64,000 nucleotides of DNA from Sphingobacteriales bacterium. Its GTDB lineage: Bacteria > Bacteroidota > Bacteroidia > Chitinophagales > JADJOU01. Below, in pieces: positions 1 through 64,000 of this stretch. The translations under genes and the position numbers were made by a program. The notes below the pieces were generated by a model that was not told the origin of the DNA, searched no databases, and saw only the letters and a program-made list of their open reading frames with translations. The stretch covers positions 203 through 64,202 of the forward strand of contig JAJTHM010000063.1 of assembly GCA_021297855.1 (NCBI GenBank). Reading direction: 5' to 3'. Numbering within the stretch: position 1 is the stretch's first letter; each line of letters opens with the position of its first letter.

Positions 1-168
1 CAAAAAAACAAAATATTTAAGGATGAATTAGAAGACACGATTGAAACTTTTTCTACAAGCGATAATATCCTTAGACCAATAATTAAATTAATTGAAGAAT
101 TAAAAAAGAATTACAATGCTTGGAATTATTTCCTCAAACTTCCTAACAAAATCAATAAAAACGATTGA
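1..168 (+). CDS. C-terminal fragment of an unidentified protein (gene starts left of the window)
   Basis: Frame 1 is open from base 1 to TGA at 166-168 (...IEELKKNYNAWNYFLKLPNKINKND*). It is absent from the ORF track because it has no start codon in the window. No motif recognised. Confidence 0.3.
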   Translation, partial: QKNKIFKDELEDTIETFSTSDNILRPIIKLIEELKKNYNAWNYFLKLPNKINKND

Positions 169-329
169 TAAATAAAGGCTTTTGATAACTGGCTGTCTTC
201 TAAAAGAGCGGGTGACTGCGTTAAAATAAATTGCATATGGGTATCGAAAGTTTATATATTTGTGGAGGTGCAGTTTGGTTAAACCACTCCTTTAGAAGGC
301 TGTTGGGCGATAAGAGAAATTTTAACGAA

Positions 330-1088
330 ATGAAAATGAGACTAATTTTTTCACTTTTATTAATATCAATTTTATCTTGTCAACAAAAAAGGAATCTAGA
401 TTTATTGCAAAATCCTATCTATTTTGATCTAGGTAAAACAAGTGAAATAGTTAAATCAACTCAAATTAAACCTGAAGAGTATTTTGTTGATAGCACAACT
501 TTTGGAAGAAAAGCTTTTAGCAAAATTGAAATATTTAAATATCGAGTAAGTACTAGTGATGATGATAGTGTGTATGGATTAATTAGATTTTATAGTTTAA
601 GGAATAAAATATGGACCTTAAAAAACGAGTTTCAATATCAAAAAGATGGATTAACTGAATTAGATATTGAAATTTCTGACTATAACAATGATAAATACAA
701 AGATATTACATTTGCTTCAGCCATTGCTGCAAGAGGTGCAAACGAAGTAAGGCAACTTATAATATACGATAAGAAAAAAGATGAAATAGTCTTTATTAAA
801 AACTCTGCATATTATCCAAACCTTAAGTATAATTCAACTCTAAACTGCCTTGATGCAATGTTATTTTATGGTGGAGTTTCAACAGTTTTCTTAGAGATAA
901 GTGGAGATAGTCTTCTGAAATTTGCAAGCGTTGATGTTGCAGATGGTTTATCAGTTAGTGAGTACGACAAAAATGGAAATGAGAAATTAATATATGAAGA
1001 TTCGATATATAAAGGAGAGTTCCCAAGATTTAAAAACTTCAAGCCAATAATTGAATATGGGCAGGAAGAATATAAACTACAGCTATAG
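330..1088 (+). CDS. hypothetical lipoprotein
   Basis: ORF 231-1088. An internal ATG at 330 gives MKMRLIFSLLLISILSC-QQ, a signal peptide with a lipobox Cys. The rest matches no family I recognise. Confidence 0.55.
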   Translation: MKMRLIFSLLLISILSCQQKRNLDLLQNPIYFDLGKTSEIVKSTQIKPEEYFVDSTTFGRKAFSKIEIFKYRVSTSDDDSVYGLIRFYSLRNKIWTLKNEFQYQKDGLTELDIEISDYNNDKYKDITFASAIAARGANEVRQLIIYDKKKDEIVFIKNSAYYPNLKYNSTLNCLDAMLFYGGVSTVFLEISGDSLLKFASVDVADGLSVSEYDKNGNEKLIYEDSIYKGEFPRFKNFKPIIEYGQEEYKLQL

Positions 1089-1118
1089 ACAGAAAAAAGC
1101 CAGCCGCACATTTTAACA

Positions 1119-1169
1119 CATTTGGTTTTGTCCTGACACAGCGAAGCCCATGTCTCGCAGAACCAAATG
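1119..1169 (+). terminator. long imperfect hairpin; candidate terminator of the lipoprotein gene or operator in front of hen1
   Basis: CATTTGGTT (1119-1127) is the perfect complement of AACCAAATG (1161-1169). Pairing extends about 3 bp inward, and GACA (1135-1138) pairs with TGTC (1151-1154). It is followed by T-rich AGCTTTAATTTT. Confidence 0.35.
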
Positions 1170-1174
1170 AGCTT

Positions 1175-1182
1175 TAATTTTG
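1175..1182 (+). promoter_or_regulatory. Bacteroidota-type -7 promoter box (TAatTTTG) for the hen1 operon
   Basis: Exact match to TAnnTTTG, 31 nt upstream of the hen1 ATG (1213). No clear -33 TTTG. Confidence 0.35.
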
Positions 1183-1212
1183 CCACCGCACGACAACGAT
1201 ATTATTGACAAA

Positions 1213-2613
1213 ATGATTTTAAACATAACGACCACTCATAAACCAGCGACCGATTTAGGTTATTTGCTAAATAAGCATCCCGACAAATTTCAAACTTTGG
1301 AATTATCAGTTGGCAAAGCTCATGTGTTCTATCCTGAAAAAAGTGAAGAGAAAACAACTGTAAGCGTTTTGCTTGACATTGACCCAATAGATATGGTTCG
1401 TGGAGCAAGAAATTTGGGTGGTGACGGCTTTGCTCTTGGACACTATGTAAACGACCGACCTTATGTTGCTTCCTCATTTATGAGTGTGGCTTTATCAAAA
1501 GCGTTTTCATCTGCAATGAATGGAAAGTGTAAAGACAAACCCGAATTGGTTGATGTGAAACTTCCATTTGAAGTAACCATTGCTGTTATTCCCGCACCAA
1601 AAGGCGGAGATGTTTTAATTAGAAAATTCTTTGAACCGCTTGGCTACCAAGTTGAATTAATAAGACATCAATTAGATTCTAAATTTCCTGAATGGGGCGA
1701 TAGTAAATATTTCACTTTAAAGTTAAACCATACAATAACCACAAAGGAATTGTTATCTCATCTTTATGTTCTAATTCCAACCTTGGACAATGACAAACAT
1801 TATTTTGTAAGTGAAAATGAAATTGAAAAACTTTTGCAAAAAGGTGAAGGCTGGCTAAAAGAGCATCCTGAGAAAGAACAAATCATTAGGCGTTACCTTT
1901 TCAATTTAAATTCCTTATCGAGACAAGCACTTGAAAGATTAAGCGAAGGCGAAGAAATTGGAGACTTAAACGATGAATTAGTTGAAAAAACAGAAAAGCA
2001 AAAACGAAAAGAAACATTACACGATAAACGAATAAAACTTGTCGCAGAGAAAATAGCCGAATCAGGAGCAGAACGTATTTTGGATTTAGGTTGTGGAGAA
2101 GGAAAATTAATCAGACAATTAATAAAACAAAAACAATTTTCTGAAATTGTTGGAATGGACGTTTCTTACAATGAATTAATTAAAGCAAAAGAAAGATTAC
2201 ATTTTGAAGAAATGTCTCCGAAACAAAAAGAAAGAATTAATTTGTTTCAAGGCTCATTAACATACAAGGACCAACGTTTAGAAGAATTTGATGCAGCGGC
2301 AGTAGTTGAAGTGATTGAACATTTAGACTTGAATCGTCTTAAAGCATTTGAACGAGTTTTATTTGAATTCGCTAAACCTAAAACGGTTGTTTTAACGACA
2401 CCAAACCAAGAATTCAATGTTATGTGGGATAAATTGGATGCAGATGAAATGCGACACGATGACCACCGCTTTGAATGGACAAGAAAAGAGTTTATGGAAT
2501 GGTCAAATAAAATTGGAGAAAAATATAATTACAAAGTGGAGCTTTTCCCTATCGGTGACGAAGTTGAAAACATAGGAGCTCCTTCACAAATGGCAGTTTT
2601 TAAATTAATGTAG
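1213..2613 (+). CDS. hen1: 3'-terminal RNA ribose 2'-O-methyltransferase Hen1 (bacterial type, Pnkp partner)
   Basis: MILNITTTHKPATDLGYLLNKHPDKF N-terminal Hen1 domain. C-terminal SAM methyltransferase motifs ILDLGCGEG, VVEVIEHLD and HDDHRFEW. Start moved from the track's TTG (1180) to ATG 1213. Lies in an operon with Pnkp. Confidence 0.9.
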   Translation: MILNITTTHKPATDLGYLLNKHPDKFQTLELSVGKAHVFYPEKSEEKTTVSVLLDIDPIDMVRGARNLGGDGFALGHYVNDRPYVASSFMSVALSKAFSSAMNGKCKDKPELVDVKLPFEVTIAVIPAPKGGDVLIRKFFEPLGYQVELIRHQLDSKFPEWGDSKYFTLKLNHTITTKELLSHLYVLIPTLDNDKHYFVSENEIEKLLQKGEGWLKEHPEKEQIIRRYLFNLNSLSRQALERLSEGEEIGDLNDELVEKTEKQKRKETLHDKRIKLVAEKIAESGAERILDLGCGEGKLIRQLIKQKQFSEIVGMDVSYNELIKAKERLHFEEMSPKQKERINLFQGSLTYKDQRLEEFDAAAVVEVIEHLDLNRLKAFERVLFEFAKPKTVVLTTPNQEFNVMWDKLDADEMRHDDHRFEWTRKEFMEWSNKIGEKYNYKVELFPIGDEVENIGAPSQMAVFKLM

Positions 2614-2614
2614 T

Positions 2615-3601
2615 ATGAGTGAAATAATTATTTATCAATCCGAAGATAATCAAACGCAAGTTGAAGTGCAGTTTGAAGGGGAAACATTTTGGTTAACACA
2701 AGAACAAATTTCAGAGCTATTTGAAAGAGACAGGACCGTTATTACTAAGCATTTGAGAAATATATTTAAAGAAAATGAATTAGAAGAATTAGTGGTAAGT
2801 GCAAATTTTGCACATACCACTAAGCATGGCGCCATTGAAGGCAAAACACAGGAAAAATCTGTAAAGTATTACAACCTTGACGCTATTTTGTCCGTTGGTT
2901 ACCGCGTAAATTCCAAACGAGGTACCCAGTTTCGTCAATGGGCCACTAAAAGACTAAATGAATACTTAACAAAAGGCTACTCAATCAATAAAAAACGGCT
3001 GGAAGAATTAGGGCAAATTGTAAATCTCATACAAAGCTCTTCAAAAAATGAGGCCATTCATTTGCAAGAAGCCAAAGGCTTGTTGCAAATTATTACCAAC
3101 TATACACAAAGTTTTGTTTTACTAAACCAATTCGATAGCAATAGCTTAACTACCGACCTTTTGGATAAAACAGTAACTTATGAAATATCTTACAAAGAAG
3201 CCAAATTGGCAATTACTGAACTAAAAGCCCATCTTGAAACCAAAAAAGAAGCTACTGATTTATTTGGCAACGAAAAAGATGAAAGTTTTGAAGGTATTTT
3301 AGGAAACATTGTACAAACTTTTGGTGGGCAATATCTATATCCAAGCATAGAGGAACAGGCGGCACATTTGCTTTATTTTGTAATAAAAAATCACCCGTTT
3401 TCTGATGGCAATAAGCGCATTGGCGCATTTTTGTTTGTTTGGTTTTTAGAAAAAAACAAACACCGATTTAAGAAAAATGGCGAAGTGAAAATAAATGATA
3501 ATGGATTAGTAGTACTTGCTTTATTGGTGGCGCAAAGCGATCCTGCAGAAAAAGAATTAATGATAAAACTGGTTATAAACTTAATAAACAATGCAAATTA
3601 A
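2615..3601 (+). CDS. RhuM/Fic/DOC family protein (RhuM-like N-terminal module plus Doc-type Fic domain)
   Basis: N-terminus MSEIIIYQSEDNQTQVEVQFEGETFWLTQEQISELF...YNLDAILSVGYRVNSKRGTQFRQWAT is RhuM-like. The C-terminus carries the Fic-fold motif HPFSDGNKRIGA (3392-3427) of the Doc HxFx(D/N)(A/G)NKR type. It starts 1 nt after the hen1 stop. Confidence 0.85.
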   Translation: MSEIIIYQSEDNQTQVEVQFEGETFWLTQEQISELFERDRTVITKHLRNIFKENELEELVVSANFAHTTKHGAIEGKTQEKSVKYYNLDAILSVGYRVNSKRGTQFRQWATKRLNEYLTKGYSINKKRLEELGQIVNLIQSSSKNEAIHLQEAKGLLQIITNYTQSFVLLNQFDSNSLTTDLLDKTVTYEISYKEAKLAITELKAHLETKKEATDLFGNEKDESFEGILGNIVQTFGGQYLYPSIEEQAAHLLYFVIKNHPFSDGNKRIGAFLFVWFLEKNKHRFKKNGEVKINDNGLVVLALLVAQSDPAEKELMIKLVINLINNAN

Positions 3602-6167
3602 AGTACCCGAATTATCGCTTGTTGTTTTAATTGGTGTTTCGGGTTCTGGAAAGAGCAGTTTCGCCAAAAAACATTTTAAACGAACAGAAATTTTATCTTC
3701 TGACGAATGCCGTGCATTGGTTTCAGAAGATGAAAACAGTCAGTCAGCAACAAATGACGCTTTTGATGTTTTGTATTATATAGCAGGCAAAAGATTAAAA
3801 AGTGGCTTGCTAACAGTTATTGATGCCACAAATGTCCAAAAGGAATCTCGAAAAGGACTTATTGAATTGGGAAGAACATATCATTGTTTGCCTATTGCTA
3901 TTGTTCTTGATTTACCTGAAAAAGTTTGTGAAGAAAGAAATCAAAACAGACCAGACAGAAATTTCGGTGGACATGTAATTCGTCAGCAAAATCAGCAATT
4001 AAAGAAATCTATCAGGGGATTAAAGGACGAAGGTTTCAGACAAATTTATATTCTGAAATCACTTGAAGAAGTTGATGCTGTTCTCGAAATCAAAAGAGAG
4101 AAATTATACAACGATAAAAAAGATGAAACGGGACCATTCGACATCATTGGCGATGTTCACGGATGTTTTGACGAATTGCAAGAACTTCTTTTAAAATTGG
4201 GTTATTCAGTAAATAGGACTGAAGAAACTGAAAATAATTTTGGCTTTAGCGTTATTGCTCCCGAAAACAGAAAAGCAATTTTCGTTGGCGATTTAGTTGA
4301 CCGTGGCCCCGATTCACCAAATGTTTTACGTTTGGTTATGAGCATGGTAAATTCAGGGGTTGCATATTGTGTTCCTGGTAATCATGACTTGAAATTGCAG
4401 AAATACTTAAATGGAAAGCAAGTTCAATTAAAGCATGGATTAGAAGTAACAGTTAAACAATTAGAAACAGAAACTGCACAATTCAAATCAACTGTTGAGA
4501 AATTTCTTTATGGATTAATCAGTCATTATGTATTTGACAATGGTAAATTGGTTGTGGCTCATGCCGGTCTGAAAGAAGAAATGCAAGGTCGTGGTTCAGG
4601 TGCAGTTCGTTCATTTTGCATGTACGGTGAAACAACAGGAGAAATTGATGAATTTGGTTTGCCTGTAAGACATAATTGGGCAAAGGAATATCGTGGAAAA
4701 GCAAAAGTTGTTTATGGACATACTCCAGTTCCCAAAGCAGAATGGTTAAATAAAACCATCGACATTGATACTGGCTGTGTGTTTGGCGGTAAGTTGACAG
4801 CTATACGCTATCCCGAAGAAGAATTAGTTTCTATAAAAGCCAAAATGGTTTATTCCGAACCGTTAAGACCAATCAACTTTAATGAAAATCAAAAGATACT
4901 TAGTTCACAACAAGAGTATGACGATTTATTAAATATTGAAGATGTTACAGGCAAACGCATTGTACAAACAAGATTAAGAAATAACATAACCATTCGGGAA
5001 GAAAACTCAATCGCTGCACTGGAAATAATGAGTCGATTTGCAATTAACCCGAAATGGTTGATTTATCTTCCTCCGACAATGTCGCCTTGTGCGACCAGTG
5101 ATATTCCTGAGTATTTAGAACATCCAGCTCAAGCCTTGAATTACTACAAAAAAAGAGGCGTTGAAAAAGTGGTTTGCGAAGAAAAGCATATGGGTTCTAG
5201 GGCGGTATTGGTAATTTGTAAAGATGAAGAAACTGCGACAAAACGTTTTGGAGTTCAAAATGAAGGTATCGGAATTTGCTATACACGAACAGGAAGAAAC
5301 TTTTTCAATGATGCTGAAATAGAAAAGGAATTTATCGGTCGTGTAAATCAATGTTTGACCAAAACAAATTTTTGGGAAAAATTCAATACTGACTGGGTTT
5401 GCTTAGATGCTGAATTAATGCCTTGGTCTGCAAAAGCACAAGCTTTGCTAAAAGACCAGTATGCAGCAGTCGGTGCAGCCGCTGGTGGTGCATTACCTGA
5501 AGTTGAAAAAGCATTACAATTAGCTTTTGACAGAGGAATTAAAGATGCTTTACCCTCATTGGAAAAATTTGCAGTAAAGAATAATGCAATTTCAAAATAT
5601 GTAAAAGCATATCAAAATTATTGCTGGACAGTTGACTCTATTGACGATTATAAATTAGCTCCATTTCATATTTTGGCAACCGAAGGACAAGTTCACGTTG
5701 ACAAAACAAATGAATGGCACATGGAAAACATAGCCGAAATCTGTGCGGGCGACACCAAACTATTTATGGCGACACCTTACAAAATTGTAAATCTTAACGA
5801 CCAGACAAGTTATGACGAAGCTGTAAACTGGTGGATGGAATTGACAAAAAAAGGTGGAGAAGGAATGGTTGTAAAACCGTTCGACTTTATTTCCATAGGA
5901 TCAGAAGGACTTTTACAACCCGCTGTGAAATGCAGGGGAAGTGAATATCTAAGAATTATTTACGGCCCCGAGTACGACCTACCTGAGAATATTGAAAGAC
6001 TAAAAAACCGTGGACTTTCGAGAAAACAATCTTTAGCAATCAGAGAATTTGCGTTAGGTGTTGAAGGACTGGAACGGTTTGTGAAAAAAGAACCATTAAG
6101 ACGAATACATGAAAGTGTTTTTGGAGTTTTAGCATTAGAAAGCGAAGATGTTGACCCACGACTATAA
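3591..6167 (+). CDS. pnkp: polynucleotide kinase-phosphatase-ligase Pnkp (RNA repair)
   Basis: P-loop kinase GVSGSGKS (3633-3656). Calcineurin-type phosphatase motifs GDVHGC, GDLVDRGP, GNHD. Ligase adenylyl-lysine motif EEKHMGSRA (Lys codon 5184-5186). 858 aa, typical Pnkp size. The ATG overlaps the end of the Fic gene by 11 nt. Confidence 0.92.
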   Translation: MQIKVPELSLVVLIGVSGSGKSSFAKKHFKRTEILSSDECRALVSEDENSQSATNDAFDVLYYIAGKRLKSGLLTVIDATNVQKESRKGLIELGRTYHCLPIAIVLDLPEKVCEERNQNRPDRNFGGHVIRQQNQQLKKSIRGLKDEGFRQIYILKSLEEVDAVLEIKREKLYNDKKDETGPFDIIGDVHGCFDELQELLLKLGYSVNRTEETENNFGFSVIAPENRKAIFVGDLVDRGPDSPNVLRLVMSMVNSGVAYCVPGNHDLKLQKYLNGKQVQLKHGLEVTVKQLETETAQFKSTVEKFLYGLISHYVFDNGKLVVAHAGLKEEMQGRGSGAVRSFCMYGETTGEIDEFGLPVRHNWAKEYRGKAKVVYGHTPVPKAEWLNKTIDIDTGCVFGGKLTAIRYPEEELVSIKAKMVYSEPLRPINFNENQKILSSQQEYDDLLNIEDVTGKRIVQTRLRNNITIREENSIAALEIMSRFAINPKWLIYLPPTMSPCATSDIPEYLEHPAQALNYYKKRGVEKVVCEEKHMGSRAVLVICKDEETATKRFGVQNEGIGICYTRTGRNFFNDAEIEKEFIGRVNQCLTKTNFWEKFNTDWVCLDAELMPWSAKAQALLKDQYAAVGAAAGGALPEVEKALQLAFDRGIKDALPSLEKFAVKNNAISKYVKAYQNYCWTVDSIDDYKLAPFHILATEGQVHVDKTNEWHMENIAEICAGDTKLFMATPYKIVNLNDQTSYDEAVNWWMELTKKGGEGMVVKPFDFISIGSEGLLQPAVKCRGSEYLRIIYGPEYDLPENIERLKNRGLSRKQSLAIREFALGVEGLERFVKKEPLRRIHESVFGVLALESEDVDPRL

Positions 6168-6294
6168 GCCAACGCTTCTTAGTCATATACATTTGCAAGC
6201 CAATACACAAACCAATGCTATAACTTTTTTCGTTAAACTAAATCCCATCTATACTATCTTAGTCTAGAATATCCCAAAATGAAATCCATCTTTT

Positions 6295-9200
6295 ATGAAA
6301 TTATCATTGATCGCGCTCTTTTTTTTAGGGCTATCTAGTACGCTTATGTCTCAGGATTACAGCAAAGAATGGCAGGAAGTAGAAGCTTTTCAGCAAAAAA
6401 GACTGCCTAAGTCTGCGTTTGAAAAGGCGAATGATATCTTTGAAAAGGCTCTAATTGCCAATAATCAAGAGCAAATCGTCCAATCTATTTTCTATCTTCA
6501 AAACCTTTCATCACAACTGGAAGAGATAGAATACGATTCTCGCAGTCAGAAAGAGATAAAGTTTATAGAAAAGCACTTAGAAAAAGTTAATGGCGGAGCC
6601 AAGAGTATTTTATTAAGTTTTTTAGCAAATAAATATTCTCAGTTTCTCGATCAGAATTATTGGAAAATCAAAGATAGAACCAAAAATACAGGTAGCAGAG
6701 CAGAGGACTTAGCGCTTTGGACGATGGAAGATATTGAGAATATGACCCTAGAGCTTTACTTGAAATCACTAGAAGATGAGACCAATAAAAAGATAAAAAT
6801 CGCTCAGTACTCTAAACTAATTTCCAATACAGAATCGAACTACTGTCAGACACTATATGATTTTCTCGCTCGTCGAGCTATTCAGGCACTCAGCAATGAA
6901 AGACACTATATTTCCCAACCTGTTCATACCTTCCAACCCTTGCTGGATCATTTCTCCGCCGCTTCATCATTTATAAAATGGCCGATTAATTCGGGGAAAT
7001 CAGATTCTAAGAAATACACGGTTCTCAAATTATATCAAACCTTATTGGCAGATCATATAACAGATTCGGATCCTACCATTTTTATAGATCTGGATTTGCA
7101 GCGCATGGCTTTTGTTTACAATAATCTAGAGTATGAAACTAAATCTGAAATCTATAAGAAAAACCTGCAAGCCTTGTTTGAGAAATACCAAAATCATAGC
7201 GAATCCTATTATGCCCTGCTCACCATAGCTCAGGTGCTGTCAAGTGAAAGTCAGAACTATCGCTCCACAAAGGATAGCAGTGATCAATGGAAACTAAAAG
7301 AATCCGTGGCGGTCTGCAATCAAATCATAGAAAAATGCCCTGATCAGAACATCGTAGCGCAGGCGAAAAATCATAAGAACAATATCCTTCAAAATATTCA
7401 ATTTTCACCGACCTTAGAAAAAGTTTATTTGCCCAATAAGCCTATCCTAGGGCATTTGCAGTACACGAATCTAGATAAAATCTACTATCGTATCTATAAT
7501 AAAAAAATAGATGTCAATAACCTCTATGAGGAAACCTATGATCCCAAAGAGCAGTTTAGAAAGATATTTGAAAACTCGATCGCACATCAAGGACAATTCG
7601 CACTCACCAATCCTGGCGATTATTTCAGCCATACCACAGAGTTAGATTTCCCTTCCTTGCCGGTGGGAAATTATACCATTGTTTACTCGAAAAGCGCCGA
7701 ATTTAATTTGGGAGGGAATCTCTTGCACGCCGTTTCTACCTCAGTCTCCAATTTAGCCTACTTTCAGCATCGAGAAGTCGCGCACACCGATATGCATATC
7801 TATGCAGTGGATAGAGCCACAGGGAAGCCTTTGAGCGATGTTGAGGTGAGTCTCTATCAGACTTATTGGTCCAATAAGCGTCAGACTAAATTTATCAAGA
7901 CCTTAAACTCGAATAGCGAAGGCTTGGTTCAGTATCCGATTGAAAATTATCAAAATAATAATTATTTCTTTGTTTTGAAAAAAGGGGCAGATGTTTTGAG
8001 TGAGCTACAAGAAGACTATTTTTACAGAGATTATAACCATGATCAGGAAGGCATATCGGATAACTATTCCCTATTTCTAGACCGTGAAATTTATCGCCCA
8101 GATCAGACGATTTATTTCAAAGGAATCGCTTATCAGTCTTCGAATAAAGCCAATCCCAAATTATTGACAAACAAACCCATAGAAGTGATTTTCCGCGATG
8201 CCAATTACCAAGAAATAGCGAAGAAGAGCTTTGTGACTAATGAATACGGAACTTTCCACGGCGAGTTTACCGCTCCCAAAGGCGGATTATTGGGAAGAAT
8301 GACCTTAACCATCAATAATAATTCTACCAAAGAAGTGCGCATCGAGGAATACAAACGTCCGAGTTTCGAAGTGCTGTTTGATACGTTTAGACAGCAGGTC
8401 AAGCTAAGTCAGGAAGTCAAAATACAGGGAACGGGGAAAGCCTATAGCGGAGCGAATTTACCCAATACCAGCGTGAAATACCGCGTGACGCGCGCGACGA
8501 ATTATCCTTACTGGCGATGCTGGTGGATGCCTATACCGAGTGAGGAAAAACAAATAGCCTTCGGAGAGACCAAAACGGATGCCAATGGAAAATTCAATTT
8601 GTCTTTTCTCGCAGAGCCGGGGAAAGAGAATGCTTGGGATAAAAATCCTATTTATCAGTACACGGTGAAAATAGAAATGACCGATATCACCGGAGAGATG
8701 CAGATGGGCTCTACATCAGTTTCGGTTGGGAAAGTCGATTTTAAGTTAAATGCCGATGTGAGGCCAACGTATGGAAAAGATGATAAACTAGAAATACCTT
8801 TTTTCGTCCAAAACATTAATGGCCAGTTTGTAGATAAAAAAGTGGATATCAAAATCACGAAATTATCAGATCCAATGGTTCTCTATCAAACGCGCTATTG
8901 GGAAAAGCCAGAATTATACCTAATTACAGAGTCGGAGTTTAGAAAGAAATTTCCTTATTTGCCTTATGGAAATGAAGATAGAATAGAAAATTATAAAAAA
9001 GGTAGTGTGATCTATACCACTTCCAAACAAGCATCGAAAACCACTGGATTGGAGGGATTGAGTCTAGATATCAAATCCTACAAAGGAGGAGCTTATAAAC
9101 TGACTTTATCCGCACTAGATCAAGATGGTAAAGAACTGAGTATAGACAAATATTTTACGATACTGGATGAACAAGACCTCAGCAAGAACAAACCCGTTCA

Positions 9201-12200
9201 CATTCAGAATTTAAAATCGAGTTATGAGCCGGGAGAAAAGACCAATATTAGCTTGACAGGAAGTCAGGTAGGACAGCGCATTTGGTATTCTATCATCCGA
9301 AAAAATCAAAAATCGAGTCAAGCATGGACAGATGGTAGATCCGCTAAATTCTTTCTAGACCTGAAAGAAGAGGATAGAGGAGGAGCTTATGTTCTATGGA
9401 CGAGTATATGGAATAATCGCCTCTATTCAAACAAAGAATATTTAAATATCCCCTTTACCAATAAAGAGCTAGACATTGAATACACGAGCTTTAGAGATAA
9501 ATTAGCTCCAGGTCAGCAGGAAGAGTGGCGTATTAAAATCAAAGGTAAAAAAGGAGATAGAGTGATGGCAGAGGTTTTAGCCAATATGTATGATCAGTCC
9601 TTAGATGTATTCGCACCGAATCATTATTCCTTCTTTCCTTATCAGTCCTTTAGTGAAGGTTCTTCTATAAGTTCGCATAGCTTTACGCAGATAGGAAGTG
9701 AAGTCAGCTACCATAATCTAAATAGAGATAAATACTACGAGGTGGACGCGAAAACCTATCCGCAACTTCTTTGGCAGGATTCGTACTATGGCGTTGGATT
9801 CTACGGTGGTGGTCGAGGAAAAGGTCTAGTTAGCAGAATGGCAAAGTCTGTCAAAGCAGAAGCTATGGATGATGCCCCAATGGAAATGGCTACGATGGCA
9901 GCAGCGCCTATGGCTGCATCTGTTAATGGAATTTCAGAAGAAGATAAAGTAAGACCTCCAAAAATGGTTGATGTATTTAAACCTAGAAAAGAGAAAAAAA
10001 CTGGTGAAACAAAAAAACCAGACCCTATAAAAGTCCGCACTAATCTCAATGAAACCGTTTTCTTCCTTCCTAATCTAATGACAGATGCAGAGGGCAATGT
10101 TATTATTAAATTCAAAATGAATGAGGCCTTGACCAAGTGGAAGTTTATGGCTTTGGCTACGACGAAAGATTTGCAGATAGGGATTTCTGAGAAATCTATT
10201 GTCACGCAGAAAGACCTGATGATACAGCCGAATGCGCCTCGTTTTATGCGCGAGAATGATGAAATCTACATGACAGCACGTGTGACGAATTTATCGGATA
10301 AAAAAATAGCTGGCTGGGCTCGGCTAGAATTGTTGAATGCGGAGAACAATAAAGACGTGAATGAAAAATTTGGTTTGACTCAATCTCAGCAAATGATCGA
10401 AATCGAAGCAGGGCAGACCAAGGCGGTGGAATGGAAATTGCAAGTTCCGGAGAATATCTCTGCAATGACCTATAGAGTTCTCGCCAAGGCGGGCAATTTC
10501 TCTGATGGCGAGGAAAATACGTTGCCTGTTTTAACCGATAGAATGATCGTCACAGAAACGATGCCGTTTCATTTACGAGCGAATTCGAGTAAGACCTTTG
10601 ATTTCAAAGAAATGGCGGATAAAATCAAATCTCCTACACTGAAATCTAAAGTCTTTACCTTGGAGTATTCTGCGAACCCAGTTTGGTATGCGATTCAATC
10701 CTTGCCTTACCTTATGGAGTATCCCTATGAATGCACCGAGCAGATATTTAGTCGCTACTTCGCCAATTCACTCTCTAGTTCTATTGTACAGCGCTATCCA
10801 AAGATTCAATCGGTCTTCGAGTCGTGGAAGGGTACAGATGGAATGTTAAGTAATTTATCTAAAAATCAAGAATTAAAATCTGCCTTACTAGAAGAAACGC
10901 CTTGGGTATTGGATGCGCAGAGCGAAGAAGAACAGCGCAAAAACATTTCCGTTTTATTCAATCTATCTCGACTGGCAGAAGAAGAAAAATCGGCTATTGA
11001 TAAATTGTATATGCGTCAAGGTTCTTCAGGCTCTTTCCCTTGGTTCCCCGGTGGTTCGGACAATCCTTATATGACGCAATACGTCTTGGAAGGCATGGGG
11101 CATTTGAGTTTCCTCGGAGTGAAGAGTTATGAAACCAATGATAAAGCCAAAGCAATTTTAGATCGAGGTATTTCCTTTTGTGACGATTATATCGTAAAGC
11201 ATTACGAAGAAATGAAAAAATGGGTGTTGAGGAGTAAGGGAAATTTGAATGATGATCATTTGGATCCTTTTGCTATCCATTATCTATATACCCGTTCATT
11301 CTTTAATCATCCTATACCGAATGCTGCACAAAAAGTTATAGATTATTACAGTGGTCAAGGTAAAAAATACTGGGTCAATAAATCCATTTATCAGCAAGGG
11401 ATGCTAGCCCTTTATTTGCATAGAAAAAAGGATAACTCCACCACGCCTGCGATGATGAAATCTTTCCGTGAGCGCGCCAAAGTCAATGAGGAGAAGGGAA
11501 TGTACTGGGATAATGACTATGGTTATTTCTGGTATGAATTACCGATAGAGACACACAGTTTGATGACAGAGGTCTTCGAATACTTGAGCGAAAATCAAAC
11601 AGAGAAAGACAATCTCAAATTGTTCTTATTGAAGAATAAGCAGACCAATCGATGGAAGACGACGAAAGCCACGGCGAGTGCTATTTATGCTTTATTAGGT
11701 GGCAAGAATGATAAATTGGAATTGCCTTCCATGCCTACCATAAAAGTCGGAGAGGAAGTTTTGGATTTCTCAGTCAGCAAGATAGAGCAGGGAACAGGCT
11801 ATATCAAAAAAGCGTGGAAAGAAGATGAAATAAAAGCGAATTTCTCGAAGATAGAAGTTTCCAATCCGAATGCGAATGTGAGTTGGGGAGCGGTTTACTG
11901 GCAGTATTTAGAGACGATGAATAACATCAAAACCAATCAATCCAGTCCACTAAAAGTGCAGAAGAAAATCTTTATTGTGACCAATACTGAGAAGGGAGAA
12001 GTGCTCGACGAAGCCACTGCGTCCAACATCACTATAGGTAAGAAATTGAGAATCCGACTGACATTGATGGTCGAGCGCGAAATGGAATTTTTACATCTGA
12101 AAGATATGCGCAGTGCAGGACTAGAGCCTACAGATGCCGTTAGTGGTTACAAATGGTCCAGCGGTCTCGGCTACTATCAAACCACACGCGATGCTTCCAT

Positions 12201-12363
12201 GAATTTCTTCATCGACAAGATTTACAAAGGAACCTACACTATAGAATACGACCTTAAAACCAATCTTAAAGGTAAATTCTCCAACGGTATCACGACCTTT
12301 CAATTGATGTACGCACCTGAATTCAATAGCCACAGCCAAGGGCAGGAGGTGATTATTAGATAG
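6295..12363 (+). CDS. alpha-2-macroglobulin family protein (thioester-containing, secreted)
   Basis: 2022 aa with signal peptide MKLSLIALFFLGLSSTLMSQ. Thioester motif YPYECTEQ (CTEQ at 10732-10743). MG-domain-like repeats. Low-complexity candidate bait region AMDDAPMEMATMAAAPMAAS. Confidence 0.9.
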   Translation: MKLSLIALFFLGLSSTLMSQDYSKEWQEVEAFQQKRLPKSAFEKANDIFEKALIANNQEQIVQSIFYLQNLSSQLEEIEYDSRSQKEIKFIEKHLEKVNGGAKSILLSFLANKYSQFLDQNYWKIKDRTKNTGSRAEDLALWTMEDIENMTLELYLKSLEDETNKKIKIAQYSKLISNTESNYCQTLYDFLARRAIQALSNERHYISQPVHTFQPLLDHFSAASSFIKWPINSGKSDSKKYTVLKLYQTLLADHITDSDPTIFIDLDLQRMAFVYNNLEYETKSEIYKKNLQALFEKYQNHSESYYALLTIAQVLSSESQNYRSTKDSSDQWKLKESVAVCNQIIEKCPDQNIVAQAKNHKNNILQNIQFSPTLEKVYLPNKPILGHLQYTNLDKIYYRIYNKKIDVNNLYEETYDPKEQFRKIFENSIAHQGQFALTNPGDYFSHTTELDFPSLPVGNYTIVYSKSAEFNLGGNLLHAVSTSVSNLAYFQHREVAHTDMHIYAVDRATGKPLSDVEVSLYQTYWSNKRQTKFIKTLNSNSEGLVQYPIENYQNNNYFFVLKKGADVLSELQEDYFYRDYNHDQEGISDNYSLFLDREIYRPDQTIYFKGIAYQSSNKANPKLLTNKPIEVIFRDANYQEIAKKSFVTNEYGTFHGEFTAPKGGLLGRMTLTINNNSTKEVRIEEYKRPSFEVLFDTFRQQVKLSQEVKIQGTGKAYSGANLPNTSVKYRVTRATNYPYWRCWWMPIPSEEKQIAFGETKTDANGKFNLSFLAEPGKENAWDKNPIYQYTVKIEMTDITGEMQMGSTSVSVGKVDFKLNADVRPTYGKDDKLEIPFFVQNINGQFVDKKVDIKITKLSDPMVLYQTRYWEKPELYLITESEFRKKFPYLPYGNEDRIENYKKGSVIYTTSKQASKTTGLEGLSLDIKSYKGGAYKLTLSALDQDGKELSIDKYFTILDEQDLSKNKPVHIQNLKSSYEPGEKTNISLTGSQVGQRIWYSIIRKNQKSSQAWTDGRSAKFFLDLKEEDRGGAYVLWTSIWNNRLYSNKEYLNIPFTNKELDIEYTSFRDKLAPGQQEEWRIKIKGKKGDRVMAEVLANMYDQSLDVFAPNHYSFFPYQSFSEGSSISSHSFTQIGSEVSYHNLNRDKYYEVDAKTYPQLLWQDSYYGVGFYGGGRGKGLVSRMAKSVKAEAMDDAPMEMATMAAAPMAASVNGISEEDKVRPPKMVDVFKPRKEKKTGETKKPDPIKVRTNLNETVFFLPNLMTDAEGNVIIKFKMNEALTKWKFMALATTKDLQIGISEKSIVTQKDLMIQPNAPRFMRENDEIYMTARVTNLSDKKIAGWARLELLNAENNKDVNEKFGLTQSQQMIEIEAGQTKAVEWKLQVPENISAMTYRVLAKAGNFSDGEENTLPVLTDRMIVTETMPFHLRANSSKTFDFKEMADKIKSPTLKSKVFTLEYSANPVWYAIQSLPYLMEYPYECTEQIFSRYFANSLSSSIVQRYPKIQSVFESWKGTDGMLSNLSKNQELKSALLEETPWVLDAQSEEEQRKNISVLFNLSRLAEEEKSAIDKLYMRQGSSGSFPWFPGGSDNPYMTQYVLEGMGHLSFLGVKSYETNDKAKAILDRGISFCDDYIVKHYEEMKKWVLRSKGNLNDDHLDPFAIHYLYTRSFFNHPIPNAAQKVIDYYSGQGKKYWVNKSIYQQGMLALYLHRKKDNSTTPAMMKSFRERAKVNEEKGMYWDNDYGYFWYELPIETHSLMTEVFEYLSENQTEKDNLKLFLLKNKQTNRWKTTKATASAIYALLGGKNDKLELPSMPTIKVGEEVLDFSVSKIEQGTGYIKKAWKEDEIKANFSKIEVSNPNANVSWGAVYWQYLETMNNIKTNQSSPLKVQKKIFIVTNTEKGEVLDEATASNITIGKKLRIRLTLMVEREMEFLHLKDMRSAGLEPTDAVSGYKWSSGLGYYQTTRDASMNFFIDKIYKGTYTIEYDLKTNLKGKFSNGITTFQLMYAPEFNSHSQGQEVIIR

Positions 12364-12374
12364 TGTTAACCTGA

Positions 12375-14039
12375 TTATTTGGGTTGAATTATTATTAAAT
12401 AATTTGAATCAATAGTTTTACTTCTTGTTTCGGCGCATAGAAATGGCAAGCTAAGCTTTGTTATAGTAAATGCCGGAAACACTTTAATTGTTTTGTATGA
12501 GATATGGTTTTCATTAAACTCATTTAATCCATTTTGATTAATGAAAATCCAACTACCTGGTTTGACACTCTTTAAATTTGCCATATTAACCATAGGTGTA
12601 GTTCTTTTCGCATAAAAATCAAGTGAATAGCTTAAATTGGTATAATGAAAAAACATATCACCCGGAATGTTATGTTCAGCAATCATTTTACCAGCCTGAG
12701 AACTTGCCTGATATTTAAGTAAATTGGGATAAAAGTTCAATGCCATCACTAAATTTAAACTTATAGCCGTAATGAGTGTAGGGATAAAAATTCGCTCAAC
12801 ACTTCCTTTTAATTTTTTAAATGCATAACAATTTAATAAAAAAAATATCGCTAAAATGAATGGTGATATTGCATTTTTAGGTGGGAAAAAGAAATTAAAA
12901 TTAACAATAATCGCTATCCAAAAAAATTGCATGATACCGAACTGTATTTTTGAAAGGTGCGAAAGAAATTTATCCCGAAGACTATAAATAAAATCGGACG
13001 TGATAATGGATGCGAAAGGGAAGAGAACAAAAATATAATGGGGCAATTTATAGCTCGACATGGAGAGTGCAATAAAAACAAAGAAAAACCCTCCCAAACT
13101 AATGCATTCTTCATTAGTTCCAATCTTAAATCTATAAAGAAATATTTTTCTGATTTTTGATATAAAGGCTAGAATAAATATTAGAATCCAAGGTTGAAAA
13201 TCCCATAGAATAGTATGAAAAAAATAGAAGTATCCATTACCATTTTTCCATTGGTTCTCACCAGTGATGCGTCCAAAACTTTGTAACCAATAAAAAAATC
13301 TTAACCCTGAAGGACCTTGAATGCCATTCACAGTTTTTTCGGGATGCAGATCAAATTGTGTATAAAGCCCATAACTCATTGGAATGAGCGTTATTGCAAT
13401 TATTATTAGCATAACAATCCACTGTGGATTTAGAATTGTTTTCCATTGACGCTTTAGAAGAAAATCAGTGCCAAAGGCTGCTGCAGGAATGACAAGTGCA
13501 ATAGGACCTTTGGCCATCATAGCCCCTCCCAAACCAATAGAGGCCAAAATCAAATGACTCCATTTCGACTTGATTAAGTATTCACTTATTTGCCAAATGG
13601 AAAACATAACCAGCCCCATTAAAATGGTATCCGTTCTCACATCGTTGGTCATTAGAAACATTGCCTGGCTTGTGGCTAATATAAGTGCCGAAAGCACTGC
13701 CGTTTCTTTAGTGTACCATAGTGAAGTAAATCTATAAAGACTATAAATACCAACAATAGCAATTAGAACGGAGGGAAATTTATATGCAAAACTTGAAATG
13801 CCAAATGCCATGAAAGATAAAGAGGAGAGCCAAAAAAGCAATGGAGGTTTATCTAAATAATCTTGTCCATGAAGATAAACATGCATAAAACTTTTTGTGA
13901 TATACATTTCCATGGAAATAAGAGCATATTGGGCTGCATCTATTTCCATTACATCTATAAACATATTGAAAAAATATACTAATAGTATGGATAGGAATAA
14001 AACTGCATATAACTTAGATTGACTGGGTATAAATTGCAT
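12375..14039 (-). CDS. GT-C glycosyltransferase, family 39/83 (ArnT / PMT-like)
   Basis: Polytopic membrane protein of 554 aa with DAAQYA...YLDKPPLLFWL near the N-terminus, typical of ArnT/PMT_2 enzymes. Confidence 0.75.
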   Translation of the reverse strand: MQFIPSQSKLYAVLFLSILLVYFFNMFIDVMEIDAAQYALISMEMYITKSFMHVYLHGQDYLDKPPLLFWLSSLSFMAFGISSFAYKFPSVLIAIVGIYSLYRFTSLWYTKETAVLSALILATSQAMFLMTNDVRTDTILMGLVMFSIWQISEYLIKSKWSHLILASIGLGGAMMAKGPIALVIPAAAFGTDFLLKRQWKTILNPQWIVMLIIIAITLIPMSYGLYTQFDLHPEKTVNGIQGPSGLRFFYWLQSFGRITGENQWKNGNGYFYFFHTILWDFQPWILIFILAFISKIRKIFLYRFKIGTNEECISLGGFFFVFIALSMSSYKLPHYIFVLFPFASIITSDFIYSLRDKFLSHLSKIQFGIMQFFWIAIIVNFNFFFPPKNAISPFILAIFFLLNCYAFKKLKGSVERIFIPTLITAISLNLVMALNFYPNLLKYQASSQAGKMIAEHNIPGDMFFHYTNLSYSLDFYAKRTTPMVNMANLKSVKPGSWIFINQNGLNEFNENHISYKTIKVFPAFTITKLSLPFLCAETRSKTIDSNYLIIIQPK

Positions 14040-14055
14040 TGAAATTAGATAATTA

Positions 14056-15660
14056 TTAATAAGCGATCTTCACCCTTCTCAAATCCAAACCGTTCACTAC
14101 ATTCTGTCTTAAACCTTGGATATTTTTCTGCACGAGTCGTATAGACTGGTCATAAAAAATGGGCACTATAGGCGATTCTTCTACTAGGATTTGCTCCAAC
14201 TGTTTAGTCAATTGTTTCCGCTGTGTAGGACTCATTTCTGTTATTAATTTATCGTAAAGTTTGTCGTACTGAGCATTTGAAAATTGAGTGTAGTTTGGAG
14301 GGCTTCCATTTTTTGAATATAAACAAGCTAAATAATTCTCGGCATCGGGGTAGTCTGCCATCCACGATCGGCGAAAAAAGCCGAGTTTCCCTTGAGCAGC
14401 TAACTGCATCATCATATCGGCAGGGTGCAGTTTGATTTCAACCTCAAAGCCTGAATTGGTAAGCTGATTCGACAATAGCTCTGCCATTTCGACAAAACTA
14501 TTATTGATATGAAGTTCTAGTTTAGGTCTTTTTGTCGTTGAAAATCCTAGATTTTTGACCAGGTCTTTTGCTTTTTCTAGATTATAACTATAACCAGTGA
14601 AACTCGTGTCATAATTAGGCATTCCAGCCGACACGAAACCTTTATTCGCAGGTAGCACTAGATTGTACTTTAGGTATTGAGCGATTTCTGGGCGGTTGAT
14701 ACTATAATTAATCGCTTGACGAATCGATTTGTTTTTTAAAATAGAATTCGAATCCACCGCTCGAATTGCCATGTATTCGGTGTTGAGAAATGGTTTTTTG
14801 TAAAGCTGTGCTTTGGTTTGCCATTCGGGTAGAAGTTGTCCTTTTTGATTGAAAACTTGATGAATGATGTTTTGGTCTAAACCGGTGATAAAACTCAAAT
14901 TTCCTTTTTCAAAAGAAAAGAGTTCAGTTTTTTTATTTTCATTGAAGGTCACTTTCACATAATCCAAATAGGGGAGAGCCACACCATTATTATCTCTTAA
15001 ATGATAGTGTTGATTTTTTTGGAGAAATAAAACTTCCCCATCTTCCCATAGTTTGAATGTAAAAGCACCTGTTCCAGCGGGATTTTTTCTAAAATTCTTC
15101 CCATAATATTCAACAGCTTCTTTCGGCACTATAGCGCAGTAAGACATAGATAAGACTTGCAGAAATTGGGCATTGGGTTGGCTGAGATTTATCACGATAT
15201 GAAAAGAATCGATGATTTGAAATGGATGCAGGCTGTCCAATTTGTTTCGCAATGCCCATGAACCAGGGGAGGCCGTTTTAGGGTCAATTAATCGCCGAAA
15301 GGAATAAGCAACATCAAAAGCATTGAATTGTCTCGTGCTGTCAGAAGTTTGAAAACACGGATTTTTATGAAAATAAACACCTTTTTTGAGACGGAAATGA
15401 TAGCGAAGTTGATTGGCTTCTATCCAAAAACTATCAGCTAGGAGACGCTCTAATTCAGCATTGGAATCCAAAATAAACAAACCTTCGTATATGTGACTAC
15501 ATGCCCAAGTGGCAGCTATATCCTTTGCAAAAACGGGATCTAGGCTATTTAATCCTACTGCTTGGTTGTATTTGAAAGTATTGGACTTAATCTTTGAATT
15601 CTTATCTTGACAGGAAAAAAGAATGAAAAAAAATAGGTAAAAAATAAAATTGATTTTCAT
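14056..15660 (-). CDS. ABC transporter substrate-binding protein, family 5 (peptide/nickel type) lipoprotein
   Basis: 534 aa with lipoprotein signal MKINFIFYLFFFILFSC. SBP_bac_5-like sequence (LNSLDP..., YHFRLKKGVYFH, NPAGTGAF, WMADYPDAENYL). Confidence 0.8.
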   Translation of the reverse strand: MKINFIFYLFFFILFSCQDKNSKIKSNTFKYNQAVGLNSLDPVFAKDIAATWACSHIYEGLFILDSNAELERLLADSFWIEANQLRYHFRLKKGVYFHKNPCFQTSDSTRQFNAFDVAYSFRRLIDPKTASPGSWALRNKLDSLHPFQIIDSFHIVINLSQPNAQFLQVLSMSYCAIVPKEAVEYYGKNFRKNPAGTGAFTFKLWEDGEVLFLQKNQHYHLRDNNGVALPYLDYVKVTFNENKKTELFSFEKGNLSFITGLDQNIIHQVFNQKGQLLPEWQTKAQLYKKPFLNTEYMAIRAVDSNSILKNKSIRQAINYSINRPEIAQYLKYNLVLPANKGFVSAGMPNYDTSFTGYSYNLEKAKDLVKNLGFSTTKRPKLELHINNSFVEMAELLSNQLTNSGFEVEIKLHPADMMMQLAAQGKLGFFRRSWMADYPDAENYLACLYSKNGSPPNYTQFSNAQYDKLYDKLITEMSPTQRKQLTKQLEQILVEESPIVPIFYDQSIRLVQKNIQGLRQNVVNGLDLRRVKIAY

Positions 15661-16391
15661 TTTACATCTATGTTTTTAATCCGATAATAAAACAAATCAT
15701 TGAATTTCCAACCTTTTTCATTTATCATTTCAAAACATATAGTATATTTTAATTTATCGTTTGAATCTATATAGCTTAAGTAATACTTAGTCAAGTTTTC
15801 TTCTTTTTGATTCCAATAGTGAAGTGAATTTAAATCAAAATAAAAACTATTATGTTCATCAATCAAGGGGAATTCTAATTTTTTAGTTTCAATTCTATTC
15901 TTAAAGCTTTTCGTATAAAAACTTGATGCAAATTTTTGAGTTACTTCTTTTGGGTATCTTAATGATAGCTGGAAGTAGTTTGAATAAAACTTTTCTAAAA
16001 AGTCATATACCTCTATATCTGATTTTGTTGTAATATCAATAATTAGAGGTTGAAATTTTTTCACTAAAGATTTATTACTACCATAGATTTCATCAATGAT
16101 AAAGTATTCACCATCTTTAGATCGACAAATAGGAGAATTGGAAGAATCCAAACGATTGCCAACTATTCTTTTTTCATAAATATCACAAGTTTTACATGCA
16201 TAATACAAAGTAAAAGAATCAATTGAATAATTCGAATCAATTGGTGTAAATTCAATACTTGTAGATATTTCCTTTGAAGTCAAGTAATACTTTAATTTAA
16301 AATTTAGCCCTTTAATCTTTATGCGATTACTTATTTGACCAATTGATGATTGAGCTGAAAAAATAAAGAAAACAATCAATAATCTATGCAT
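15657..16391 (-). CDS. hypothetical secreted protein
   Basis: 244 aa with signal peptide MHRLLIVFFIFSAQSSIGQ. Its stop overlaps the start of the downstream SBP gene by 4 nt. No family recognised. Confidence 0.5.
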   Translation of the reverse strand: MHRLLIVFFIFSAQSSIGQISNRIKIKGLNFKLKYYLTSKEISTSIEFTPIDSNYSIDSFTLYYACKTCDIYEKRIVGNRLDSSNSPICRSKDGEYFIIDEIYGSNKSLVKKFQPLIIDITTKSDIEVYDFLEKFYSNYFQLSLRYPKEVTQKFASSFYTKSFKNRIETKKLEFPLIDEHNSFYFDLNSLHYWNQKEENLTKYYLSYIDSNDKLKYTICFEMINEKGWKFNDLFYYRIKNIDVK

Positions 16392-16493
16392 AAATCAGAA
16401 ATAATAATAAAATACTAAAGTAACTACACATAATTTTATCACTTTCGGAAGACAGGCAGCTGACTAAATAAACTATATAAACTGACTATAAAA

Positions 16494-17804
16494 TCACTTA
16501 ATAAATATCCACTGGATCATTTCTTTCCAACCCACTTTCTTTCCATAAAGAAGTATTCCTGTCTTATATATTCTCGAAGCTAAAAAGATAAAAAATATGG
16601 TCGTGCAAATCATAATAACCATAGATAACATAAGCTGCCATAAAGGAACTCCTTCTGGGATACCGAAAACTACACGACTAATCATCACTACTGGAGCGGT
16701 AAAAGGCACCATACTAGCTACGACTGCTTCCGTACAATTTGGATTATTGATAGATTTGCTGAGAAATATAAACGATAAGAAAATAGGCATCATTATGGGC
16801 ATCATGAGCGACTGCACATCTTGTGGATCGTCCCCTACAGAAGCTCCTACCGCTGCGAATAAAGATGAATAAAGAAAGAAGCCACTAATGAAGTAAAAAA
16901 GGAATAGGAGGAATATTGATACAAAATTGTTTGATTGTAAATTATGAAAAATAATTTTAAAATTAGGATTGTTGAAAATAGTAAAAATACCTCCTTGAAA
17001 ATTTTCGGGCATTGAGTTAAGTTGATTTGCTCCTAATATAAACGCAAGAAAAAGATTGATAATAATTATAAAAAATCCCCATACACTTAACTGCAATAAG
17101 CTTACCATACCAATACCTATTATTTTCCCGAGTAGTAGCTCAAAAGGCTTAACACTACTGATGATGATTTCTACAATGCGATTCGTTTTTTCTTCCATCA
17201 CTCCACGCATCACTTGTGCTCCATAGATAGTGAGTATGACGTACATCATAATACCAAGTCCAAAACTCAGTGCATAGGCTATTCCTTCTTTAATTTCATT
17301 TTCCTCTCCACCCGTTACTGATTTATAAAAAGGTTGAATCTGTTTCTTGACTTCTTCTATTGTTTTCATATCGATCGATTTTCCTTCGAATCGTTTGGTC
17401 TCAATGAGGTTTTGAAGAATGGATTCTAATTTATTTTTTGTCAATAAGCCTACTTTAGTATAGGTCATGATCTGAAACTTACCAACTAAGAGGCTGTCCA
17501 GTTGGTTGGGAACTATAAGTATAGCATCGAATTTATCTTTATCTTCCAGTTTTGCATTCGCTGGAATTAATTTATCCATTGCCTTAAATTCAAAATTATC
17601 TTCGTTCGTTAAATGCGGCAGCACGTAGCTCTTCTCGTCGATAACGCCTATTCTATGTGTATCGGTATCTGTGGAGGTAAAAAAGAAGATAGTTCCATAA
17701 AACAAAATAATTCCAATGGGCAGTAAAAGCGTAGAAATTAAAAATGTTTTATTTCGTATGCGAATAGAGAAATCGCGGAAAGCTATGAGGAGTATTTTTT
17801 TCAT
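16494..17804 (-). CDS. ABC-2 type transporter permease (NatB-like)
   Basis: 436 aa: one N-terminal TM helix, a large loop, then five or more C-terminal TM helices. This is the typical ABC2_membrane_3 layout, and it lies in an operon with the ABC ATPase. Confidence 0.8.
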   Translation of the reverse strand: MKKILLIAFRDFSIRIRNKTFLISTLLLPIGIILFYGTIFFFTSTDTDTHRIGVIDEKSYVLPHLTNEDNFEFKAMDKLIPANAKLEDKDKFDAILIVPNQLDSLLVGKFQIMTYTKVGLLTKNKLESILQNLIETKRFEGKSIDMKTIEEVKKQIQPFYKSVTGGEENEIKEGIAYALSFGLGIMMYVILTIYGAQVMRGVMEEKTNRIVEIIISSVKPFELLLGKIIGIGMVSLLQLSVWGFFIIIINLFLAFILGANQLNSMPENFQGGIFTIFNNPNFKIIFHNLQSNNFVSIFLLFLFYFISGFFLYSSLFAAVGASVGDDPQDVQSLMMPIMMPIFLSFIFLSKSINNPNCTEAVVASMVPFTAPVVMISRVVFGIPEGVPLWQLMLSMVIMICTTIFFIFLASRIYKTGILLYGKKVGWKEMIQWIFIK

Positions 17805-17848
17805 GTGGAATTTAGGGATAAATTTTTTCTAGCTAAGGTAAGACAAGG

Positions 17849-18100
17849 TTATGCCACTATGGTTTCTTTGGCCTTTCGCTTAGTCACATCAAAACTAAAA
17901 AAGCCTTCAACCGATAAATCTTCGCCTAACTTCTCCCAATGAATCCATTCACCATCACTCCAAAGTTCATAGTTTTTTAATTCTTTCATAGTTGCTTCTC
18001 GTAACCTTGGAAACCATTCTAAAGGCATGGATGCTTTTTTTCCATCCTCAGTTTCCAATATAATAAACTCTTGATCAAAGCTTAAATTCTTAACTCGCAT
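17849..18100 (-). CDS. DUF2442 domain protein
   Basis: 83 aa. The pattern ...LETEDGKKASMPLEWFPRLREATMKELKNYEL..DGEWIHWEKLGEDLSVEGF is typical of DUF2442. Confidence 0.75.
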   Translation of the reverse strand: MRVKNLSFDQEFIILETEDGKKASMPLEWFPRLREATMKELKNYELWSDGEWIHWEKLGEDLSVEGFFSFDVTKRKAKETIVA

Positions 18101-18111
18101 ATTCTTTTATT

Positions 18112-18345
18112 TTAACTAAAAAATTCATTCCACCTAGAAATTATGACATCCTTATTTTCTTCTATAATGCTAAGCGCTAGATGAATGTCTTTGGATTTCA
18201 TTCCTTTATTTTCTATTAGTTCAATGTTGGGTTCTATAGCGATCTTTGCGGTACCATCAGCATTTTTCAGATGAACATGTATGGGCGAATGCTCGTTACT
18301 GAAAAAGAAAAATCGAATACCAAAAAATCTAAATATCTCAGGCAT
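18112..18345 (-). CDS. DUF4160 domain protein
   Basis: 77 aa. The pattern FRFFGIRFFFFSNEHSPIHVHL is typical of DUF4160. It lies directly upstream of its usual DUF2442 partner. Confidence 0.75.
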   Translation of the reverse strand: MPEIFRFFGIRFFFFSNEHSPIHVHLKNADGTAKIAIEPNIELIENKGMKSKDIHLALSIIEENKDVIISRWNEFFS

Positions 18346-18354
18346 ATCACAAAT

Positions 18355-19272
18355 TTACGAATTATCTCCTTTCACTAGTTCTATAAATATCTCATTTAAG
18401 CTAGGAGTATCTAATGCTAGACTGCTCAGCTCAATGTCTTGATTTGATAGATAGGCGAGAAGTTCATTTGGCTTTTTTCCGTCAAGCAATGAAAGTTTAA
18501 TCTCTTTATCTGTAAGGGTTTCACTAGTGTACAGTTCATTTACCTGGGCTAAATTCTCCAGTCGTTCCCCTTTGAGTATATATTCTCCTTTTTGGTATTG
18601 TTTTTTTGCGTTCACTACGGTATCATTGAGAATGATTTTCCCTTTATTCATCAATACGATTTGTTGACAAATCTCTTCCACTTGCTCCATTCTATGGGTG
18701 CTAAAAACGATAGTAGCGCCTTGCTTGGCTAGTTCATAAATTTCATTTTTTATGATATCCGCATTCAAAGGATCTAGACCGGAGAAGGGTTCGTCGAGTA
18801 TGATGAGCGATGGCTCATGAATTACCGTGCAGACAAATTGCAATTTTTGCCCCATCCCTTTGCTGACTTCTTCTACCGTCTTATTTTTCCAGCTATTCAT
18901 ATCGAGTCGGTCAAACCAATAGTGGACGCGCTCTTTGGCTTCTGATTTGGGGAGTCCTTTGAGTTGGGCTAAATAAATTGCCTGCTCTTCTGCACGCATT
19001 TTCTTATATAAGCCTCGCTCCTCTGGCATATAGCCTATAAATTTAGCATTGGAGACTAGGTCTGTTTTTTGTCCCTGTACATAGATTTCCCCATTATCAG
19101 GAACCAAAATACCCGTAATCATCCGCAGCAGCGTGGTTTTGCCAGCCCCATTCGGACCTAATAAACCAAAAATAGTCCCACGCTCTATATCAAAACTCAA
19201 GTGCTGTACAGCAAAATTCTCCTTATACTTTTTACTTATATTTCGAACCTCTAACGCTTTATTTCTATCCAT
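18355..19272 (-). CDS. ABC transporter ATP-binding protein (NatA-like)
   Basis: Walker A GPNGAGKTT, signature VSKGMGQKLQF, Walker B LIILDEPFSGLD, plus a C-terminal accessory domain. Confidence 0.9.
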   Translation of the reverse strand: MDRNKALEVRNISKKYKENFAVQHLSFDIERGTIFGLLGPNGAGKTTLLRMITGILVPDNGEIYVQGQKTDLVSNAKFIGYMPEERGLYKKMRAEEQAIYLAQLKGLPKSEAKERVHYWFDRLDMNSWKNKTVEEVSKGMGQKLQFVCTVIHEPSLIILDEPFSGLDPLNADIIKNEIYELAKQGATIVFSTHRMEQVEEICQQIVLMNKGKIILNDTVVNAKKQYQKGEYILKGERLENLAQVNELYTSETLTDKEIKLSLLDGKKPNELLAYLSNQDIELSSLALDTPSLNEIFIELVKGDNS

Positions 19273-19324
19273 GACACTATATACAATAATACATATTACT
19301 TTTTACATTCTACAAAATACACCG

Positions 19325-20266
19325 TCAAACACCTAGATTCAAATAAATCTCCCTCGCCACCATTTCTGTATATTCCTCGATGAAATAACTCCCACTGCTG
19401 ACATCGTTGACCAAATGCATATAAGCTTCTTCCTGCATCAGATGAAAAATATTTCGAGCTATGCGAGTGCTAAACTTAGAATCTGTTTGATTATCGTGCG
19501 GTCGAATCCAAATACCTTCGCAGCCACCAATAAGTGCCGACATGGCCTCTGTGGTGAGTTTGAGAATATTATTTTCTGGATTTTCCTTCGTTTTATTATT
19601 GAGATTGGTTTCACCTATAAGCAGAAAATCAGTGCTGAGACCTTCTAATCGCCTATGCTGGTAAAGCAATGTCTTAAAAGCTCTGATTTTAGCTATATCT
19701 CTAAAATAATCTCCAGATAACTCAATATGAATAAAGGCTTTTTCACCTCGAAAGGATTTGATAAAATTAGCAGCAGCAGAATAAAAATTCTCATCGGATA
19801 TGCAATAAACCTCTTTGGATAGGGCAGAATTGTTCCAAGATAGATTTATGTAATTGTTATTTAAATATTGAATGATACTTTTCTCAGTCACTGAATTTGT
19901 ATTTAAAAACTCAGTATGAACATAATCCAACCGAATATTTAAAAATAATGGATTCAACTGCTCAAGTGTCCAATCTTGATGTTTGAAATTTAAAATAAGA
20001 CCATTTTGTCCGTTTTCTAGGGCTTCCATGAGGTCTCGATTGTTTGTTTCTGCTTGTGAACTGGTTAGAGAAAACAACTGAAAAATCACTTTATAATCTA
20101 ACAAATAAGGAATTTTATGAGATTTATTAGAATTGGTGTAAATTGGGGATAATGATTGGTTTTCTCCTACTTGGATAGCCAAGGAATCCAGAGGTAAAAG
20201 CCTTAATTCCTTTTGAATTAAGGCTTTTACCTCAGCTATGTTTGGTTTGTGAAATGCGATGCTCAT
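19325..20266 (-). CDS. methylmalonyl-CoA mutase family protein (short, substrate-domain-like, no B12 domain)
   Basis: 313 aa. The C-terminal part, TRIARNIFHLMQEEAYMHLVNDVSSGSYFIEEYT, resembles the conserved MCM segment (RIARNTQ..L.EES....V.DP.GGSYY.E.LT). Confidence 0.5.
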   Translation of the reverse strand: MSIAFHKPNIAEVKALIQKELRLLPLDSLAIQVGENQSLSPIYTNSNKSHKIPYLLDYKVIFQLFSLTSSQAETNNRDLMEALENGQNGLILNFKHQDWTLEQLNPLFLNIRLDYVHTEFLNTNSVTEKSIIQYLNNNYINLSWNNSALSKEVYCISDENFYSAAANFIKSFRGEKAFIHIELSGDYFRDIAKIRAFKTLLYQHRRLEGLSTDFLLIGETNLNNKTKENPENNILKLTTEAMSALIGGCEGIWIRPHDNQTDSKFSTRIARNIFHLMQEEAYMHLVNDVSSGSYFIEEYTEMVAREIYLNLGV

Positions 20267-20524
20267 GTTTACAAATATACATAGAAATTGCTATATAGCT
20301 TTCAGATGAATTTGCCACCTATAATCGATTCCTTCGCAGGAATGCGCTTCGAAAGGTTAATGAAGGAACATAGCTTAATGGGTTTTTATAAGAACGCACC
20401 TTAATTAATCTATTCAGGAACAAGCTTCGAGGTGCGTTCCTACAGGATAATTATTCACTATATCCATTTTCTCATAATCTAACAAACCGTAAATATTCTT
20501 TTAGTTTTTTTTACTCACATAACT

Positions 20525-20532
20525 TATCTTTG
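20525..20532 (+). promoter_or_regulatory. -7 promoter box TAtcTTTG for the T9SS adhesin gene
   Basis: Exact TAnnTTTG match 26 nt upstream of ATG 20558. Confidence 0.35.
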
Positions 20533-20557
20533 CCTCATAATTTTAAATACCATAATT

Positions 20558-23500
20558 ATGAAAAAATTAATACTATTAACTCTTATTGTCCTTTTAGGAT
20601 GGAAGACCACTGATGCGCAGTATTGTACAAGTAAGGCAAAAGTTAATTCGGTACACGAAATAACATTTGCAGCAATATATTCATCCTCAGGTCCACTTTC
20701 GAATACAACACCATGTAATTCACTCATTGGTAGTATAATTCATACCGCAGCTGGTAATAGCGTAGCGGGTTCCTACTCTGATTTTACTACGACCAGTATT
20801 ATTGTCCCAAAATTAAGAAAAGGAAATGTACATACAATTACGGTTAGTTCTACCGCAAATTGTACAAGTAAATTGTCAGGTGGAATACGTGTTGCTTACT
20901 TTGATTGGAATGCGGATGGAGATTTTATAGATTCAAATGAAAAATATGTTATTGACGCCGCCTATAGTACTGATAGTACTGTATTTAAACAAGTTACAGT
21001 ACCTATGAGCAGTGTTACGGGTATGACACGGATGAGAATCGTTTATAGAGCGGTTACCTCACTATCTATGGTTCAACCATGCGATTCGAATCAATTTGAT
21101 GGTGAAACAGAGGACTATAAGGTGCAAGTAATTGATTGTTCTGCTAATCAACTTACATTAATTCCTGGTACGTCAAACTATATGACTGCCTCTATGTATC
21201 TTAATGATACAACGGTAACCTTTACATATCAATGGAAAAGAAATGGGACTATACTTACCAGTCAAATTCAACCAGTTCTTAGTTATAATCCAAATGATAC
21301 AGGAAACTATTGTGTTAAAGTTACATCTAGTAATGGTTGTGTTTATGAAGCATGTCTCTATATAGGATTGGGTGCACCAAAAGCCCCTAAATGCTCCGAA
21401 TTCCGCAATATTTTCTTTACCAAAAACGCTTCTACTTTTATATTCGCTACCTCGGGTCCAGCCACAGTGCCTGCCCCATATACAGTTAAGTATAATTGGA
21501 CCTTTAGCAATGGAACCTCAAGTACCCAGAAAAACCCTTCAGTAGTTTTTACCACTTTCCCCGCTTGGGCGAAGTTGAAAATATGTATTGATAGCGGTAC
21601 GACAACTATTTGCTGTGATAGTTCTATGAGAGATAGTATCATGAACTGTACAAGTAATATGTATTGTTCACTGACCAAGGTAGGAGATTCACTAAAAGTG
21701 AATGTGACTGGTGGAACTGCTCCTAGAACTTTTAGTTGGAATAACGGAGCTAAAGGCGAAAAAATTAAAGCAGTTGCTTCTGGGGTTTATACCGTGACAG
21801 TGACGGATGCTCAAGGTTGTACTACTACATGCAGCTTTACGATTGGTTCTGCGTCTAATCCTTGCCTTGCTTATCGCTATATTACTTATTCACAGAGTGG
21901 CAAAAACTTCAATTTTAGTACAGGAATACCTACGGGCTCTAATGCTACATTCTACTGGACATTTGGAGATGGCTCTTCAAGCACGCAAGCGAAGCCATAT
22001 CATTCCTATGCAAGTGCAGGAACCTATAATGTTAAGGTTAGATTCTGCCTAAGAGACAGTATGAATAATGTTATTTGTTGTGACAGTACCGATAAGAATG
22101 TCATTGCTGTAACACCGCTTCCGTGTAATGTCAAAGCTAATTTCAAATGGACCAAACTAGCGAATGGTCAAGTGCAATTCACCGACTCTACCAAACCGGA
22201 TACAGGCAATATGTACACTTACTATTGGGTATTTGGCGATGGAACGGTTTCTACACAAAAAAATCCTTTAAAAACCTTTGCAACCAATGGTTCTAAAACA
22301 GTTTGTCTTTATGTGAAAAAATGGATGAACACCAATAATATGTATTGTATGGATACGATATGCAAGACAGAGACCATAACGAATGTGAGTCCTTGTAATC
22401 GCTTAGAGCCGAAGTTCACCTGGACGAATACAGGTGGAGTTTATAACTTTAGCAATATCACCAATATGACTGGATTTACATTAGTAGGTATAAGCTATGT
22501 GATTCACAACTCTAATACGACCTATACCACAGCCAATCCTACCCATACTTTTACAACGAATGGCACTTATACTGTGACTATGACGATTGTTGCATTTGAT
22601 GTGACGACTGGTTTAAGTTGTACGAAGACTGTTTCTAAAACCTTTTATGTGAATACGAGTCTTTGTGGTTGCTTTAAAGCCTATAACTCATTCTCTAGAA
22701 CAGGTGCCATGGCGCATTTCACCAATCTTTCTCAGTGTATTGATACCAATACGAAATATTTATATACATTCGGTAATGGCGATACCTCCAGTCAGCCAAG
22801 CCCTAACTATGTATATTCTTTACCAGGTTTGTATAGAACAGTCATGCACATCACCAAAACGATTAATGGTGTGACCTGCAGAGATTCATTCGTTAGAATT
22901 ATTCAAATCACTACAGCGAATCCTTGTAAAGATAGTGGTTATGTAAATAATGCCAACTTACCTTGCCCTCCTTATATTTCACCAGTTTGTGGTTGTGATA
23001 CCATTACCTATAAGAATACCTGCCTAGCATCAAGATCAGGTGTGAAGAAATTCACGTTGGGTCCATGTCCAGGAGATACCAATTATGTGAAAATTTGTGG
23101 CTATGTATATAGAGATATTAATAAGAATTGCGCTTATGATACTTTCGATCATGCTTTAAGAGAAATTACCATTAAGTTCAATACAACTCCTGTAACTTAT
23201 GCTTATACGAACGCTGCTGGTTACTATCAAATATATCTTCCAAAGGGCACTTATCAAATTTCGCAGGTCTTGACCTTTAGAAATCCTCCTGTGAATCAAT
23301 TATGCCCTGCGTCGAATGCTCCTATCACAGTTGCAGCTACAACAGGCGGTGCTACCTATTGCAATAACAACTTCTACGATACGACTAGTCTCTGCCCTGA
23401 TCTAGCTGTTGGTATATTTAGAGTAGCAAATATCACACCAGGTTTTATATCCAAGAAAGCAGTTCGCTATGCCAATAGATGCGCGGTGCCTATCACAGGC

Positions 23501-24460
23501 GTGGTTTTGAAATATAGATTCTTATCTGCTTTAACTGTGCTTAGCACGACGACAGCTACCTATTCTGTGAGTGGCAATGTAATTACTTGGAATTTAGGTA
23601 CTCTGGCACCATATAGTAATGGCATTAAATACGTCAATTTCCAAACCCCAACTAGTCTAGCATTAGGTACTGCCGTAGTAGATAGTGTATGGATAGAGCC
23701 TGCAGGCGGCGATTGTGACCAAAGCAATAACTCAGCTACATTTAATGATACCTGCGTAGGTAGTTATGACCCGAATGATAAGGCCGCTTCTCCAGCCAAT
23801 GAAATGGCACCTAGTGTGAAAACACTAGACTATTTGATTCGATTCCAAAATACAGGAACAGCGCCTGCACATAATGTGAGAATTGAAGATAAGATTGACG
23901 ATAACTTTGAAAAAGCTTCATTAAAAGTGAATGATTACTCACACCCAATGGAATATTACTTCGATGACAATGGTAAAATCTACTTCGAATTCCCGAATAT
24001 CATGCTACCAGATAGTGGTACAGACTATGAGGCGAGTCAAGGTTATGTTTCCTATACTATTCAGTTAAAAGATAATTTACCACTAGGCACTAAGTTGAAA
24101 AATACAGCAGAGATTTACTTCGACTTCAATGAACCGATTATCACCAACACGACAGTCAATACGATTGTACTCAAATCGAGCAGTGGAGTGAAAACGGAAG
24201 TGGATGGCTTGAATGTATCCATTTATCCAAATCCTACACAGAATATAGCTACAATAGAGGTCAATCTAGACAAGGCAAGTAAATTGTCTTATACTTTATT
24301 CAATATTCAAGGTAAACTGATAAGACAAGAAGAATTGTCTAACAAAGCGATAGGAAATGTCAAACAAGAAATCAACTTGGAAGCACTGAATTCTGGCATC
24401 TACATTCTCAACCTATCTATCAATGGCAAAGAGACTTCATTGAAAGTAGTCAAGGAATAA
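20558..24460 (+). CDS. large T9SS-secreted multidomain surface protein (GEVED, PKD-like repeats, Kazal-like module, conserved-repeat domain, T9SS C-terminal sorting domain)
   Basis: Signal peptide MKKLILLTLIVLLGWKTTDAQ. GEVED-like DGETEDYKVQV. Repeated W.FGDG..S....P.H.Y PKD signatures. Kazal-like PVCGCDTITYKNTCLASRSG (about 22960-23070). SYDPNDK...IRFQNTGTAPA. C-terminal VSIYPNPTQN...GIYILNLSINGK...KVVKE. Confidence 0.85.
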   Translation: MKKLILLTLIVLLGWKTTDAQYCTSKAKVNSVHEITFAAIYSSSGPLSNTTPCNSLIGSIIHTAAGNSVAGSYSDFTTTSIIVPKLRKGNVHTITVSSTANCTSKLSGGIRVAYFDWNADGDFIDSNEKYVIDAAYSTDSTVFKQVTVPMSSVTGMTRMRIVYRAVTSLSMVQPCDSNQFDGETEDYKVQVIDCSANQLTLIPGTSNYMTASMYLNDTTVTFTYQWKRNGTILTSQIQPVLSYNPNDTGNYCVKVTSSNGCVYEACLYIGLGAPKAPKCSEFRNIFFTKNASTFIFATSGPATVPAPYTVKYNWTFSNGTSSTQKNPSVVFTTFPAWAKLKICIDSGTTTICCDSSMRDSIMNCTSNMYCSLTKVGDSLKVNVTGGTAPRTFSWNNGAKGEKIKAVASGVYTVTVTDAQGCTTTCSFTIGSASNPCLAYRYITYSQSGKNFNFSTGIPTGSNATFYWTFGDGSSSTQAKPYHSYASAGTYNVKVRFCLRDSMNNVICCDSTDKNVIAVTPLPCNVKANFKWTKLANGQVQFTDSTKPDTGNMYTYYWVFGDGTVSTQKNPLKTFATNGSKTVCLYVKKWMNTNNMYCMDTICKTETITNVSPCNRLEPKFTWTNTGGVYNFSNITNMTGFTLVGISYVIHNSNTTYTTANPTHTFTTNGTYTVTMTIVAFDVTTGLSCTKTVSKTFYVNTSLCGCFKAYNSFSRTGAMAHFTNLSQCIDTNTKYLYTFGNGDTSSQPSPNYVYSLPGLYRTVMHITKTINGVTCRDSFVRIIQITTANPCKDSGYVNNANLPCPPYISPVCGCDTITYKNTCLASRSGVKKFTLGPCPGDTNYVKICGYVYRDINKNCAYDTFDHALREITIKFNTTPVTYAYTNAAGYYQIYLPKGTYQISQVLTFRNPPVNQLCPASNAPITVAATTGGATYCNNNFYDTTSLCPDLAVGIFRVANITPGFISKKAVRYANRCAVPITGVVLKYRFLSALTVLSTTTATYSVSGNVITWNLGTLAPYSNGIKYVNFQTPTSLALGTAVVDSVWIEPAGGDCDQSNNSATFNDTCVGSYDPNDKAASPANEMAPSVKTLDYLIRFQNTGTAPAHNVRIEDKIDDNFEKASLKVNDYSHPMEYYFDDNGKIYFEFPNIMLPDSGTDYEASQGYVSYTIQLKDNLPLGTKLKNTAEIYFDFNEPIITNTTVNTIVLKSSSGVKTEVDGLNVSIYPNPTQNIATIEVNLDKASKLSYTLFNIQGKLIRQEELSNKAIGNVKQEINLEALNSGIYILNLSINGKETSLKVVKE

Positions 24461-24487
24461 TTCAATTTGAAAATTTGATTTGAAAAG

Positions 24488-24516
24488 CGGCTATCCGAAA
24501 GGGTAGCCGTTTTTTA
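24488..24516 (+). terminator. Rho-independent terminator of the adhesin gene
   Basis: CGGCTATCC-GAAA-GGGTAGCCG hairpin (9 bp with one G-U pair, GNRA loop) followed by TTTTTAT. Confidence 0.75.
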
Positions 24517-24549
24517 TGAAAAAATATGCTACGAATTGCAAAATAACCT

Positions 24550-24557
24550 TAGTTTTG
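24550..24557 (+). promoter_or_regulatory. -7 promoter box TAgtTTTG upstream of the tRNA region
   Basis: Exact TAnnTTTG match about 245 nt upstream of the tRNA. If used, the transcript would include the tRNA-like element. Confidence 0.3.
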
Positions 24558-24693
24558 CAGTCCTTTTGGCGAGATATACCAATGTGATTTATAGTTTATG
24601 CCAATAACTATAAATCTTACAGTGGTAAATACCGTCGATATCTATGTTTAGGGCAATGTAACGCAGTGAAATTGGACTATTACAGAAATACAT

Positions 24694-24776
24694 ACGGTAT
24701 TAGCTCAGCCGGTAGTGGCAGAGAAGGATTCGTATCCGCCAGAGGCGGACGGTTGGTTAAAGTCCAACACAACAAG
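24694..24776 (+). pseudogene. degenerate tRNA-like element (D-arm, long extra hairpin and T-arm present; no acceptor stem)
   Basis: TTAGCTCAGCCGGTAGTGGC resembles the D-arm of the neighbouring tRNA. Perfect hairpin CCGCC-AGA-GGCGG (24736-24748). Perfect T-arm GTTGG-TTAAAGT-CCAAC (24752-24768). The flanks cannot pair as an acceptor stem. Confidence 0.45.
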
Positions 24777-24802
24777 TGAAAACAACACTTAAAAATGTAA
24801 AT

Positions 24803-24876
24803 GGCGAGTTAGCTCAGCTGGTTAGAGCGTCGGATTCATAACCCGGAGGTCGGGGGTTCAAGTCCCCCACTCGCTA
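24803..24876 (+). tRNA. tRNA with CAU anticodon (elongator Met or lysidine-modified Ile2; not distinguishable by eye)
   Basis: Folds by hand as a cloverleaf: acceptor GGCGAGT/ACTCGCT (G1-U72), D-arm GCTC-AGCTGGTTA-GAGC, anticodon loop TTCATAA, variable AGGTC, T-arm GGGGG-TTCAAGT-CCCCC, discriminator A. 74 nt. Confidence 0.9.
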
Positions 24877-25153
24877 CATATAATCTTTCCCTTAATTTTT
24901 TTAATAAATACCTATTGTACAAATATTTTTTGAATTGTACAATATCTAAGTATGGTGAAGTCAAGGATTCATATCCGCCAGAGGCGGACGGATGGTTCAA
25001 GTCCCCCACTCGCTACATATAATCTTTCCCTTAATTTTTAATAAATACCTATTGTACAAATATTTTTTGAATTGTACAATATCTAAGTATGGAGAAGTCA
25101 AGGATTCATATCCGCCAGAGGCGGACGGATGGTTCAAGTCCCCCACTCGCTAC
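24855..25153 (+). repeat. tandem array: tRNA 3' end plus two near-identical 139- and 137-bp units, each ending in a tRNA 3'-half copy
   Basis: The 23-mer GGTTCAAGTCCCCCACTCGCTAC occurs at 24855, 24994 and 25131. The two units differ only by T-run length (7 versus 5) and one T/A substitution. Confidence 0.9.
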
Positions 25154-25214
25154 TCTTTCCCTGTAACCTTTTATTATTGACTAATCTAAGTTTTGTACTT
25201 TTACTGAACTCTAT

Positions 25215-27566
25215 ATGATTATGCGTGTTTTTAACTTGCTAATAGTTTCCCTGCCATTGTTTTCCTTTTCCCAAAAGGTAGAACTGCATATAAAAGACTT
25301 CGAAACGAAGCAACCTATTATTGCCGCCACGATAGCCTATAAGAATAAACCTATAGCTAAGTCGAATACAGTGGGTAAAGCACTTATTGATCTAGAATAT
25401 AGAATAGTGATGGTCTATGCCATGGGTTTTGACTCTACAGAAGTAGTTCTTGGAGGCGCAAATCAAATTGTTTACCTATACAAGAAAGATAACAAACTAA
25501 AGGAAGTGGTCGTAAAGCCTTGGATTGACGAGTTTGCGAATAGTCTAATCAGAAAAATGATAGATAAGGCGAAAGATAATCACCCAGATCGACTTTCCTC
25601 CTATCAATTTTATACGTATAGCAAGTTTACAGCAGATGCCAAGGAAGATACTGGCAAGATGAATAACGATACTAGCAACATAAAAAAGAATACGAAAGAC
25701 ACCATTGATCTCAAGGAAGTGTCAGATTATATGAAAAATAATAAACTCTTTGTGTGGGAAAGACTGACCGTATTTAAACATGATAAAAGTCTTGGAACAA
25801 AAAAGGTGCTTTTAAATTCAAATATGAGTGGATTCAAAATGCCTATTTATGAACTTTTGGCAATAACGCTCGATGAGGTGAATTTTCTGCCAAGAATGTT
25901 TCGTTCGGATGCCTATAAAGAATACTATTTCAGACTAGAGGATAGCATGCAAATGGAAGGGCGCAAGACATATACGGTGGCATTTTATCCTTTCAAAAGA
26001 TCTAAAAATAAACGAAGTAGGCACGGTTATGTGAGAATTGATGCAGAGAATTATGGCTGTATGTCCTATAAGGGAACTACTAAACAAGGTTTCTTTGAAC
26101 TAAATAATCAACTCGTAGAAGGTAAGGTTTTCACAAAAGATATGTTTGTAAACTTGACTAATGCTATGATTCAGGTGGATAATTTAAGCACAAATACGAT
26201 TTACAAATTGACAGTTCAAAATCTTGAAGTGCCTAAATCGTTTAATAAATCGGATTTTAAAGGCTATGATGCTGAGATATCACCAAGCTTAAACGATAAG
26301 AAATCAACTGAAATTTTGGCTCAGCTTCGGGGAAGTGATAGCCTAGATCAAAGAGAAAAAAATACCTTTATTTCTTTGGATAGCCTCGTAAGAAAAAATA
26401 ATATCGAAAACAAGCTGAGACTCCTTCTAGCCTTGAGAAATGGCAATATAAAGCTAGGGAAATTTAATTTGGATATAGTGGATTTAATGCAGTTCAATCA
26501 GTATGAGGGTTTTCGGATGAATATCGCTGGGGAGACCAACTTTAGTTTCCACACTAAACTTTCTTTTCGAGGCAAACTTGGCTATGGTTTCGGAGATCAA
26601 AGATTCAAATATCAATTAGGAACAAGTTATTTGTTCAATTATCAAAACCAGTCTAAAGTTTCGATACTTTACGAAAACGATGTATTTGCTGCTGGTAGAA
26701 CCTTTCAGAGTTTATCTACCAAATTGGACTACTTCAATCACCTTGTAAATTTGTGGTATTTTGGTAATTTCTATCAATCTCATAGCGTGAAAGCTTCCTT
26801 CCAATCAGACCTTCACAAGTATCTTGAACAAAAAATTTCCTTGCAGTATGAAAATGTATCAGTTAAATTTCCATATACATTTCGTGGATTGGATATGACC
26901 AATACGAATTTCATGAATGCCACCCTAGAGTTAAATTATTATCCAAAAACAAAATTTATCGTTACCCCTGAGGGTAAATATAAAATCCAATCAAGGCCAA
27001 CCATTTTTAAAGTAAATTATGCCTACAAACATCCTCAAAATTCAAGCTTTAGCCCATATCACACATTAAATTTGGAAAGTCAAACCAGCATTTCCTACCC
27101 TTTAGGTAAAACAGATTGTCAATTAAACCTAGGTTATATCCAAGGGGATGCTTCTATTGTTTCACTTTATGAAGGCAGAGGGAGCTCCAGACGAAACTCC
27201 AACCTGATTTCAACCTTTGACTTCGGCTCATACCGATTTTTTGAAACAATGGAGCCGTCGAGTTTTTACTCGGATAGGTATGCAGCGATTTTCATTAAAC
27301 ATCATTTGCCAAAAATAGCAATGAATGCGAGACGTGATATTAAGTTGTCCTTGATATATAAGGCACTTCTAGGAGACTTGTCCCTGCCAAGTGACCACAA
27401 TATAGCCCTTATTGCTCCAAATAAATTATACCAAGAAAGTGGCTTAGAATGGGATAATATTATTGGTAAACTTCCTTTAGGTATCGGATTCTACTATCGA
27501 TTCGGAGCCTATAATCGGGGTAATTTTGGAGATAATTTTGCAGCTAGATTACTATTTAATTTATAG
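25215..27566 (+). CDS. DUF5686-like outer-membrane protein with N-terminal carboxypeptidase-regulatory-like domain
   Basis: 783 aa with a signal peptide. N-terminal small beta-domain (VELHIKDFETKQPIIAATIAY), then a long region rich in beta-strand/aromatic residues ending ...FAARLLFNL, the Bacteroidota DUF5686 layout. Confidence 0.6.
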   Translation: MIMRVFNLLIVSLPLFSFSQKVELHIKDFETKQPIIAATIAYKNKPIAKSNTVGKALIDLEYRIVMVYAMGFDSTEVVLGGANQIVYLYKKDNKLKEVVVKPWIDEFANSLIRKMIDKAKDNHPDRLSSYQFYTYSKFTADAKEDTGKMNNDTSNIKKNTKDTIDLKEVSDYMKNNKLFVWERLTVFKHDKSLGTKKVLLNSNMSGFKMPIYELLAITLDEVNFLPRMFRSDAYKEYYFRLEDSMQMEGRKTYTVAFYPFKRSKNKRSRHGYVRIDAENYGCMSYKGTTKQGFFELNNQLVEGKVFTKDMFVNLTNAMIQVDNLSTNTIYKLTVQNLEVPKSFNKSDFKGYDAEISPSLNDKKSTEILAQLRGSDSLDQREKNTFISLDSLVRKNNIENKLRLLLALRNGNIKLGKFNLDIVDLMQFNQYEGFRMNIAGETNFSFHTKLSFRGKLGYGFGDQRFKYQLGTSYLFNYQNQSKVSILYENDVFAAGRTFQSLSTKLDYFNHLVNLWYFGNFYQSHSVKASFQSDLHKYLEQKISLQYENVSVKFPYTFRGLDMTNTNFMNATLELNYYPKTKFIVTPEGKYKIQSRPTIFKVNYAYKHPQNSSFSPYHTLNLESQTSISYPLGKTDCQLNLGYIQGDASIVSLYEGRGSSRRNSNLISTFDFGSYRFFETMEPSSFYSDRYAAIFIKHHLPKIAMNARRDIKLSLIYKALLGDLSLPSDHNIALIAPNKLYQESGLEWDNIIGKLPLGIGFYYRFGAYNRGNFGDNFAARLLFNL

Positions 27567-27665
27567 AATACTGCCCTAGCCCTAGGTATTAAAAATCACA
27601 AAAACAAATGCCCCTAATTTCTAAGAAATCTTTGAGTCTTTGTGGCTAGATTGAAACTTAAACTT

Positions 27666-28169
27666 TTATAAGAACTGACAAATCAATCCACCCATAAGAA
27701 TACCGCAAATAGTAAAATACCCAACATGAAGAAAGATGTATTTCCAGCTTCTCATTTCAAACAAAGCACTTACGCCTACCATAAATAAACTCATCATAAA
27801 CCCTGACAAGCCGCCATGCAATGCTCCATGTCCAAATGTTCAAAATAACTTGCCATAATCAGCCATAAAAGCATCATAGCTCGGAAGCATGTTTGTGCCT
27901 TCTGTCAAACTAAATGCGCCCATTTGATGCACGCACAAGTGTGAGAAAATAAATGCGGCTAATAGTGAAAAAATATAGGTAAACGAAAAGATTTGCCACA
28001 TTGGCCTTGGATTTGCTTTTACAGATTCTTCTGTAAAACCGTTGGCTTGCATCCATGCATTACCAAATACTTTTGGGTTGTACCAGACCATACCTACTAA
28101 TAGTGGAACCAATGCCACAGCGAATAAAACTGAAAAATTCATATTTATTATTTTTTTGGTGAGTTCCAA
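27666..28169 (-). pseudogene. DUF1761 family membrane protein gene interrupted by a single in-frame TGA (27840-27842)
   Basis: The track ORF 27840-28169 ends ...DYGKLF*. The same frame continues TFGHGALHGGLSGFMMSLFMVGVSALFEMRSWKYIFLHVGYFTICGILMGGLICQFL* to TAA at 27666-27668. Together these reconstitute a full-length DUF1761-like protein. Confidence 0.75.
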
Positions 28170-28280
28170 AACTAGTGAAGAAAAATATTTTTTAATCTTT
28201 TTTTAATAATCTCACTCATCTAATTAACATAATATTAATTATTGACGAAACTCAATTCAGGCCAAAATAAATGAACGCAT

Positions 28281-28288
28281 TATCTTTG
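28281..28288 (+). promoter_or_regulatory. -7 promoter box TAtcTTTG abutting the DUF4254 start codon
   Basis: Exact TAnnTTTG match. Its last G is 5 nt before the first base of GTG 28293. Confidence 0.35.
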
Positions 28289-28292
28289 CTTT

Positions 28293-28898
28293 GTGAATTT
28301 AACTCAAACATTTGAAATTTTTCAAAAAGCGATTGCAGACTACCACCAAATAGATGATTTAGAGGCGGTTATTAAAAATCCCTACGAACAGTCGAGTCTC
28401 AATAATCTGCTTTATTTAAAATGCTGGATAGATACGGTACAATGGCACTGCGAAGATGAGGTGAGACACCCAGCTATAGATGCTGAGTCAGTGCGCTATT
28501 TTAAAAACAAAATAGACCAACTCAATCAAACCAGAACCAATTTGGTTGAACAATTGGATGATTATTTTTTGGAGAAATATAAAGATGTCAGCCCGCAAGA
28601 AAATGCCCGGCTCAATACAGAAAGTCCTGCTTGGGCTATAGATCGATTATCCATTTTAGCGCTAAAAATCTATCATATGCAAATTGAGGTGGAGCGCATG
28701 GATTTGAGTTCAGAGCAGTTTCTATCGTATCAGCAAAAATTAGAATTACTTCAGACTCAAAAATTGGATTTGATGCAATCTATTGAGTCTCTTTTATTAG
28801 AATTAGAGCAGGGTAGAACACAATTTAAAGTCTATCGTCAAGTCAAAATGTACAATGATCAAGACTTGAATCCAGTGTTAAGGGCTAATAAGCAATGA
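28293..28898 (+). CDS. DUF4254 domain protein
   Basis: 201 aa (CWIDTVQWHCEDEVRHP..., AIDRLSILALKIYHM). This family usually sits next to GT9 heptosyltransferase-like genes, as it does here (ATGA overlap with the next gene). GTG start. Confidence 0.65.
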   Translation: MNLTQTFEIFQKAIADYHQIDDLEAVIKNPYEQSSLNNLLYLKCWIDTVQWHCEDEVRHPAIDAESVRYFKNKIDQLNQTRTNLVEQLDDYFLEKYKDVSPQENARLNTESPAWAIDRLSILALKIYHMQIEVERMDLSSEQFLSYQQKLELLQTQKLDLMQSIESLLLELEQGRTQFKVYRQVKMYNDQDLNPVLRANKQ

Positions 28899-29893
28899 AA
28901 GAAATAACAATTATTCGGTTATCCTCTTTGGGCGATATAGCTATGCTAGTTCCTGTACTTCTATCGTTTCATTCTTCTTATCCCAAGCATACAGTTCGGC
29001 TCATAACGCGCACACGATTCGCTCCCATCTTCAATGATCTTCATTTTGTCAGTATTATACCCATCGACAATGGAAATTCAAGGCTAAACTTCTTGCAACT
29101 AATTCATTTTGCTATACAACTATCTCTATCTAAACCTACATTTCTTTTAGATTTACACGATGTACTTCGCACTAAGCTCATTCGGCTTATTTGTAGACTA
29201 AATGGCAGTAAAGTTTATGTCTTTGACAAAGGAAGAGCAGAAAAAAAAGCCTTGATTGCAACCCATGGAGATAAATCAAAATGGTTAAAAACCACCTTTC
29301 AACGCTATACGGATGTATTCGAAAAAGCAGGTTTTCCATTTGAACTTGGGCTTCATTTTTTAAATAAAGTACCAAATGATAGCGGCAAGACAAGAATTGG
29401 AATTTCGCCATTCGCCAAGCATTCAAGCAAGGAGTATTCTTTGGTAAAAATGAAAGAAATAATCCTTAAACTATCAAGTCATAAAGATTTTGAATTAATG
29501 ATTTTTGGCTTTGGAGACCGGGAAGACTGCATTGCCTCGGGTATGGCAGACGGTATACCAAATATCAAAAATATTATTGGTAAAATGAGCTTTTCCGAAG
29601 AGTTGTCTTTGATTTCAGGATTAGATATTATGATTTCTATGGACAGCGGTAATGGGCATTTAGCAGCAAATTACAATATTCCAGTGATTACATTATGGGG
29701 CACAACACATCCTAAATTGGGTTTTGGGCCTTATTGTCAGCCGTTATCGCATTCTATTTTCCCTGATGAAAAAGCCTTTCCTATGCTCCCTGTTTCAGTT
29801 TTTGGACCATGTTCTATTGATGGATATATGAGAGCTATTGATAGTATCTTTGTAGAAAATGTGTACCGTAAAGTATTGGAAATAATAAAATAA
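28895..29893 (+). CDS. glycosyltransferase family 9 protein (heptosyltransferase-like)
   Basis: MKEITIIRLSSLGDIAMLVPVL N-terminus and C-terminal ...MISMDSGNGHLAANYNIPVITLWG, typical GT9 motifs. Confidence 0.85.
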   Translation: MKEITIIRLSSLGDIAMLVPVLLSFHSSYPKHTVRLITRTRFAPIFNDLHFVSIIPIDNGNSRLNFLQLIHFAIQLSLSKPTFLLDLHDVLRTKLIRLICRLNGSKVYVFDKGRAEKKALIATHGDKSKWLKTTFQRYTDVFEKAGFPFELGLHFLNKVPNDSGKTRIGISPFAKHSSKEYSLVKMKEIILKLSSHKDFELMIFGFGDREDCIASGMADGIPNIKNIIGKMSFSEELSLISGLDIMISMDSGNGHLAANYNIPVITLWGTTHPKLGFGPYCQPLSHSIFPDEKAFPMLPVSVFGPCSIDGYMRAIDSIFVENVYRKVLEIIK

Positions 29894-29965
29894 TCTATTT
29901 AAGTGAGTTGAAAACTATATAAAAAGAAGTCAACTGTTTAAATTAGTTTTTCGGAGTTTACTTTA

Positions 29966-31639
29966 TTGAATTTAACTTTGCGATTTAGCAAGAATTCCAT
30001 ATTAGTGTTAGTTTCCAATAAAAAATCGGCCCTTTACTTAAAATCTTTTTTCAAGCAAATTGGAATTCAGCATATAGTCATCTGTCCAGGGAGCCGTAAT
30101 CTTCCCTTAATTGTCAATTTCTCGAATGACAATTACTTTAAAACCTATAGTCTAATAGACGAAAGGGTAGCTGGCTTCTTTGCATTGGGTATTGCTAAAG
30201 CACTTAAAAGACCTGTTGCCGTCCTGACTACTTCTGGTTCAGCGGCTATCAATTTAGCTCCAGCTATGGCAGAGGCCTATTATCAGCGATTGCCTCTTAT
30301 TGCCATTACGGCAGATCGACCAACCCATTTTGTAAATAAAGGGGAGAATCAAACCATTATTCAGCGTGGCTTATTCTTTAATTATATTGGTCTAGAACTG
30401 GAAATAGAGGAGAAGATCGATTTTGAAACCTTTGAGAACAAAATTCAAGAATTATTTCGGTATTTATCCAATCCAAATTTATCGGCCAATGTTCATATCA
30501 ATTTGCCTTTTTCTGAACCCTTGGATAAAGTGGAAAATATTCTCGGTGAATTTCAGCTTAATCTGAAACCTAATAGGAATAAAATTAATCCAATTTCTGC
30601 ACCACAGCTCAAAATAAAAAATAGACAAAATGTCATATTCTATATTTCTACGAATATAGTGAATTCTGAACTAAATGAGATATTAGATCGGGGGGTCAAG
30701 GAGAACTATTGGGTTGTCATTTCTGAAATGCAATCTGGATGGTATAATGAGGATTGTATATCGCAAATTGACTTAATTTTATCTAGAGATAAAGATGTAC
30801 AACAGCCTGATATATTGATAACTATAGGAGAAGCTATGCTTTCTAAAAAATTTAGGAATTATATTAAAACGCATGAAGAACTCCTACACTACGACATTTC
30901 TGCCTATCCCCGTCACTGGAATAACCTATCTACTCATTATCAAAATATTAACCCAGATTATACTGAATTGTATTCGCTTTTAAACCTAACCAATTCCATT
31001 GAGTTTCAAGCATCCTGGATATCGGCTGAAAAACGAGCCTTAGATTACCAATCTAGCTGCCACAAAGAATTAACATATCTGGAAATAAACCTGATACATA
31101 GAATGGTCAATACAATAGACCAAGATTCTATTATCTATTGGGGTAATTCCTCAGCCGTTCGCTATGGCAACTGGTCCAATTGGAAAAACAAACCAAGTAT
31201 AATTCATCAAACGAATCGTGGAGTAGCTGGAATTGAAGGTGTCTTAGCTACAGCTATTGGTAATCAATCAATTAGCAAGTATGAAAGTTTTTATTGCATC
31301 TTGGGAGATGTTAGTTTGCTCTATGAGACAAATAGTTTAGCTGCAGCTGTATATATTGATCACATCAAAATTATTGTCATCAATAATCACGGTGGAAAGA
31401 TCTTTGAACAGATCCATAATTCGCAAACTTTGGGTAAAATGGACGCACTAACAACACCGCATAATCAGGACTTCAGGAAACTAGCTAATCTATTTGATTT
31501 AGAATACTTTAATGCGTACGACTTAAGGTCATTTACAAGTCAATGGGAGCTTGTCAAAGCTCATCAAGGCAAGTTAATTTTTGAAATTAATATATCGGAA
31601 AATGAAGTTGGAAAATGGAAAGACTATTTTGATATTTAG
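29966..31639 (+). CDS. menD: 2-succinyl-5-enolpyruvyl-6-hydroxy-3-cyclohexene-1-carboxylate synthase
   Basis: IQHIVICPGSRNLPL, TSGSAAINLAPAMAEAYYQRLPLIAITADRP, and ThDP-binding GDVSLLYETNSL...NNHGGKIF. TTG start is uncertain. Confidence 0.85.
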   Translation: MNLTLRFSKNSILVLVSNKKSALYLKSFFKQIGIQHIVICPGSRNLPLIVNFSNDNYFKTYSLIDERVAGFFALGIAKALKRPVAVLTTSGSAAINLAPAMAEAYYQRLPLIAITADRPTHFVNKGENQTIIQRGLFFNYIGLELEIEEKIDFETFENKIQELFRYLSNPNLSANVHINLPFSEPLDKVENILGEFQLNLKPNRNKINPISAPQLKIKNRQNVIFYISTNIVNSELNEILDRGVKENYWVVISEMQSGWYNEDCISQIDLILSRDKDVQQPDILITIGEAMLSKKFRNYIKTHEELLHYDISAYPRHWNNLSTHYQNINPDYTELYSLLNLTNSIEFQASWISAEKRALDYQSSCHKELTYLEINLIHRMVNTIDQDSIIYWGNSSAVRYGNWSNWKNKPSIIHQTNRGVAGIEGVLATAIGNQSISKYESFYCILGDVSLLYETNSLAAAVYIDHIKIIVINNHGGKIFEQIHNSQTLGKMDALTTPHNQDFRKLANLFDLEYFNAYDLRSFTSQWELVKAHQGKLIFEINISENEVGKWKDYFDI

Positions 31640-31646
31640 CTTTAAT

Positions 31647-32213
31647 TCAGGATACAATTGTCTTGATCATATCGATTTTAGATATTGGAACCAATAGTTT
31701 CATATGATATTTGCCTACTTCAATACTAGAGCTTAGTACATTTATTTTATTGTATTTCAATACTTTAATGACTTCATAGTATTTCTCTGGATTTAAAATT
31801 AAATCAAACACTATCGTTTCCTCGATTTCGATTAATTCTGCCTCTTGGAGGCAGAAAATGGCGGCCTCTTTATACGCTTCTATGAGTCCAGAAACACCTA
31901 GTTTGGTCCCTCCATAGTAGCGAACGACAAAGAGGCTCACATTCTGAACTTGAAAAGAATAGAGTTGGTTGAGTATAGGTTTGCCTGCAGTACCTGAAGG
32001 TTCACCATCATCATTCGCTCTAACATCCTCGTTTTGAAATCCTATTCTGTATGCATAGCAAATATGCGTGGCTTTTGAATGCTCTTTCTTTAGTAGAATT
32101 AGTTGCTCTTTAAATATTGATATTGAGTTAGCTGGATATAGGTAGCCAATAAAACGAGATTGGGAGCTCTTGTATTCACTTTGATATGATTTGTCAATAG
32201 TCTTTATGGTCAT
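31647..32213 (-). CDS. yigZ: YigZ / IMPACT family protein
   Basis: HICYAYRIG....RANDDGEPSGTAGKPIL and RYYGGTKLG motifs. Confidence 0.85.
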   Translation of the reverse strand: MTIKTIDKSYQSEYKSSQSRFIGYLYPANSISIFKEQLILLKKEHSKATHICYAYRIGFQNEDVRANDDGEPSGTAGKPILNQLYSFQVQNVSLFVVRYYGGTKLGVSGLIEAYKEAAIFCLQEAELIEIEETIVFDLILNPEKYYEVIKVLKYNKINVLSSSIEVGKYHMKLLVPISKIDMIKTIVS

Positions 32214-32301
32214 TATAGTAAAAAGATAGAATAGTCTCCCAATTTTTGTTACTCAGATTATAATTTGTTTCTTTCTACCATGGTGTCTTATTAGCTAATA
32301 A

Positions 32302-33033
32302 TTATATCTGAATCCTAAAAACCTTCTCCATAAACCTCTTCGGATTCTGTAAAACTTCAATCAGTTTGTCTGCCACTATGGCAGGCGAATATAGTTTGTT
32401 CTCACGGTGTAATTCTTCAAATTTTGGAAGCAAAGTAAAATTCTCAATGGGGGTAGAACGTATTTGATTCTGCATATTGGTATTTACTACCCCAGGAGCT
32501 ATACTAAAACAGTGAATAGGACTGGCCTTGTCTTTTTGTTCTATTTCTATGCATTTGCTGAGCATTTCCAGAGCCGCTTTGGAAGCGCAATAGTTGGACC
32601 ATGAGGCATATGCGCCTGTTGCAGCCCCGCTAGAGATATTGATTATGGTTTTCGCGACTGGTAAATGCTGATATTTTTGAATAAATTTGGTGCAGAGAAG
32701 CATAGCAGAAGTATAGTTAACCGAAATCACATCCTCTAAAGATTCTAAACCGATTTTATCCAAGGTATTAATTTCACCCAACATACCCGCATTATTGATT
32801 AAATGAATGGCATCATAACCTTCCTCTATATCTGGAAATTTTATTTCTTTGACTAGGTCTATTTTAGCCAAATCCAATGACTTAAAAATGAAATTTTCCG
32901 CTTCAAAAGGACAATTTCGAGCAATGCCTAATACGCAATTTTCTTTATTTTCTATTAGTTTGCTACTCAGAGCTAATCCTATGCCGCTACTACAGCCAGT
33001 AATGATAAATAGAGATTTTTTTGCCATATACAA
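32302..33033 (-). CDS. SDR family oxidoreductase
   Basis: Cofactor motif ITGCSSGIGLAL, NNAG, and catalytic YCASKAAL. The start may be the third codon (ATG at 33027). Confidence 0.85.
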   Translation of the reverse strand: MYMAKKSLFIITGCSSGIGLALSSKLIENKENCVLGIARNCPFEAENFIFKSLDLAKIDLVKEIKFPDIEEGYDAIHLINNAGMLGEINTLDKIGLESLEDVISVNYTSAMLLCTKFIQKYQHLPVAKTIINISSGAATGAYASWSNYCASKAALEMLSKCIEIEQKDKASPIHCFSIAPGVVNTNMQNQIRSTPIENFTLLPKFEELHRENKLYSPAIVADKLIEVLQNPKRFMEKVFRIQI

Positions 33034-33161
33034 CAGTTTTAATTTTGAATTCTAAATTTTGAATTTTGAATAAGAGAGAACAGTTAATGAGTAGCAGTCA
33101 CAGTAATTATTCATTAAAGTTTAAGCCAACCAGAACCATATTGAAAATTTTGAATTCAAAA

Positions 33162-33833
33162 TTAAGCATTTCTAATCACCACCACAAACTCCCCTATAGG
33201 TTCTTTTTTACTAAAATGTTCCGAGAGTTCAGCTGCTGTGCCACGGAGTGTTTCTTCAAATTTTTTAGTTATTTCTCTTGAAATTGAAATCCTGCGATCC
33301 CCGCCACCAAATTCTTGAAATTCTTGTAAAAACTTGACAATTCGATAAGGCGATTCGTAAATAACCACAGTGCGCAATTCGGCTATAATACCTTTAATAA
33401 AAGTCTGACGACCCTTTTTGTGAGGCGGAAATCCCATAAAGACAAAATTGGATAGGTCAGAACCTGAATTTACTAGTGCTGGCACAAAAGCGGTAGCTCC
33501 AGGTAAGCAATCCAATTCTATATTATGTTCTAGACATTTATCAATCAATAAATTGCCAGGGTCGGATATTAATGGTGTTCCGGCGTCTGATATGAGGGCG
33601 AAGCGCTTACCAGCTATGATTTGCTGCACGATGCGTTCTACTTCCTTAAACTCATTCATCTTGTGTAAAGGCTTTAGAGGCTTTGTAATCTCGTAATGTT
33701 GAAGTAATTTGCTGCTCTGTCTCGTATCCTCACAGAGGATAGTATCCACGTTTTTGAGTGTATCGAGTGCACGCAGAGTGATATCTCCCAGATTCCCTAT
33801 GGGAGTAGGAACGATATATAATTTAGTACTCAA
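33162..33833 (-). CDS. rsmI: 16S rRNA (cytidine1402-2'-O)-methyltransferase
   Basis: LYIVPTPIGNLGDITLRALDTLKNVDTILCEDTR and ALISDAGTPLISDPG, classic RsmI motifs. Confidence 0.9.
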   Translation of the reverse strand: MSTKLYIVPTPIGNLGDITLRALDTLKNVDTILCEDTRQSSKLLQHYEITKPLKPLHKMNEFKEVERIVQQIIAGKRFALISDAGTPLISDPGNLLIDKCLEHNIELDCLPGATAFVPALVNSGSDLSNFVFMGFPPHKKGRQTFIKGIIAELRTVVIYESPYRIVKFLQEFQEFGGGDRRISISREITKKFEETLRGTAAELSEHFSKKEPIGEFVVVIRNA

Positions 33834-34080
33834 GCTGTGACAGGGTATAGCTATACTGCTCCATGATCTTATTCACGAGCAATTTTTCACAGGCTTCCTT
33901 AGTCTGCTTATCTGCATCCTCTTTAGAAGCTGCTTCTAGGTGAAGCTCTATATTTTTTCCGATACGCACATTTTGTATGGCGTTCAGATTCATTTTATGC
34001 AGGCCATTATTCACTGCCTTTCCCTGTGGATCTAATAATTCTCTATGAGGCATGACCTTGATTTCTGCTATGAACTTCAT
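33823..34080 (-). CDS. purS: phosphoribosylformylglycinamidine synthase subunit PurS
   Basis: 85 aa with V.PHRELLDPQGKAV...L......NVRIGK.IEL, the PurS signature. Overlaps the rsmI start by 11 nt. Confidence 0.85.
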   Translation of the reverse strand: MKFIAEIKVMPHRELLDPQGKAVNNGLHKMNLNAIQNVRIGKNIELHLEAASKEDADKQTKEACEKLLVNKIMEQYSYTLSQLEY

Positions 34081-34197
34081 TTTTTATGGATTATAAGGCA
34101 AATTTAGGATAAATAATTTATTTCTGTTGCTTTGCATGCGACATTCGGTTTAAAAACAATTAACAATCACAAGTTATTTTGTTTTTAACTTTACCCT

Positions 34198-34995
34198 ATG
34201 ATTCATAAAATAAAATCCGATCCAAATAAACCCCTAATTCTAATCACTAATGATGATAGTATCTACTCAAAAGGCATTCGCAGTCTTGTCGATGCAGTGA
34301 AAGATCTAGGACAGGTGGTAGTCGTAGCACCTAGTCTCCCGCAAAGCGGAATGGGGCATGCGGTGACACTGAAAGATCCTATTCGCTTGACTCCAATTGT
34401 TCGTTTTGATGGTGTATTGGCTAGTTATGCCTGCAGTGGCACTCCCGTAGATTCAGTAAAGATAGCTCGTGATATTATTTTAGATAGAAAGCCAGATATC
34501 TGTTTATCGGGAATCAATCACGGCTCGAATTCATCAATTAATATCATTTATTCAGGGACGATGAGCGCAGCGGTGGAGGCTGCTATCGAAGAAATTCCCT
34601 CCATTGGTTTTTCGCTTTGCGATCATGATTTAGATGCAGATTTTGAAACGGCTAAGCAAGTCGTTCGAAAATTGACTATACAAATGCTGGCTCACCCATT
34701 AAATAAGCCTAGCTTGCTCAATGTAAATATTCCTAAAGTCAAACCTGAGAACTTAAAAGGGTATAGGATATGCAGACAGGCTGTAGCTAAATGGGAAGAA
34801 GAATTTGAGGAGCGTATAGACCCGCGAGGTGGCAACTATTATTGGCTGACAGGGAAATTTGTCAGCTACGATGATGGTCATGATACCGATGAATGGGCTT
34901 TAGCGAATGATTTCGTTTCCGTGGTTCCTATTCAGTTCGACCTTACCAACTACCATAATATTAATTACATTCACAATAACTGGGAATTAAACTAA
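34198..34995 (+). CDS. surE: 5'/3'-nucleotidase SurE
   Basis: ILITNDDSIYSKGIRSL, SGINHGSN, YSGTMSAAVEA motifs. Confidence 0.9.
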   Translation: MIHKIKSDPNKPLILITNDDSIYSKGIRSLVDAVKDLGQVVVVAPSLPQSGMGHAVTLKDPIRLTPIVRFDGVLASYACSGTPVDSVKIARDIILDRKPDICLSGINHGSNSSINIIYSGTMSAAVEAAIEEIPSIGFSLCDHDLDADFETAKQVVRKLTIQMLAHPLNKPSLLNVNIPKVKPENLKGYRICRQAVAKWEEEFEERIDPRGGNYYWLTGKFVSYDDGHDTDEWALANDFVSVVPIQFDLTNYHNINYIHNNWELN

Positions 34996-35033
34996 TATTT
35001 ATTAACAAATTATTATTAATCATTAACTATTAT

Positions 35034-35330
35034 ATGAGCTACAAAAGAATTATTGGTTACGAAAAGTTTGATAATATGATTACAGGCTTTATACTAGGAA
35101 TAGCTGCCATTGCTATTACCTACTTACTTCAGGATTCTTTTTACAATGTCAGTGCTCTTGGAGAGTGGGGTGCGGGAATCAAACTGGATATGCTGAAGTT
35201 GAGTCTTCTAGGAGCCTTGTTTATTTTTCTTTTGTTAAACTATTTTGATAAGGTGTTTGCTATGAAAGGAGTTTTGATCGCTGTCATAATAGTGGCGATT
35301 TATTTAGTTTATAAAATATATTGGAATTGA
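35034..35330 (+). CDS. hypothetical small membrane protein
   Basis: 98 aa with three predicted hydrophobic helices. No family recognised. Confidence 0.4.
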   Translation: MSYKRIIGYEKFDNMITGFILGIAAIAITYLLQDSFYNVSALGEWGAGIKLDMLKLSLLGALFIFLLLNYFDKVFAMKGVLIAVIIVAIYLVYKIYWN

Positions 35331-35359
35331 ATTCGAATACCACTTTATTCTTAGACAAA

Positions 35360-36151
35360 ATGCCTGCCAGGTTAGACAAGGACCACGTAAGCTATTTTAT
35401 GTGTAAATCAGAGGACGATATTGCACCCATGAGTGAATGCATTGGATATAATGTTTCGATGGAATATACAGGACGATTGCGGTGTATAGATTGTAAGAAG
35501 ATAGTCAAAAAATTTTATGCGCCGGGACTTTGCTATATCTGCATGATGAGTTCTGCCTTGAACTCTCCCTGTATTATCAATCCAGAGTTGTGCGAAGCCC
35601 ATTTAGGAAAAGGCAAAGTGCCTGAGTGGGAAGAAAAACACCACAATCAGCCGCATATAGTTTATCTAGCTAATTCTGGGGGATTGAAAGTGGGAGTAAC
35701 CCGTGCAGATCAAATTCCCATTCGATGGATAGATCAAGGTGCGGACGAAGCTATAATTTTTGCTCATACGCCTTATAGACAGTTGGCTGGTTTGATAGAA
35801 ATAATGTTGAAAAAAGTATTGAGTGATAAGACCAACTGGCGTGCTATGCTGAAAAATGTCAAGAATGAAGAAATAGAATTATTAGAAGAAAAACGAAAAT
35901 ATAGTCAATGGTTGATCGAAAATCAACAAGATTTTGAGCACTATATTTCAGAAGATGATACTGTATATCAATTAAATTATCCAACGACTGTTTTGTCTTC
36001 AACAATTCAATCTGTCAAATTAGATAAAGTTCCTAAGCTAGAAGGAGTCTTAACTGGAATCAAAGGCCAGTATTTAATTTTCGACGAAAAAACCGTTCTC
36101 AATATTCGCAGTCATGCAGGGTATGAAGTACAAATAATAGCTAATAACTAA
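35360..36151 (+). CDS. DUF2797 domain protein
   Basis: Cys-rich N-terminal part (RCIDCKKIVKKFYAPGLCYICM...PCIINPELCEAHLG) followed by HIVYLANSGGLKVGVTR. Start moved from TTG 35321 to ATG 35360. Confidence 0.7.
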   Translation: MPARLDKDHVSYFMCKSEDDIAPMSECIGYNVSMEYTGRLRCIDCKKIVKKFYAPGLCYICMMSSALNSPCIINPELCEAHLGKGKVPEWEEKHHNQPHIVYLANSGGLKVGVTRADQIPIRWIDQGADEAIIFAHTPYRQLAGLIEIMLKKVLSDKTNWRAMLKNVKNEEIELLEEKRKYSQWLIENQQDFEHYISEDDTVYQLNYPTTVLSSTIQSVKLDKVPKLEGVLTGIKGQYLIFDEKTVLNIRSHAGYEVQIIANN

Positions 36152-36167
36152 TAACGATTATCTAATT

Positions 36168-36353
36168 ATGCAATGGACTAAGTTATTTGTTATTTTGGGA
36201 ATAATGAGTTTGTTTCTGATATTCGTGAGATGGATTCCATTTTTCGCATATTGCGAATCAATTCTGATTTTACCTCAGATTATTATGAAAAAAAGAGAAT
36301 TAAACTTAAAAAAACATACCAATGAGATAGTAAAAACGGTCAACCTAATTTAG
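36168..36353 (+). CDS. hypothetical small membrane protein (weak call)
   Basis: 61-aa ORF with one or two hydrophobic segments. No other support. Confidence 0.25.
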   Translation: MQWTKLFVILGIMSLFLIFVRWIPFFAYCESILILPQIIMKKRELNLKKHTNEIVKTVNLI

Positions 36354-36400
36354 GCATGGACAACTTTCAACTTGAAACTCACAACTTATAACTCTCTCCT

Positions 36401-38854
36401 GTGTTCGCCGAAGTCATACTACCTTTAAAATTAGCTGCCTACTATACTTATACTATACCAGACACTTGGCGTGAGAAGGTGGCTGTGGGAAAGCGTGTAT
36501 TAGTACCTTTTGGTAAAAGCAAATACTATGCGGGTATTATCGCTAGAATTCATACTGAAAAACCAAATCTAGGACTAATTAAATCTATCGAAGAGGTTCT
36601 CGATGAGCAGCCTATACTATCTCAGATACAATTGGAATTCTGGGCTTGGCTGGCGAGCTATTATATGTGCACGATTGGCGAAGTGATGGAAACAGCGCTT
36701 CCAAATTACTTTAAGCTTTCGAGTGAACGATTTTTTAAACTGAGTGAGGATACCTTGGGAAATGAACAAATCGAATCGCTCATAGAAAATGGTAGCGAGG
36801 AAGATATGCTACTTGAGGCGATTCGCAGTTCAGGCCAACTTTCGTTTAAGGAAATCAAAGAAAATTTCGGCAATAAAAAAGGGCTTCACAGCCTGAATAA
36901 ACTAATTGACTGCGGCTTGATAGAGCCGATAGATATAGTCAAAGATAAATACAAAGCACGCTATGAAAAGTTTATTCGACTGCATTATGACTATACTGAT
37001 ACGTTTAAAATCAATGAGGCATTTAATCTTCTTCAAAGTAAAAGCCCACAGCAGTATAAGGTTTTGATGACTTATTTCTCTTTGACAAAAAACTATGACG
37101 GCGTTTTAAAATCAGATTTATTGCACAAAGCGGATTCCAATGCTGCTGTACTGAAATCAATTATTGACAAAGGAATTTTAGTCGAATTTTCTCAACAGGT
37201 AGATCGCTTTTCTATTCAAAAAAATGTAGAAATACGAAAGGCTGTCCTGTGTTCGGACCAAGAACTAGCGTATAACTCTATTACAAATCAGCTTCAAGAA
37301 AAAAAAGTAGTTTTACTGCGAGGGATTACGGGCAGCGGTAAGACAGAGGTTTATATTAAATTGATTCAAGAGCATAAAGCACAAGGAAAAACCTGTTTAT
37401 TAGTTCTTCCAGAGATTGCATTGACGCAGCAAATCGTCAGTCGATTGAATCACTATTTCGGAACAGATTTTTTAGTTTATCATTCGCTGATTAGCCAAAA
37501 TAAACGGTATGAAATTTGGAAAAAAGTACAAGCAGGGGAGATCAGTTTTATTATTGGCACTCGTTCAGCGTTATTTTTACCTTTTCAGAATTTAGATTTA
37601 GCGATTATAGATGAAGAGCATGATAGTTCGCTCAAGCAGACCGATTCGAATCCTAAATTTCACCTGCGAGATAGTATAATTCATTATGCGCAGACTTTAG
37701 GAACTAAAATTCTTTTAGGCTCGGCTACGCCTTCAGTAGAAACTTATTTCAATGTATTACAGGGCAAATATGGTTATACAGAATTGCTGACTCGCTATGG
37801 AGCGGCTCAGATTCCAGAGATTGAATTAATTAATCTTCGTGAGCATGAAGTGGCGCAGGGCATGAAGAGCTTTTATTCTGAACAACTATTGAATGCCGTA
37901 ACCAAGACGGTAGCAAATGGGCAACAAGCAATTTTATTTCAAAATAGACGAGGTTATTCGCCCTATATTCAGTGCAATACTTGTGGTTTCGTGCAGAAGT
38001 GTGACCATTGTGATGTGCGATTGACCTACCATTCTTACCATAAACTTTTGGTGTGTCATTATTGCAATAAAAAGTATAGTCTAAAGCCTACCTGTCTGGA
38101 TTGCGGTAGTTCGGAACTCAAGACTAAAGGTCTAGGAACCCAAAAAGTCGAAGAAGAAATCAATTTATTTTTGCCAAACATGAAGCTAGGGCGACTAGAC
38201 CTCGATGCGGCGGGAAGTATTGCTAAAATTGACCATATCTTAAATCAGTTCAAAAACAAAGATTTCGACGTTCTCATAGGCACACAAATGGTTTCTAAAG
38301 GTTTGGATTTTGAAAACCTAACCCTTGTCGGCGTCGTGCAGGCTGATATTTTCTTTTCATTTATCGAATATAAAACCGATGAAAAAGCCTTCCAAACCTT
38401 GCATCAAGTTTCAGGTAGAGTTGGTCGTGGTTTGCAGCCTGGGAAAGTTTTAATTCAGACGAGTGATCCTCAAAATAAGGTGATACAATTTGTCCTTAAT
38501 AATGACTGGAAAGGTTTTGTGGAGCAAGAACTCAAAATGCGAGAAAAATTCATTTATCCGCCCTACTGTAAACTCTTAAAAATTTCTATTAAACATATCA
38601 AAGAAGATTTAGTCAAAATTTATGCCGATAAAATAGTCCTAAAACTCAATCAAACGATAAAAGGCATTGTCCTCGGGCCCAATATACCTCCTGTCTCTCG
38701 AATCCGAAATCAATTTATCCGAGAAATACTCATCAAGCTCCCTAAAAATAAATACTTGGCGGGCGAAAAACAAAAAATACAAGACGTGATAGCTAGTGAA
38801 TTAATGACACTTGACAATCGCAATTTTAGCATAGATATTTTTGTCGATGTCTAA
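36401..38854 (+). CDS. priA: primosomal protein N' (replication restart helicase PriA)
   Basis: Walker A GITGSGKTEVY, DEEH box (IIDEEHDSS), Zn-binding Cys cluster CNTCGFVQKCDHCDVRLTYH...CHYC......C..CGS. GTG start. Confidence 0.92.
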   Translation: MFAEVILPLKLAAYYTYTIPDTWREKVAVGKRVLVPFGKSKYYAGIIARIHTEKPNLGLIKSIEEVLDEQPILSQIQLEFWAWLASYYMCTIGEVMETALPNYFKLSSERFFKLSEDTLGNEQIESLIENGSEEDMLLEAIRSSGQLSFKEIKENFGNKKGLHSLNKLIDCGLIEPIDIVKDKYKARYEKFIRLHYDYTDTFKINEAFNLLQSKSPQQYKVLMTYFSLTKNYDGVLKSDLLHKADSNAAVLKSIIDKGILVEFSQQVDRFSIQKNVEIRKAVLCSDQELAYNSITNQLQEKKVVLLRGITGSGKTEVYIKLIQEHKAQGKTCLLVLPEIALTQQIVSRLNHYFGTDFLVYHSLISQNKRYEIWKKVQAGEISFIIGTRSALFLPFQNLDLAIIDEEHDSSLKQTDSNPKFHLRDSIIHYAQTLGTKILLGSATPSVETYFNVLQGKYGYTELLTRYGAAQIPEIELINLREHEVAQGMKSFYSEQLLNAVTKTVANGQQAILFQNRRGYSPYIQCNTCGFVQKCDHCDVRLTYHSYHKLLVCHYCNKKYSLKPTCLDCGSSELKTKGLGTQKVEEEINLFLPNMKLGRLDLDAAGSIAKIDHILNQFKNKDFDVLIGTQMVSKGLDFENLTLVGVVQADIFFSFIEYKTDEKAFQTLHQVSGRVGRGLQPGKVLIQTSDPQNKVIQFVLNNDWKGFVEQELKMREKFIYPPYCKLLKISIKHIKEDLVKIYADKIVLKLNQTIKGIVLGPNIPPVSRIRNQFIREILIKLPKNKYLAGEKQKIQDVIASELMTLDNRNFSIDIFVDV

Positions 38855-38916
38855 TGAATGAAGCCAATAGACATAGGAATGTGGATAGAACTCGAAACGA
38901 TTTTTAAGAATACATA

Positions 38917-38924
38917 TATCTTTG
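38917..38924 (+). promoter_or_regulatory. -7 promoter box TAtcTTTG abutting the start codon of the septum-formation-initiator-like gene
   Basis: Exact TAnnTTTG match. Its last G is 5 nt before the A of ATG 38929, the same geometry as at 28281. Confidence 0.35.
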
Positions 38925-38928
38925 CTCA

Positions 38929-39267
38929 ATGACAGTTTTGGAATCCAAACTTATTTTTATCTATAAAAAAGTATCTTCTTTTCTCAAGAAGTATTTTAGG
39001 AATAAATATTGGACGGCTTTCATTGTTTTTATCATTTGGGTTTCATTTTTCGATAACAATAGCCTCATCCGTCAAGTCCAAAGAAAATATCAAATCGTAA
39101 AGTTAAATAAAGAAATCAACTACTACAGGAAAGAATTGGAAAAGACGAAACAAGAAGAGAAAGCTTTGAAATACAGTGATGAATATTTTGAAAAATTTGT
39201 CAGAGAAACTTATTTACTTAAGAAACCCGATGAGGTTCTTTATATTTTCTCTGAAAGCAAAAACTAG
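38929..39267 (+). CDS. septum formation initiator family protein (FtsB/DivIC-like)
   Basis: 112 aa: an N-terminal TM helix, then a coiled coil (IRQVQRKYQIVKLNKEINYYRKELEKTKQEEKAL). Confidence 0.6.
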   Translation: MTVLESKLIFIYKKVSSFLKKYFRNKYWTAFIVFIIWVSFFDNNSLIRQVQRKYQIVKLNKEINYYRKELEKTKQEEKALKYSDEYFEKFVRETYLLKKPDEVLYIFSESKN

Positions 39268-39445
39268 CCATTATAAAGTTTTAATTTGCCAAATGCATAA
39301 TATTCTTGCTGATTATGAAATGCCCATGATTAAATAATCGTTCAAAGCTGATGAATTTAAACAAGGCATAGTAGGTAAATATTATAAAACAACTTATATT
39401 CACATGAAAAAAATTATTACTTAATAAACACTGTAAACTATTAGT

Positions 39446-40924
39446 ATGTCCTACGAACTTCTTAAGAAAAAAATGTATGAAATCAAGCAATTGGAATCCA
39501 TTGGGGCTTTGCTGAGCTGGGATATGGAAGTCATGATGCCCCATGGCTCTGATAGAGGCTTTCGAGCAGACCAATCTTCACTAATTAATGGATTGACCCA
39601 TGAGCGCTTTACAGACCCTTCCTTGGAAAAGCTTGTAGATTCTTTATTAGACAATAAAATGCTCAATGAGCAGGAGAGAGAGGAAGTAAGAATTTTGAAA
39701 AAAAACATTGTAAAATCAAAAAAACTCAACAAAGAGTTTGTTGAACGCATGAGTAAGCTGACAAGTGAGGCCTACTCCTTTTGGGAAAAGGCTAAGGCCA
39801 ATTCGGACTTCAAATTGTTTGAGCCGTCCCTGACCTCTATTGTCGAGATACTCAAGGAGAAATGTGAATTGATAAGCTATGAGGTACATCCTTATGATGC
39901 ATTGATGGATGATTTTGAAGAAGGAATGACTGTAGCCAAATTGGATCCATTATTTGAAGATGTAAAAGTGCGGCTAGGTAGTTTGATTAAAAAAGTTCTA
40001 TCCATTCAAGGTCCTAAAACAAATTATTTAAGTCAACAATTCGAAGTAACGAAACAGCAAAGCCTCATAAATAAAATTCTGGATCTCATGCAGGTCAATA
40101 AAGACCTTTTCCGCATGGATATTTCTTCACACCCTTTCTGCACCAATTTTCACAGTTCAGATATTCGAATGACAACCCGCTATAATGAAAATGACCTCAT
40201 GTCTTCGATTTGGTCAGCTATTCATGAGAGTGGTCATGGACAGTATGAGATGGGGCTTAGTCAAGGTGTAGTAGGTATGCCATCTTCAGCAGCCGTTTCT
40301 CTGGGTATTCATGAAAGCCAATCTCGATTTTGGGAAAATAATGTAGGGCGCAGTCAAGCTTTTATTGACGCGATTTTTCCTCTTATAGTTGAGCATTTCC
40401 CTCTTCAAATGAAGGGCCTATCACCTAAAGATTTATTCTCTGAAATTAATTATGTCGAACCGAGTTTGATTCGAACCGAATCGGATGAATTGACTTATCA
40501 CTATCACATTATGATACGCTATGAGATCGAGAAAAAACTAATCAGTGGTCAACTGAAAGTAGCGGATGTAAAGGAATATTGGAATGACATGTATAAGCAA
40601 TATTTAAATATAGACGTACCTGATGACGCTAATGGCTGCTTACAAGATGTTCATTGGAGCTTTGGCGGTATGGGTTATTTTCCGACCTATTCTTTAGGTT
40701 CATTTTTTGCGGCACAGTGGTATTTGGAAATGAATAAGAACCATGCTTTAATCGATCAAATCAAACAAAATAAATTTAAAGAGATCAATCAATGGCATAG
40801 CGAACATATTCATCAATACGGCTCCCTCTATACTTCCGAGGAGCTTTGCATAAAAGCTACAGGTAAGCCTTTAGATTTTGGATGTTTCGAACAGTTTGTT
40901 TTGGAGAAACATGATCTTATTTAG
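39446..40924 (+). CDS. carboxypeptidase M32 (Taq-type metallocarboxypeptidase)
   Basis: LSWDMEVMMP near the N-terminus, zinc site IHESGHGQYE, HESQSRFWEN and DVHWS.G..GYFPTY motifs. Confidence 0.9.
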   Translation: MSYELLKKKMYEIKQLESIGALLSWDMEVMMPHGSDRGFRADQSSLINGLTHERFTDPSLEKLVDSLLDNKMLNEQEREEVRILKKNIVKSKKLNKEFVERMSKLTSEAYSFWEKAKANSDFKLFEPSLTSIVEILKEKCELISYEVHPYDALMDDFEEGMTVAKLDPLFEDVKVRLGSLIKKVLSIQGPKTNYLSQQFEVTKQQSLINKILDLMQVNKDLFRMDISSHPFCTNFHSSDIRMTTRYNENDLMSSIWSAIHESGHGQYEMGLSQGVVGMPSSAAVSLGIHESQSRFWENNVGRSQAFIDAIFPLIVEHFPLQMKGLSPKDLFSEINYVEPSLIRTESDELTYHYHIMIRYEIEKKLISGQLKVADVKEYWNDMYKQYLNIDVPDDANGCLQDVHWSFGGMGYFPTYSLGSFFAAQWYLEMNKNHALIDQIKQNKFKEINQWHSEHIHQYGSLYTSEELCIKATGKPLDFGCFEQFVLEKHDLI

Positions 40925-41093
40925 TTTGGATTTTAATCGAGCTGTATCATTAACATAACTCAATTTATTCCGCAAATGGAGTAGTTTGGTTCCAATTATT
41001 AGTGATTATTCAGGCATTTTAGCTAATTCTATCGCTTCTTTTTCTTGTTAACAAATACCTTTATTTGATATTGATTTTATTCTTTTTTTTGCT

Positions 41094-41101
41094 TACATTT
41101 G
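41094..41101 (+). promoter_or_regulatory. -7 promoter box TAcaTTTG (with TTG at 41071-41073) for the FG-GAP protein gene
   Basis: Exact TAnnTTTG match 17 nt upstream of ATG 41118. An upstream TTG lies 20 nt before the box. Confidence 0.4.
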
Positions 41102-41117
41102 TATAAAGACAAAGCAT

Positions 41118-43490
41118 ATGTTTAGTAGATTTTTATTAGTTGCTTTAATTTTCCCCTTGATAGGGAGCCAATTGTTGGGACAAGAATTGTTTCGAATGAA
41201 TAATGTACCTGTGTTTCACGGTACTAAGCAGCTTATGAATCCTTTTACTGGCGGCATGAATAGCTGTTTAGTGAATCAAATCGACCTGAATAATGATAAA
41301 ATCAAGGATTTAGTGATTGTGCACCAGGTTGGCGTGAGTGCAGGGAGAATACAACCTTATATTCAAAAAACGAATGGAGATTATATTTATGCGCCACGCT
41401 ATGAAGCCTTTTTCCCCAAGAAAGGGCATTATATTTTTACCTTACATGATCTGAATGAAGATAGCACGGAGGATTTAATCCTTCAAACAGAAAGTTATTT
41501 TTTAATCTATTATTCTAAGAGAACCAATGATACTACATTTCAATTTGAATTTTATGACTCATTAGAATTTACAAGTTATGACCCACTATATGGCAAACAG
41601 CAATTATTAGGACTCAATAAATATCTTCCAGTTTTCGAAGATTTGGATAGTGATGGCGATAAAGATATTGTTTATGTCAATAGAACTGGCAATTTGCTTT
41701 GGTATTATAAAAATTACAAAAAGGAGCTTGCTCTTCCATCGAATGAAAATATGTGGAAAAGCGATAATAAATATTATGGTTTATTCTGCTTTGCAGATTT
41801 TTATCCTTTAAAGATTAAATCTGGCTGCTTCACAAGCATGATGAAGGGATTGACCCCACCTCAAAAAGAGCCAATATTAACCCCTCGTCACGATGAATAT
41901 CAAATGTTTTGGAATATTGATGTAGATGGTAATAAATTGTATGACTTGGTTGTCTATAGTGAAAATCAAAAAAATGCCCCTTTGGGCTTAAATATTGGAA
42001 CTAAAGACTCAGCCTATATTGTACAAGATGACATTTATTTTCCAAGTTATTCAGAAAAACCTATCAATCTCATGATGCCTATTGGCTTTTGGCATGATAT
42101 GAATAATGATAAAGCAAAAGATATTGCTGTTTCTTTTCTTATTGAAAGAGACTTTTCTGGAGTCCAAGTATCACAAAAGCTTTTCAATGATGATATAAAC
42201 ACCATTCATTTATATAAAAATGTTGGCAAAAGAAAGTCCTTTAATACCAAATCAGGAACCTTTCATGATAGCTTTGCTTTTAGCGGTGACGATTTTCTGT
42301 CAAATGAAACTATTGATGTGGGTACTGGTTCGGCGCCAGTTTTTTATAATTATGATAAGGACAGTCTAATTGACCTTTTAATCCCCAATATTTTGAAAAG
42401 AGATTCTTGGGAGATTGCCTATATCACCTATTATCGAAATATAGGAAACAAAAAGCAGCCTATATACAGATTAGAAGATAACGATTTGCTGAAGTATAAA
42501 TCCAAAAACAGAGGAAATATAAAAATAGCTGTTGGGGATTTAAATGGAGATAAAGAAGACGATCTTTTAATTACTTCATTTGATCGAAATCTAAGTGGAG
42601 CTTTTGCTACCAGCAGCAACTTGCCAATCATCGGGGAGATGTATTTTCATCAAAAGGGGTCTGGCGGAGCCTTTATTTATACCACCCAAAGTCTTAATTT
42701 GGAGTTTGAAGATAAGTTTGGTCGAACGAATATATGCTTATACGATATTGATAAGGACGGGAAAACAGATATGCTAATGGGGGATTTATTTAAACTAAAA
42801 TATTATCGAAATATTGGGACGACAACAGTTCCACAATTTTTAACCCCGACCTGCGATTCGGTGATTAATCCAGAGGATTTAATAGACCCAATCTATCTCC
42901 CTTACCCATTTTTATTTCACCCAGCGGTTTGGAAGGATCCAAAAGATAACAAAGATTATCTGATTTTTGCCTATGATCGATATCATGCTAAAGTTGGAAA
43001 GGCTTTGATTGACACTCAAAAACTCAATAATAATCGTTCATTATTGGTTAAATTGGAGCATAAAAATTTATATCCTAACTATACCATAAATCAAGATCCA
43101 ACTATTTCTATAAAAGATGTCACAGACGATGGTAAGGAAGAAATTATATTTGGAAACTATTCAGGAGGTGTTCAGATGTTTTCTATTGATAGCCTAACAG
43201 GCGTCAAGGATCCTCCTCCACCGCCAGTTGGCATTGTTGTAGCCAATAAATCAATGGATTTTACAGTTTTTCCTAATCCTAGTTCCGCAAAGCTAAACTT
43301 TGAAGGACTAGATAAAACTAAAGTCTATACCATTTATATTTTTTCCATCGAGGGTCGACTCATTCAGTCTTCAGAGAATTTCAACTTCGATATGACATTG
43401 GATATTGCACATCTAAATCATGGCATATACTGGTTGAATATTGTAAATGAAGAGTTAGGCAGTAAAACGATCAAATTTCAGAAAAACTAA
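41118..43490 (+). CDS. FG-GAP/VCBS repeat protein with T9SS C-terminal sorting domain
   Basis: At least nine Ca-binding-like D.N.D...D repeats (DLNNDKIKDLV, DLDSDGDKDIV, DIDKDGKTDML, and others). C-terminal FTVFPNPSS...GIYWLNIVNE...KFQKN. Confidence 0.8.
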   Translation: MFSRFLLVALIFPLIGSQLLGQELFRMNNVPVFHGTKQLMNPFTGGMNSCLVNQIDLNNDKIKDLVIVHQVGVSAGRIQPYIQKTNGDYIYAPRYEAFFPKKGHYIFTLHDLNEDSTEDLILQTESYFLIYYSKRTNDTTFQFEFYDSLEFTSYDPLYGKQQLLGLNKYLPVFEDLDSDGDKDIVYVNRTGNLLWYYKNYKKELALPSNENMWKSDNKYYGLFCFADFYPLKIKSGCFTSMMKGLTPPQKEPILTPRHDEYQMFWNIDVDGNKLYDLVVYSENQKNAPLGLNIGTKDSAYIVQDDIYFPSYSEKPINLMMPIGFWHDMNNDKAKDIAVSFLIERDFSGVQVSQKLFNDDINTIHLYKNVGKRKSFNTKSGTFHDSFAFSGDDFLSNETIDVGTGSAPVFYNYDKDSLIDLLIPNILKRDSWEIAYITYYRNIGNKKQPIYRLEDNDLLKYKSKNRGNIKIAVGDLNGDKEDDLLITSFDRNLSGAFATSSNLPIIGEMYFHQKGSGGAFIYTTQSLNLEFEDKFGRTNICLYDIDKDGKTDMLMGDLFKLKYYRNIGTTTVPQFLTPTCDSVINPEDLIDPIYLPYPFLFHPAVWKDPKDNKDYLIFAYDRYHAKVGKALIDTQKLNNNRSLLVKLEHKNLYPNYTINQDPTISIKDVTDDGKEEIIFGNYSGGVQMFSIDSLTGVKDPPPPPVGIVVANKSMDFTVFPNPSSAKLNFEGLDKTKVYTIYIFSIEGRLIQSSENFNFDMTLDIAHLNHGIYWLNIVNEELGSKTIKFQKN

Positions 43491-43588
43491 CTTGTTGCTA
43501 TAAAATTTGACATATTGTCGTTTATTCTTTGACATTTTGAAGTTATTTTTATACATTTTAATAAGTATTGTGAATATACTTCTACTTG

Positions 43589-43622
43589 TTTGCATTGGCC
43601 TAGTTTTTGATGTATATATTTG
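43589..43622 (+). promoter_or_regulatory. Bacteroidota sigma-A type promoter of clpC (-33 TTTG, -7 TAtaTTTG)
   Basis: TTTG at 43589-43592 and TATATTTG at 43615-43622, separated by 22 nt. ATG at 43644. Confidence 0.5.
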
Positions 43623-43643
43623 TACTAAGTTAATTATTGAATA

Positions 43644-46199
43644 ATGGAAGCGAGTTTTAGTGATAAGGTTAAGGAAATTTTACGTTTCAGTAGAGATGAG
43701 GCAATTAGGTTGAATCATGATTGTATAGGAGCAGAGCATATTATACTAAGTCTCATTCGTGAGAAGGAAGATTTTGTTTGTCAATCCTTAATCAATTTGA
43801 ATGTTGATCTTATTGCATTCAAAAAGCAGCTCGAAAAAGCGGTTTCCCAAAATACTGGTTCTATCTTAAATAAGAATAGCGATATTCCGCTTACCAAGCA
43901 AACAAACAATATTCTTAAAGTAGCCATTTTAGAAGCCAAGAAGTATAAAAGTCCTATAATTCAAACGGAACATGTTATGTTGGCAATACTTCGATCGAAA
44001 GATAATATAGTCAGTCAGGTATTTCGCGATTATGATATCGATGATAAAGTTTTCAGAGACCACTTTGAAACTACTTTGAACTTTGCCCCTAAAGCTATGT
44101 ATGAAAACGATGATGAGGATAGTTTTGAAGATAATTTAAATCCTAAGAAAGTCACTAGTCCTAGATCTCGGTCGAATTCCAAATCCAAAACGCCTGTTTT
44201 GGATAGTTTTTCTAGAGATGTAACCAAGCTGGCAGAAGACAATACTTTAGATCCGATAGTCGGAAGAGATGAGGAAATAGAGCGAGTATCTCAAATTTTA
44301 AGTCGGAGAAAAAAGAATAATCCTATTCTCATCGGTGAACCAGGAGTCGGTAAGACGGCCATCGTGGAAGGTTTGGCCCTGCGCATTGTGCAAAGGAAAG
44401 TTTCCCGCATCTTATTTGATAAGAGAGTGGTCATGTTGGATATGGCTGCCATTGTAGCTGGAACTAAATATCGCGGTCAGTTCGAAGAAAGGATAAAAGC
44501 TATCATGTCGGAGCTGGAGAAAAATAAGGATGTCATTTTATTTATTGATGAACTTCATACCATCGTCGGAGCTGGAGGGTCTTCGGGCTCATTGGATGCA
44601 TCAAATCTTTTTAAACCAGCCTTAGCACGCGGAGAATTGCAAGTGATTGGCGCATCTACACTAGATGAATATAGACAATATATTGAAAAGGATGGAGCCT
44701 TAGCCAGAAGATTTCAAAAGGTACAAATTGACCCACCTTCTGTAGAAGAAACAATCGTAATTATAAAAAATTTAAAGTCAAAATACGAAGACTATCACAA
44801 TGTATTATATGATGACAAAGCAATAGAAGCAGCTGTCAAAATGAGTCAGCGTTATATAACAGATAGATTTCTTCCCGATAAGGCGATTGATGTAATCGAT
44901 GAAGTAGGCGCTAGAGTGCATATTAAGAACATAAAAGTTCCAGAGGAAATAGTTAGTTTTGAAGAACGCTTAGAGGACTGCAAGTTGAAGAAAGAAGCAG
45001 CAATAAAGGTTCAGGATTTTCAAAAAGCGGCCGAATATAGAGATCAGGAAAATGAACTTAAAGCGGAGTATGAAAATCTTAAATTGAAATGGGAAAATGA
45101 TGTCAAGGGCTCTAAGTATCCTATCACAGAAGATCATATTGCCGAAGTTATAGCTATGATGACCGGGATACCAGTGGCAAAAGTTGCTTTTGATGAATCC
45201 TCCAAACTTAAAAATATGAAGGCTGAACTTAAAAAATCAGTCATCGGTCAAGATACAGCTATAGAGAAAATTACTAAAGCTATTCAGCGCAATAGAATTG
45301 GACTCAAAAATCCCAATAAGCCAATAGGAATCTTTGTCTTCTTGGGTCCCACAGGAGTAGGCAAAACAGAGCTTGCAAAAACGATAGCTAAAATTCTTTT
45401 TGAGTCAGAGGAATCCTTAATTAGGATCGACATGAGTGAATATATGGAAAAATTTACCTTATCTAGATTGGTTGGAGCTCCTCCAGGCTATGTAGGATAT
45501 GAAGAGGGCGGTCAATTGACAGAAAAAGTTCGACGAAAGCCATACGCAGTTATACTGTTTGATGAGATAGAAAAAGCTCACCCAGATATTTTTAATTTAT
45601 TATTACAAGTATTTGACGATGGACAGTTGACAGATGGCTTGGGCAGAAAAGTGGACTTTAAAAACACCTTGATTATTATGACATCGAATGCAGGTGTGCG
45701 CGATTTGAAAGACTTTGGTCAGGGAGTAGGTTTTGCAACCCAAACTAAACAAGATAATAAAGATGAATATGTCAAAACCGTTTTAGATAAGGCTTTGAAA
45801 AAGACTTTTGCGCCTGAATTTCTCAATAGATTAGACGATGTCATTTTATTCAATTCATTAGAACCTCAGCATATCCTTCAAATTGTAGATATTTTGCTTT
45901 CAAGTTTGAAAAAGCGTATGCTTGAACTTGGTTATCCATTTGAAGTTACAGATAGAGCTATAGAATATATCTGTGAAAAAGGTTATGACGTGCAATTTGG
46001 TGCTAGACCTCTACAAAGATCGATACAAAAGCATATAGAAGATATGCTTGCAGAGGAGATTTTAAATAGTGAATTGCTAGAAGGAGAAAGCTTAGTAGTG
46101 GACTATGATGAAGAAAACAAGAAAACTTTTGCCACACGTTTAGTTGATTTTTCTGAAAAGCTAAATTCACCAATAGATGAAGTAACAATTACTAATTAA
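43644..46199 (+). CDS. clpC: ATP-dependent Clp protease ATP-binding subunit ClpC
   Basis: Double Clp_N repeat, two AAA+ modules (GEPGVGKT, GPTGVGKT), UVR-like linker FQKAAEYRDQE, and sensor motifs. Confidence 0.9.
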   Translation: MEASFSDKVKEILRFSRDEAIRLNHDCIGAEHIILSLIREKEDFVCQSLINLNVDLIAFKKQLEKAVSQNTGSILNKNSDIPLTKQTNNILKVAILEAKKYKSPIIQTEHVMLAILRSKDNIVSQVFRDYDIDDKVFRDHFETTLNFAPKAMYENDDEDSFEDNLNPKKVTSPRSRSNSKSKTPVLDSFSRDVTKLAEDNTLDPIVGRDEEIERVSQILSRRKKNNPILIGEPGVGKTAIVEGLALRIVQRKVSRILFDKRVVMLDMAAIVAGTKYRGQFEERIKAIMSELEKNKDVILFIDELHTIVGAGGSSGSLDASNLFKPALARGELQVIGASTLDEYRQYIEKDGALARRFQKVQIDPPSVEETIVIIKNLKSKYEDYHNVLYDDKAIEAAVKMSQRYITDRFLPDKAIDVIDEVGARVHIKNIKVPEEIVSFEERLEDCKLKKEAAIKVQDFQKAAEYRDQENELKAEYENLKLKWENDVKGSKYPITEDHIAEVIAMMTGIPVAKVAFDESSKLKNMKAELKKSVIGQDTAIEKITKAIQRNRIGLKNPNKPIGIFVFLGPTGVGKTELAKTIAKILFESEESLIRIDMSEYMEKFTLSRLVGAPPGYVGYEEGGQLTEKVRRKPYAVILFDEIEKAHPDIFNLLLQVFDDGQLTDGLGRKVDFKNTLIIMTSNAGVRDLKDFGQGVGFATQTKQDNKDEYVKTVLDKALKKTFAPEFLNRLDDVILFNSLEPQHILQIVDILLSSLKKRMLELGYPFEVTDRAIEYICEKGYDVQFGARPLQRSIQKHIEDMLAEEILNSELLEGESLVVDYDEENKKTFATRLVDFSEKLNSPIDEVTITN

Positions 46200-46226
46200 T
46201 TATTAACCAAATAAAATCAAAAAAAA

Positions 46227-46526
46227 ATGGGACTATTAGATTCGATCAAAGGCCTTTTTACTTCGGCGACAAACAAAATTGAAGAAACAGCAGAAATAGC
46301 AAAAAATGTAGTAGAGAATTCTGCTGAATCCATTGATGAGATTAAAAATGCTGTAAGTAATGCAGCGAATGAAATCGCAGAAAGTGGTAAGGAGTTTATT
46401 GATAAGTCCACAGAATCCTTATCTCATGCAAAAGATGTAGTTGTGGAGAAGGGAAATGAAATTATTGAAACAGCGAAAGAAACTCTAAAAAAAGAGGATA
46501 CAACCGATAATACCGAAAGTAAATAA
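46227..46526 (+). CDS. hypothetical acidic helical protein
   Basis: 99 aa, low-complexity E/K/A-rich sequence. Bounded downstream by a strong hairpin. Confidence 0.45.
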   Translation: MGLLDSIKGLFTSATNKIEETAEIAKNVVENSAESIDEIKNAVSNAANEIAESGKEFIDKSTESLSHAKDVVVEKGNEIIETAKETLKKEDTTDNTESK

Positions 46527-46547
46527 ACACCATAATCTCTTATATAT

Positions 46548-46583
46548 AATTAATAGTTACCTATTTTTAGGTAGCTATTAATT
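46548..46583. terminator. bidirectional hairpin terminator between convergent genes
   Basis: AATTAATAGTTACCT (46548-46562) pairs with AGGTAGCTATTAATT (46569-46583): 15 bp with one G-U pair and loop ATTTTT. Confidence 0.6.
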
Positions 46584-47310
46584 ATAAACTTACTACTTTC
46601 CATCTCAATACTAATAGGGAGAGGAGAACATAAGTTAGAATGGCGAGAGATATACCTAAATACTTTAAAGTAAGTAATCCAGCTAATCCAATTAATCCAA
46701 CAAGGATAAATGGCAGATTTCCTTTAAATTGTTTCTTAATTGATTTATTGGAAAACATAGGTGTGTTGCTTATAAGCAAATAGTTGATTAACACTACCAT
46801 TGCTATGAGAAGCCATAAATTTTTATCCATGAAATTTATAAGATTGAAATCATTGCTCAGCCAAGATAAATAAATACCCAGAATCATTAGCGTATTGGAT
46901 GGGGTATTGAGGCCATAAAAATACTCGGAATCTCTGGTTTCAAGATTGAATTTAGCGAGGCGAAATGCGGAATAAATAGGAATAGTCAGCGGTAGAATAA
47001 ATAATAAGATTCCTTGTATATTCAATTGAAATTGCATTTCAGGATTAAACATTCTTAAAAGCATAAAACCCGGCACCAATCCAAAACTTATTACATCTGC
47101 CAATGAGTCTAACTCTTTGCCAATATTGGATTGAATATTCATTTTCCGCGCCATAAAGCCATCCAAAAAATCGCATATCAAGCAGAAAGCAATACAATAA
47201 GGCACAAAGGTATCGAGCTTAGAAATCAAACTGTAAACACAAAATGCTCCAGAGAACAAATTCAATGCTGTAAACAGATTTGGTAAGCTATGTAAATCTC
47301 TTTTGCGCAA
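46582..47310 (-). CDS. pssA: CDP-diacylglycerol--serine O-phosphatidyltransferase
   Basis: CDP-alcohol phosphatidyltransferase motif DFLDGFMARKMNIQSNIGKELDSLADVISFG; polytopic membrane protein. TTG start. Confidence 0.85.
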   Translation of the reverse strand: MRKRDLHSLPNLFTALNLFSGAFCVYSLISKLDTFVPYCIAFCLICDFLDGFMARKMNIQSNIGKELDSLADVISFGLVPGFMLLRMFNPEMQFQLNIQGILLFILPLTIPIYSAFRLAKFNLETRDSEYFYGLNTPSNTLMILGIYLSWLSNDFNLINFMDKNLWLLIAMVVLINYLLISNTPMFSNKSIKKQFKGNLPFILVGLIGLAGLLTLKYLGISLAILTYVLLSLLVLRWKVVSL

Positions 47311-47355
47311 AACTATCCTATTCTAATATCTAACTTCTAATATCTCAAATCTATT

Positions 47356-48279
47356 TTATCCCTTCTTATCCAATAAATTCATACCTTGAATCTGTTTGAG
47401 ACTCTTCTCCATACCATCTACAGAACCGTCTAAAAATATAACATTCCCTTTGCCTTGTTCGGCGAAATGCTTGATAGATTCTGTCCATATAGAGAACATA
47501 ACCAGTGAAGAATCTAGTTTAGCCTCTTCCATTTCCTTAGCTGCTATAGCCATACCCTTAGCTACTTCTTCTCTGAATAGTGCAACACCTTGACCTCTCA
47601 ATTGTGCCGCTTCTTTTTCAGCCTGCGCTTGTATTTTGATAGCATTTCCCTCTGCTTCGGCCGCTTTCGTTTTCGTGATTAGAAGTGCTTGACCTTCATT
47701 TTCTGCAGCCGCTTTGAGATTGCTAGAAGCTACTACCTGCGCCATGGAACGCATGATGGCCTCATCAAAAGCGATATCATTTAGTTGTAAATCCAATAAA
47801 TGAAAACCCCATTCTGCCAAAGTACCATCTAGATGATCTTTAACTTCATCCACAATTTCTTTTCTAAGCAATAAAATTTCACTTTGTTTTTTAGTAGCTA
47901 CAAATGCTCTTATAGAACCTTCAATACTTCTGACGAGAGTCTGCATAAAGTTTCTATCATCAATAAATTTAAAAGCAACCTTTTTAATTGTTTCCTCTGT
48001 ACCGTCTATTACGGAATATAGGAGCATAGCCTTGAAATTGACATTCGCTTGATCTATCGTTATTGCCATAAATTCTAGCTCTGCTGAACGGTTTTGAATA
48101 GATACTCGTTTGAAAATTTGTTCTAAAATAGGGATTTTAAAACTCAAACCTGGTTGGAGTACTCGACGATATTTACCAAACATGGTGATGACTGCTACCG
48201 TGCCTTGCTGCACAGTGACAAGTCCGCTAAATAGAATAATAAGTCCTAAGAGCAATAATGGAATCCAAGTGAATAACAT
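47356..48279 (-). CDS. SPFH / band-7 domain protein
   Basis: N-terminal TM helix, SPFH core (VQQGTVAVITMFGKYRRVLQPGLSFKIP...), and an Ala/Glu-rich coiled-coil tail. Confidence 0.85.
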   Translation of the reverse strand: MLFTWIPLLLLGLIILFSGLVTVQQGTVAVITMFGKYRRVLQPGLSFKIPILEQIFKRVSIQNRSAELEFMAITIDQANVNFKAMLLYSVIDGTEETIKKVAFKFIDDRNFMQTLVRSIEGSIRAFVATKKQSEILLLRKEIVDEVKDHLDGTLAEWGFHLLDLQLNDIAFDEAIMRSMAQVVASSNLKAAAENEGQALLITKTKAAEAEGNAIKIQAQAEKEAAQLRGQGVALFREEVAKGMAIAAKEMEEAKLDSSLVMFSIWTESIKHFAEQGKGNVIFLDGSVDGMEKSLKQIQGMNLLDKKG

Positions 48280-48353
48280 AGTTTATTTTGATTTTAAGGG
48301 TTAAATTTTTAATTTGAAGCCAAGATAAGCCAATTTAAATAGGATGAATTGAA

Positions 48354-49241
48354 TTAATTAAACATTTTACTCACAATAAGTTCCTTTTTTTCTTTATCTG
48401 TATAGTCATAAAATCCCTCACCTGACTTTTTACCAAGGTAACCCGCAGTAACCATATTGACGAGAAGTGGACATGGTGAGTATTTTGGATTTCCAAAACC
48501 ATCATGCATCACTCTAAGTATAGCCAGACAAACATCCAATCCTATAAAATCAGCCAATTGCAAAGGTCCCATTGGATGTGCCATGCCTAGTTTCATCACC
48601 GTATCAATTTCTCTTACCCCAGCAACACCTTCAAACAAAGTAGAAATGGATTCGTTGATCATAGGCATTAGAATTCTATTCGCTACAAAACCTGGATAAT
48701 CATTTACCTCCACAGGTATTTTCCCTAATTGAATAGATAAATCCATTATCAACTTTGTTACTTCCTTATCGGTAGCATACCCGTTTATTATTTCAACTAG
48801 CTTCATAATTGGAACTGGGTTCATAAAATGCATGCCAATTACTTTTTGTGGCCTTTTTGTAGCCGCGGCTATTTTTGTAATGGAAATAGACGAGGTATTG
48901 CTGGCTAATATGGCATCGATAGGAGCGTGGTCATCAATCTGAGAAAATATTTTGAGTTTTAAATCTTGATTTTCGGTTGCCGCTTCTACGACGACATCTG
49001 CAGATTTTACTCCATTTGGAATATCTGTAAAGGTAGAAATATTTCTTAAGGTAGCCGTTTTAATCGCCTCATCCAAAATACCTTTAGCTATCTGCCTATC
49101 TAGGTTACTACTGATAACAGTTATAGCCTTATCCAATGCAGATTGTGATACATCAATTAGACTCACTATATGTCCCGACTGAGCAAATACGTGCGCTATT
49201 CCATTACCCATTGTCCCTGCACCTATTACTGAAATATTCAT
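48354..49241 (-). CDS. hbd: 3-hydroxybutyryl-CoA / 3-hydroxyacyl-CoA dehydrogenase
   Basis: Rossmann motif VIGAGTMGNGIA, NTSSISIT, HFMNPVP, GFVANR. Confidence 0.85.
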   Translation of the reverse strand: MNISVIGAGTMGNGIAHVFAQSGHIVSLIDVSQSALDKAITVISSNLDRQIAKGILDEAIKTATLRNISTFTDIPNGVKSADVVVEAATENQDLKLKIFSQIDDHAPIDAILASNTSSISITKIAAATKRPQKVIGMHFMNPVPIMKLVEIINGYATDKEVTKLIMDLSIQLGKIPVEVNDYPGFVANRILMPMINESISTLFEGVAGVREIDTVMKLGMAHPMGPLQLADFIGLDVCLAILRVMHDGFGNPKYSPCPLLVNMVTAGYLGKKSGEGFYDYTDKEKKELIVSKMFN

Positions 49242-49474
49242 TTATATATATTTTAAAGTGCAAAATTAGATGACAATATCAATTGACAATAATTTTTTTA
49301 GAATACTCATTAGTATATTTTGTAAAGTTTACAGTTTTACAATTTATCAACCATGAAAGTAAAATCTAATTAATTATTCATTAAAATTCAACTTTATAAG
49401 AGATTGATTTTCTAAATTATATAATTTTAAATCTAAAATAGAGTACAAATGAAGCAATTATTGTATTTATTTAC

Positions 49475-49482
49475 TACATTTG
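49475..49482 (+). promoter_or_regulatory. -7 promoter box TAcaTTTG upstream of the twin 110-aa genes
   Basis: Exact TAnnTTTG match 55 nt upstream of ATG 49537. Confidence 0.3.
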
Positions 49483-49536
49483 CGCCGCAATTTTAAATTC
49501 TTAAAAAAGCATTTATTTTAAATTATAGTAAATAAA

Positions 49537-49869
49537 ATGATTATGTCCAAGGCACTTATATACGCAATCATTGTGTCAGTCGTTACAGTAACAGCTTGCG
49601 TTACATATTTTTTCCCAACCATTAGTGATATACACTCGTATTTAACTAGTGAAGGAAGAGTGAAAAACAAAGAATATAACTCAATAGATACAATTTCTTT
49701 CGAGCCTCAAAGAGATGATACTGAGAAAACTACAGCATCCTTTGTGGAGAACCCAAGAGTTAATATAGAAAAAAATAGTATAGACGCGAATGCTAATGCT
49801 AATTTTGAAGGCAATCCATTGAAAACTGAAATTATTCAAGATGAAATACCCGTTAATAAAAGTTTCTAA
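49537..49869 (+). CDS. hypothetical membrane-anchored protein (twin 1)
   Basis: 110 aa: an N-terminal TM helix, then a polar low-complexity tail. Same length and layout as the next ORF. Confidence 0.5.
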   Translation: MIMSKALIYAIIVSVVTVTACVTYFFPTISDIHSYLTSEGRVKNKEYNSIDTISFEPQRDDTEKTTASFVENPRVNIEKNSIDANANANFEGNPLKTEIIQDEIPVNKSF

Positions 49870-49880
49870 ATAGAAAGCTT

Positions 49881-50213
49881 ATGAAAGTGAGTAATACTTT
49901 TAAAATAGCTCTGGCCTCTGCGGCAGGTGCTATTGTAGTCTCGTCAACTGTTTTATTTCCATTCATAAAGGACTTGAATAAAACTATTACAGAGGAAAAA
50001 GTCGTTCATACGATTGCTGATAAGGAATCTAACAAATCGGTTCAGGTTATTTCTAAGATTCAAAACAATACTTCAGTCGCTCAGAGCCCAATCGGAAGTA
50101 GAAAGGAAAATCCATCCATCAATTCCTCTACAATTCGCTCAACAAATGATCCGAATTTACACAGCTCAGATACCGTAAAAAGCAATTTGCTTTTAGAGGA
50201 TATTCCTCATTAA
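49881..50213 (+). CDS. hypothetical membrane-anchored protein (twin 2)
   Basis: 110 aa: an N-terminal TM helix, then a polar tail ending LLLEDIPH (compare IIQDEIPVNKSF in twin 1). Confidence 0.5.
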   Translation: MKVSNTFKIALASAAGAIVVSSTVLFPFIKDLNKTITEEKVVHTIADKESNKSVQVISKIQNNTSVAQSPIGSRKENPSINSSTIRSTNDPNLHSSDTVKSNLLLEDIPH

Positions 50214-50306
50214 AAGTGAAACTAAGCCACATATTTCCCAATTCTTTATTAAATTTGTCTCTATGTGAATAAATTATCCACATACTAAAAATTTAAGTAT
50301 CCAACA

Positions 50307-51311
50307 ATGAAGATTCTAAAGTTTATAACTATCTTTTGTAGTTTTCTTTACTCTTGTCAGTTTTTTGAGAAGAAGGAAAATACAAATGAAAACACAACCA
50401 ATGCATCTCCCGTAAACAATGAAATAGCAAGACTTTCAGAGCGATTAATTGACTCTCCTAAAAATGCTTATATTTATTTTCAGCGAGGAAAGCTTTATTG
50501 GCAAAATTATGAAAATGAAAGGGCATTGAATGACTTCTATAAAATGGTTTCATTTGATTCAACTAAACCTATCTATTATGAAACATTAGCAGAATTTTTT
50601 GTACAAAATGCGAATGTGGAAAGAGGTATTGATGCCTTGGATTATGCCATAAAACTCGATCCTGAAAACGCTCGATATCATGTCATGCAGGGTAAATATA
50701 GTTTAATTCTTAAGCGTTATCAAGATGCTATAAATCATTTAAATAATGGACTAAAAAGAGATGTGTTTTATCCAGAGGCCTACTTTTATAAAGGCTTGGT
50801 ATATAAAGAATCAAATCAAATGGATAAAGCCATTTCTAATTTGACCACTGCTACAGAGCAAGACCCTACATGGGATGCCCCTTTTGAAATTTTAGGGGAT
50901 ATCTATGCAGACAAAAAGGATAATCTTTGCCTTAAGTATTATGATAATGCAGTCAAAGCAAATTCAAAAAATACCTCGGCGGTCCTTCAAAAGGCTTATT
51001 TTCTGCGTTCGATTGGGAAGTTAAAAGAGGCAGAGACTATCTACGAAAATTTAGTATTGCAATCTCCACAGAATGCAGATGCTATCTACAATTTAGGAGT
51101 CATAGCCTACGATCAAAAACAATATGATAAGGCATTGAAGAAGCTTAAAATCTGCATTCAAGTGGATCCCAAGCATGCCCTTGCATATTATATGATTGGC
51201 AAAACTCAATTGGCCTTAGGTAATAAACCGTTCGCGAAAAATGCTTTTGAAAATGCGCGAAACTTTGATACTACTATGATAGAAGCAACTAAAGAATTGG
51301 AAAAATTTTAG
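50307..51311 (+). CDS. tetratricopeptide repeat lipoprotein
   Basis: Signal plus lipobox MKILKFITIFCSFLYSC. Multiple TPR units (AYIYFQRGKLYW, AYFYKGLVYK, AIYNLGVIAY, AYYMIGKTQL). Confidence 0.8.
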   Translation: MKILKFITIFCSFLYSCQFFEKKENTNENTTNASPVNNEIARLSERLIDSPKNAYIYFQRGKLYWQNYENERALNDFYKMVSFDSTKPIYYETLAEFFVQNANVERGIDALDYAIKLDPENARYHVMQGKYSLILKRYQDAINHLNNGLKRDVFYPEAYFYKGLVYKESNQMDKAISNLTTATEQDPTWDAPFEILGDIYADKKDNLCLKYYDNAVKANSKNTSAVLQKAYFLRSIGKLKEAETIYENLVLQSPQNADAIYNLGVIAYDQKQYDKALKKLKICIQVDPKHALAYYMIGKTQLALGNKPFAKNAFENARNFDTTMIEATKELEKF

Positions 51312-51317
51312 TTAGTA

Positions 51318-51977
51318 ATGGGGGAAATTGAATTGAACAAAGAAGAACAAGTAGTCACCATTTATTCAGATTTTTTCCTTTATGGAGATTTAGCTACGGA
51401 TATTTTAGCAAAAGAATTCACCCAAGAAATCGAAACACTATGGAATGAACCAGAAGGGATCATTGAACTGGACGAAACTAAATATGTAGTCCAATTCAAA
51501 ATGAAGGGTCTTTACTCACCGAAATTAAGCGTTGAAGATGTTTTGTCCAATACCAATCCAAAAAATAATTATTATCGAGTAGAAGATTATTCGCCTTTAA
51601 ATATATCATGGGTAGATGGTATAGGATCTAATACGGGATATATGTTTATCGAAAATCTATACAGCGGCTCTACAACAGGTGCGCATGAGTACGGACATAG
51701 TCTAGGGTTAGAGCATCCAGAAAACTTAGTGATCATAGGCCAGGGGAGACCTGGTATAATGTATCCGAGAGGTACCTTAGTGGATGCAGAATATCAATAT
51801 GATCCTCATATAAAACCAGGAGAAAAAGGAGGCACCATACATCCAATGTATCGCAGAGTCTTACAACAAGATATAGACAATTTAAACTTACCTAAACTAA
51901 TCAAGAAAAACCAAAATTATATAGGTCAGTTTACATCACAGTTTCACCCGAAGCATCGAAAACCAGAGCATGTTTAA
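51318..51977 (+). CDS. metzincin-type zinc metalloprotease (matrixin-like), no signal peptide
   Basis: HEYGHSLGLEH (HExxHxxGxxH) plus the Met-turn GIMYP downstream. 219 aa. Starts 7 nt after the TPR gene. Confidence 0.7.
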   Translation: MGEIELNKEEQVVTIYSDFFLYGDLATDILAKEFTQEIETLWNEPEGIIELDETKYVVQFKMKGLYSPKLSVEDVLSNTNPKNNYYRVEDYSPLNISWVDGIGSNTGYMFIENLYSGSTTGAHEYGHSLGLEHPENLVIIGQGRPGIMYPRGTLVDAEYQYDPHIKPGEKGGTIHPMYRRVLQQDIDNLNLPKLIKKNQNYIGQFTSQFHPKHRKPEHV

Positions 51978-52006
51978 GTTAACTTAACATCATAAATTTA
52001 ATTATT

Positions 52007-52843
52007 TCATTGCTGAATAATGGAATCTAACTCGGAAACCTTCTTTTCTAATTCTATAATCCGCTCTTTATCACTTTTGAATTTCACTTTCTGAGATTCG
52101 TCGTACCATTTTTTATAGCCGAGGTAAACTCCAGGAATAGTCATCATTATTATCAGCCCTAGCCAAAGCCAGTTTTGACTTTTATTGAGATCAGCAGTTG
52201 ACCGATTCATTCTCAAATGTAATCTTGTAAATCGCGCTAACAAAAAAGTGGCCCAGCCAATAAATAGACAATTTATCAAATAGAAATAAAGACCTCCTAA
52301 AAACCATGTCCAATCTAAATGAGCTATGCCATAACCAGCTGTGCATAATGGAGGCATACACGCCGTAGCCACAGCGACACCTGAAATAACCTTGGTTCCA
52401 TCGTGCTTGACTATACCTATAAATCCCGCTAACCCTCCAAATAAAGCCAATAATATATCAAATATAGTAGCATTTTTAAAAGCGCTTAACTGCAATGTAT
52501 TGAAATCAAAAGGTGTCAATATGAAAAATAGACTACTCGCTGTCAAACAAATCACTGTCATATAAAGCCAATTTATAATGGCAATTCGTTTTATTCTATT
52601 GTCTTGAATCGCTAATCCAAATGCAAAACCTAAGATAGGACCCATCAAAGGAGATATGAGCATAGCGCCAATAACCGCACTAACGCTATCTGTATTGAGG
52701 CCAATACAAGCGATGATCATGGCAAAACCCAATAACCAAAAGTTGTATCCTTTGAGTCGGACACCTTCTATGATCTCTTCGTAGGTCTCTTGTTCAGATT
52801 CTTCTGGATAAAGGTCTAGAAAGGATTTTATGACTTTTTTCAT
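52007..52843 (-). CDS. DUF389 domain membrane protein
   Basis: Polytopic membrane protein with ISPLMGPILGFAFG and a C-terminal coiled coil, typical of DUF389/TIGR00341-like proteins. Confidence 0.7.
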   Translation of the reverse strand: MKKVIKSFLDLYPEESEQETYEEIIEGVRLKGYNFWLLGFAMIIACIGLNTDSVSAVIGAMLISPLMGPILGFAFGLAIQDNRIKRIAIINWLYMTVICLTASSLFFILTPFDFNTLQLSAFKNATIFDILLALFGGLAGFIGIVKHDGTKVISGVAVATACMPPLCTAGYGIAHLDWTWFLGGLYFYLINCLFIGWATFLLARFTRLHLRMNRSTADLNKSQNWLWLGLIIMMTIPGVYLGYKKWYDESQKVKFKSDKERIIELEKKVSELDSIIQQ

Positions 52844-52939
52844 TATATTTCAGAATTTATCTCTCTTCAAATTTAGGACAATTTCCCTATAAAAAAGGTG
52901 AAAATTGAATAGATAAATGATGAAATTGTAAAGTTTTCT

Positions 52940-52947
52940 TATATTTG
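52940..52947 (+). promoter_or_regulatory. -7 promoter box TAtaTTTG for valS
   Basis: Exact TAnnTTTG match 32 nt upstream of ATG 52979. Confidence 0.35.
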
Positions 52948-52978
52948 TCTTATCTGAAGATGTGATAAGATTAAAGAA

Positions 52979-55654
52979 ATGGAAAAGAATTTTAATGCAA
53001 AAGAAGTAGAGAAAAAGTGGAGTGAGTATTGGTTAGAGAATAAAACTTTTAAATCAACTATAGACGAAAGCCGTCCTTCCTATACTGTTTTAATACCCCC
53101 GCCCAATGTCACAGGGGTGCTGCATTTCGGGCATGTACTCAACAATTCACTTCAAGATTTTTTTATACGCAAAGCACGCAAGCAGGGATTTAATGTTAAT
53201 TGGGTTCCAGGTATTGACCACGCAGCGATAGCTACGGAAGCGAAGGTTGTTAGTTATCTTAGAGAGAAGGGGATAAAGAAAAGTGATCTGACTCGGGAAC
53301 AATTTCTTGACTATTGCTGGGAGTGGAAGGAAAAATACGGTGGTATAATCATAGACCAACTTAAAACGATAGGCGCTGGTTGTGACTGGGATCGAGTCAC
53401 TTTTACTTTAGATGACCATTACTACAAAGCCGTCATTAGGGTATTTGTTGATCTATATAAAAAAGGTTACATCTACAAAGGTAAGCGAATCATCAACTGG
53501 GATTGTGAAGCCAAAACAGCACTGTCTAATGAAGAAGTGATCTATAAAGAAGGTGGAGAGCAGGGACAACTTTTCCATTTGAGATACAAATATGCGGATG
53601 GTAGTGGATACCTGACAGTAGCTACAACAAGACCTGAGACCATTTTTGCCGATATGGCGGTAGCTGTAAATCCTGATGACGAGCGATACATAAGTCTATT
53701 GGGAAAGGAAGTTCTAATTCCATTGATTAATAAACCTATCAAAATCATAGCAGATAGTTATGTCGATAGAGAGTTTGGGACAGGATGCTTGAAAGTTACT
53801 CCAGCACACGATATCAATGACTATGAAATAGGACTTCGTCATAATTTAGAAGTGATTGATATTTTGAATGATGATGGCACCGTCAATGAACTTTGCGGTT
53901 ATCCTGAATTTATTGGTAAAGATAGATTCAAAGTGCGAAAAGAAATTAAAGCCAAGCTGGAAGAAGCAGATTGCCTCGAGAAGATAGAAGATATAGTAAA
54001 TAAAGTTGGTCGAAGTGAACGAACCAATTCGGTCGTAGAACCAAAATTGTCACTTCAATGGTATGTGGATATGAAAAATATATCCAAGAAAGCCTATGAG
54101 GTAGTTATGAGCGATGAAGTTCAATTCTTCCCTGCTTACCACAAAAATACGTTTAATCATTGGATGACCAATATTCGCGACTGGTGTATTTCTCGTCAGT
54201 TATGGTGGGGACATCGAATTCCTGCTTGGTATGATGCCGATGGCAATTACTATGTAGGCGAGACAATAGTAGATGCCTATGAACAGTATGAATCTTACCT
54301 TAAAGCAAATAATCGTCCATCCTCTGGAGGGATAGAGGGAGGTCAGTTAAAACAAGATGAAGATGTCCTCGACACTTGGGCATCCTCTTGGTTATGGCCT
54401 TTAGAGGTTTTTAATGGTTTCGAGCATTACAATAAAGAAACTGGTAAAATTGATTTTGAAAAATCAAAGGAATTGAGTTATTATATTCCTTCCAAAGTTA
54501 TAGTAACTGGACCAGATATTATGTTTTTATGGATAACGAGAATGGTTATAGCCAACTATGAATACACAGATAGAAAGCCATTTGAGAAAGTATTTTTTAC
54601 AGGTACAGTGAGAGATAAATTAGGAAGGAAAATGTCTAAGTCCTTAGGTAATTCTCCCGATTTATACGAAATGATTGATAAATACAGTATGGATGGTATT
54701 CGCTACGGAATGATGAGTATCAGTCCTGCGGGTAATGATATAATTTTTGAAGAAAAAAACCTAGAAATTGGCCGTAATTTTTCTAACAAAATTTGGAATG
54801 CATTCCGCCTAATCAAAGGCTGGGAAGTCATTGAAGGAAAGAATGAAGAAAATACAGCTGTGTTCGATTGGTTTGAAGCCTTGTTACAAAAAAATGTCAA
54901 TAGTTTTCTTGAAAACGTAGATCAATTGAGAATTTCAGAAGCCTTGAAAGATTTATATTCCTTCGTTTGGGATGATTTATGTTCTTGGTATCTAGAAATG
55001 ATTAAACCAGACTTTGAGAAGCCTATAGATTCTTTTACGTATGCTAAAACCATTAGTTATTTTGAAACGGTGGTTTCTCTTCTAAATCCAATTATGCCAT
55101 TCATAACAGAGGAAATTTGGGGTTATATAAAGGATAGGGATCAGTCTGACCTATGTTCAGAACATCAATTGCCTCAAAATGCTAAATTCAATGATGCAAT
55201 TATTCAAAAACAGAAGTTATTCGCAGAATTAATCATTAAAACGAGAGAAGTTCGGGCGAATCTAAAATTAAAGAATAGAGAAACGATAGGGCTAGGAATA
55301 GATGCAGAATTATTGAACGAAATTGAACCATTCATAGCTAAAGTAAAGAAATTAGTCTGGGCTGAGAATATTGACACGAATACCGAGGTTCATACGACTA
55401 ACACAGTTATCGTCAATGGTAAGAAGGTGGTGATCTTATCTGACAAGAAGATTGACGATGCGGATGCTTTAAAGAAAATTAAAGAGGATATTGAATATAC
55501 GAAGGGATTCATCAAATCCATAGAATCGAAGCTCAATAATGAGAAGTTCTCGGCTAACGCTCCTAAAAAGGTCTTAGAAATGGAAAGAAAAAAACTCAGT
55601 GATGGACAAGAAAAACTAAAACAACTAGAAAAAATGCTTGCACACAACCCGTAA
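52979..55654 (+). CDS. valS: valine--tRNA ligase
   Basis: Class I HIGH (PPPNVTGVLHFGHV) and KMSKS (GRKMSKSLGN) motifs, editing-domain segments (TTRPETIFADMAVAVNP), and a C-terminal coiled coil. 891 aa. Confidence 0.95.
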   Translation: MEKNFNAKEVEKKWSEYWLENKTFKSTIDESRPSYTVLIPPPNVTGVLHFGHVLNNSLQDFFIRKARKQGFNVNWVPGIDHAAIATEAKVVSYLREKGIKKSDLTREQFLDYCWEWKEKYGGIIIDQLKTIGAGCDWDRVTFTLDDHYYKAVIRVFVDLYKKGYIYKGKRIINWDCEAKTALSNEEVIYKEGGEQGQLFHLRYKYADGSGYLTVATTRPETIFADMAVAVNPDDERYISLLGKEVLIPLINKPIKIIADSYVDREFGTGCLKVTPAHDINDYEIGLRHNLEVIDILNDDGTVNELCGYPEFIGKDRFKVRKEIKAKLEEADCLEKIEDIVNKVGRSERTNSVVEPKLSLQWYVDMKNISKKAYEVVMSDEVQFFPAYHKNTFNHWMTNIRDWCISRQLWWGHRIPAWYDADGNYYVGETIVDAYEQYESYLKANNRPSSGGIEGGQLKQDEDVLDTWASSWLWPLEVFNGFEHYNKETGKIDFEKSKELSYYIPSKVIVTGPDIMFLWITRMVIANYEYTDRKPFEKVFFTGTVRDKLGRKMSKSLGNSPDLYEMIDKYSMDGIRYGMMSISPAGNDIIFEEKNLEIGRNFSNKIWNAFRLIKGWEVIEGKNEENTAVFDWFEALLQKNVNSFLENVDQLRISEALKDLYSFVWDDLCSWYLEMIKPDFEKPIDSFTYAKTISYFETVVSLLNPIMPFITEEIWGYIKDRDQSDLCSEHQLPQNAKFNDAIIQKQKLFAELIIKTREVRANLKLKNRETIGLGIDAELLNEIEPFIAKVKKLVWAENIDTNTEVHTTNTVIVNGKKVVILSDKKIDDADALKKIKEDIEYTKGFIKSIESKLNNEKFSANAPKKVLEMERKKLSDGQEKLKQLEKMLAHNP

Positions 55655-55782
55655 AGACCCAATTTATTGCGTCTCTATAGAAGGTAAAAACAGCGCATGC
55701 GTTGTATCAACCCTTTGTCTCAACTAAGTAAGGAGGTTGCATGCAGCGTCTCCACAATAAAAACAACTAAACAACTGTAAAT

Positions 55783-56286
55783 ATGAATAATAAGAAAAAC
55801 GATTCCCAATCTAAATTTGTCATAGTCAAAGAGAGCTACTCTCAGAACCTAATTAGCACGATAATTAATGCGGCTAAGAATAAAAATTTAATCACCATCC
55901 ACTATTACTCAAATGAGAAGGGTATAACTGAACGTGATATTGAACCCATGGATGTCGTAATCAGAAATGGTAAAAAGAATTTAGTAGGATGGTGCAGACT
56001 TCGTGAAGACTGGAGAACCTTTCGATTGGATAGAGTCAACTTTATCAAAATACATTTAGGTGAGACCTTCCCTAAACGTGAAGGCTATAACAGAGCAGAC
56101 TACCAAGACGAGGGGGTTTCATTTAATGTAAACGAAACGGTGCGCACACCTGTATCCACTGGTCGTCCAAATAAAGAGTTTGCTTTTAATACAGACAATA
56201 TTAAAACCATGTCTGAAAATAAACTTAACTTCTCTAATGACGAAGTGAAGACATATAGCGATGATGAGGAAGATATGGCGTTGTAG
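55783..56286 (+). CDS. stand-alone WYL domain protein
   Basis: ITIHYYSNEKGITERDIEPMDVVIRNGKKNLVGWCRLREDWRTFRLDRV is a WYL-domain signature. No HTH is visible N-terminally, and the tail is acidic. Confidence 0.75.
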   Translation: MNNKKNDSQSKFVIVKESYSQNLISTIINAAKNKNLITIHYYSNEKGITERDIEPMDVVIRNGKKNLVGWCRLREDWRTFRLDRVNFIKIHLGETFPKREGYNRADYQDEGVSFNVNETVRTPVSTGRPNKEFAFNTDNIKTMSENKLNFSNDEVKTYSDDEEDMAL

Positions 56287-56309
56287 TTTTGAATGATTAA
56301 TTCTTTTTT

Positions 56310-56669
56310 GTGAATAAGTTAAAGACTGCATTTTATATTTTAGCTTTTGTTTTTCTCAGTAATTCCTTGTTGTCACAAACGCAAGCTGAAATGAATAAGG
56401 AGGCAATAAAATCATACGAAAAATCAGATTTAGAGTTAAATAATTTGTATAAGAAATTTATTAACTTAATTGAAGGGGAAACGAAAACACTTTTTATTCA
56501 GGCTCAGCGAAACTGGATTGCTTTTAAGGAACAACAATGTAAATTTGAAGCTAGTATATATGAAGGAGGTAGCATTCAACCTTTAATAAAATTTGATTGT
56601 TTAGATAGAATAACAAAATCAAGAATCAGTGAATTAAAAGAGATAATTGACGAAACACTTCCTAAATGA
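56310..56669 (+). CDS. lysozyme inhibitor LprI family (DUF1311) protein
   Basis: Signal peptide, then ELNNLYKKF...AQRNWIAFKEQQC........GGS.....C....T..R..EL, the DUF1311 pattern. GTG start. Confidence 0.7.
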   Translation: MNKLKTAFYILAFVFLSNSLLSQTQAEMNKEAIKSYEKSDLELNNLYKKFINLIEGETKTLFIQAQRNWIAFKEQQCKFEASIYEGGSIQPLIKFDCLDRITKSRISELKEIIDETLPK

Positions 56670-56703
56670 CCGTCCATCAAAATATTAAAAATTAAGAATT
56701 TAA

Positions 56704-58002
<1,299 letters not shown>

Positions 58003-58016
58003 GAATCAATTAGTTT

Positions 58017-58301
58017 ATGGCCTCTAAGCTATTTTTCATTGTCCCTGCTTTCAGTATTCTGCTCAATTTCTTTTTATTGTGTCTAGATTCTTATGCTAGG
58101 TTTACTCCAGACCTTTTATTCTTATTTACTTTTGCCTTATATATTATTTTTCGAGCACTGTTAATTCTTCCCGCCTTTCTGCTATTAGTATTTAGAGGTA
58201 GTGATTCTATGCCTAATGGTATTTTATATCCACTCTTAGGTCTAAATGTATTGGAAATAGCGTATTTATTGCGATACCTATCTGTGACCTATTTAAAATA
58301 G
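58017..58301 (+). CDS. hypothetical small membrane protein (weak call)
   Basis: 94 aa with three hydrophobic segments. No other support. Confidence 0.3.
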   Translation: MASKLFFIVPAFSILLNFFLLCLDSYARFTPDLLFLFTFALYIIFRALLILPAFLLLVFRGSDSMPNGILYPLLGLNVLEIAYLLRYLSVTYLK

Positions 58302-58439
58302 AATACGCCAGTAAAGTTTGGTGAAATAAGAGATTCCCACTTGCGCAGATATGGACAACAAAAGCCTGGCAGAAATTAGCGCAGTGATTTCTTTGCCAGA
58401 TTAGGACTTTACACAGATTTAAGTACACGCTTTATTCTC

Positions 58440-58760
58440 CTCAACGCTAATATAGTTCTCCTTGCTTCACTCTATATTCTTTGTACTGCTTTGGTAGTAT
58501 AAGCTTCTGCATATATAATACTTCCACCTTCATGCATAATATGGGCTAATGCATAGATAGTTCTCGTTATGGCTTAGTTAAACCAATGTTACAAACTAAA
58601 TAGTCCAATCTGTTTTGTTTGGTTATCCCTACCGCATTGTTTATACACGCTACTGCTTTTGTAGTAATAGCTACTGCGCGTATATAGTTGGCTACTGCCG
58701 TGCTAGTTCTTCCTACTATAGTGGCAAAGCTTTTAGGATTCATACCATTGTTTTCCACTT
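58440..58760 (-). pseudogene. decayed coding remnant with an internal imperfect duplication
   Basis: Minus-strand reading gives related peptides in different frames (RTSTAVANYIRAVAITTKAVA and RTIYALAHIMHEGGSIIYAEAYTTKAVQ), broken by stops. Segments 58478-58528 and 58645-58700 align. TAGTTCT occurs at 58453, 58558 and 58704. Confidence 0.3.
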
Positions 58761-58912
58761 CGGTTAAATATAGGATCTAAGCATCGCAAGACATAAATAC
58801 GGCTATCCCTTAACTTTGTACCAGAAGGCATAAATTTCAACATTGGAGATACTCAGATATATCAAAGCAATTTTTAACTTAAACACAAAGGGAAATATCA
58901 TAAATTTGTCTT

Positions 58913-59227
58913 ATGTTAAACATAAACTTGTTTTATACTCGAATCATTTTGGTTTATTTGGCTCTATATATGGTCAATATGAATCTGAATGTATTTGTGG
59001 ATTGGACCAAGTCAGGATATTGTGTAGAAATAGCAGAAGAAACGGATGCCGAAGAATCTGAAAAAACGAAAGAGCTTACAGAAGAAAATGAATATAAAAT
59101 TTCTCGTGATATAAATTATTCACATATCGTTCTATCTAGCATTTATCTAGATGATATTCACCAATGCTACACGAGGCTATTGCCACCTCCTTATTTGTTG
59201 GATTTCAGTCCACCACCAGAAGCTTAG
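58913..59227 (+). CDS. hypothetical protein (weak call)
   Basis: 104-aa ORF with a hydrophobic N-terminus, an acidic middle and a Pro-rich end (LPPPYLLDFSPPPEA). No family recognised. Confidence 0.3.
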   Translation: MLNINLFYTRIILVYLALYMVNMNLNVFVDWTKSGYCVEIAEETDAEESEKTKELTEENEYKISRDINYSHIVLSSIYLDDIHQCYTRLLPPPYLLDFSPPPEA

Positions 59228-59337
59228 TTTGATCAATAGATGTTCTGAGGAACATTTTTAAATGCAGGGAAGCATGGATTTTATCCATCCATATTCTCTC
59301 TGTTGATTTTTCATCTATCAAATTAAGAATTTATCTA

Positions 59338-60915
59338 ATGAAGTTTAATTCATCATCATTTTTAACATTGAAAACAGATGCGCTTTCAGGGCTGGTCGTT
59401 TTCTTAGTGGCATTGCCGCTTTGTCTAGGCATAGCAGTCGCTTCGGGCGCACCTCCTTTTGCGGGTATTATTACGGGTATTATAGGTGGTATAGTCGTAG
59501 GTTTTCTGAGCAATTCCAATGTGAGTGTCTCTGGACCTGCTGCTGGTTTGATTGCTATTGTTCTCGTAGCTATTTCTAATCTCGGATACGAGGCATTCCT
59601 TCTCGCAGTAGTTATTGCGGGTATTTTTCAGCTCATACTTGGCTTCGCCAAAGCGGGAACACTCTCCAATTATATTCCATCGGGTGTCATAGAGGGTATG
59701 TTGACTGGTATAGGTATTATCATTATCAAAAAAGAATTTCCTCATGCCATCGGCTATGATACGGAGCACGAAGGTGATTTTTTTTCCTACCATATTATCG
59801 ATAAAGCAGATCAAGGTTTCTGGGGTGAGTTGATTCATTCATTCAATATGGCTCATACAGGTATTATCCTTGTCACAGTCATTTCTATAGTCCTTTTAAT
59901 CGCCTTCAATAATATCCCCTTTCTTAAAAAAATAAAGGCTATGCCAGGCGCTTTGATTGTAGTCATCGCAGGAATAATCATCAATGAAGTTTTCAGAATG
60001 ACTGGGTCACCATTGTTTATTGACGGCAATCACTTAGTCAAACTGCCTGTGGCTTCATCCTTGAATGAGTTTTTGACACAATTTAATTTACCAGATTTTT
60101 CGAGTGTAACCAAACCTGCCGTTTGGGTGACTGCAGCCACCATAGCAGCCGTAGCGAGTATTGAAACCCTCTTATGTCTGGAAGCTGGAGATAAAATGGA
60201 TCCCTTAAAAAGATACTCCAATGCGAATACAGAATTGAAAGCGCAAGGAATAGGTAATATTTTAGCTGGACTAGTTGGAGGAATACCATTGACCTCCGTA
60301 ATAGTGCGTACCTCTGCCAACGTCAATGCTGGCGCAAGAACGAAAATGTCAGCTATTACACATGGTGTATTCTTATTGCTAGCGGTAGTTCTAATTCCTA
60401 GCCTTCTAAACAAAATACCCATGGCTTGTCTGGCTGCGATACTGATTATGATCGGTCTAAAACTGGCTAGTCCGAAAATATTTAAACATATGTGGGATGC
60501 AGGTAAATTTCAGTTTATCCCTTTTATTGTCACTGTCATAGGCGTCGTGGGAATTGATTTACTCAAAGGGGTGGGGATAGGACTGGTTGTAAGTATTCTC
60601 TTTATATTAAAAGGCAATATGAAGCTAGCCTATTTCTTTAATAAAGAAAAACACAAGGAAGGGGAGACTATAAGAATCGACTTAGCCCAAGAAGTTTCAT
60701 TTCTCAATAAGGCTGCTATCAAACAAACCTTAGTGCATTTGCCTGCCAATAGCAAAGTCATCATCGACGCAAAAGACACGGTATATGTAGACTATGATGT
60801 CTTAGAATTAATCAGAGATTTTGTGAATATCGGTTCTAAGGGTAAAAATATTCAGGTAGAATTGCAAAACTTCAAAGAAGTTTATCAAATGGAGGCAAGT
60901 AATCATGTACACTAA
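59338..60915 (+). CDS. SulP family inorganic anion (bicarbonate/sulfate) transporter with C-terminal STAS domain
   Basis: DALSGLVVFLVALPLCLGIAVASGAPP N-terminal SulP signature, about 11 TM helices, and a STAS-like tail (VIIDAKDTVYVDYDVLELIRDF). Confidence 0.9.
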   Translation: MKFNSSSFLTLKTDALSGLVVFLVALPLCLGIAVASGAPPFAGIITGIIGGIVVGFLSNSNVSVSGPAAGLIAIVLVAISNLGYEAFLLAVVIAGIFQLILGFAKAGTLSNYIPSGVIEGMLTGIGIIIIKKEFPHAIGYDTEHEGDFFSYHIIDKADQGFWGELIHSFNMAHTGIILVTVISIVLLIAFNNIPFLKKIKAMPGALIVVIAGIIINEVFRMTGSPLFIDGNHLVKLPVASSLNEFLTQFNLPDFSSVTKPAVWVTAATIAAVASIETLLCLEAGDKMDPLKRYSNANTELKAQGIGNILAGLVGGIPLTSVIVRTSANVNAGARTKMSAITHGVFLLLAVVLIPSLLNKIPMACLAAILIMIGLKLASPKIFKHMWDAGKFQFIPFIVTVIGVVGIDLLKGVGIGLVVSILFILKGNMKLAYFFNKEKHKEGETIRIDLAQEVSFLNKAAIKQTLVHLPANSKVIIDAKDTVYVDYDVLELIRDFVNIGSKGKNIQVELQNFKEVYQMEASNHVH

Positions 60916-60937
60916 AATTAATAAAATTCAATAAATC

Positions 60938-61579
60938 ATGAAGAAAAATAGTAGTATCAAAAAATTGTTAGAAAATAATAAACACTGGGCTGAGGCTGTA
61001 GTCAAGGATGATCCAGAATTCTTTTCTAGATTATCTAATGTGCAAAAGCCAGAGTTTTTATGGATAGGATGCAGTGATAGTCGAGTACCAGCCGATAGAA
61101 TTACGGGAACTCAGCCGGGTGAGATTTTCGTACATAGAAATATTGCCAATATGGTCATTCATACAGATATGAACCTCTTGGCGGTTTTGGAGTATGCTGT
61201 AGACCATTTGGACGTAAGTCATATCATAGTATGTGGACACTATGGCTGCGGTGGGGTCAAAGCAGCTATGTCAAGACATAATTTTGATTTAATCAATAAA
61301 TGGATTCGAAATATCAAAGACGTGTATAGAATGCACCGCGATACAATAGACTATCAAACAAAACCAGACGAAAGATTAAATAAATTGATAGAACTCAATG
61401 TGGAAGAGCAGGTAATGAATCTGGCTAAAACGAGTATCGTTCAAAAAGCATGGAAAAATAAAAAGAAACCCGAAATACATGGCTGGGTCTATAGTTTAGA
61501 AGATGGACTTATCAAAGAGATATGCACTATGACTCACAAAGACCATCTAGATCCTCTTTATGAGTTCGATGATTTATAG
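60938..61579 (+). CDS. can: beta-class carbonic anhydrase
   Basis: Close resemblance to E. coli Can throughout: FLWIGCSDSRVP, GEIFVHRNIAN, VCGHYGCGGV, IHGWVY. Confidence 0.9.
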   Translation: MKKNSSIKKLLENNKHWAEAVVKDDPEFFSRLSNVQKPEFLWIGCSDSRVPADRITGTQPGEIFVHRNIANMVIHTDMNLLAVLEYAVDHLDVSHIIVCGHYGCGGVKAAMSRHNFDLINKWIRNIKDVYRMHRDTIDYQTKPDERLNKLIELNVEEQVMNLAKTSIVQKAWKNKKKPEIHGWVYSLEDGLIKEICTMTHKDHLDPLYEFDDL

Positions 61580-61599
61580 AAAGTATTAGACAAGCTTTT

Positions 61600-62418
61600 T
61601 TATTTTAAACTTGAACTCAAATCAATATTCATGTATAAATTGACGATAATGCCATGATTGTATTGAAATACATTTTGATTATTGATTTGTCTTCCGAATT
61701 GTAGTATTTGATTGAGGTAGCCAGCTTCCAATCGGACTTTTTTATTGAAAGTATATCCGCACAATACGCCTAGTCTATTTTGATCAAAGACATTGGCATT
61801 GACATTCTCTCCGAATCCGATAAAAATTTCGTCGTAAAGCGCTAGATATGGAGAGTTATTTTTTAACTCTGATTTTTTCAGAGGAACTTGTACCCGAAAC
61901 ATATAACGAGCTCGGTGCAGGAGGGGAAATTCATCTTCTCTTTCTAATGCAGCTTGACTATAGCGGCCGACAAATCGCTGCTCTAGCATAAACCTGTGGG
62001 AAAATTGAAAGCGTCCTTCATTAGAAGTTATTTGCAACATTTGAAATAATCTATGTTCTGTGAAATCTCTTCCTAATCCATTTAAAGGAAGTTCACCATA
62101 GGGAAATGTTTCTATCCAGGCATAGCCCAATCGGAATAATACTCGCGGGTTTAACTGGTAATTGATGCCAAGCCTCAAAAGACTTTGCTGCCAGCTGGCA
62201 ATAACTTGATCCCTGCGAAATTGATATTCGGTATGAATTCCAAATTTTTCATTGACCTTCCATGTCATAAAAAGATTGTACCAACCAATAGTTCCTGTAG
62301 TGTTAAGTCTGTTGTTTTGACTACTGACACTAAAAGCAATACATAAGTAAGTAATAGTGGCGAAAGTTCTTTTAAAAGGAAGAATCGCGAAATATTTAGT
62401 CGTTGATTTAGCCCACAT
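61600..62418 (-). CDS. DUF2490-like outer-membrane beta-barrel protein
   Basis: 272 aa with alternating aromatic/polar beta-strand pattern (FQFSHRFMLEQRF, RARYMFRVQVPL), consistent with DUF2490. Confidence 0.55.
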   Translation of the reverse strand: MWAKSTTKYFAILPFKRTFATITYLCIAFSVSSQNNRLNTTGTIGWYNLFMTWKVNEKFGIHTEYQFRRDQVIASWQQSLLRLGINYQLNPRVLFRLGYAWIETFPYGELPLNGLGRDFTEHRLFQMLQITSNEGRFQFSHRFMLEQRFVGRYSQAALEREDEFPLLHRARYMFRVQVPLKKSELKNNSPYLALYDEIFIGFGENVNANVFDQNRLGVLCGYTFNKKVRLEAGYLNQILQFGRQINNQNVFQYNHGIIVNLYMNIDLSSSLK

Positions 62419-62519
62419 TGCAGCAAGAATGTTAAAATACGCCCTTTAGATGTTAAAAATCGGGTAAGTTTGGTATAAAATCCTCGGTAAACCTAGTATT
62501 TTCGTTTCGATTTGATTTG

Positions 62520-64000
62520 TAGTACACAGGGGGGTGGTACATTTATAGAGGATTATTTCGAACTTTGCCGCTGTGTATTTCAAGGTATCCTATCGTAAAA
62601 ATCCCGAGACTGGCAACCCAAGTGGTTACTACCGCTTAGTAGAGAGCTATAGAAACGAGTATGATCTCATATGTCATCGAACGATACTCAATGTAGGATT
62701 TATAGATCCTATCGAACCTGAACAACTCAATAAGATTCAAAAGCAGCTTACCTTGAGAGCAGAAGGCAAGATTGAACTCTTTGTGGAGGAGACGGATGCT
62801 TTGGTCAATGATCAAATCAAATTGCTTTGGAATCGATTGATAGGAGAAAAAAGAATAGACCATCCAGAAGTGGCGAAGGCGAAAAGAAAGAGGATGGTAG
62901 ATGTCGATACGATTCGCCACCGAGATGTTAAAGAAATAGGCTCTGAATGGATGGCTTATCAAGCATTAAAACAACTAGGTATCGAAGAACTGCTATTGAG
63001 CCTCCATTGGGATAAAGAGCAAGTGCAGTTGGCGACCACGCAGATAGTGAGTCGAGCAGTATACCCTGCTTCTGAACTTGAGACGAGTCGCTGGATCAAA
63101 GAGAATTCTGCTATTTGTGAAATCACCCAATATCCAATAGATAAAATCACCAAAGACAAGCTTTATCAAAGTGCCCATAGCTTATATGGTGTGAAAGATG
63201 AATTGGAACAACACCTTTCCAAACGCACCAACGAACTCTTTGACCTAGACGATAAAATTATTCTCTATGACCTAACCAACACCTATTTTGAAGGCAGAAT
63301 GCAGGATAGCAAACTAGCAAAATTTGGACGTAGTAAAGAGAAACGAAATGATGCAAAACTCATCGTATTAGCCTTGGTGATTAATCTGGAGGGATTTATC
63401 AAATATTCCAACGTGTTTGAAGGCAATATGGCAGATAGCAAAACCCTTATCGATATCGTCGGCAATCTAAGAATAAAAACAAGTGAAACTGAGAAACGAG
63501 CCGTTGTGGTCATCGATGCAGGTATTGCTACGGAAGACAATCTCGAATTACTCGTCGCCAAAGGCTATGATTATGTCTGTATCAGTAGGAGTAAACTAAA
63601 GGATTATGCCCTCTGCGAAGGGAGCGTCACCCATAAAGTACTCACAAAAAACAAAGAAGAATTAGAATTAAAACGAGTTCATAATCCAAGCCATTCAGAT
63701 TATTACCTTCAGGTCAAAAGTCCTGGAAAAATGGCAAAAGAATCAGGGATGAAAACTCAGTTTGAGACAAGATTTGAACAAGCATTGACCACTATTCAGA
63801 CTAGCCTTGTTCAGAAAAATCGTGTCAAAAAAGTAGATAAAATCAATCAACGAATAGGCAGAGCCATTCAAAAATACCCCTCCGTAGCCCAATACTATCA
63901 GATAGAACTGACCAACGAAGAAGATACAGTAAAAGAAATGAAATGGCAGAAGGACGAAGAAAAGCACAAGCAGATGGAACAAAATCTTGGAGTCTACTTT
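62520..64000 (+). mobile_element. IS1634-family insertion sequence (partial; left boundary not determined)
   Basis: Contains the transposase ORF. The left inverted repeat must lie between 62419 and 62572 but cannot be defined without the right end. Confidence 0.6.
62573..64000 (+). CDS. IS1634 family (IS4-like DDE) transposase, 3' end outside the window
   Basis: Hand translation is open from 62549 to the window end: (GTG 62573) YFKVSYRKNPETGNPSGYYRLVESYRNEYDLICHRTILNVGF...LYDLTNTYFEG...FGRSKEKRNDAKLIVLALVIN...VVVIDAGIATEDNL. It is absent from the ORF track because no stop codon is reached. Confidence 0.85.
   Translation, partial: MYFKVSYRKNPETGNPSGYYRLVESYRNEYDLICHRTILNVGFIDPIEPEQLNKIQKQLTLRAEGKIELFVEETDALVNDQIKLLWNRLIGEKRIDHPEVAKAKRKRMVDVDTIRHRDVKEIGSEWMAYQALKQLGIEELLLSLHWDKEQVQLATTQIVSRAVYPASELETSRWIKENSAICEITQYPIDKITKDKLYQSAHSLYGVKDELEQHLSKRTNELFDLDDKIILYDLTNTYFEGRMQDSKLAKFGRSKEKRNDAKLIVLALVINLEGFIKYSNVFEGNMADSKTLIDIVGNLRIKTSETEKRAVVVIDAGIATEDNLELLVAKGYDYVCISRSKLKDYALCEGSVTHKVLTKNKEELELKRVHNPSHSDYYLQVKSPGKMAKESGMKTQFETRFEQALTTIQTSLVQKNRVKKVDKINQRIGRAIQKYPSVAQYYQIELTNEEDTVKEMKWQKDEEKHKQMEQNLGVYF

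Follow-up and report, generated by a model that had tools for sequence, protein, structure and literature searches.

The gene lying between hen1 and pnkp in the 64-kb window (the whole stretch of DNA analyzed) is probably a facultative, horizontally acquired passenger embedded in an RNA-repair operon, and an autonomous toxin or defence candidate rather than a core repair subunit. We read this gene, here called RhuM-Doc, as a passenger because its kin are nested in restriction-modification (R-M) operons, most hen1/pnkp junctions are empty, its alleles are mosaic, and one copy, at locus L170, has survived the loss of its host genes. The features of the locus are as follows.

1088..1212, + strand: conserved 5' leader of the mobile hen1-pnkp cassette, with a hairpin at about 1119-1169 and a box at 1175-1182
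1213..2613, + strand: hen1, predicted 3'-terminal RNA ribose 2'-O-methyltransferase, 466 aa
2603..3590, + strand: inserted segment, about 988 nt that the empty hen1/pnkp junctions of the closest relatives lack
2615..3601, + strand: RhuM-Doc gene, 328 aa, PADLOC PDC-S23 family, matching Pfam RhuM and Fic and NCBIfam DOC_P1
2615..2990, + strand: N-terminal Bro-N/KilA-N-like (RhuM core) domain, putatively DNA-binding from Foldseek and the structural model
2789..2823, no strand assigned: near-perfect 35-nt palindrome in the RhuM-Doc coding sequence, TTAGTGGTAAGTGCAAA T TTTGCACATACCACTAA
3242..3598, + strand: Doc-type Fic-fold domain, from Fic PF02661, DOC_P1 TIGR01550 and a fold match to P1 Doc
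3591..6167, + strand: pnkp, predicted polynucleotide kinase / 2',3'-phosphatase / ligase, 858 aa
6168..6218, + strand: conserved 3' tail of the cassette, where homology to other phyla ends

All three genes are intact and tightly packed. The hen1 stop codon TAG (2611-2613) is followed after 1 nt by the ATG of the middle gene, and the pnkp ATG falls within the final 11 nt of the middle ORF, whose TAA stop occupies 3599-3601. In the window hen1 is therefore not directly followed by pnkp, as it is in a Pnkp/Hen1 operon, because the 328-aa ORF lies between them. The product of hen1 matched the bacterial Hen1 model TIGR04074 with 693 bits (cut-off 340) over residues 2-464 of 466, combining an N-terminal Hen1_L domain (PF12623, E 1e-106) with a SAM methyltransferase domain and the motifs ILDLGCGEG, EVIEHLD and DDHRFEW. 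The product of pnkp matched the bacterial Pnkp model TIGR04075 with 1440 bits (cut-off 750) and carries AAA_33, Metallophos and PNKP_ligase domains in one polypeptide, with the motifs GVSGSGKS, GDVHGC, GDLVDRGP, GNHD and KHMGSR. Re-examination thus confirmed the ORF coordinates, junctions, gene identities and motifs of the original prediction, and the abutting and overlapping stop and start codons support its argument for co-translation. Its segment start at 1175 was revised: hen1 almost certainly begins at the ATG at 1213, not at the TTG at 1180 or at 1175, because homologues are 466-467 aa long and this ATG is kept, with its leader, in eight relatives.

Homology to cassettes in other phyla (86-96% nucleotide identity) begins between about 1088 and 1176, varying by relative. 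Alignment of the leader revealed conserved hairpin arms with one compensatory change and a fold z-score of just -1.2. A Bacteroidota-type -7-like box, TAATTTTG, lies at 1175-1182, and the pattern TAnnTTTG is present upstream of hen1 and absent upstream of both the middle gene and pnkp; the leader is a putative promoter. As a separate observation, the hen1-pnkp cassette of relatives sits in attC-like arrays of defence cassettes. In L032 and its relatives the cassette is flanked by attC-like imperfect palindromes (ends ..AAC / GTT..) within a co-oriented array, and its neighbours in relatives are GmrSD and SIR2-HerA cassettes. No such repeats can be seen in the window, whose homology to the relatives ends before they are reached.

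The boundaries of the insert were located by blastn against five empty cassettes (L006, L007, L032, L040 and L010), homology to which stops at 2602 and restarts at 3591. The insert holds a single ORF. Hen1 ends in ..QMAVFKLM* in the window and in ..QMAIFTYGN* at empty sites; judged from this comparison, the last 3-4 hen1 codons were rewritten through the insertion, leaving hen1 with a new tail of that length. RhuM-Doc itself ends in ..NAN*, codons taken over from the original hen1 tail across the start of pnkp. The incoming ORF thus reads into the old hen1 tail, and pnkp therefore keeps its overlapping start. By the same junction comparison, the gene entered the highly mobile cassette at the hen1/pnkp overlap of roughly 15 nt, the only site that spares both genes. 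No convincing target-site duplication or terminal inverted repeat was found at 2603/3590, including the flanking duplications that had been proposed as the sign of a selfish insertion, and no transposase or recombinase was found in the insert or nearby. The insert thus lacks the marks of a transposon- or IS-type insertion.

To place this junction among related loci, 80 species-level GTDB Hen1 loci were surveyed. At 55 of these hen1 abuts pnkp; the junction holds two RlaP genes at 11, RhuM-Doc at 2 and other gaps at 5. RhuM-Doc is thus missing from 78/80 loci, including the five nearest relatives. The nearest cassettes (Hen1 94-97% identical; Chitinophagaceae, Sphingobacterium, Ignavibacteria and Pseudanabaena) have hen1 abutting pnkp with the canonical overlap ..FTYGN*/ATGGAAATTAA intact. 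The overlap is 11 nt long in empty relatives, and among the 120 closest Hen1 clusters about 100 have the canonical Hen1 tail class. Five filled junctions were found, namely the window (L086 is the same organism, at 100% identity), L008, L009, L173 and the remnant at L170; among them they show three or more distinct junction sequences. Their alleles are 60-74% identical to each other and their flanks 87-96% identical at the nucleotide level. Since RhuM-Doc fills the same junction in four other cassette lineages, the arrangement is not due to chance. In the closest sub-clade the junction is filled in 3/9 species-level cassettes, the window counted, which is far above the expectation for a random junction, so some functional affinity for the operon is possible. 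As to the check on recurrence in separate lineages proposed in the original prediction, the gene does recur, though all cases fall in a single cassette lineage whose members are close relatives and horizontally mobile (Hen1 identity 91% or more). At L170, an intact RhuM-Doc gene lies between a ~50-nt hen1 stub and a ~70-nt frameshifted pnkp stub. Filled, empty and decayed junctions form a natural series, in which the operon takes a passenger without polar damage via the old stop/start overlap and the passenger can outlive its host operon.

The middle gene matched PADLOC PDC-S23 over its full length (E 5.9e-133, residues 2-326 on profile positions 5-325 of 327). Candidates of this type are defined by embedding in BREX, DISARM or Type I R-M operons (Payne et al. 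bioRxiv 10.1101/2024.01.29.577857). In the window the host is instead hen1-pnkp, and no hsd genes occur anywhere in the 64 kb. The closest homologues with examined context (P0001, P0003, P0005 and P0025; 71-78% identity), from Bacteroidota-type metagenome contigs and a betaproteobacterium, all (4/4) occupy a packed hsdS-gene-hsdR arrangement of Type I restriction. Among 66 metagenomic downstream neighbours of the family, 11 were HsdR and 4 Cas1, the remainder being miscellaneous, and some members adjoin Cas1 or housekeeping genes. The family is very large and mobile; where its home can be identified, this is most often the site between hsdS and hsdR in a Type I R-M operon. RhuM-like and Doc toxins nested in R-M operons, in many cases as fusions of the two, have been put forward as the toxins of a multilevel defence, and the tRNA anticodon nuclease PrrC occurs together with the RhuM-Doc family in such operons (PMC3710099). 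The N-terminal block of the window allele is 73-89% identical to R-M alleles versus 48-64% to other hen1/pnkp alleles, and the hen1/pnkp-junction alleles form no clade of their own, being mosaic with those of restriction operons. The literature searched yielded no experimental anti-phage test of PDC-S23 and no biochemical or phage-challenge data on the family.

We also examined the domains of the protein, for which the AlphaFold model has a pLDDT of 89.7. Pfam Virulence_RhuM (PF13310) matched residues 63-131 with 87.1 bits (gathering threshold 33.7), limited to model positions 4-69 of 252, so that the core alone is shared. The N-terminal domain retrieved Bro-N, KilA-N, antirepressor and repressor-domain proteins from BFVD with Foldseek (E down to 2.7e-5), and its signature NLDxIISVGYRVNSKRGTxFRxWAT is almost invariant in homologues. 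A long helical hairpin is predicted after it, at about residues 101-174. At the C-terminus, Pfam Fic (PF02661) matched residues 221-278 and DOC_P1 (TIGR01550) scored 41.2 bits (cut-off 38.65). A PDB match was obtained to 9vzc, a 'death-on-curing family protein' (E 1.6e-4), and P1 Doc (3k33_A / 3dd7_A) aligned to the model with a target TM of 0.72-0.73, an rmsd of 3.2 A and probability 1.00. The catalytic motif HPFSDGNKRIGA is encoded at 3392-3427, with HPFSDGNKR at residues 260-268. AMPylating Fic proteins carry HxFx(D/E)GNGRxxR, and the Doc subfamily carries HxFx(D/N)(A/G)NKR, with K in place of the second G. HPFSDGNKRIGA has K for this G and A where the final R would stand, and an AMPylating Fic was rejected; by motif and modelled fold the domain is of the Doc type, with a kinase-type motif and predicted activity. 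H260, F262, D264, G265, N266, K267 and R268 are each at least 90% conserved across 103 diverse homologues, and this near-invariance implies that the enzymatic activity is under selection. The locus shows no antitoxin gene, the upstream neighbour being hen1 at 1 nt with no small ORF between, and a Phd-Doc type II toxin-antitoxin was rejected, as no Phd/YefM-type antitoxin gene adjoins it upstream.

RhuM genes also contain a strongly covarying palindrome within their coding sequence. Across 68 genes (54 distinct sequences), 754 Watson-Crick pairs were counted versus 19 others, and the palindrome is the top hairpin of the entire gene in ~66/88 genes. By this covariation it is a family-wide dyad; it adjoins the wHTH-coding segment, with which it is inherited as a block, and is a putative cis element.

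Taken together, these data suggest how an embedded passenger would work. RhuM-Doc is a single polypeptide joining a Bro-N/KilA-N-like domain to a predicted Doc-type Fic-fold kinase. At this site it would be transcribed from the cassette promoter, translationally coupled and transferred along with the cassette. The protein would act alone, either as a toxin under conditional control or as a candidate for defence of the abortive-infection type: its N-terminal domain may sense a trigger or restrain the enzyme, and the Doc domain would then phosphorylate a translation factor and halt translation, the factor being EF-Tu by analogy with P1 Doc. Synergy with tRNA repair would be optional and unneeded for its maintenance. 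The original prediction had suggested a three-component module, but a stoichiometric third component of Pnkp/Hen1 was not supported: the gene is absent from most Hen1 loci, among them the nearest relatives with their intact ancestral overlap, its closest examined homologues belong to Type I R-M and others lie near Cas1 or housekeeping genes, its junction alleles lack a clade, and at L170 it outlasts both partners. A translation-arresting toxin and an addiction element were among the roles then offered, and that interpretation is partly supported.

A purely selfish addiction or hitch-hiking element, in which cells that lose the locus are penalized by a Doc toxin and the host gains no defence benefit, is unlikely. 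The fold and motif agree with Doc, which serves as toxin in the addiction module of P1, the L170 gene persists after the decay of its neighbours, and the gene sits in highly mobile cassettes found in attC-like arrays in relatives. However, no labile antitoxin partner is encoded, in two collection scans homologues more than 59% identical came only from metagenome contigs, those in viral (IMG/VR) contigs being 40-46% identical, and the preference for nesting in defence operons suits a defence role at least equally. We consider it distinctly improbable that RhuM-Doc is functionally integrated with Hen1/Pnkp in a true three-component RNA-damage module, for example by arresting EF-Tu-dependent translation while tRNAs are healed, sealed and methylated, or by sensing or regulating the repair enzymes. 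Five cassette lineages carry the gene at exactly the same junction, with three or more junction sequences among them, which would fit such a module, but a common insertion point is forced anyway, because just ~15 nt accept an insert without damage to either gene. Translational coupling is kept on both sides of the gene, RlaP, an accessory thought to act in RNA repair, fills the same junction elsewhere, and the company of PrrC in R-M operons establishes a tRNA-damage theme (PMC3710099). Against this, most cassettes lack the gene, the closest relatives included, the alleles have no dedicated clade and form interchangeable mosaics with those embedded in R-M operons, and L170 retains it without repair genes. 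A speculative form of this idea, to which we give only a slim chance, is a tRNA-damage-linked effector that would make EF-Tu arrest depend on the condition of the tRNA pool during Pnkp/Hen1 repair, since the family nests beside the tRNA-cleaving PrrC and repeatedly inside a tRNA-repair cassette; if true, the trio would be a real 'damage, pause, repair' immunity module, and the intragenic palindrome could be an operator or sensor controlling the Bro-N domain. Finally, it is very improbable that the protein serves chiefly to regulate the host operon by binding DNA, its Bro-N/wHTH domain binding the palindrome of its own gene and Doc being secondary: the DNA-binding fold and the covarying dyad inherited with the wHTH-coding segment fit this, but the Doc catalytic residues are almost invariant, the dyad lies within the ORF rather than at a promoter, and the binding is purely hypothetical.

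An embedded passenger at this site extends 'guilt by embedding', in that Pnkp/Hen1 joins the R-M, BREX and DISARM operons as a host for this family. This nesting, together with the GmrSD and SIR2-HerA neighbours in relatives, supports the view that Pnkp/Hen1 belongs to the mobile immune gene pool and is not housekeeping. Cassettes ~90-96% identical at the nucleotide level with and without the gene, plus R-M-swapped alleles, offer a clean set for comparing toxin, defence and modulator roles.

In line with the original prediction, which knew of no such architecture, no description of the hen1-RhuM-Doc-pnkp trio was found in the literature searched, a coverage outside which Burroughs & Aravind 2016 falls. 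The two-gene Pnkp/Hen1 system of the Clostridium thermocellum and Anabaena type (PMC3675462) has the same full-length Hen1, three-module Pnkp and hen1-to-pnkp order; in the window a 988-nt foreign gene splits the overlap and the last 3-4 residues of Hen1 are replaced. The R-M-embedded RhuM-like/Doc genes (Anantharaman et al. 2013, PMC3710099; PDC-S23) belong to the same family (71-78% identity) and nest likewise between two operon genes with overlapping or abutting stop and start codons, whereas the window host is an RNA-repair cassette, not R-M, BREX or DISARM; the literature searched contained no description of such a host. The hen1-RlaP-pnkp variants (RlaP, PF10127) of Chitinophaga, Pirellulaceae and close metagenomic relatives carry an accessory gene at the same junction. 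RlaP is described, in what PMC12776372 relays of Burroughs & Aravind 2016, as a Pol-beta nucleotidyltransferase with a specific link to RNA ligases, which RhuM-Doc does not share. Phage P1 Phd-Doc shares the Doc-type motif HxFxDxNKR and the fold (TM 0.72) with the window protein, which in contrast has no Phd gene and has its Doc domain fused to an N-terminal Bro-N/helical region of ~210 aa, which may regulate it instead. The PrrC anticodon nuclease of the EcoprrI Type I R-M operon is likewise a conditional translation-disabling effector nested in a defence operon, as proposed here for RhuM-Doc, but the two proteins are unrelated and regulation by the R-M host is a feature of PrrC.

The cassette is made up of three genes, identified as follows:

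1213-2613, + strand: hen1
2615-3601, + strand: RhuM-Doc gene, encoding a 328-aa protein
3591-6167, + strand: pnkp

The tight packing described in the original prediction was reproduced, with the hen1 stop codon (TAG, 2611-2613) followed by the ATG of the middle gene at 2615, and the pnkp ATG at 3591 lying within the final 11 nt of the middle ORF (TAA, 3599-3601). All of the protein motifs it quoted were found in the translations. The hen1 start is almost certainly ATG 1213 rather than 1175/1180, given homologues of 466-467 aa and an ATG and leader conserved in eight relatives. Hen1 (TIGR04074, 693 bits) and Pnkp (TIGR04075, 1440 bits) are both full-length equivalogs with complete sets of the expected Pfam domains. 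A search for Bacteroidota -7 boxes picked out a single -7-like site, TAATTTTG, in front of hen1 and nothing ahead of the other two genes, a faint hint that the three genes may be co-transcribed. Scanning for sigma-70 promoters and terminators, a model ill-suited to Bacteroidota, gave no more matches than shuffled sequence.

Directly upstream of the -7-like box lies a conserved leader hairpin (window 1119-1169; 6904-6966 in the comparison locus L032) in which relatives show one or more compensatory changes (TTTGGTTGC/GCAACCAAA versus TTTGCTTGC/GCAAGCAAA); its fold z-score in the window was an unremarkable -1.2. The relatives carry a second conserved hairpin 3' of the pnkp stop (L032 10982-11051), which recurs behind another cassette (L032 4591-4660). 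Downstream of and outside the cassette, a 2022-aa ORF (6295-12363) has a signal-peptide-like N-terminus and may be an alpha-2-macroglobulin-like or other large surface protein.

The middle protein combines a RhuM core (aa 63-131) with a Fic domain (aa 221-278) in Pfam, and NCBIfam placed the latter in the Doc subfamily above cut-off. Its catalytic motif, HPFSDGNKRIGA (3392-3427), is the Doc form HxFxDxNKR and does not match the canonical AMPylase form GNGRxxR. Residues H260, F262, D264, G265, N266, K267 and R268 were at least 90% conserved among 103 homologues reaching down to 36% identity, so selection acts on the enzyme. With 103 diverse rows as input, AlphaFold gave a model with a pLDDT of 89.7; an earlier one, from a shallow alignment in which no row fell below 65% identity, reached 54 and was discarded. 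The C-terminal half of the model superposed on phage P1 Doc (3k33, 3dd7) with a TM-score of 0.72-0.73 and an rmsd of 3.2 A, so that motif and fold are both of Doc type, and a profile search of PDB sequences returned 9vzc, a 'death-on-curing family protein' (E 1.6e-4). A long helical hairpin connects the Doc domain to an N-terminal domain resembling the Bro-N, KilA-N and antirepressor domains found in phage proteins. By likeness to P1 Doc, the protein may act as a toxin or kinase against a translation factor, with the N-terminal region having a possible sensing or auto-inhibitory role.

Insertion of this gene between hen1 and pnkp was examined in a census of one genome per GTDB species, which yielded 80 Hen1 loci.

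Table. State of the hen1/pnkp junction in 80 Hen1 loci
hen1 abuts pnkp: 55/80
RhuM-Doc gene in the junction: 2/80 (L008, Chitinophagaceae; L009, Saprospiraceae)
Two RlaP nucleotidyltransferase genes in the junction: 11/80 (Chitinophaga, Pirellulaceae)
Other gaps between hen1 and pnkp: 5/80
No pnkp downstream of hen1: 7/80

The suggested test of whether RhuM/Fic genes recur between hen1 and pnkp gave a partly positive result: the arrangement was found again in L008, L009 and L173, but all cassettes filled with RhuM-Doc fall within a sub-clade of at least 91% Hen1 identity, and in the census it occurs in 2/80 loci. Within that sub-clade, three of nine species-level members, the window included, are filled with RhuM-Doc. 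The nearest relatives of the window (L006, L007, L032, L040 and L010; 94-97% Hen1 identity), which come from Chitinophagaceae, Sphingobacterium, Ignavibacteria and one cyanobacterial MAG, are all empty. They share a canonical overlap (...ATATTTACTTATGGAAATTAA) in which Hen1, ending in FTYGN, overlaps pnkp ATGGAAATT. Of the 120 closest clusters of Hen1 proteins, about 100 have this tail class, x[YH][GE]N, which is therefore the ancestral state. Non-canonical Hen1 C-terminal tails were only partly valid as a proxy for insertion: among six such clusters looked up, one contained RhuM-Doc (L173), two contained RlaP plus a small ORF (L171, L172) and three were plain adjacent pairs. In L071-L085 (Chitinophaga, Pirellulaceae), L171 and L172 the junction is occupied by RlaP (PF10127), as a single gene or a pair and in some cases accompanied by an ORF of 67-72 aa; in L061, L063 and L052 it is occupied by small ORFs lacking a Pfam match.

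Homology of the window to empty cassettes stops at 2602 and restarts at 3591. All filled sites have their left junction directly after TTTA(C/A) and their right junction directly before (A/G)TGGAAATTAA (ATGCAAATTAA in the window), a segment that serves at once as the former hen1 tail and as the beginning of pnkp. Hen1 consequently ends in a new tail (FKLM, FKLK, FKQS or FTIE), and the RhuM-Doc ORF terminates in N(N/G)(A/G)N, taken from the GN end of the old Hen1. Copies embedded in restriction-modification (R-M) operons end differently (LIINLIN, ITDSP); the C-terminal tail of RhuM-Doc is thus dictated by the host junction. RlaP genes are inserted at the identical point, and the hen1/pnkp junction serves as a docking point for accessory genes in general. 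The stretch that can take an insert while sparing both genes is only about 15 nt long, and a shared insertion point therefore requires no site-specific mechanism. The insert ends, checked for the target-site duplications that the original prediction named as a mark of selfish insertion, showed none that was convincing and no convincing terminal inverted repeat, and no recombinase accompanies them. That RhuM-Doc, with its toxin-like Doc fold, is a purely selfish addiction element is unlikely.

The usual home of the family is the R-M operon. All four of the closest homologues with context looked up lie between hsdS and hsdR, packed so that stop and start codons overlap or abut (P0001, 76% identity to the window protein; P0005, 76%; P0003, 78%; and P0025, 71%, from the betaproteobacterium Formosimonas). 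Among 80 metagenome loci picked for similarity to the window protein, hen1 and pnkp were neighbours only in L086, which is from the same organism and 100% identical. Pfam identified the downstream neighbour in these loci as HsdR in 11/66 and Cas1 in 4/66, and the upstream neighbour as HsdS in 9/69, the remainder having otherwise unrelated functions. No hsd (Type I R-M) donor locus was found in the window, and a search of IMG/VR gave no close relatives of Hen1 or RhuM-Doc, only distant ones (40-46% identity). The family is very large (26,322 representatives at 50% identity, E <= 1e-3), and the window protein matched the PADLOC model PDC-S23 from one end to the other (E 5.9e-133). Payne et al. 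(bioRxiv 10.1101/2024.01.29.577857) define the PDC families, 'phage defence candidates', by their embedding in operons of BREX, DISARM or Type I R-M systems, and RhuM-like and Doc toxins, often fused, have been described in R-M operons alongside PrrC (Anantharaman et al. 2013, PMC3710099). This guilt by embedding suggests a defence function for RhuM-Doc.

The gene also survives without hen1/pnkp neighbours. In L170, the neighbours of an intact 322-aa RhuM-Doc (P0033, 73% identity) are genes for a leucyl-tRNA synthetase (with a DUF559 domain) and a patatin. Stubs of the repair genes remain at its two ends (L170 4925-5000 and 5960-6040): some 50 nt from the 3' end of hen1, with a window-like FKL-type junction, and some 70 nt from the 5' end of pnkp, frameshifted. 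RhuM-Doc is thus maintained there without Hen1 or Pnkp, having either outlived its host operon or travelled with small flanks. Among the RhuM-Doc loci, such hen1 or pnkp stubs were found in L170 alone. Setting this survival against the stop/start coupling preserved at filled junctions, we regard a dedicated three-part repair module with Hen1/Pnkp as distinctly improbable.

Comparison of the alleles revealed that the insertion is facultative, recurrent and mosaic. The flanks of filled cassettes are 87-96% identical in nucleotide sequence, and the inserted genes only 70-73% identical to each other (60-74% in amino acids). Window hen1 is 95-96% identical in nucleotides to that of the empty loci L006 and L032 versus 90-91% to filled cassettes. 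Within the window gene, block 2701-2910 shows 73-89% identity to R-M alleles and only 48-64% to L008, L009 and L170; over the 3' third, similarity to all of them is about the same. Junction alleles are therefore not a private, co-diverging lineage: either the junction has been filled more than once, or recombination with R-M copies has swapped the alleles, or both have happened. At nucleotide level, window hen1 is closest to L006 (95.9%) and window pnkp to L007 (96.0% versus 91.6% to L006), different nearest neighbours that suggest possible recombination inside the cassette between lineages.

In the relatives, the cassette with its leader of about 120 nt and tail of about 50 nt keeps 90-96% identity across four phyla. 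On both sides of it lie attC-like imperfect palindromes, (G)GTAAC/GCTAAC ... GTTA(C/G)C, located as follows:

L032: 4587-4876, 6691-6850, 11059-11216 and 14700-14842
L006, L007, L009, L040, L057 and L059: in the flanks

The L032 array is co-oriented, and the neighbours of hen1-pnkp are GmrSD and SIR2-HerA defence cassettes, an arrangement resembling an array of the integron type built from defence cassettes. If so, hen1-pnkp would be an unusually large cassette (4.2 kb), and such an array would explain how four phyla come to share 94-97% protein identity. In the window (1088-1212 and 6168-6245 compared) the cassette has no clear attC ends, apart from a possible remnant, CCAATGCTATAAC..GTTAAAC, at about 6220-6245.

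The RhuM-Doc ORF itself contains a near-perfect palindrome (window 2789-2823; 10-17 bp arms across the family), fixed in position between the coding sequences of two parts of the RhuM/Bro-N domain, the wHTH and the beta strands. It was found at the same relative position in L001-L005, L008, L009, L087-L165, L173 and L177-L254, as well as in 38/45 distant RhuM N-domain-only genes from viral contigs, and was the strongest hairpin of the entire gene in about 66 of 88 genes. Arm sequences vary widely between genes with complementarity kept, and the encoded peptide is variable (VVCANFAHTT, TVAKNATV, TTTEFFSVV). Pairs were counted per sequence, because loops of odd and of even length put column-wise counts on the MAFFT alignment out of register; 68 genes (54 distinct sequences) gave 754 Watson-Crick pairs versus 19 others, only four of them G-T. 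Complementarity often extends to the very centre, including loop-of-one cases. Both the scarcity of G-U pairs and these loops of one favour a dyad in double-stranded DNA over an RNA hairpin. Co-inherited as a block with the adjacent wHTH segment, the palindrome may perhaps be an operator for that wHTH. It was rejected as a recombination breakpoint, since breakpoints do not coincide with it precisely and the variable block spans about 2701-2910. Rfam gave no matches at the palindrome or in the hen1 leader, and we found no paper on a RhuM-gene palindrome.

Taken together, these data suggest that RhuM-Doc is probably an autonomous toxin or defence candidate embedded in a mobile immunity cassette. 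A regulatory role, for which the antirepressor-like N-terminal domain might be invoked, is very improbable beside the Doc-type active site. The literature searched gave no description of the trio; the survey of RNA-repair neighbourhoods by Burroughs & Aravind (2016), which lay beyond its coverage, could mention Doc/RhuM by Pnkp/Hen1. Pnkp/Hen1, embedded RhuM-Doc genes and the nesting of genes in defence operons are each already known; as far as searched, what is new is Pnkp/Hen1 as a host operon of RhuM-Doc.

Follow-up and report, generated by a model that had tools for sequence, protein, structure and literature searches.

The locus described here raises the question of what process could have left, directly behind an intact tRNA-Met(CAU) gene, two nearly identical tandem units that each end in a displaced copy of the tRNA 3' end preceded by a perfect hairpin. 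The gene lies in a 64,000-nt stretch of DNA from a Sphingobacteriales bacterium (GCA_021297855.1, JAJTHM010000063.1:203-64202), referred to below as the window. The original prediction, made from this sequence, proposed that the units may be stacked att-site remnants of serial integration and deletion, or else a recently amplified module. The comparative analysis presented here leads us to propose, with a probability of roughly 70%, that the array consists of ORF-less relics of a small cassette family residing in the tRNA-Met(CAU) genes of Bacteroidota. The units would then be leftovers of mobile DNA, as was first thought, the agent probably being a nuclease cassette and not a phage or genomic island.

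Organization of the tRNA-Met locus

ARAGORN and Rfam call a single tRNA at the locus, the intact elongator tRNA-Met(CAU) (Table 1), whose sequence is identical in the congeners G003 and G006; a second CAU tRNA of the genome, on contig C100, is Ile2-like. The sequence TAGTTTTG upstream of the gene fits TAnnTTTG, the consensus of the Bacteroidota −7 promoter box. This box lies directly 5' of the intact tRNA in G003 and G006 and 5' of a tRNA 5' fragment in G004 and G009, the latter an independent metagenome-assembled genome (MAG) of the same genus. The window holds such a fragment as well, split by a 126-nt insert composed of two MITE-like repeats, both halves of which are multicopy in this genome and its congeners (74-93% identity). 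Beyond the insert, the fragment contains a decayed D arm, GGATTCGTA, a hairpin (h) and the T-arm-like sequence GTTGG-TTAAAGT-CCAAC, and it ends without an acceptor 3' strand; neither ARAGORN nor Rfam reports a match over this segment. Because the acceptor 5' strand GGCGAG follows right after the −7 box, as clarified by the comparison with G009, the upstream element is a 3'-truncated tRNA-Met pseudogene with h placed after the anticodon. Homologues of this fragment are present once in G009 and twice in G004 and are absent from G003 and G006.

Downstream of the intact gene, the two tandem units of 137-139 bp described in the original prediction were recovered by TRF and a repeat search. TRF detected 2.2 copies of a 137-nt period over 24855-25153 (98% matches), and the repeat search aligned 24898-25016 with 25035-25153 at 99% identity. 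The last 23 nt of the tRNA, GGTTCAAGTCCCCCACTCGCTAC, begin at 24855 and recur at 24994 and 25131, the two positions first reported, each recurrence being preceded by AAGGATTCATA and the hairpin. The CAT segment and CCGCC-AGA-GGCGG hairpin seen earlier are indeed present, and their description can be refined to a 6-bp stem, TCCGCC-AGA-GGCGGA, followed by an almost invariant C, with a third copy in the upstream fragment. The poorly matched T stem was also seen (GATGG opposite CCCCC, 3 of 5 pairs), as was the near identity of the units, which differ in a T-run of 7 versus 5 and in a single T/A change (24956 versus 25093).

From 5' to 3', a unit consists of ATATAA, a diverged copy of the native downstream flank F1 bearing a 29-nt insert of two TTGTACAA palindromes, then ATGGTGAAGTCAAGGATTCATA, h, CG, GATGG, and finally the tRNA from its T loop to its 3' end. 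The 22 nt 5' of h, ATGGTGAAGTCAAGGATTCATA, are a decayed version of the D-loop-to-anticodon segment of the tRNA, CTGGTTAGAGCGTCGGATTCATA. Folding predictions for single-stranded DNA give a 10-bp hairpin for the palindromes, and when a whole unit is folded in this way, both this hairpin and h are predicted. A tRNA cloverleaf was sought in the units, as the original prediction had suggested, and ARAGORN reported the intact gene only; an Rfam search at E-values up to 10 over 24000-25700 likewise returned that tRNA alone, with nothing for the units or the upstream fragment. By its anatomy, each downstream unit is a 5'-truncated tRNA-Met pseudogene, the mirror image of the upstream fragment. In all three fragments of the window, h stands in for tRNA positions 38-48, that is, the 3' strand of the anticodon stem and the variable loop. 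The gap between the repeated tRNA segments is 114 nt here.

Table 1. Features of the tRNA-Met(CAU) locus, numbered from the first nucleotide of the window
Feature	Position	Strand	Basis
Bacteroidota-type −7 promoter box TAGTTTTG	24550-24557	+	Read from sequence
GGCGAG, acceptor 5' strand start of upstream pseudo-tRNA, separated from remainder by insertion	24568-24573	+	Uninterrupted GGCGAGTTAGCTCAGCC... at equivalent place in G009
126-nt insert, two MITE-like repeats, splitting upstream pseudo-tRNA	24574-24699	+	Absent in G009
3'-truncated hairpin-bearing tRNA-Met pseudogene (type B fragment)	24700-24775	+	Repeat comparison within window
Hairpin h of type B fragment	24735-24749		
Intact elongator tRNA-Met(CAU)	24803-24877 (end 24877 or 24876 by tool)	+	ARAGORN; Rfam tRNA, 66.9 bits
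Unit 1, 139 nt	24878-25016	+	Repeat search, TRF, alignment, ssDNA folding
Two TTGTACAA palindromes, 20 nt apart	24915-24942; again 25052-25079	.	Insert relative to native flank
ATGGTGAAGTCAAGGATTCATA of unit 1	24952-24973		
Hairpin h of unit 1	24974-24988		
GATGG and T loop to tRNA 3' end, unit 1	24991-25016		
Unit 2, 137 nt, anatomy as unit 1	25017-25153	+	99% identical to unit 1
Hairpin h of unit 2	25111-25125		
Native downstream flank F1, TCTTTCCCT...ATCTAAGT	25154-25191	+	Diverged copy within each unit

Since the units are 98-99% alike, whereas the flank copy they contain shares only about 75% identity with the native flank, the two units are probably the product of recent unequal recombination involving the direct repeats that derive from the tRNA, in agreement with the recent amplification considered at the outset. 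Their tandem arrangement and near identity are also compatible with a neutral replication-slippage duplication or an assembly artefact involving no element at all, and the window-like array of G009 has an assembly gap inside it. An artefact is unlikely because the units differ from one another and G009, assembled independently, has the same layout with at least two units. The hairpin module is common to dozens of unrelated genomes. Slippage may have turned a single unit into a pair, yet it does not explain how the unit itself originated; as a whole, this is the least probable of the explanations weighed here.

Searches of the whole genome and of 40 relatives found the unit spacer to be shared with G009 alone. 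An exact 47-mer of the unit was also confined to G009 within the genome contig collection, and a 24-mer found no match among metagenome contigs. The spacers align to the native flank plus the palindromic insert and contain no recognizable ORF remnant; ORF calling and tblastn detected no GIY-YIG ORF in the window.

A hairpin conserved within tRNA-Met fragments of Bacteroidota

The pattern CATRTCCGCC-N3-6-GGCGGAC was found in 27 of 301 genomes of the order, representing 19 of 129 genera, with 45 matches versus 1 for the reversed control, and in 17 of 401 genomes sampled across the phylum, other orders and classes included (28 matches versus 4). The association of hairpin and tRNA is not due to chance, because the exact motif recurs in the tRNA-Met fragments of dozens of genomes against few control matches. 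A T loop lies 2-7 nt 3' of the motif at 58 of 63 distinct sites, only 3 sites being clearly unrelated to tRNA, and at both the order-level and phylum-level sites an intact tRNA-Met is almost always present less than 400 nt away. The sequences flanking h resemble the local tRNA-Met of each genome and are of either elongator type (GGCGAG...) or initiator type (CGCGGGG...). Among 65 fragments with hairpin and T loop, 61 share the fixed geometry h-C-5 nt T stem-TTCRANN; the palindrome is followed by C in 62 and preceded by TA in 64. The anticodon-like triplet is less rigid, CTT replacing CAT in the fragments of G552, G369, G359, G530 and G436 and TATA appearing in others, so that only the TA before the stem is constant.

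Two other origins for this arrangement were considered and rejected. Derivation of the hairpin from the tRNA segment that it replaces is contradicted by the fact that the same h replaces differing local sequences, such as ACCCGGAGGTC and ACCCAAAGGTC. A split or permuted tRNA, assembled from the upstream 5' half and the downstream 3' halves, does not agree with the patchy distribution, the decay, the interruption by MITEs and the presence of an intact tRNA.

The high conservation of the hairpin and its flanks throughout the phylum, a compensatory change that keeps the stem intact, and the location of the fragments within, or immediately behind, a tRNA unit that has a Bacteroidota-type promoter and is strongly transcribed could indicate that the units and the upstream fragment are a selected functional RNA co-transcribed with tRNA-Met and acting as a decoy, processing signal or terminator. 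We consider this improbable, and the tRNA-like 3' end with a function of its own, raised in the original prediction, finds no support. The fragments are patchily distributed, occurring in about 4-9% of genomes with presence and absence varying among congeners, and they have neither an Rfam nor a tRNA match. Their T stem is fully paired in only 31 of the 65 and has three pairs or fewer in 23, and MITEs and extra hairpins interrupt them. Moreover, the stem is nearly invariant, not covarying, which suggests recognition of DNA by a protein, and the published Ssn enzymes, to which the cassettes are compared below, do not bind RNA (PMC11893778).

A single-domain GIY-YIG gene accompanies the hairpin

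At most loci, a same-strand ORF of 75-91 aa is located between the intact tRNA and the fragment. These hairpin-adjacent ORFs match the Pfam GIY-YIG family (PF01541) with E-values of 1e-14 to 1e-19, the domain spanning almost the whole ORF, and among solved structures UPF0213 proteins and Slx1 come closest, each with a weak match. Two layouts were recognized: (i) type A, in which the tRNA is followed by a terminator, the ORF and a 5'-truncated fragment; and (ii) type B, in which the promoter is followed by a 3'-truncated fragment, the ORF and the tRNA. Metagenome contigs contain ORF-bearing type A cassettes at elongator tRNA-Met genes, and the junction GGATTCATA-h-CGG-GGGTTCAAGTCCCCC found there differs from the junction of the window, GGATTCATA-h-CGG-ATGGTTCAAGTCCCCC, only in the first two bases of the T stem. 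As read from the sequences of these loci, a complete cassette is an 80-90-aa single-domain GIY-YIG gene combined with a partial copy of the host tRNA-Met, in which positions 38-48 are replaced by YTA-TCCGCC-loop-GGCGGA-C, and a direct duplication extending from the T arm to the 3' end, to which 40-50 nt of downstream flank are often added. With the T arm through the 3' end duplicated, an intact tRNA is therefore always kept.

When 32 mini GIY-YIG ORFs were placed in a maximum-likelihood tree, all 18 hairpin-linked ones grouped together in a single clade (UFboot 93, SH-aLRT 89; recovered in 92% of bootstrap trees). The clade mixes Bacteroidota classes and is distinct from the ORFs that the same genomes have at tRNA-Asn, Pro, Val, Glu and Leu; its sampling is partly circular, because most of its members were located through the hairpin pattern. 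For a less biased sample, a profile of the clade was run over 400 genomes and the flanks of the best matches were read. These flanks contained either h or one of three variants of it: h with CTT for CAT, a form with a T.G wobble and, in two genomes, the compensatory TCCGTC...GACGGA. The more distant matches were ORFs at tRNA-Phe or tRNA-Asn, with other hairpins. Judging from the flanks of the best versus the more distant profile matches, ORF, hairpin and tRNA type evidently co-vary, the stem being kept as a stem and its sequence nearly fixed.

The hairpin also occurs outside this context. The identical hairpin TCCGCCAGAGGCGGA is present in 14 copies of an unrelated MITE-like element of about 230 nt with terminal inverted repeats, approximately 20 nt from a canonical Ssn-type motif, CGTCAT(T)CCTGCGAA...GCAGGAATC, and second hairpin copies, or other hairpins, are inserted in the T loops of some fragments. 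Because of these occurrences, h may move independently of the ORF. Together with the several loci that have no ORF, they make independent mobility a serious partial rival: the hairpin would be an autonomous, tiny MITE-like mobile unit colonizing tRNA duplications and other repeats, the GIY-YIG gene a separate passenger, and the units of the window would never have had an ORF. This is rather unlikely for several reasons. The hairpin-linked ORFs are a single clade set apart from the ORFs at other tRNAs of the same genomes, and their divergence follows the variation of the hairpin, the compensatory pair change included. The constant position of the hairpin, replacing positions 38-48 in 61 of 65 fragments, is unexpected under free insertion, and in one genome, G226, an ORF-less unit is demonstrably a deletion derivative, as described in the following section.

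At some 60 comparable loci the gap between tRNA and fragment is shorter than 400 nt and is either empty or occupied by one 80-90-aa GIY-YIG gene, never by an island. This bears on the proposal that the units are stacked attL/attR remnants of phage or island insertion by an integrase at the tRNA 3' end, the islands having been deleted later. The duplicated part is the 3' end of the tRNA, like a classical tRNA att site, and elements flanked by att sites, CIMEs among them, are known to accrete in tandem. However, a search with PF00589 found no phage integrase on the contig, the nine matches of the genome being on other contigs, and the short gaps of the homologous loci never hold an integrase. 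In the type B fragments it is the tRNA 5' half that is duplicated, which integrase sites leave unexplained, and the conserved element, a hairpin with a 6-bp stem and a 3-6-nt loop, does not resemble a recombinase core, with its 6-8-bp overlap. Integrase-driven insertion is thus very improbable. One part of the original prediction stands: the units are footprints of mobile DNA, which exploits a tRNA gene and makes a second copy of its 3' part. The reported lack of an integrase extends, for tyrosine integrases, to the whole 64.7-kb contig; the integrase or island as agent does not stand. Nor does the hairpin belong to an att core, being instead the conserved hallmark of the cassette family. The search for further copies of the unit, suggested in the original prediction as a way to islands carrying a matching attP or to other copies, revealed the G009 spacer alone, and the gaps hold at most a GIY-YIG ORF.

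ORF loss, tandem arrays and empty sites

An ORF-less unit can be traced to an ORF-bearing one in G226, where a 132-nt unit corresponds, in an end-to-end alignment, to the adjacent 348-nt ORF unit minus one clean internal deletion of 216 nt; the segment duplicated there runs from the T arm to the 3' end and takes in a further 48 nt of flank. Tandem arrays are common: G109 has two upstream fragments and four downstream units, and G609 and G403 have arrays of five to eight ORF units. Occupancy varies within the genus. G003 and G006 are empty on both sides, the promoter leading directly to the tRNA and no units being present. G004 has two fragments upstream, and because its tRNA is directly followed by the orthologous flank and downstream gene, it represents an empty downstream site; G009 is filled.

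The window thus contains hairpin-bearing tRNA-Met copies (24952-25016, 25089-25153 and 24700-24775), an intact tRNA-Met less than 400 nt away on the same strand, and an arrangement whose presence is polymorphic among relatives. It has no same-strand GIY-YIG ORF of the hairpin-linked clade between tRNA and fragment, and its units are therefore classified as ORF-less derivatives, not as complete members of the family: two type A units and one type B fragment, all without the ORF. As the window has neither the ORF nor a remnant of it, we infer descent from an ORF-bearing unit from the other genomes, and derivation through internal deletion seems reasonably likely.

The only trace of a hairpin-linked ORF in this genome was found at the start of contig C109, where it forms an 18-codon tail. 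Behind this tail come h, then an initiator-type T arm that has its acceptor 3' strand, then a terminator and the truncated start of an ORF. No full-length ORF of the hairpin clade was found in this assembly, and the initiator tRNA locus is missing from it, although it is 99.97% complete. At the corresponding initiator-type fragment, G004 has a tandem array of ORF and hairpin; an 85-aa ORF of the hairpin clade is located on its contig C10.

A model for cassette insertion and array growth

For the spread of the cassettes, we infer the following mechanism. By analogy, and at somewhat less than even odds, the nuclease may be Ssn-like, binding the hairpin as single-stranded DNA and nicking a few nucleotides 5' of it, inside the tRNA-derived segment. 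In a more doubtful second step, the nick might provide a recombinogenic end homologous to tRNA-Met genes, leading to insertion beside an intact tRNA-Met and to expansion of the array. Recombination with an intact tRNA-Met would account both for insertion that preserves the tRNA and for array growth. More speculatively still, the fragments might be non-autonomous partners in a hitherto undescribed class of nuclease-driven, homology-dependent mobile elements, in which the nicked end invades an intact tRNA-Met and rebuilds a working tRNA while ORF-less units are mobilised in trans, as MITEs are by transposases.

We also considered whether the CAU anticodon loop (TCAT) is part of the nuclease recognition site, analogous to the GTCAT flank of NTS hairpins. 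This idea is weak given the CTT and TATA variants, and the specificity for tRNA-Met is better explained by homology between fragment and gene. The units of the window are themselves probably inert; the partial hairpin-linked ORF at the start of C109 could act on them in trans.

Significance of the cassettes

The cassettes explain a recurrent puzzle in the annotation of Bacteroidota genomes, namely the tRNA fragments and tandem repeats around tRNA-Met and the contig breaks that can lose essential tRNAs. They also place the recently described Ssn nuclease/hairpin pairs in a particular genomic setting, that of tRNA genes, where the architecture is fixed, and the hairpin with its tRNA-derived flanks provides a concrete substrate for probing the role of minimal nucleases in cells. 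If it is true that the nuclease-hairpin pair drives insertion, the cassettes would rank with the smallest DNA elements known to propagate themselves and would offer a new enzyme/site pair specific for single-stranded DNA for use in biotechnology. The window has only inert-looking relics, and their own biological impact is probably small.

Comparison with known systems

A literature search found no description of tRNA-resident bacterial GIY-YIG cassettes, and the family appears to be unpublished. Several known systems share some of its features. Integrases target tRNA 3' ends and leave direct repeats with an intact tRNA preserved. The locus described here resembles such att sites in the direct repeat of the tRNA 3' part, the retention of an intact tRNA and the stacking of several units; it differs in having no integrase or island, in the size of the units (60-400 nt), in the additional duplication of 5' halves, and in the hairpin that replaces positions 38-48.

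Mobile GIY-YIG ORFs of fungal mitochondria (Allomyces atp6 type) carry a copy of the 3' end of their host gene. The parallel lies in a small GIY-YIG ORF at the end of a host gene and in a duplicated or replacement 3' end that keeps the gene functional. The fungal hosts, however, are protein-coding organellar genes, and there is no signature hairpin. To our knowledge, no tandem ORF-less relics have been reported for these ORFs.

Among the free-standing GIY-YIG homing endonucleases of T-even phages, SegB is encoded within the T4 tRNA gene cluster, its gene being inherited with flanking tRNA sequence (PMC2330249). The lodging of a GIY-YIG gene among tRNA genes and its co-inheritance with tRNA flanks make this a parallel, though a looser one than Ssn. 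Seg proteins have a DNA-binding domain and cut the double-stranded DNA of the endonuclease-free allele, whereas the ORFs of the relatives (75-91 aa) are nearly all GIY-YIG and amount to bare catalytic domains without a separate DNA-binding domain. The cassettes also produce hairpin-bearing partial tRNA duplications, which Seg loci are not known to do.

The most extensive likeness is to the Ssn nucleases (Chenal et al. 2025, Nat Commun, PMC11893778), single-domain GIY-YIG proteins of about 94 aa whose genes are flanked by cognate Ssn-related motifs (SRM/NTS hairpin repeats). Ssn proteins bind their cognate hairpins as single-stranded DNA only, and the cut falls a few nucleotides upstream; for recognition, the stem sequence matters, as do the nucleotides on its 5' side and the C following the palindrome, whereas the loop does not (PMC11893778). 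Both systems combine a single-domain GIY-YIG gene of about 80-95 aa with a short, GC-rich inverted-repeat hairpin flanking it, and in both the hairpin has an oriented, conserved 5' flank, a conserved stem, a free loop and a conserved C after the palindrome. In the relatives of the window, genes flanked by a 20-50-nt inverted-repeat hairpin with oriented flank and post-palindrome C are present. The window itself differs in having no nuclease gene. The stems are different as well, TCCGCC/GGCGGA here versus TTCCCGC/GCGGGAA. The word tRNA has 0 occurrences in PMC11893778, whereas here the hairpin is fixed inside a partial tRNA-Met copy beside an intact tRNA. In the MITE-like repeat of this genome, canonical SRM-like sites, CGTCATTCCTGCGAATGCAGGAATC, lie right beside copies of the hairpin. 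On these comparisons, the cassette family appears to be related to the Ssn/hairpin systems, which are the closest published system.

Small GIY-YIG genes and hairpins at other tRNAs

An ARAGORN search of the whole assembly to which the window belongs (GCA_021297855.1, rated 99.97% complete) recovered just 30 tRNAs, none of them an initiator tRNA-Met. Because contig C109 starts within a GIY-YIG/hairpin unit, a tandem array of such units appears to have broken the assembly and so removed the initiator locus from it.

In the same genome, a promoter and a hairpin-interrupted 5' fragment of tRNA-Leu precede each of the small GIY-YIG nuclease ORFs of a further array, which ends in an intact tRNA-Leu (Table). 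Other mini GIY-YIG ORFs lie beside tRNA-Val (C32), tRNA-Glu (C35) and an Ile2-like CAU tRNA (C100), and the hairpins differ among these loci. In every unit of the array at tRNA-Phe in another genome (L154), the D arm is replaced by an h-like hairpin, ATCCGCCGTGGCGGAA, and the TGA stop of the GIY-YIG ORF falls within the anticodon loop; all five copies are still called as tRNAs by ARAGORN.

Features of the tRNA-Met locus and of tandem arrays at other tRNAs
Feature	Location	Remark
Two adjoining MITE-like repeats	window 24574-24699 (about 24575-24619 and 24617-24700)	interrupt the upstream pseudo-tRNA
A31.C39 mismatch	window 24829-24845	closes the anticodon stem of the intact tRNA-Met (Rfam alignment)
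Paired TTGTACAA palindromes	window 24915-24942 (unit 1), 25052-25079 (unit 2)	20 nt apart
Tandem array of three or more GIY-YIG ORFs	own genome C82:1-900 (minus strand) and C23:1-400	tRNA-Leu
Five tandem units	G143:C1 about 2371900-2373300 (L154)	tRNA-Phe(GAA)

Insertions within the tRNA-Met locus

The intact tRNA-Met is identical in sequence, mismatch included, to that of two congeners (G003 and G006). Upstream, the second of the MITE-like repeats in the pseudo-tRNA has inverted ends (AATACCGT.../...ACGGTATT); both repeats occur in numerous copies at 74-93% identity in this genome and its congeners, and both are missing from the pseudo-tRNA region of the congener G009. In the two units, the palindrome pair constitutes an insert by comparison with the native flank 3' of the array; it could fold into a hairpin of 10 bp or provide a site for a dimeric protein.

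Possible mobility of the hairpin

On four metagenome contigs (L156, L157, L158 and L159), the T loop of tRNA-Met fragments bearing h, the hairpin TCCGCC-loop-GGCGGA-C, holds a second h or a related hairpin, inserted after GGGTT, which suggests that the hairpin is able to insert independently.

A MITE-like element of about 230 nt occurs at 14 sites of the window's own genome, outside the window (for example C23:17217, C58:6120 and C126:866), and several copies are located at contig ends. Its terminal inverted repeats are TGCTAGTGC..TTACCAC / GTGGTAAG..GTACTAGCA, and it consists of nested GC-rich hairpins, among them h and CGTCATTCCTGCGAATGCAGGAATC, a canonical motif of the type cognate to Ssn GIY-YIG nucleases (PMC11893778).
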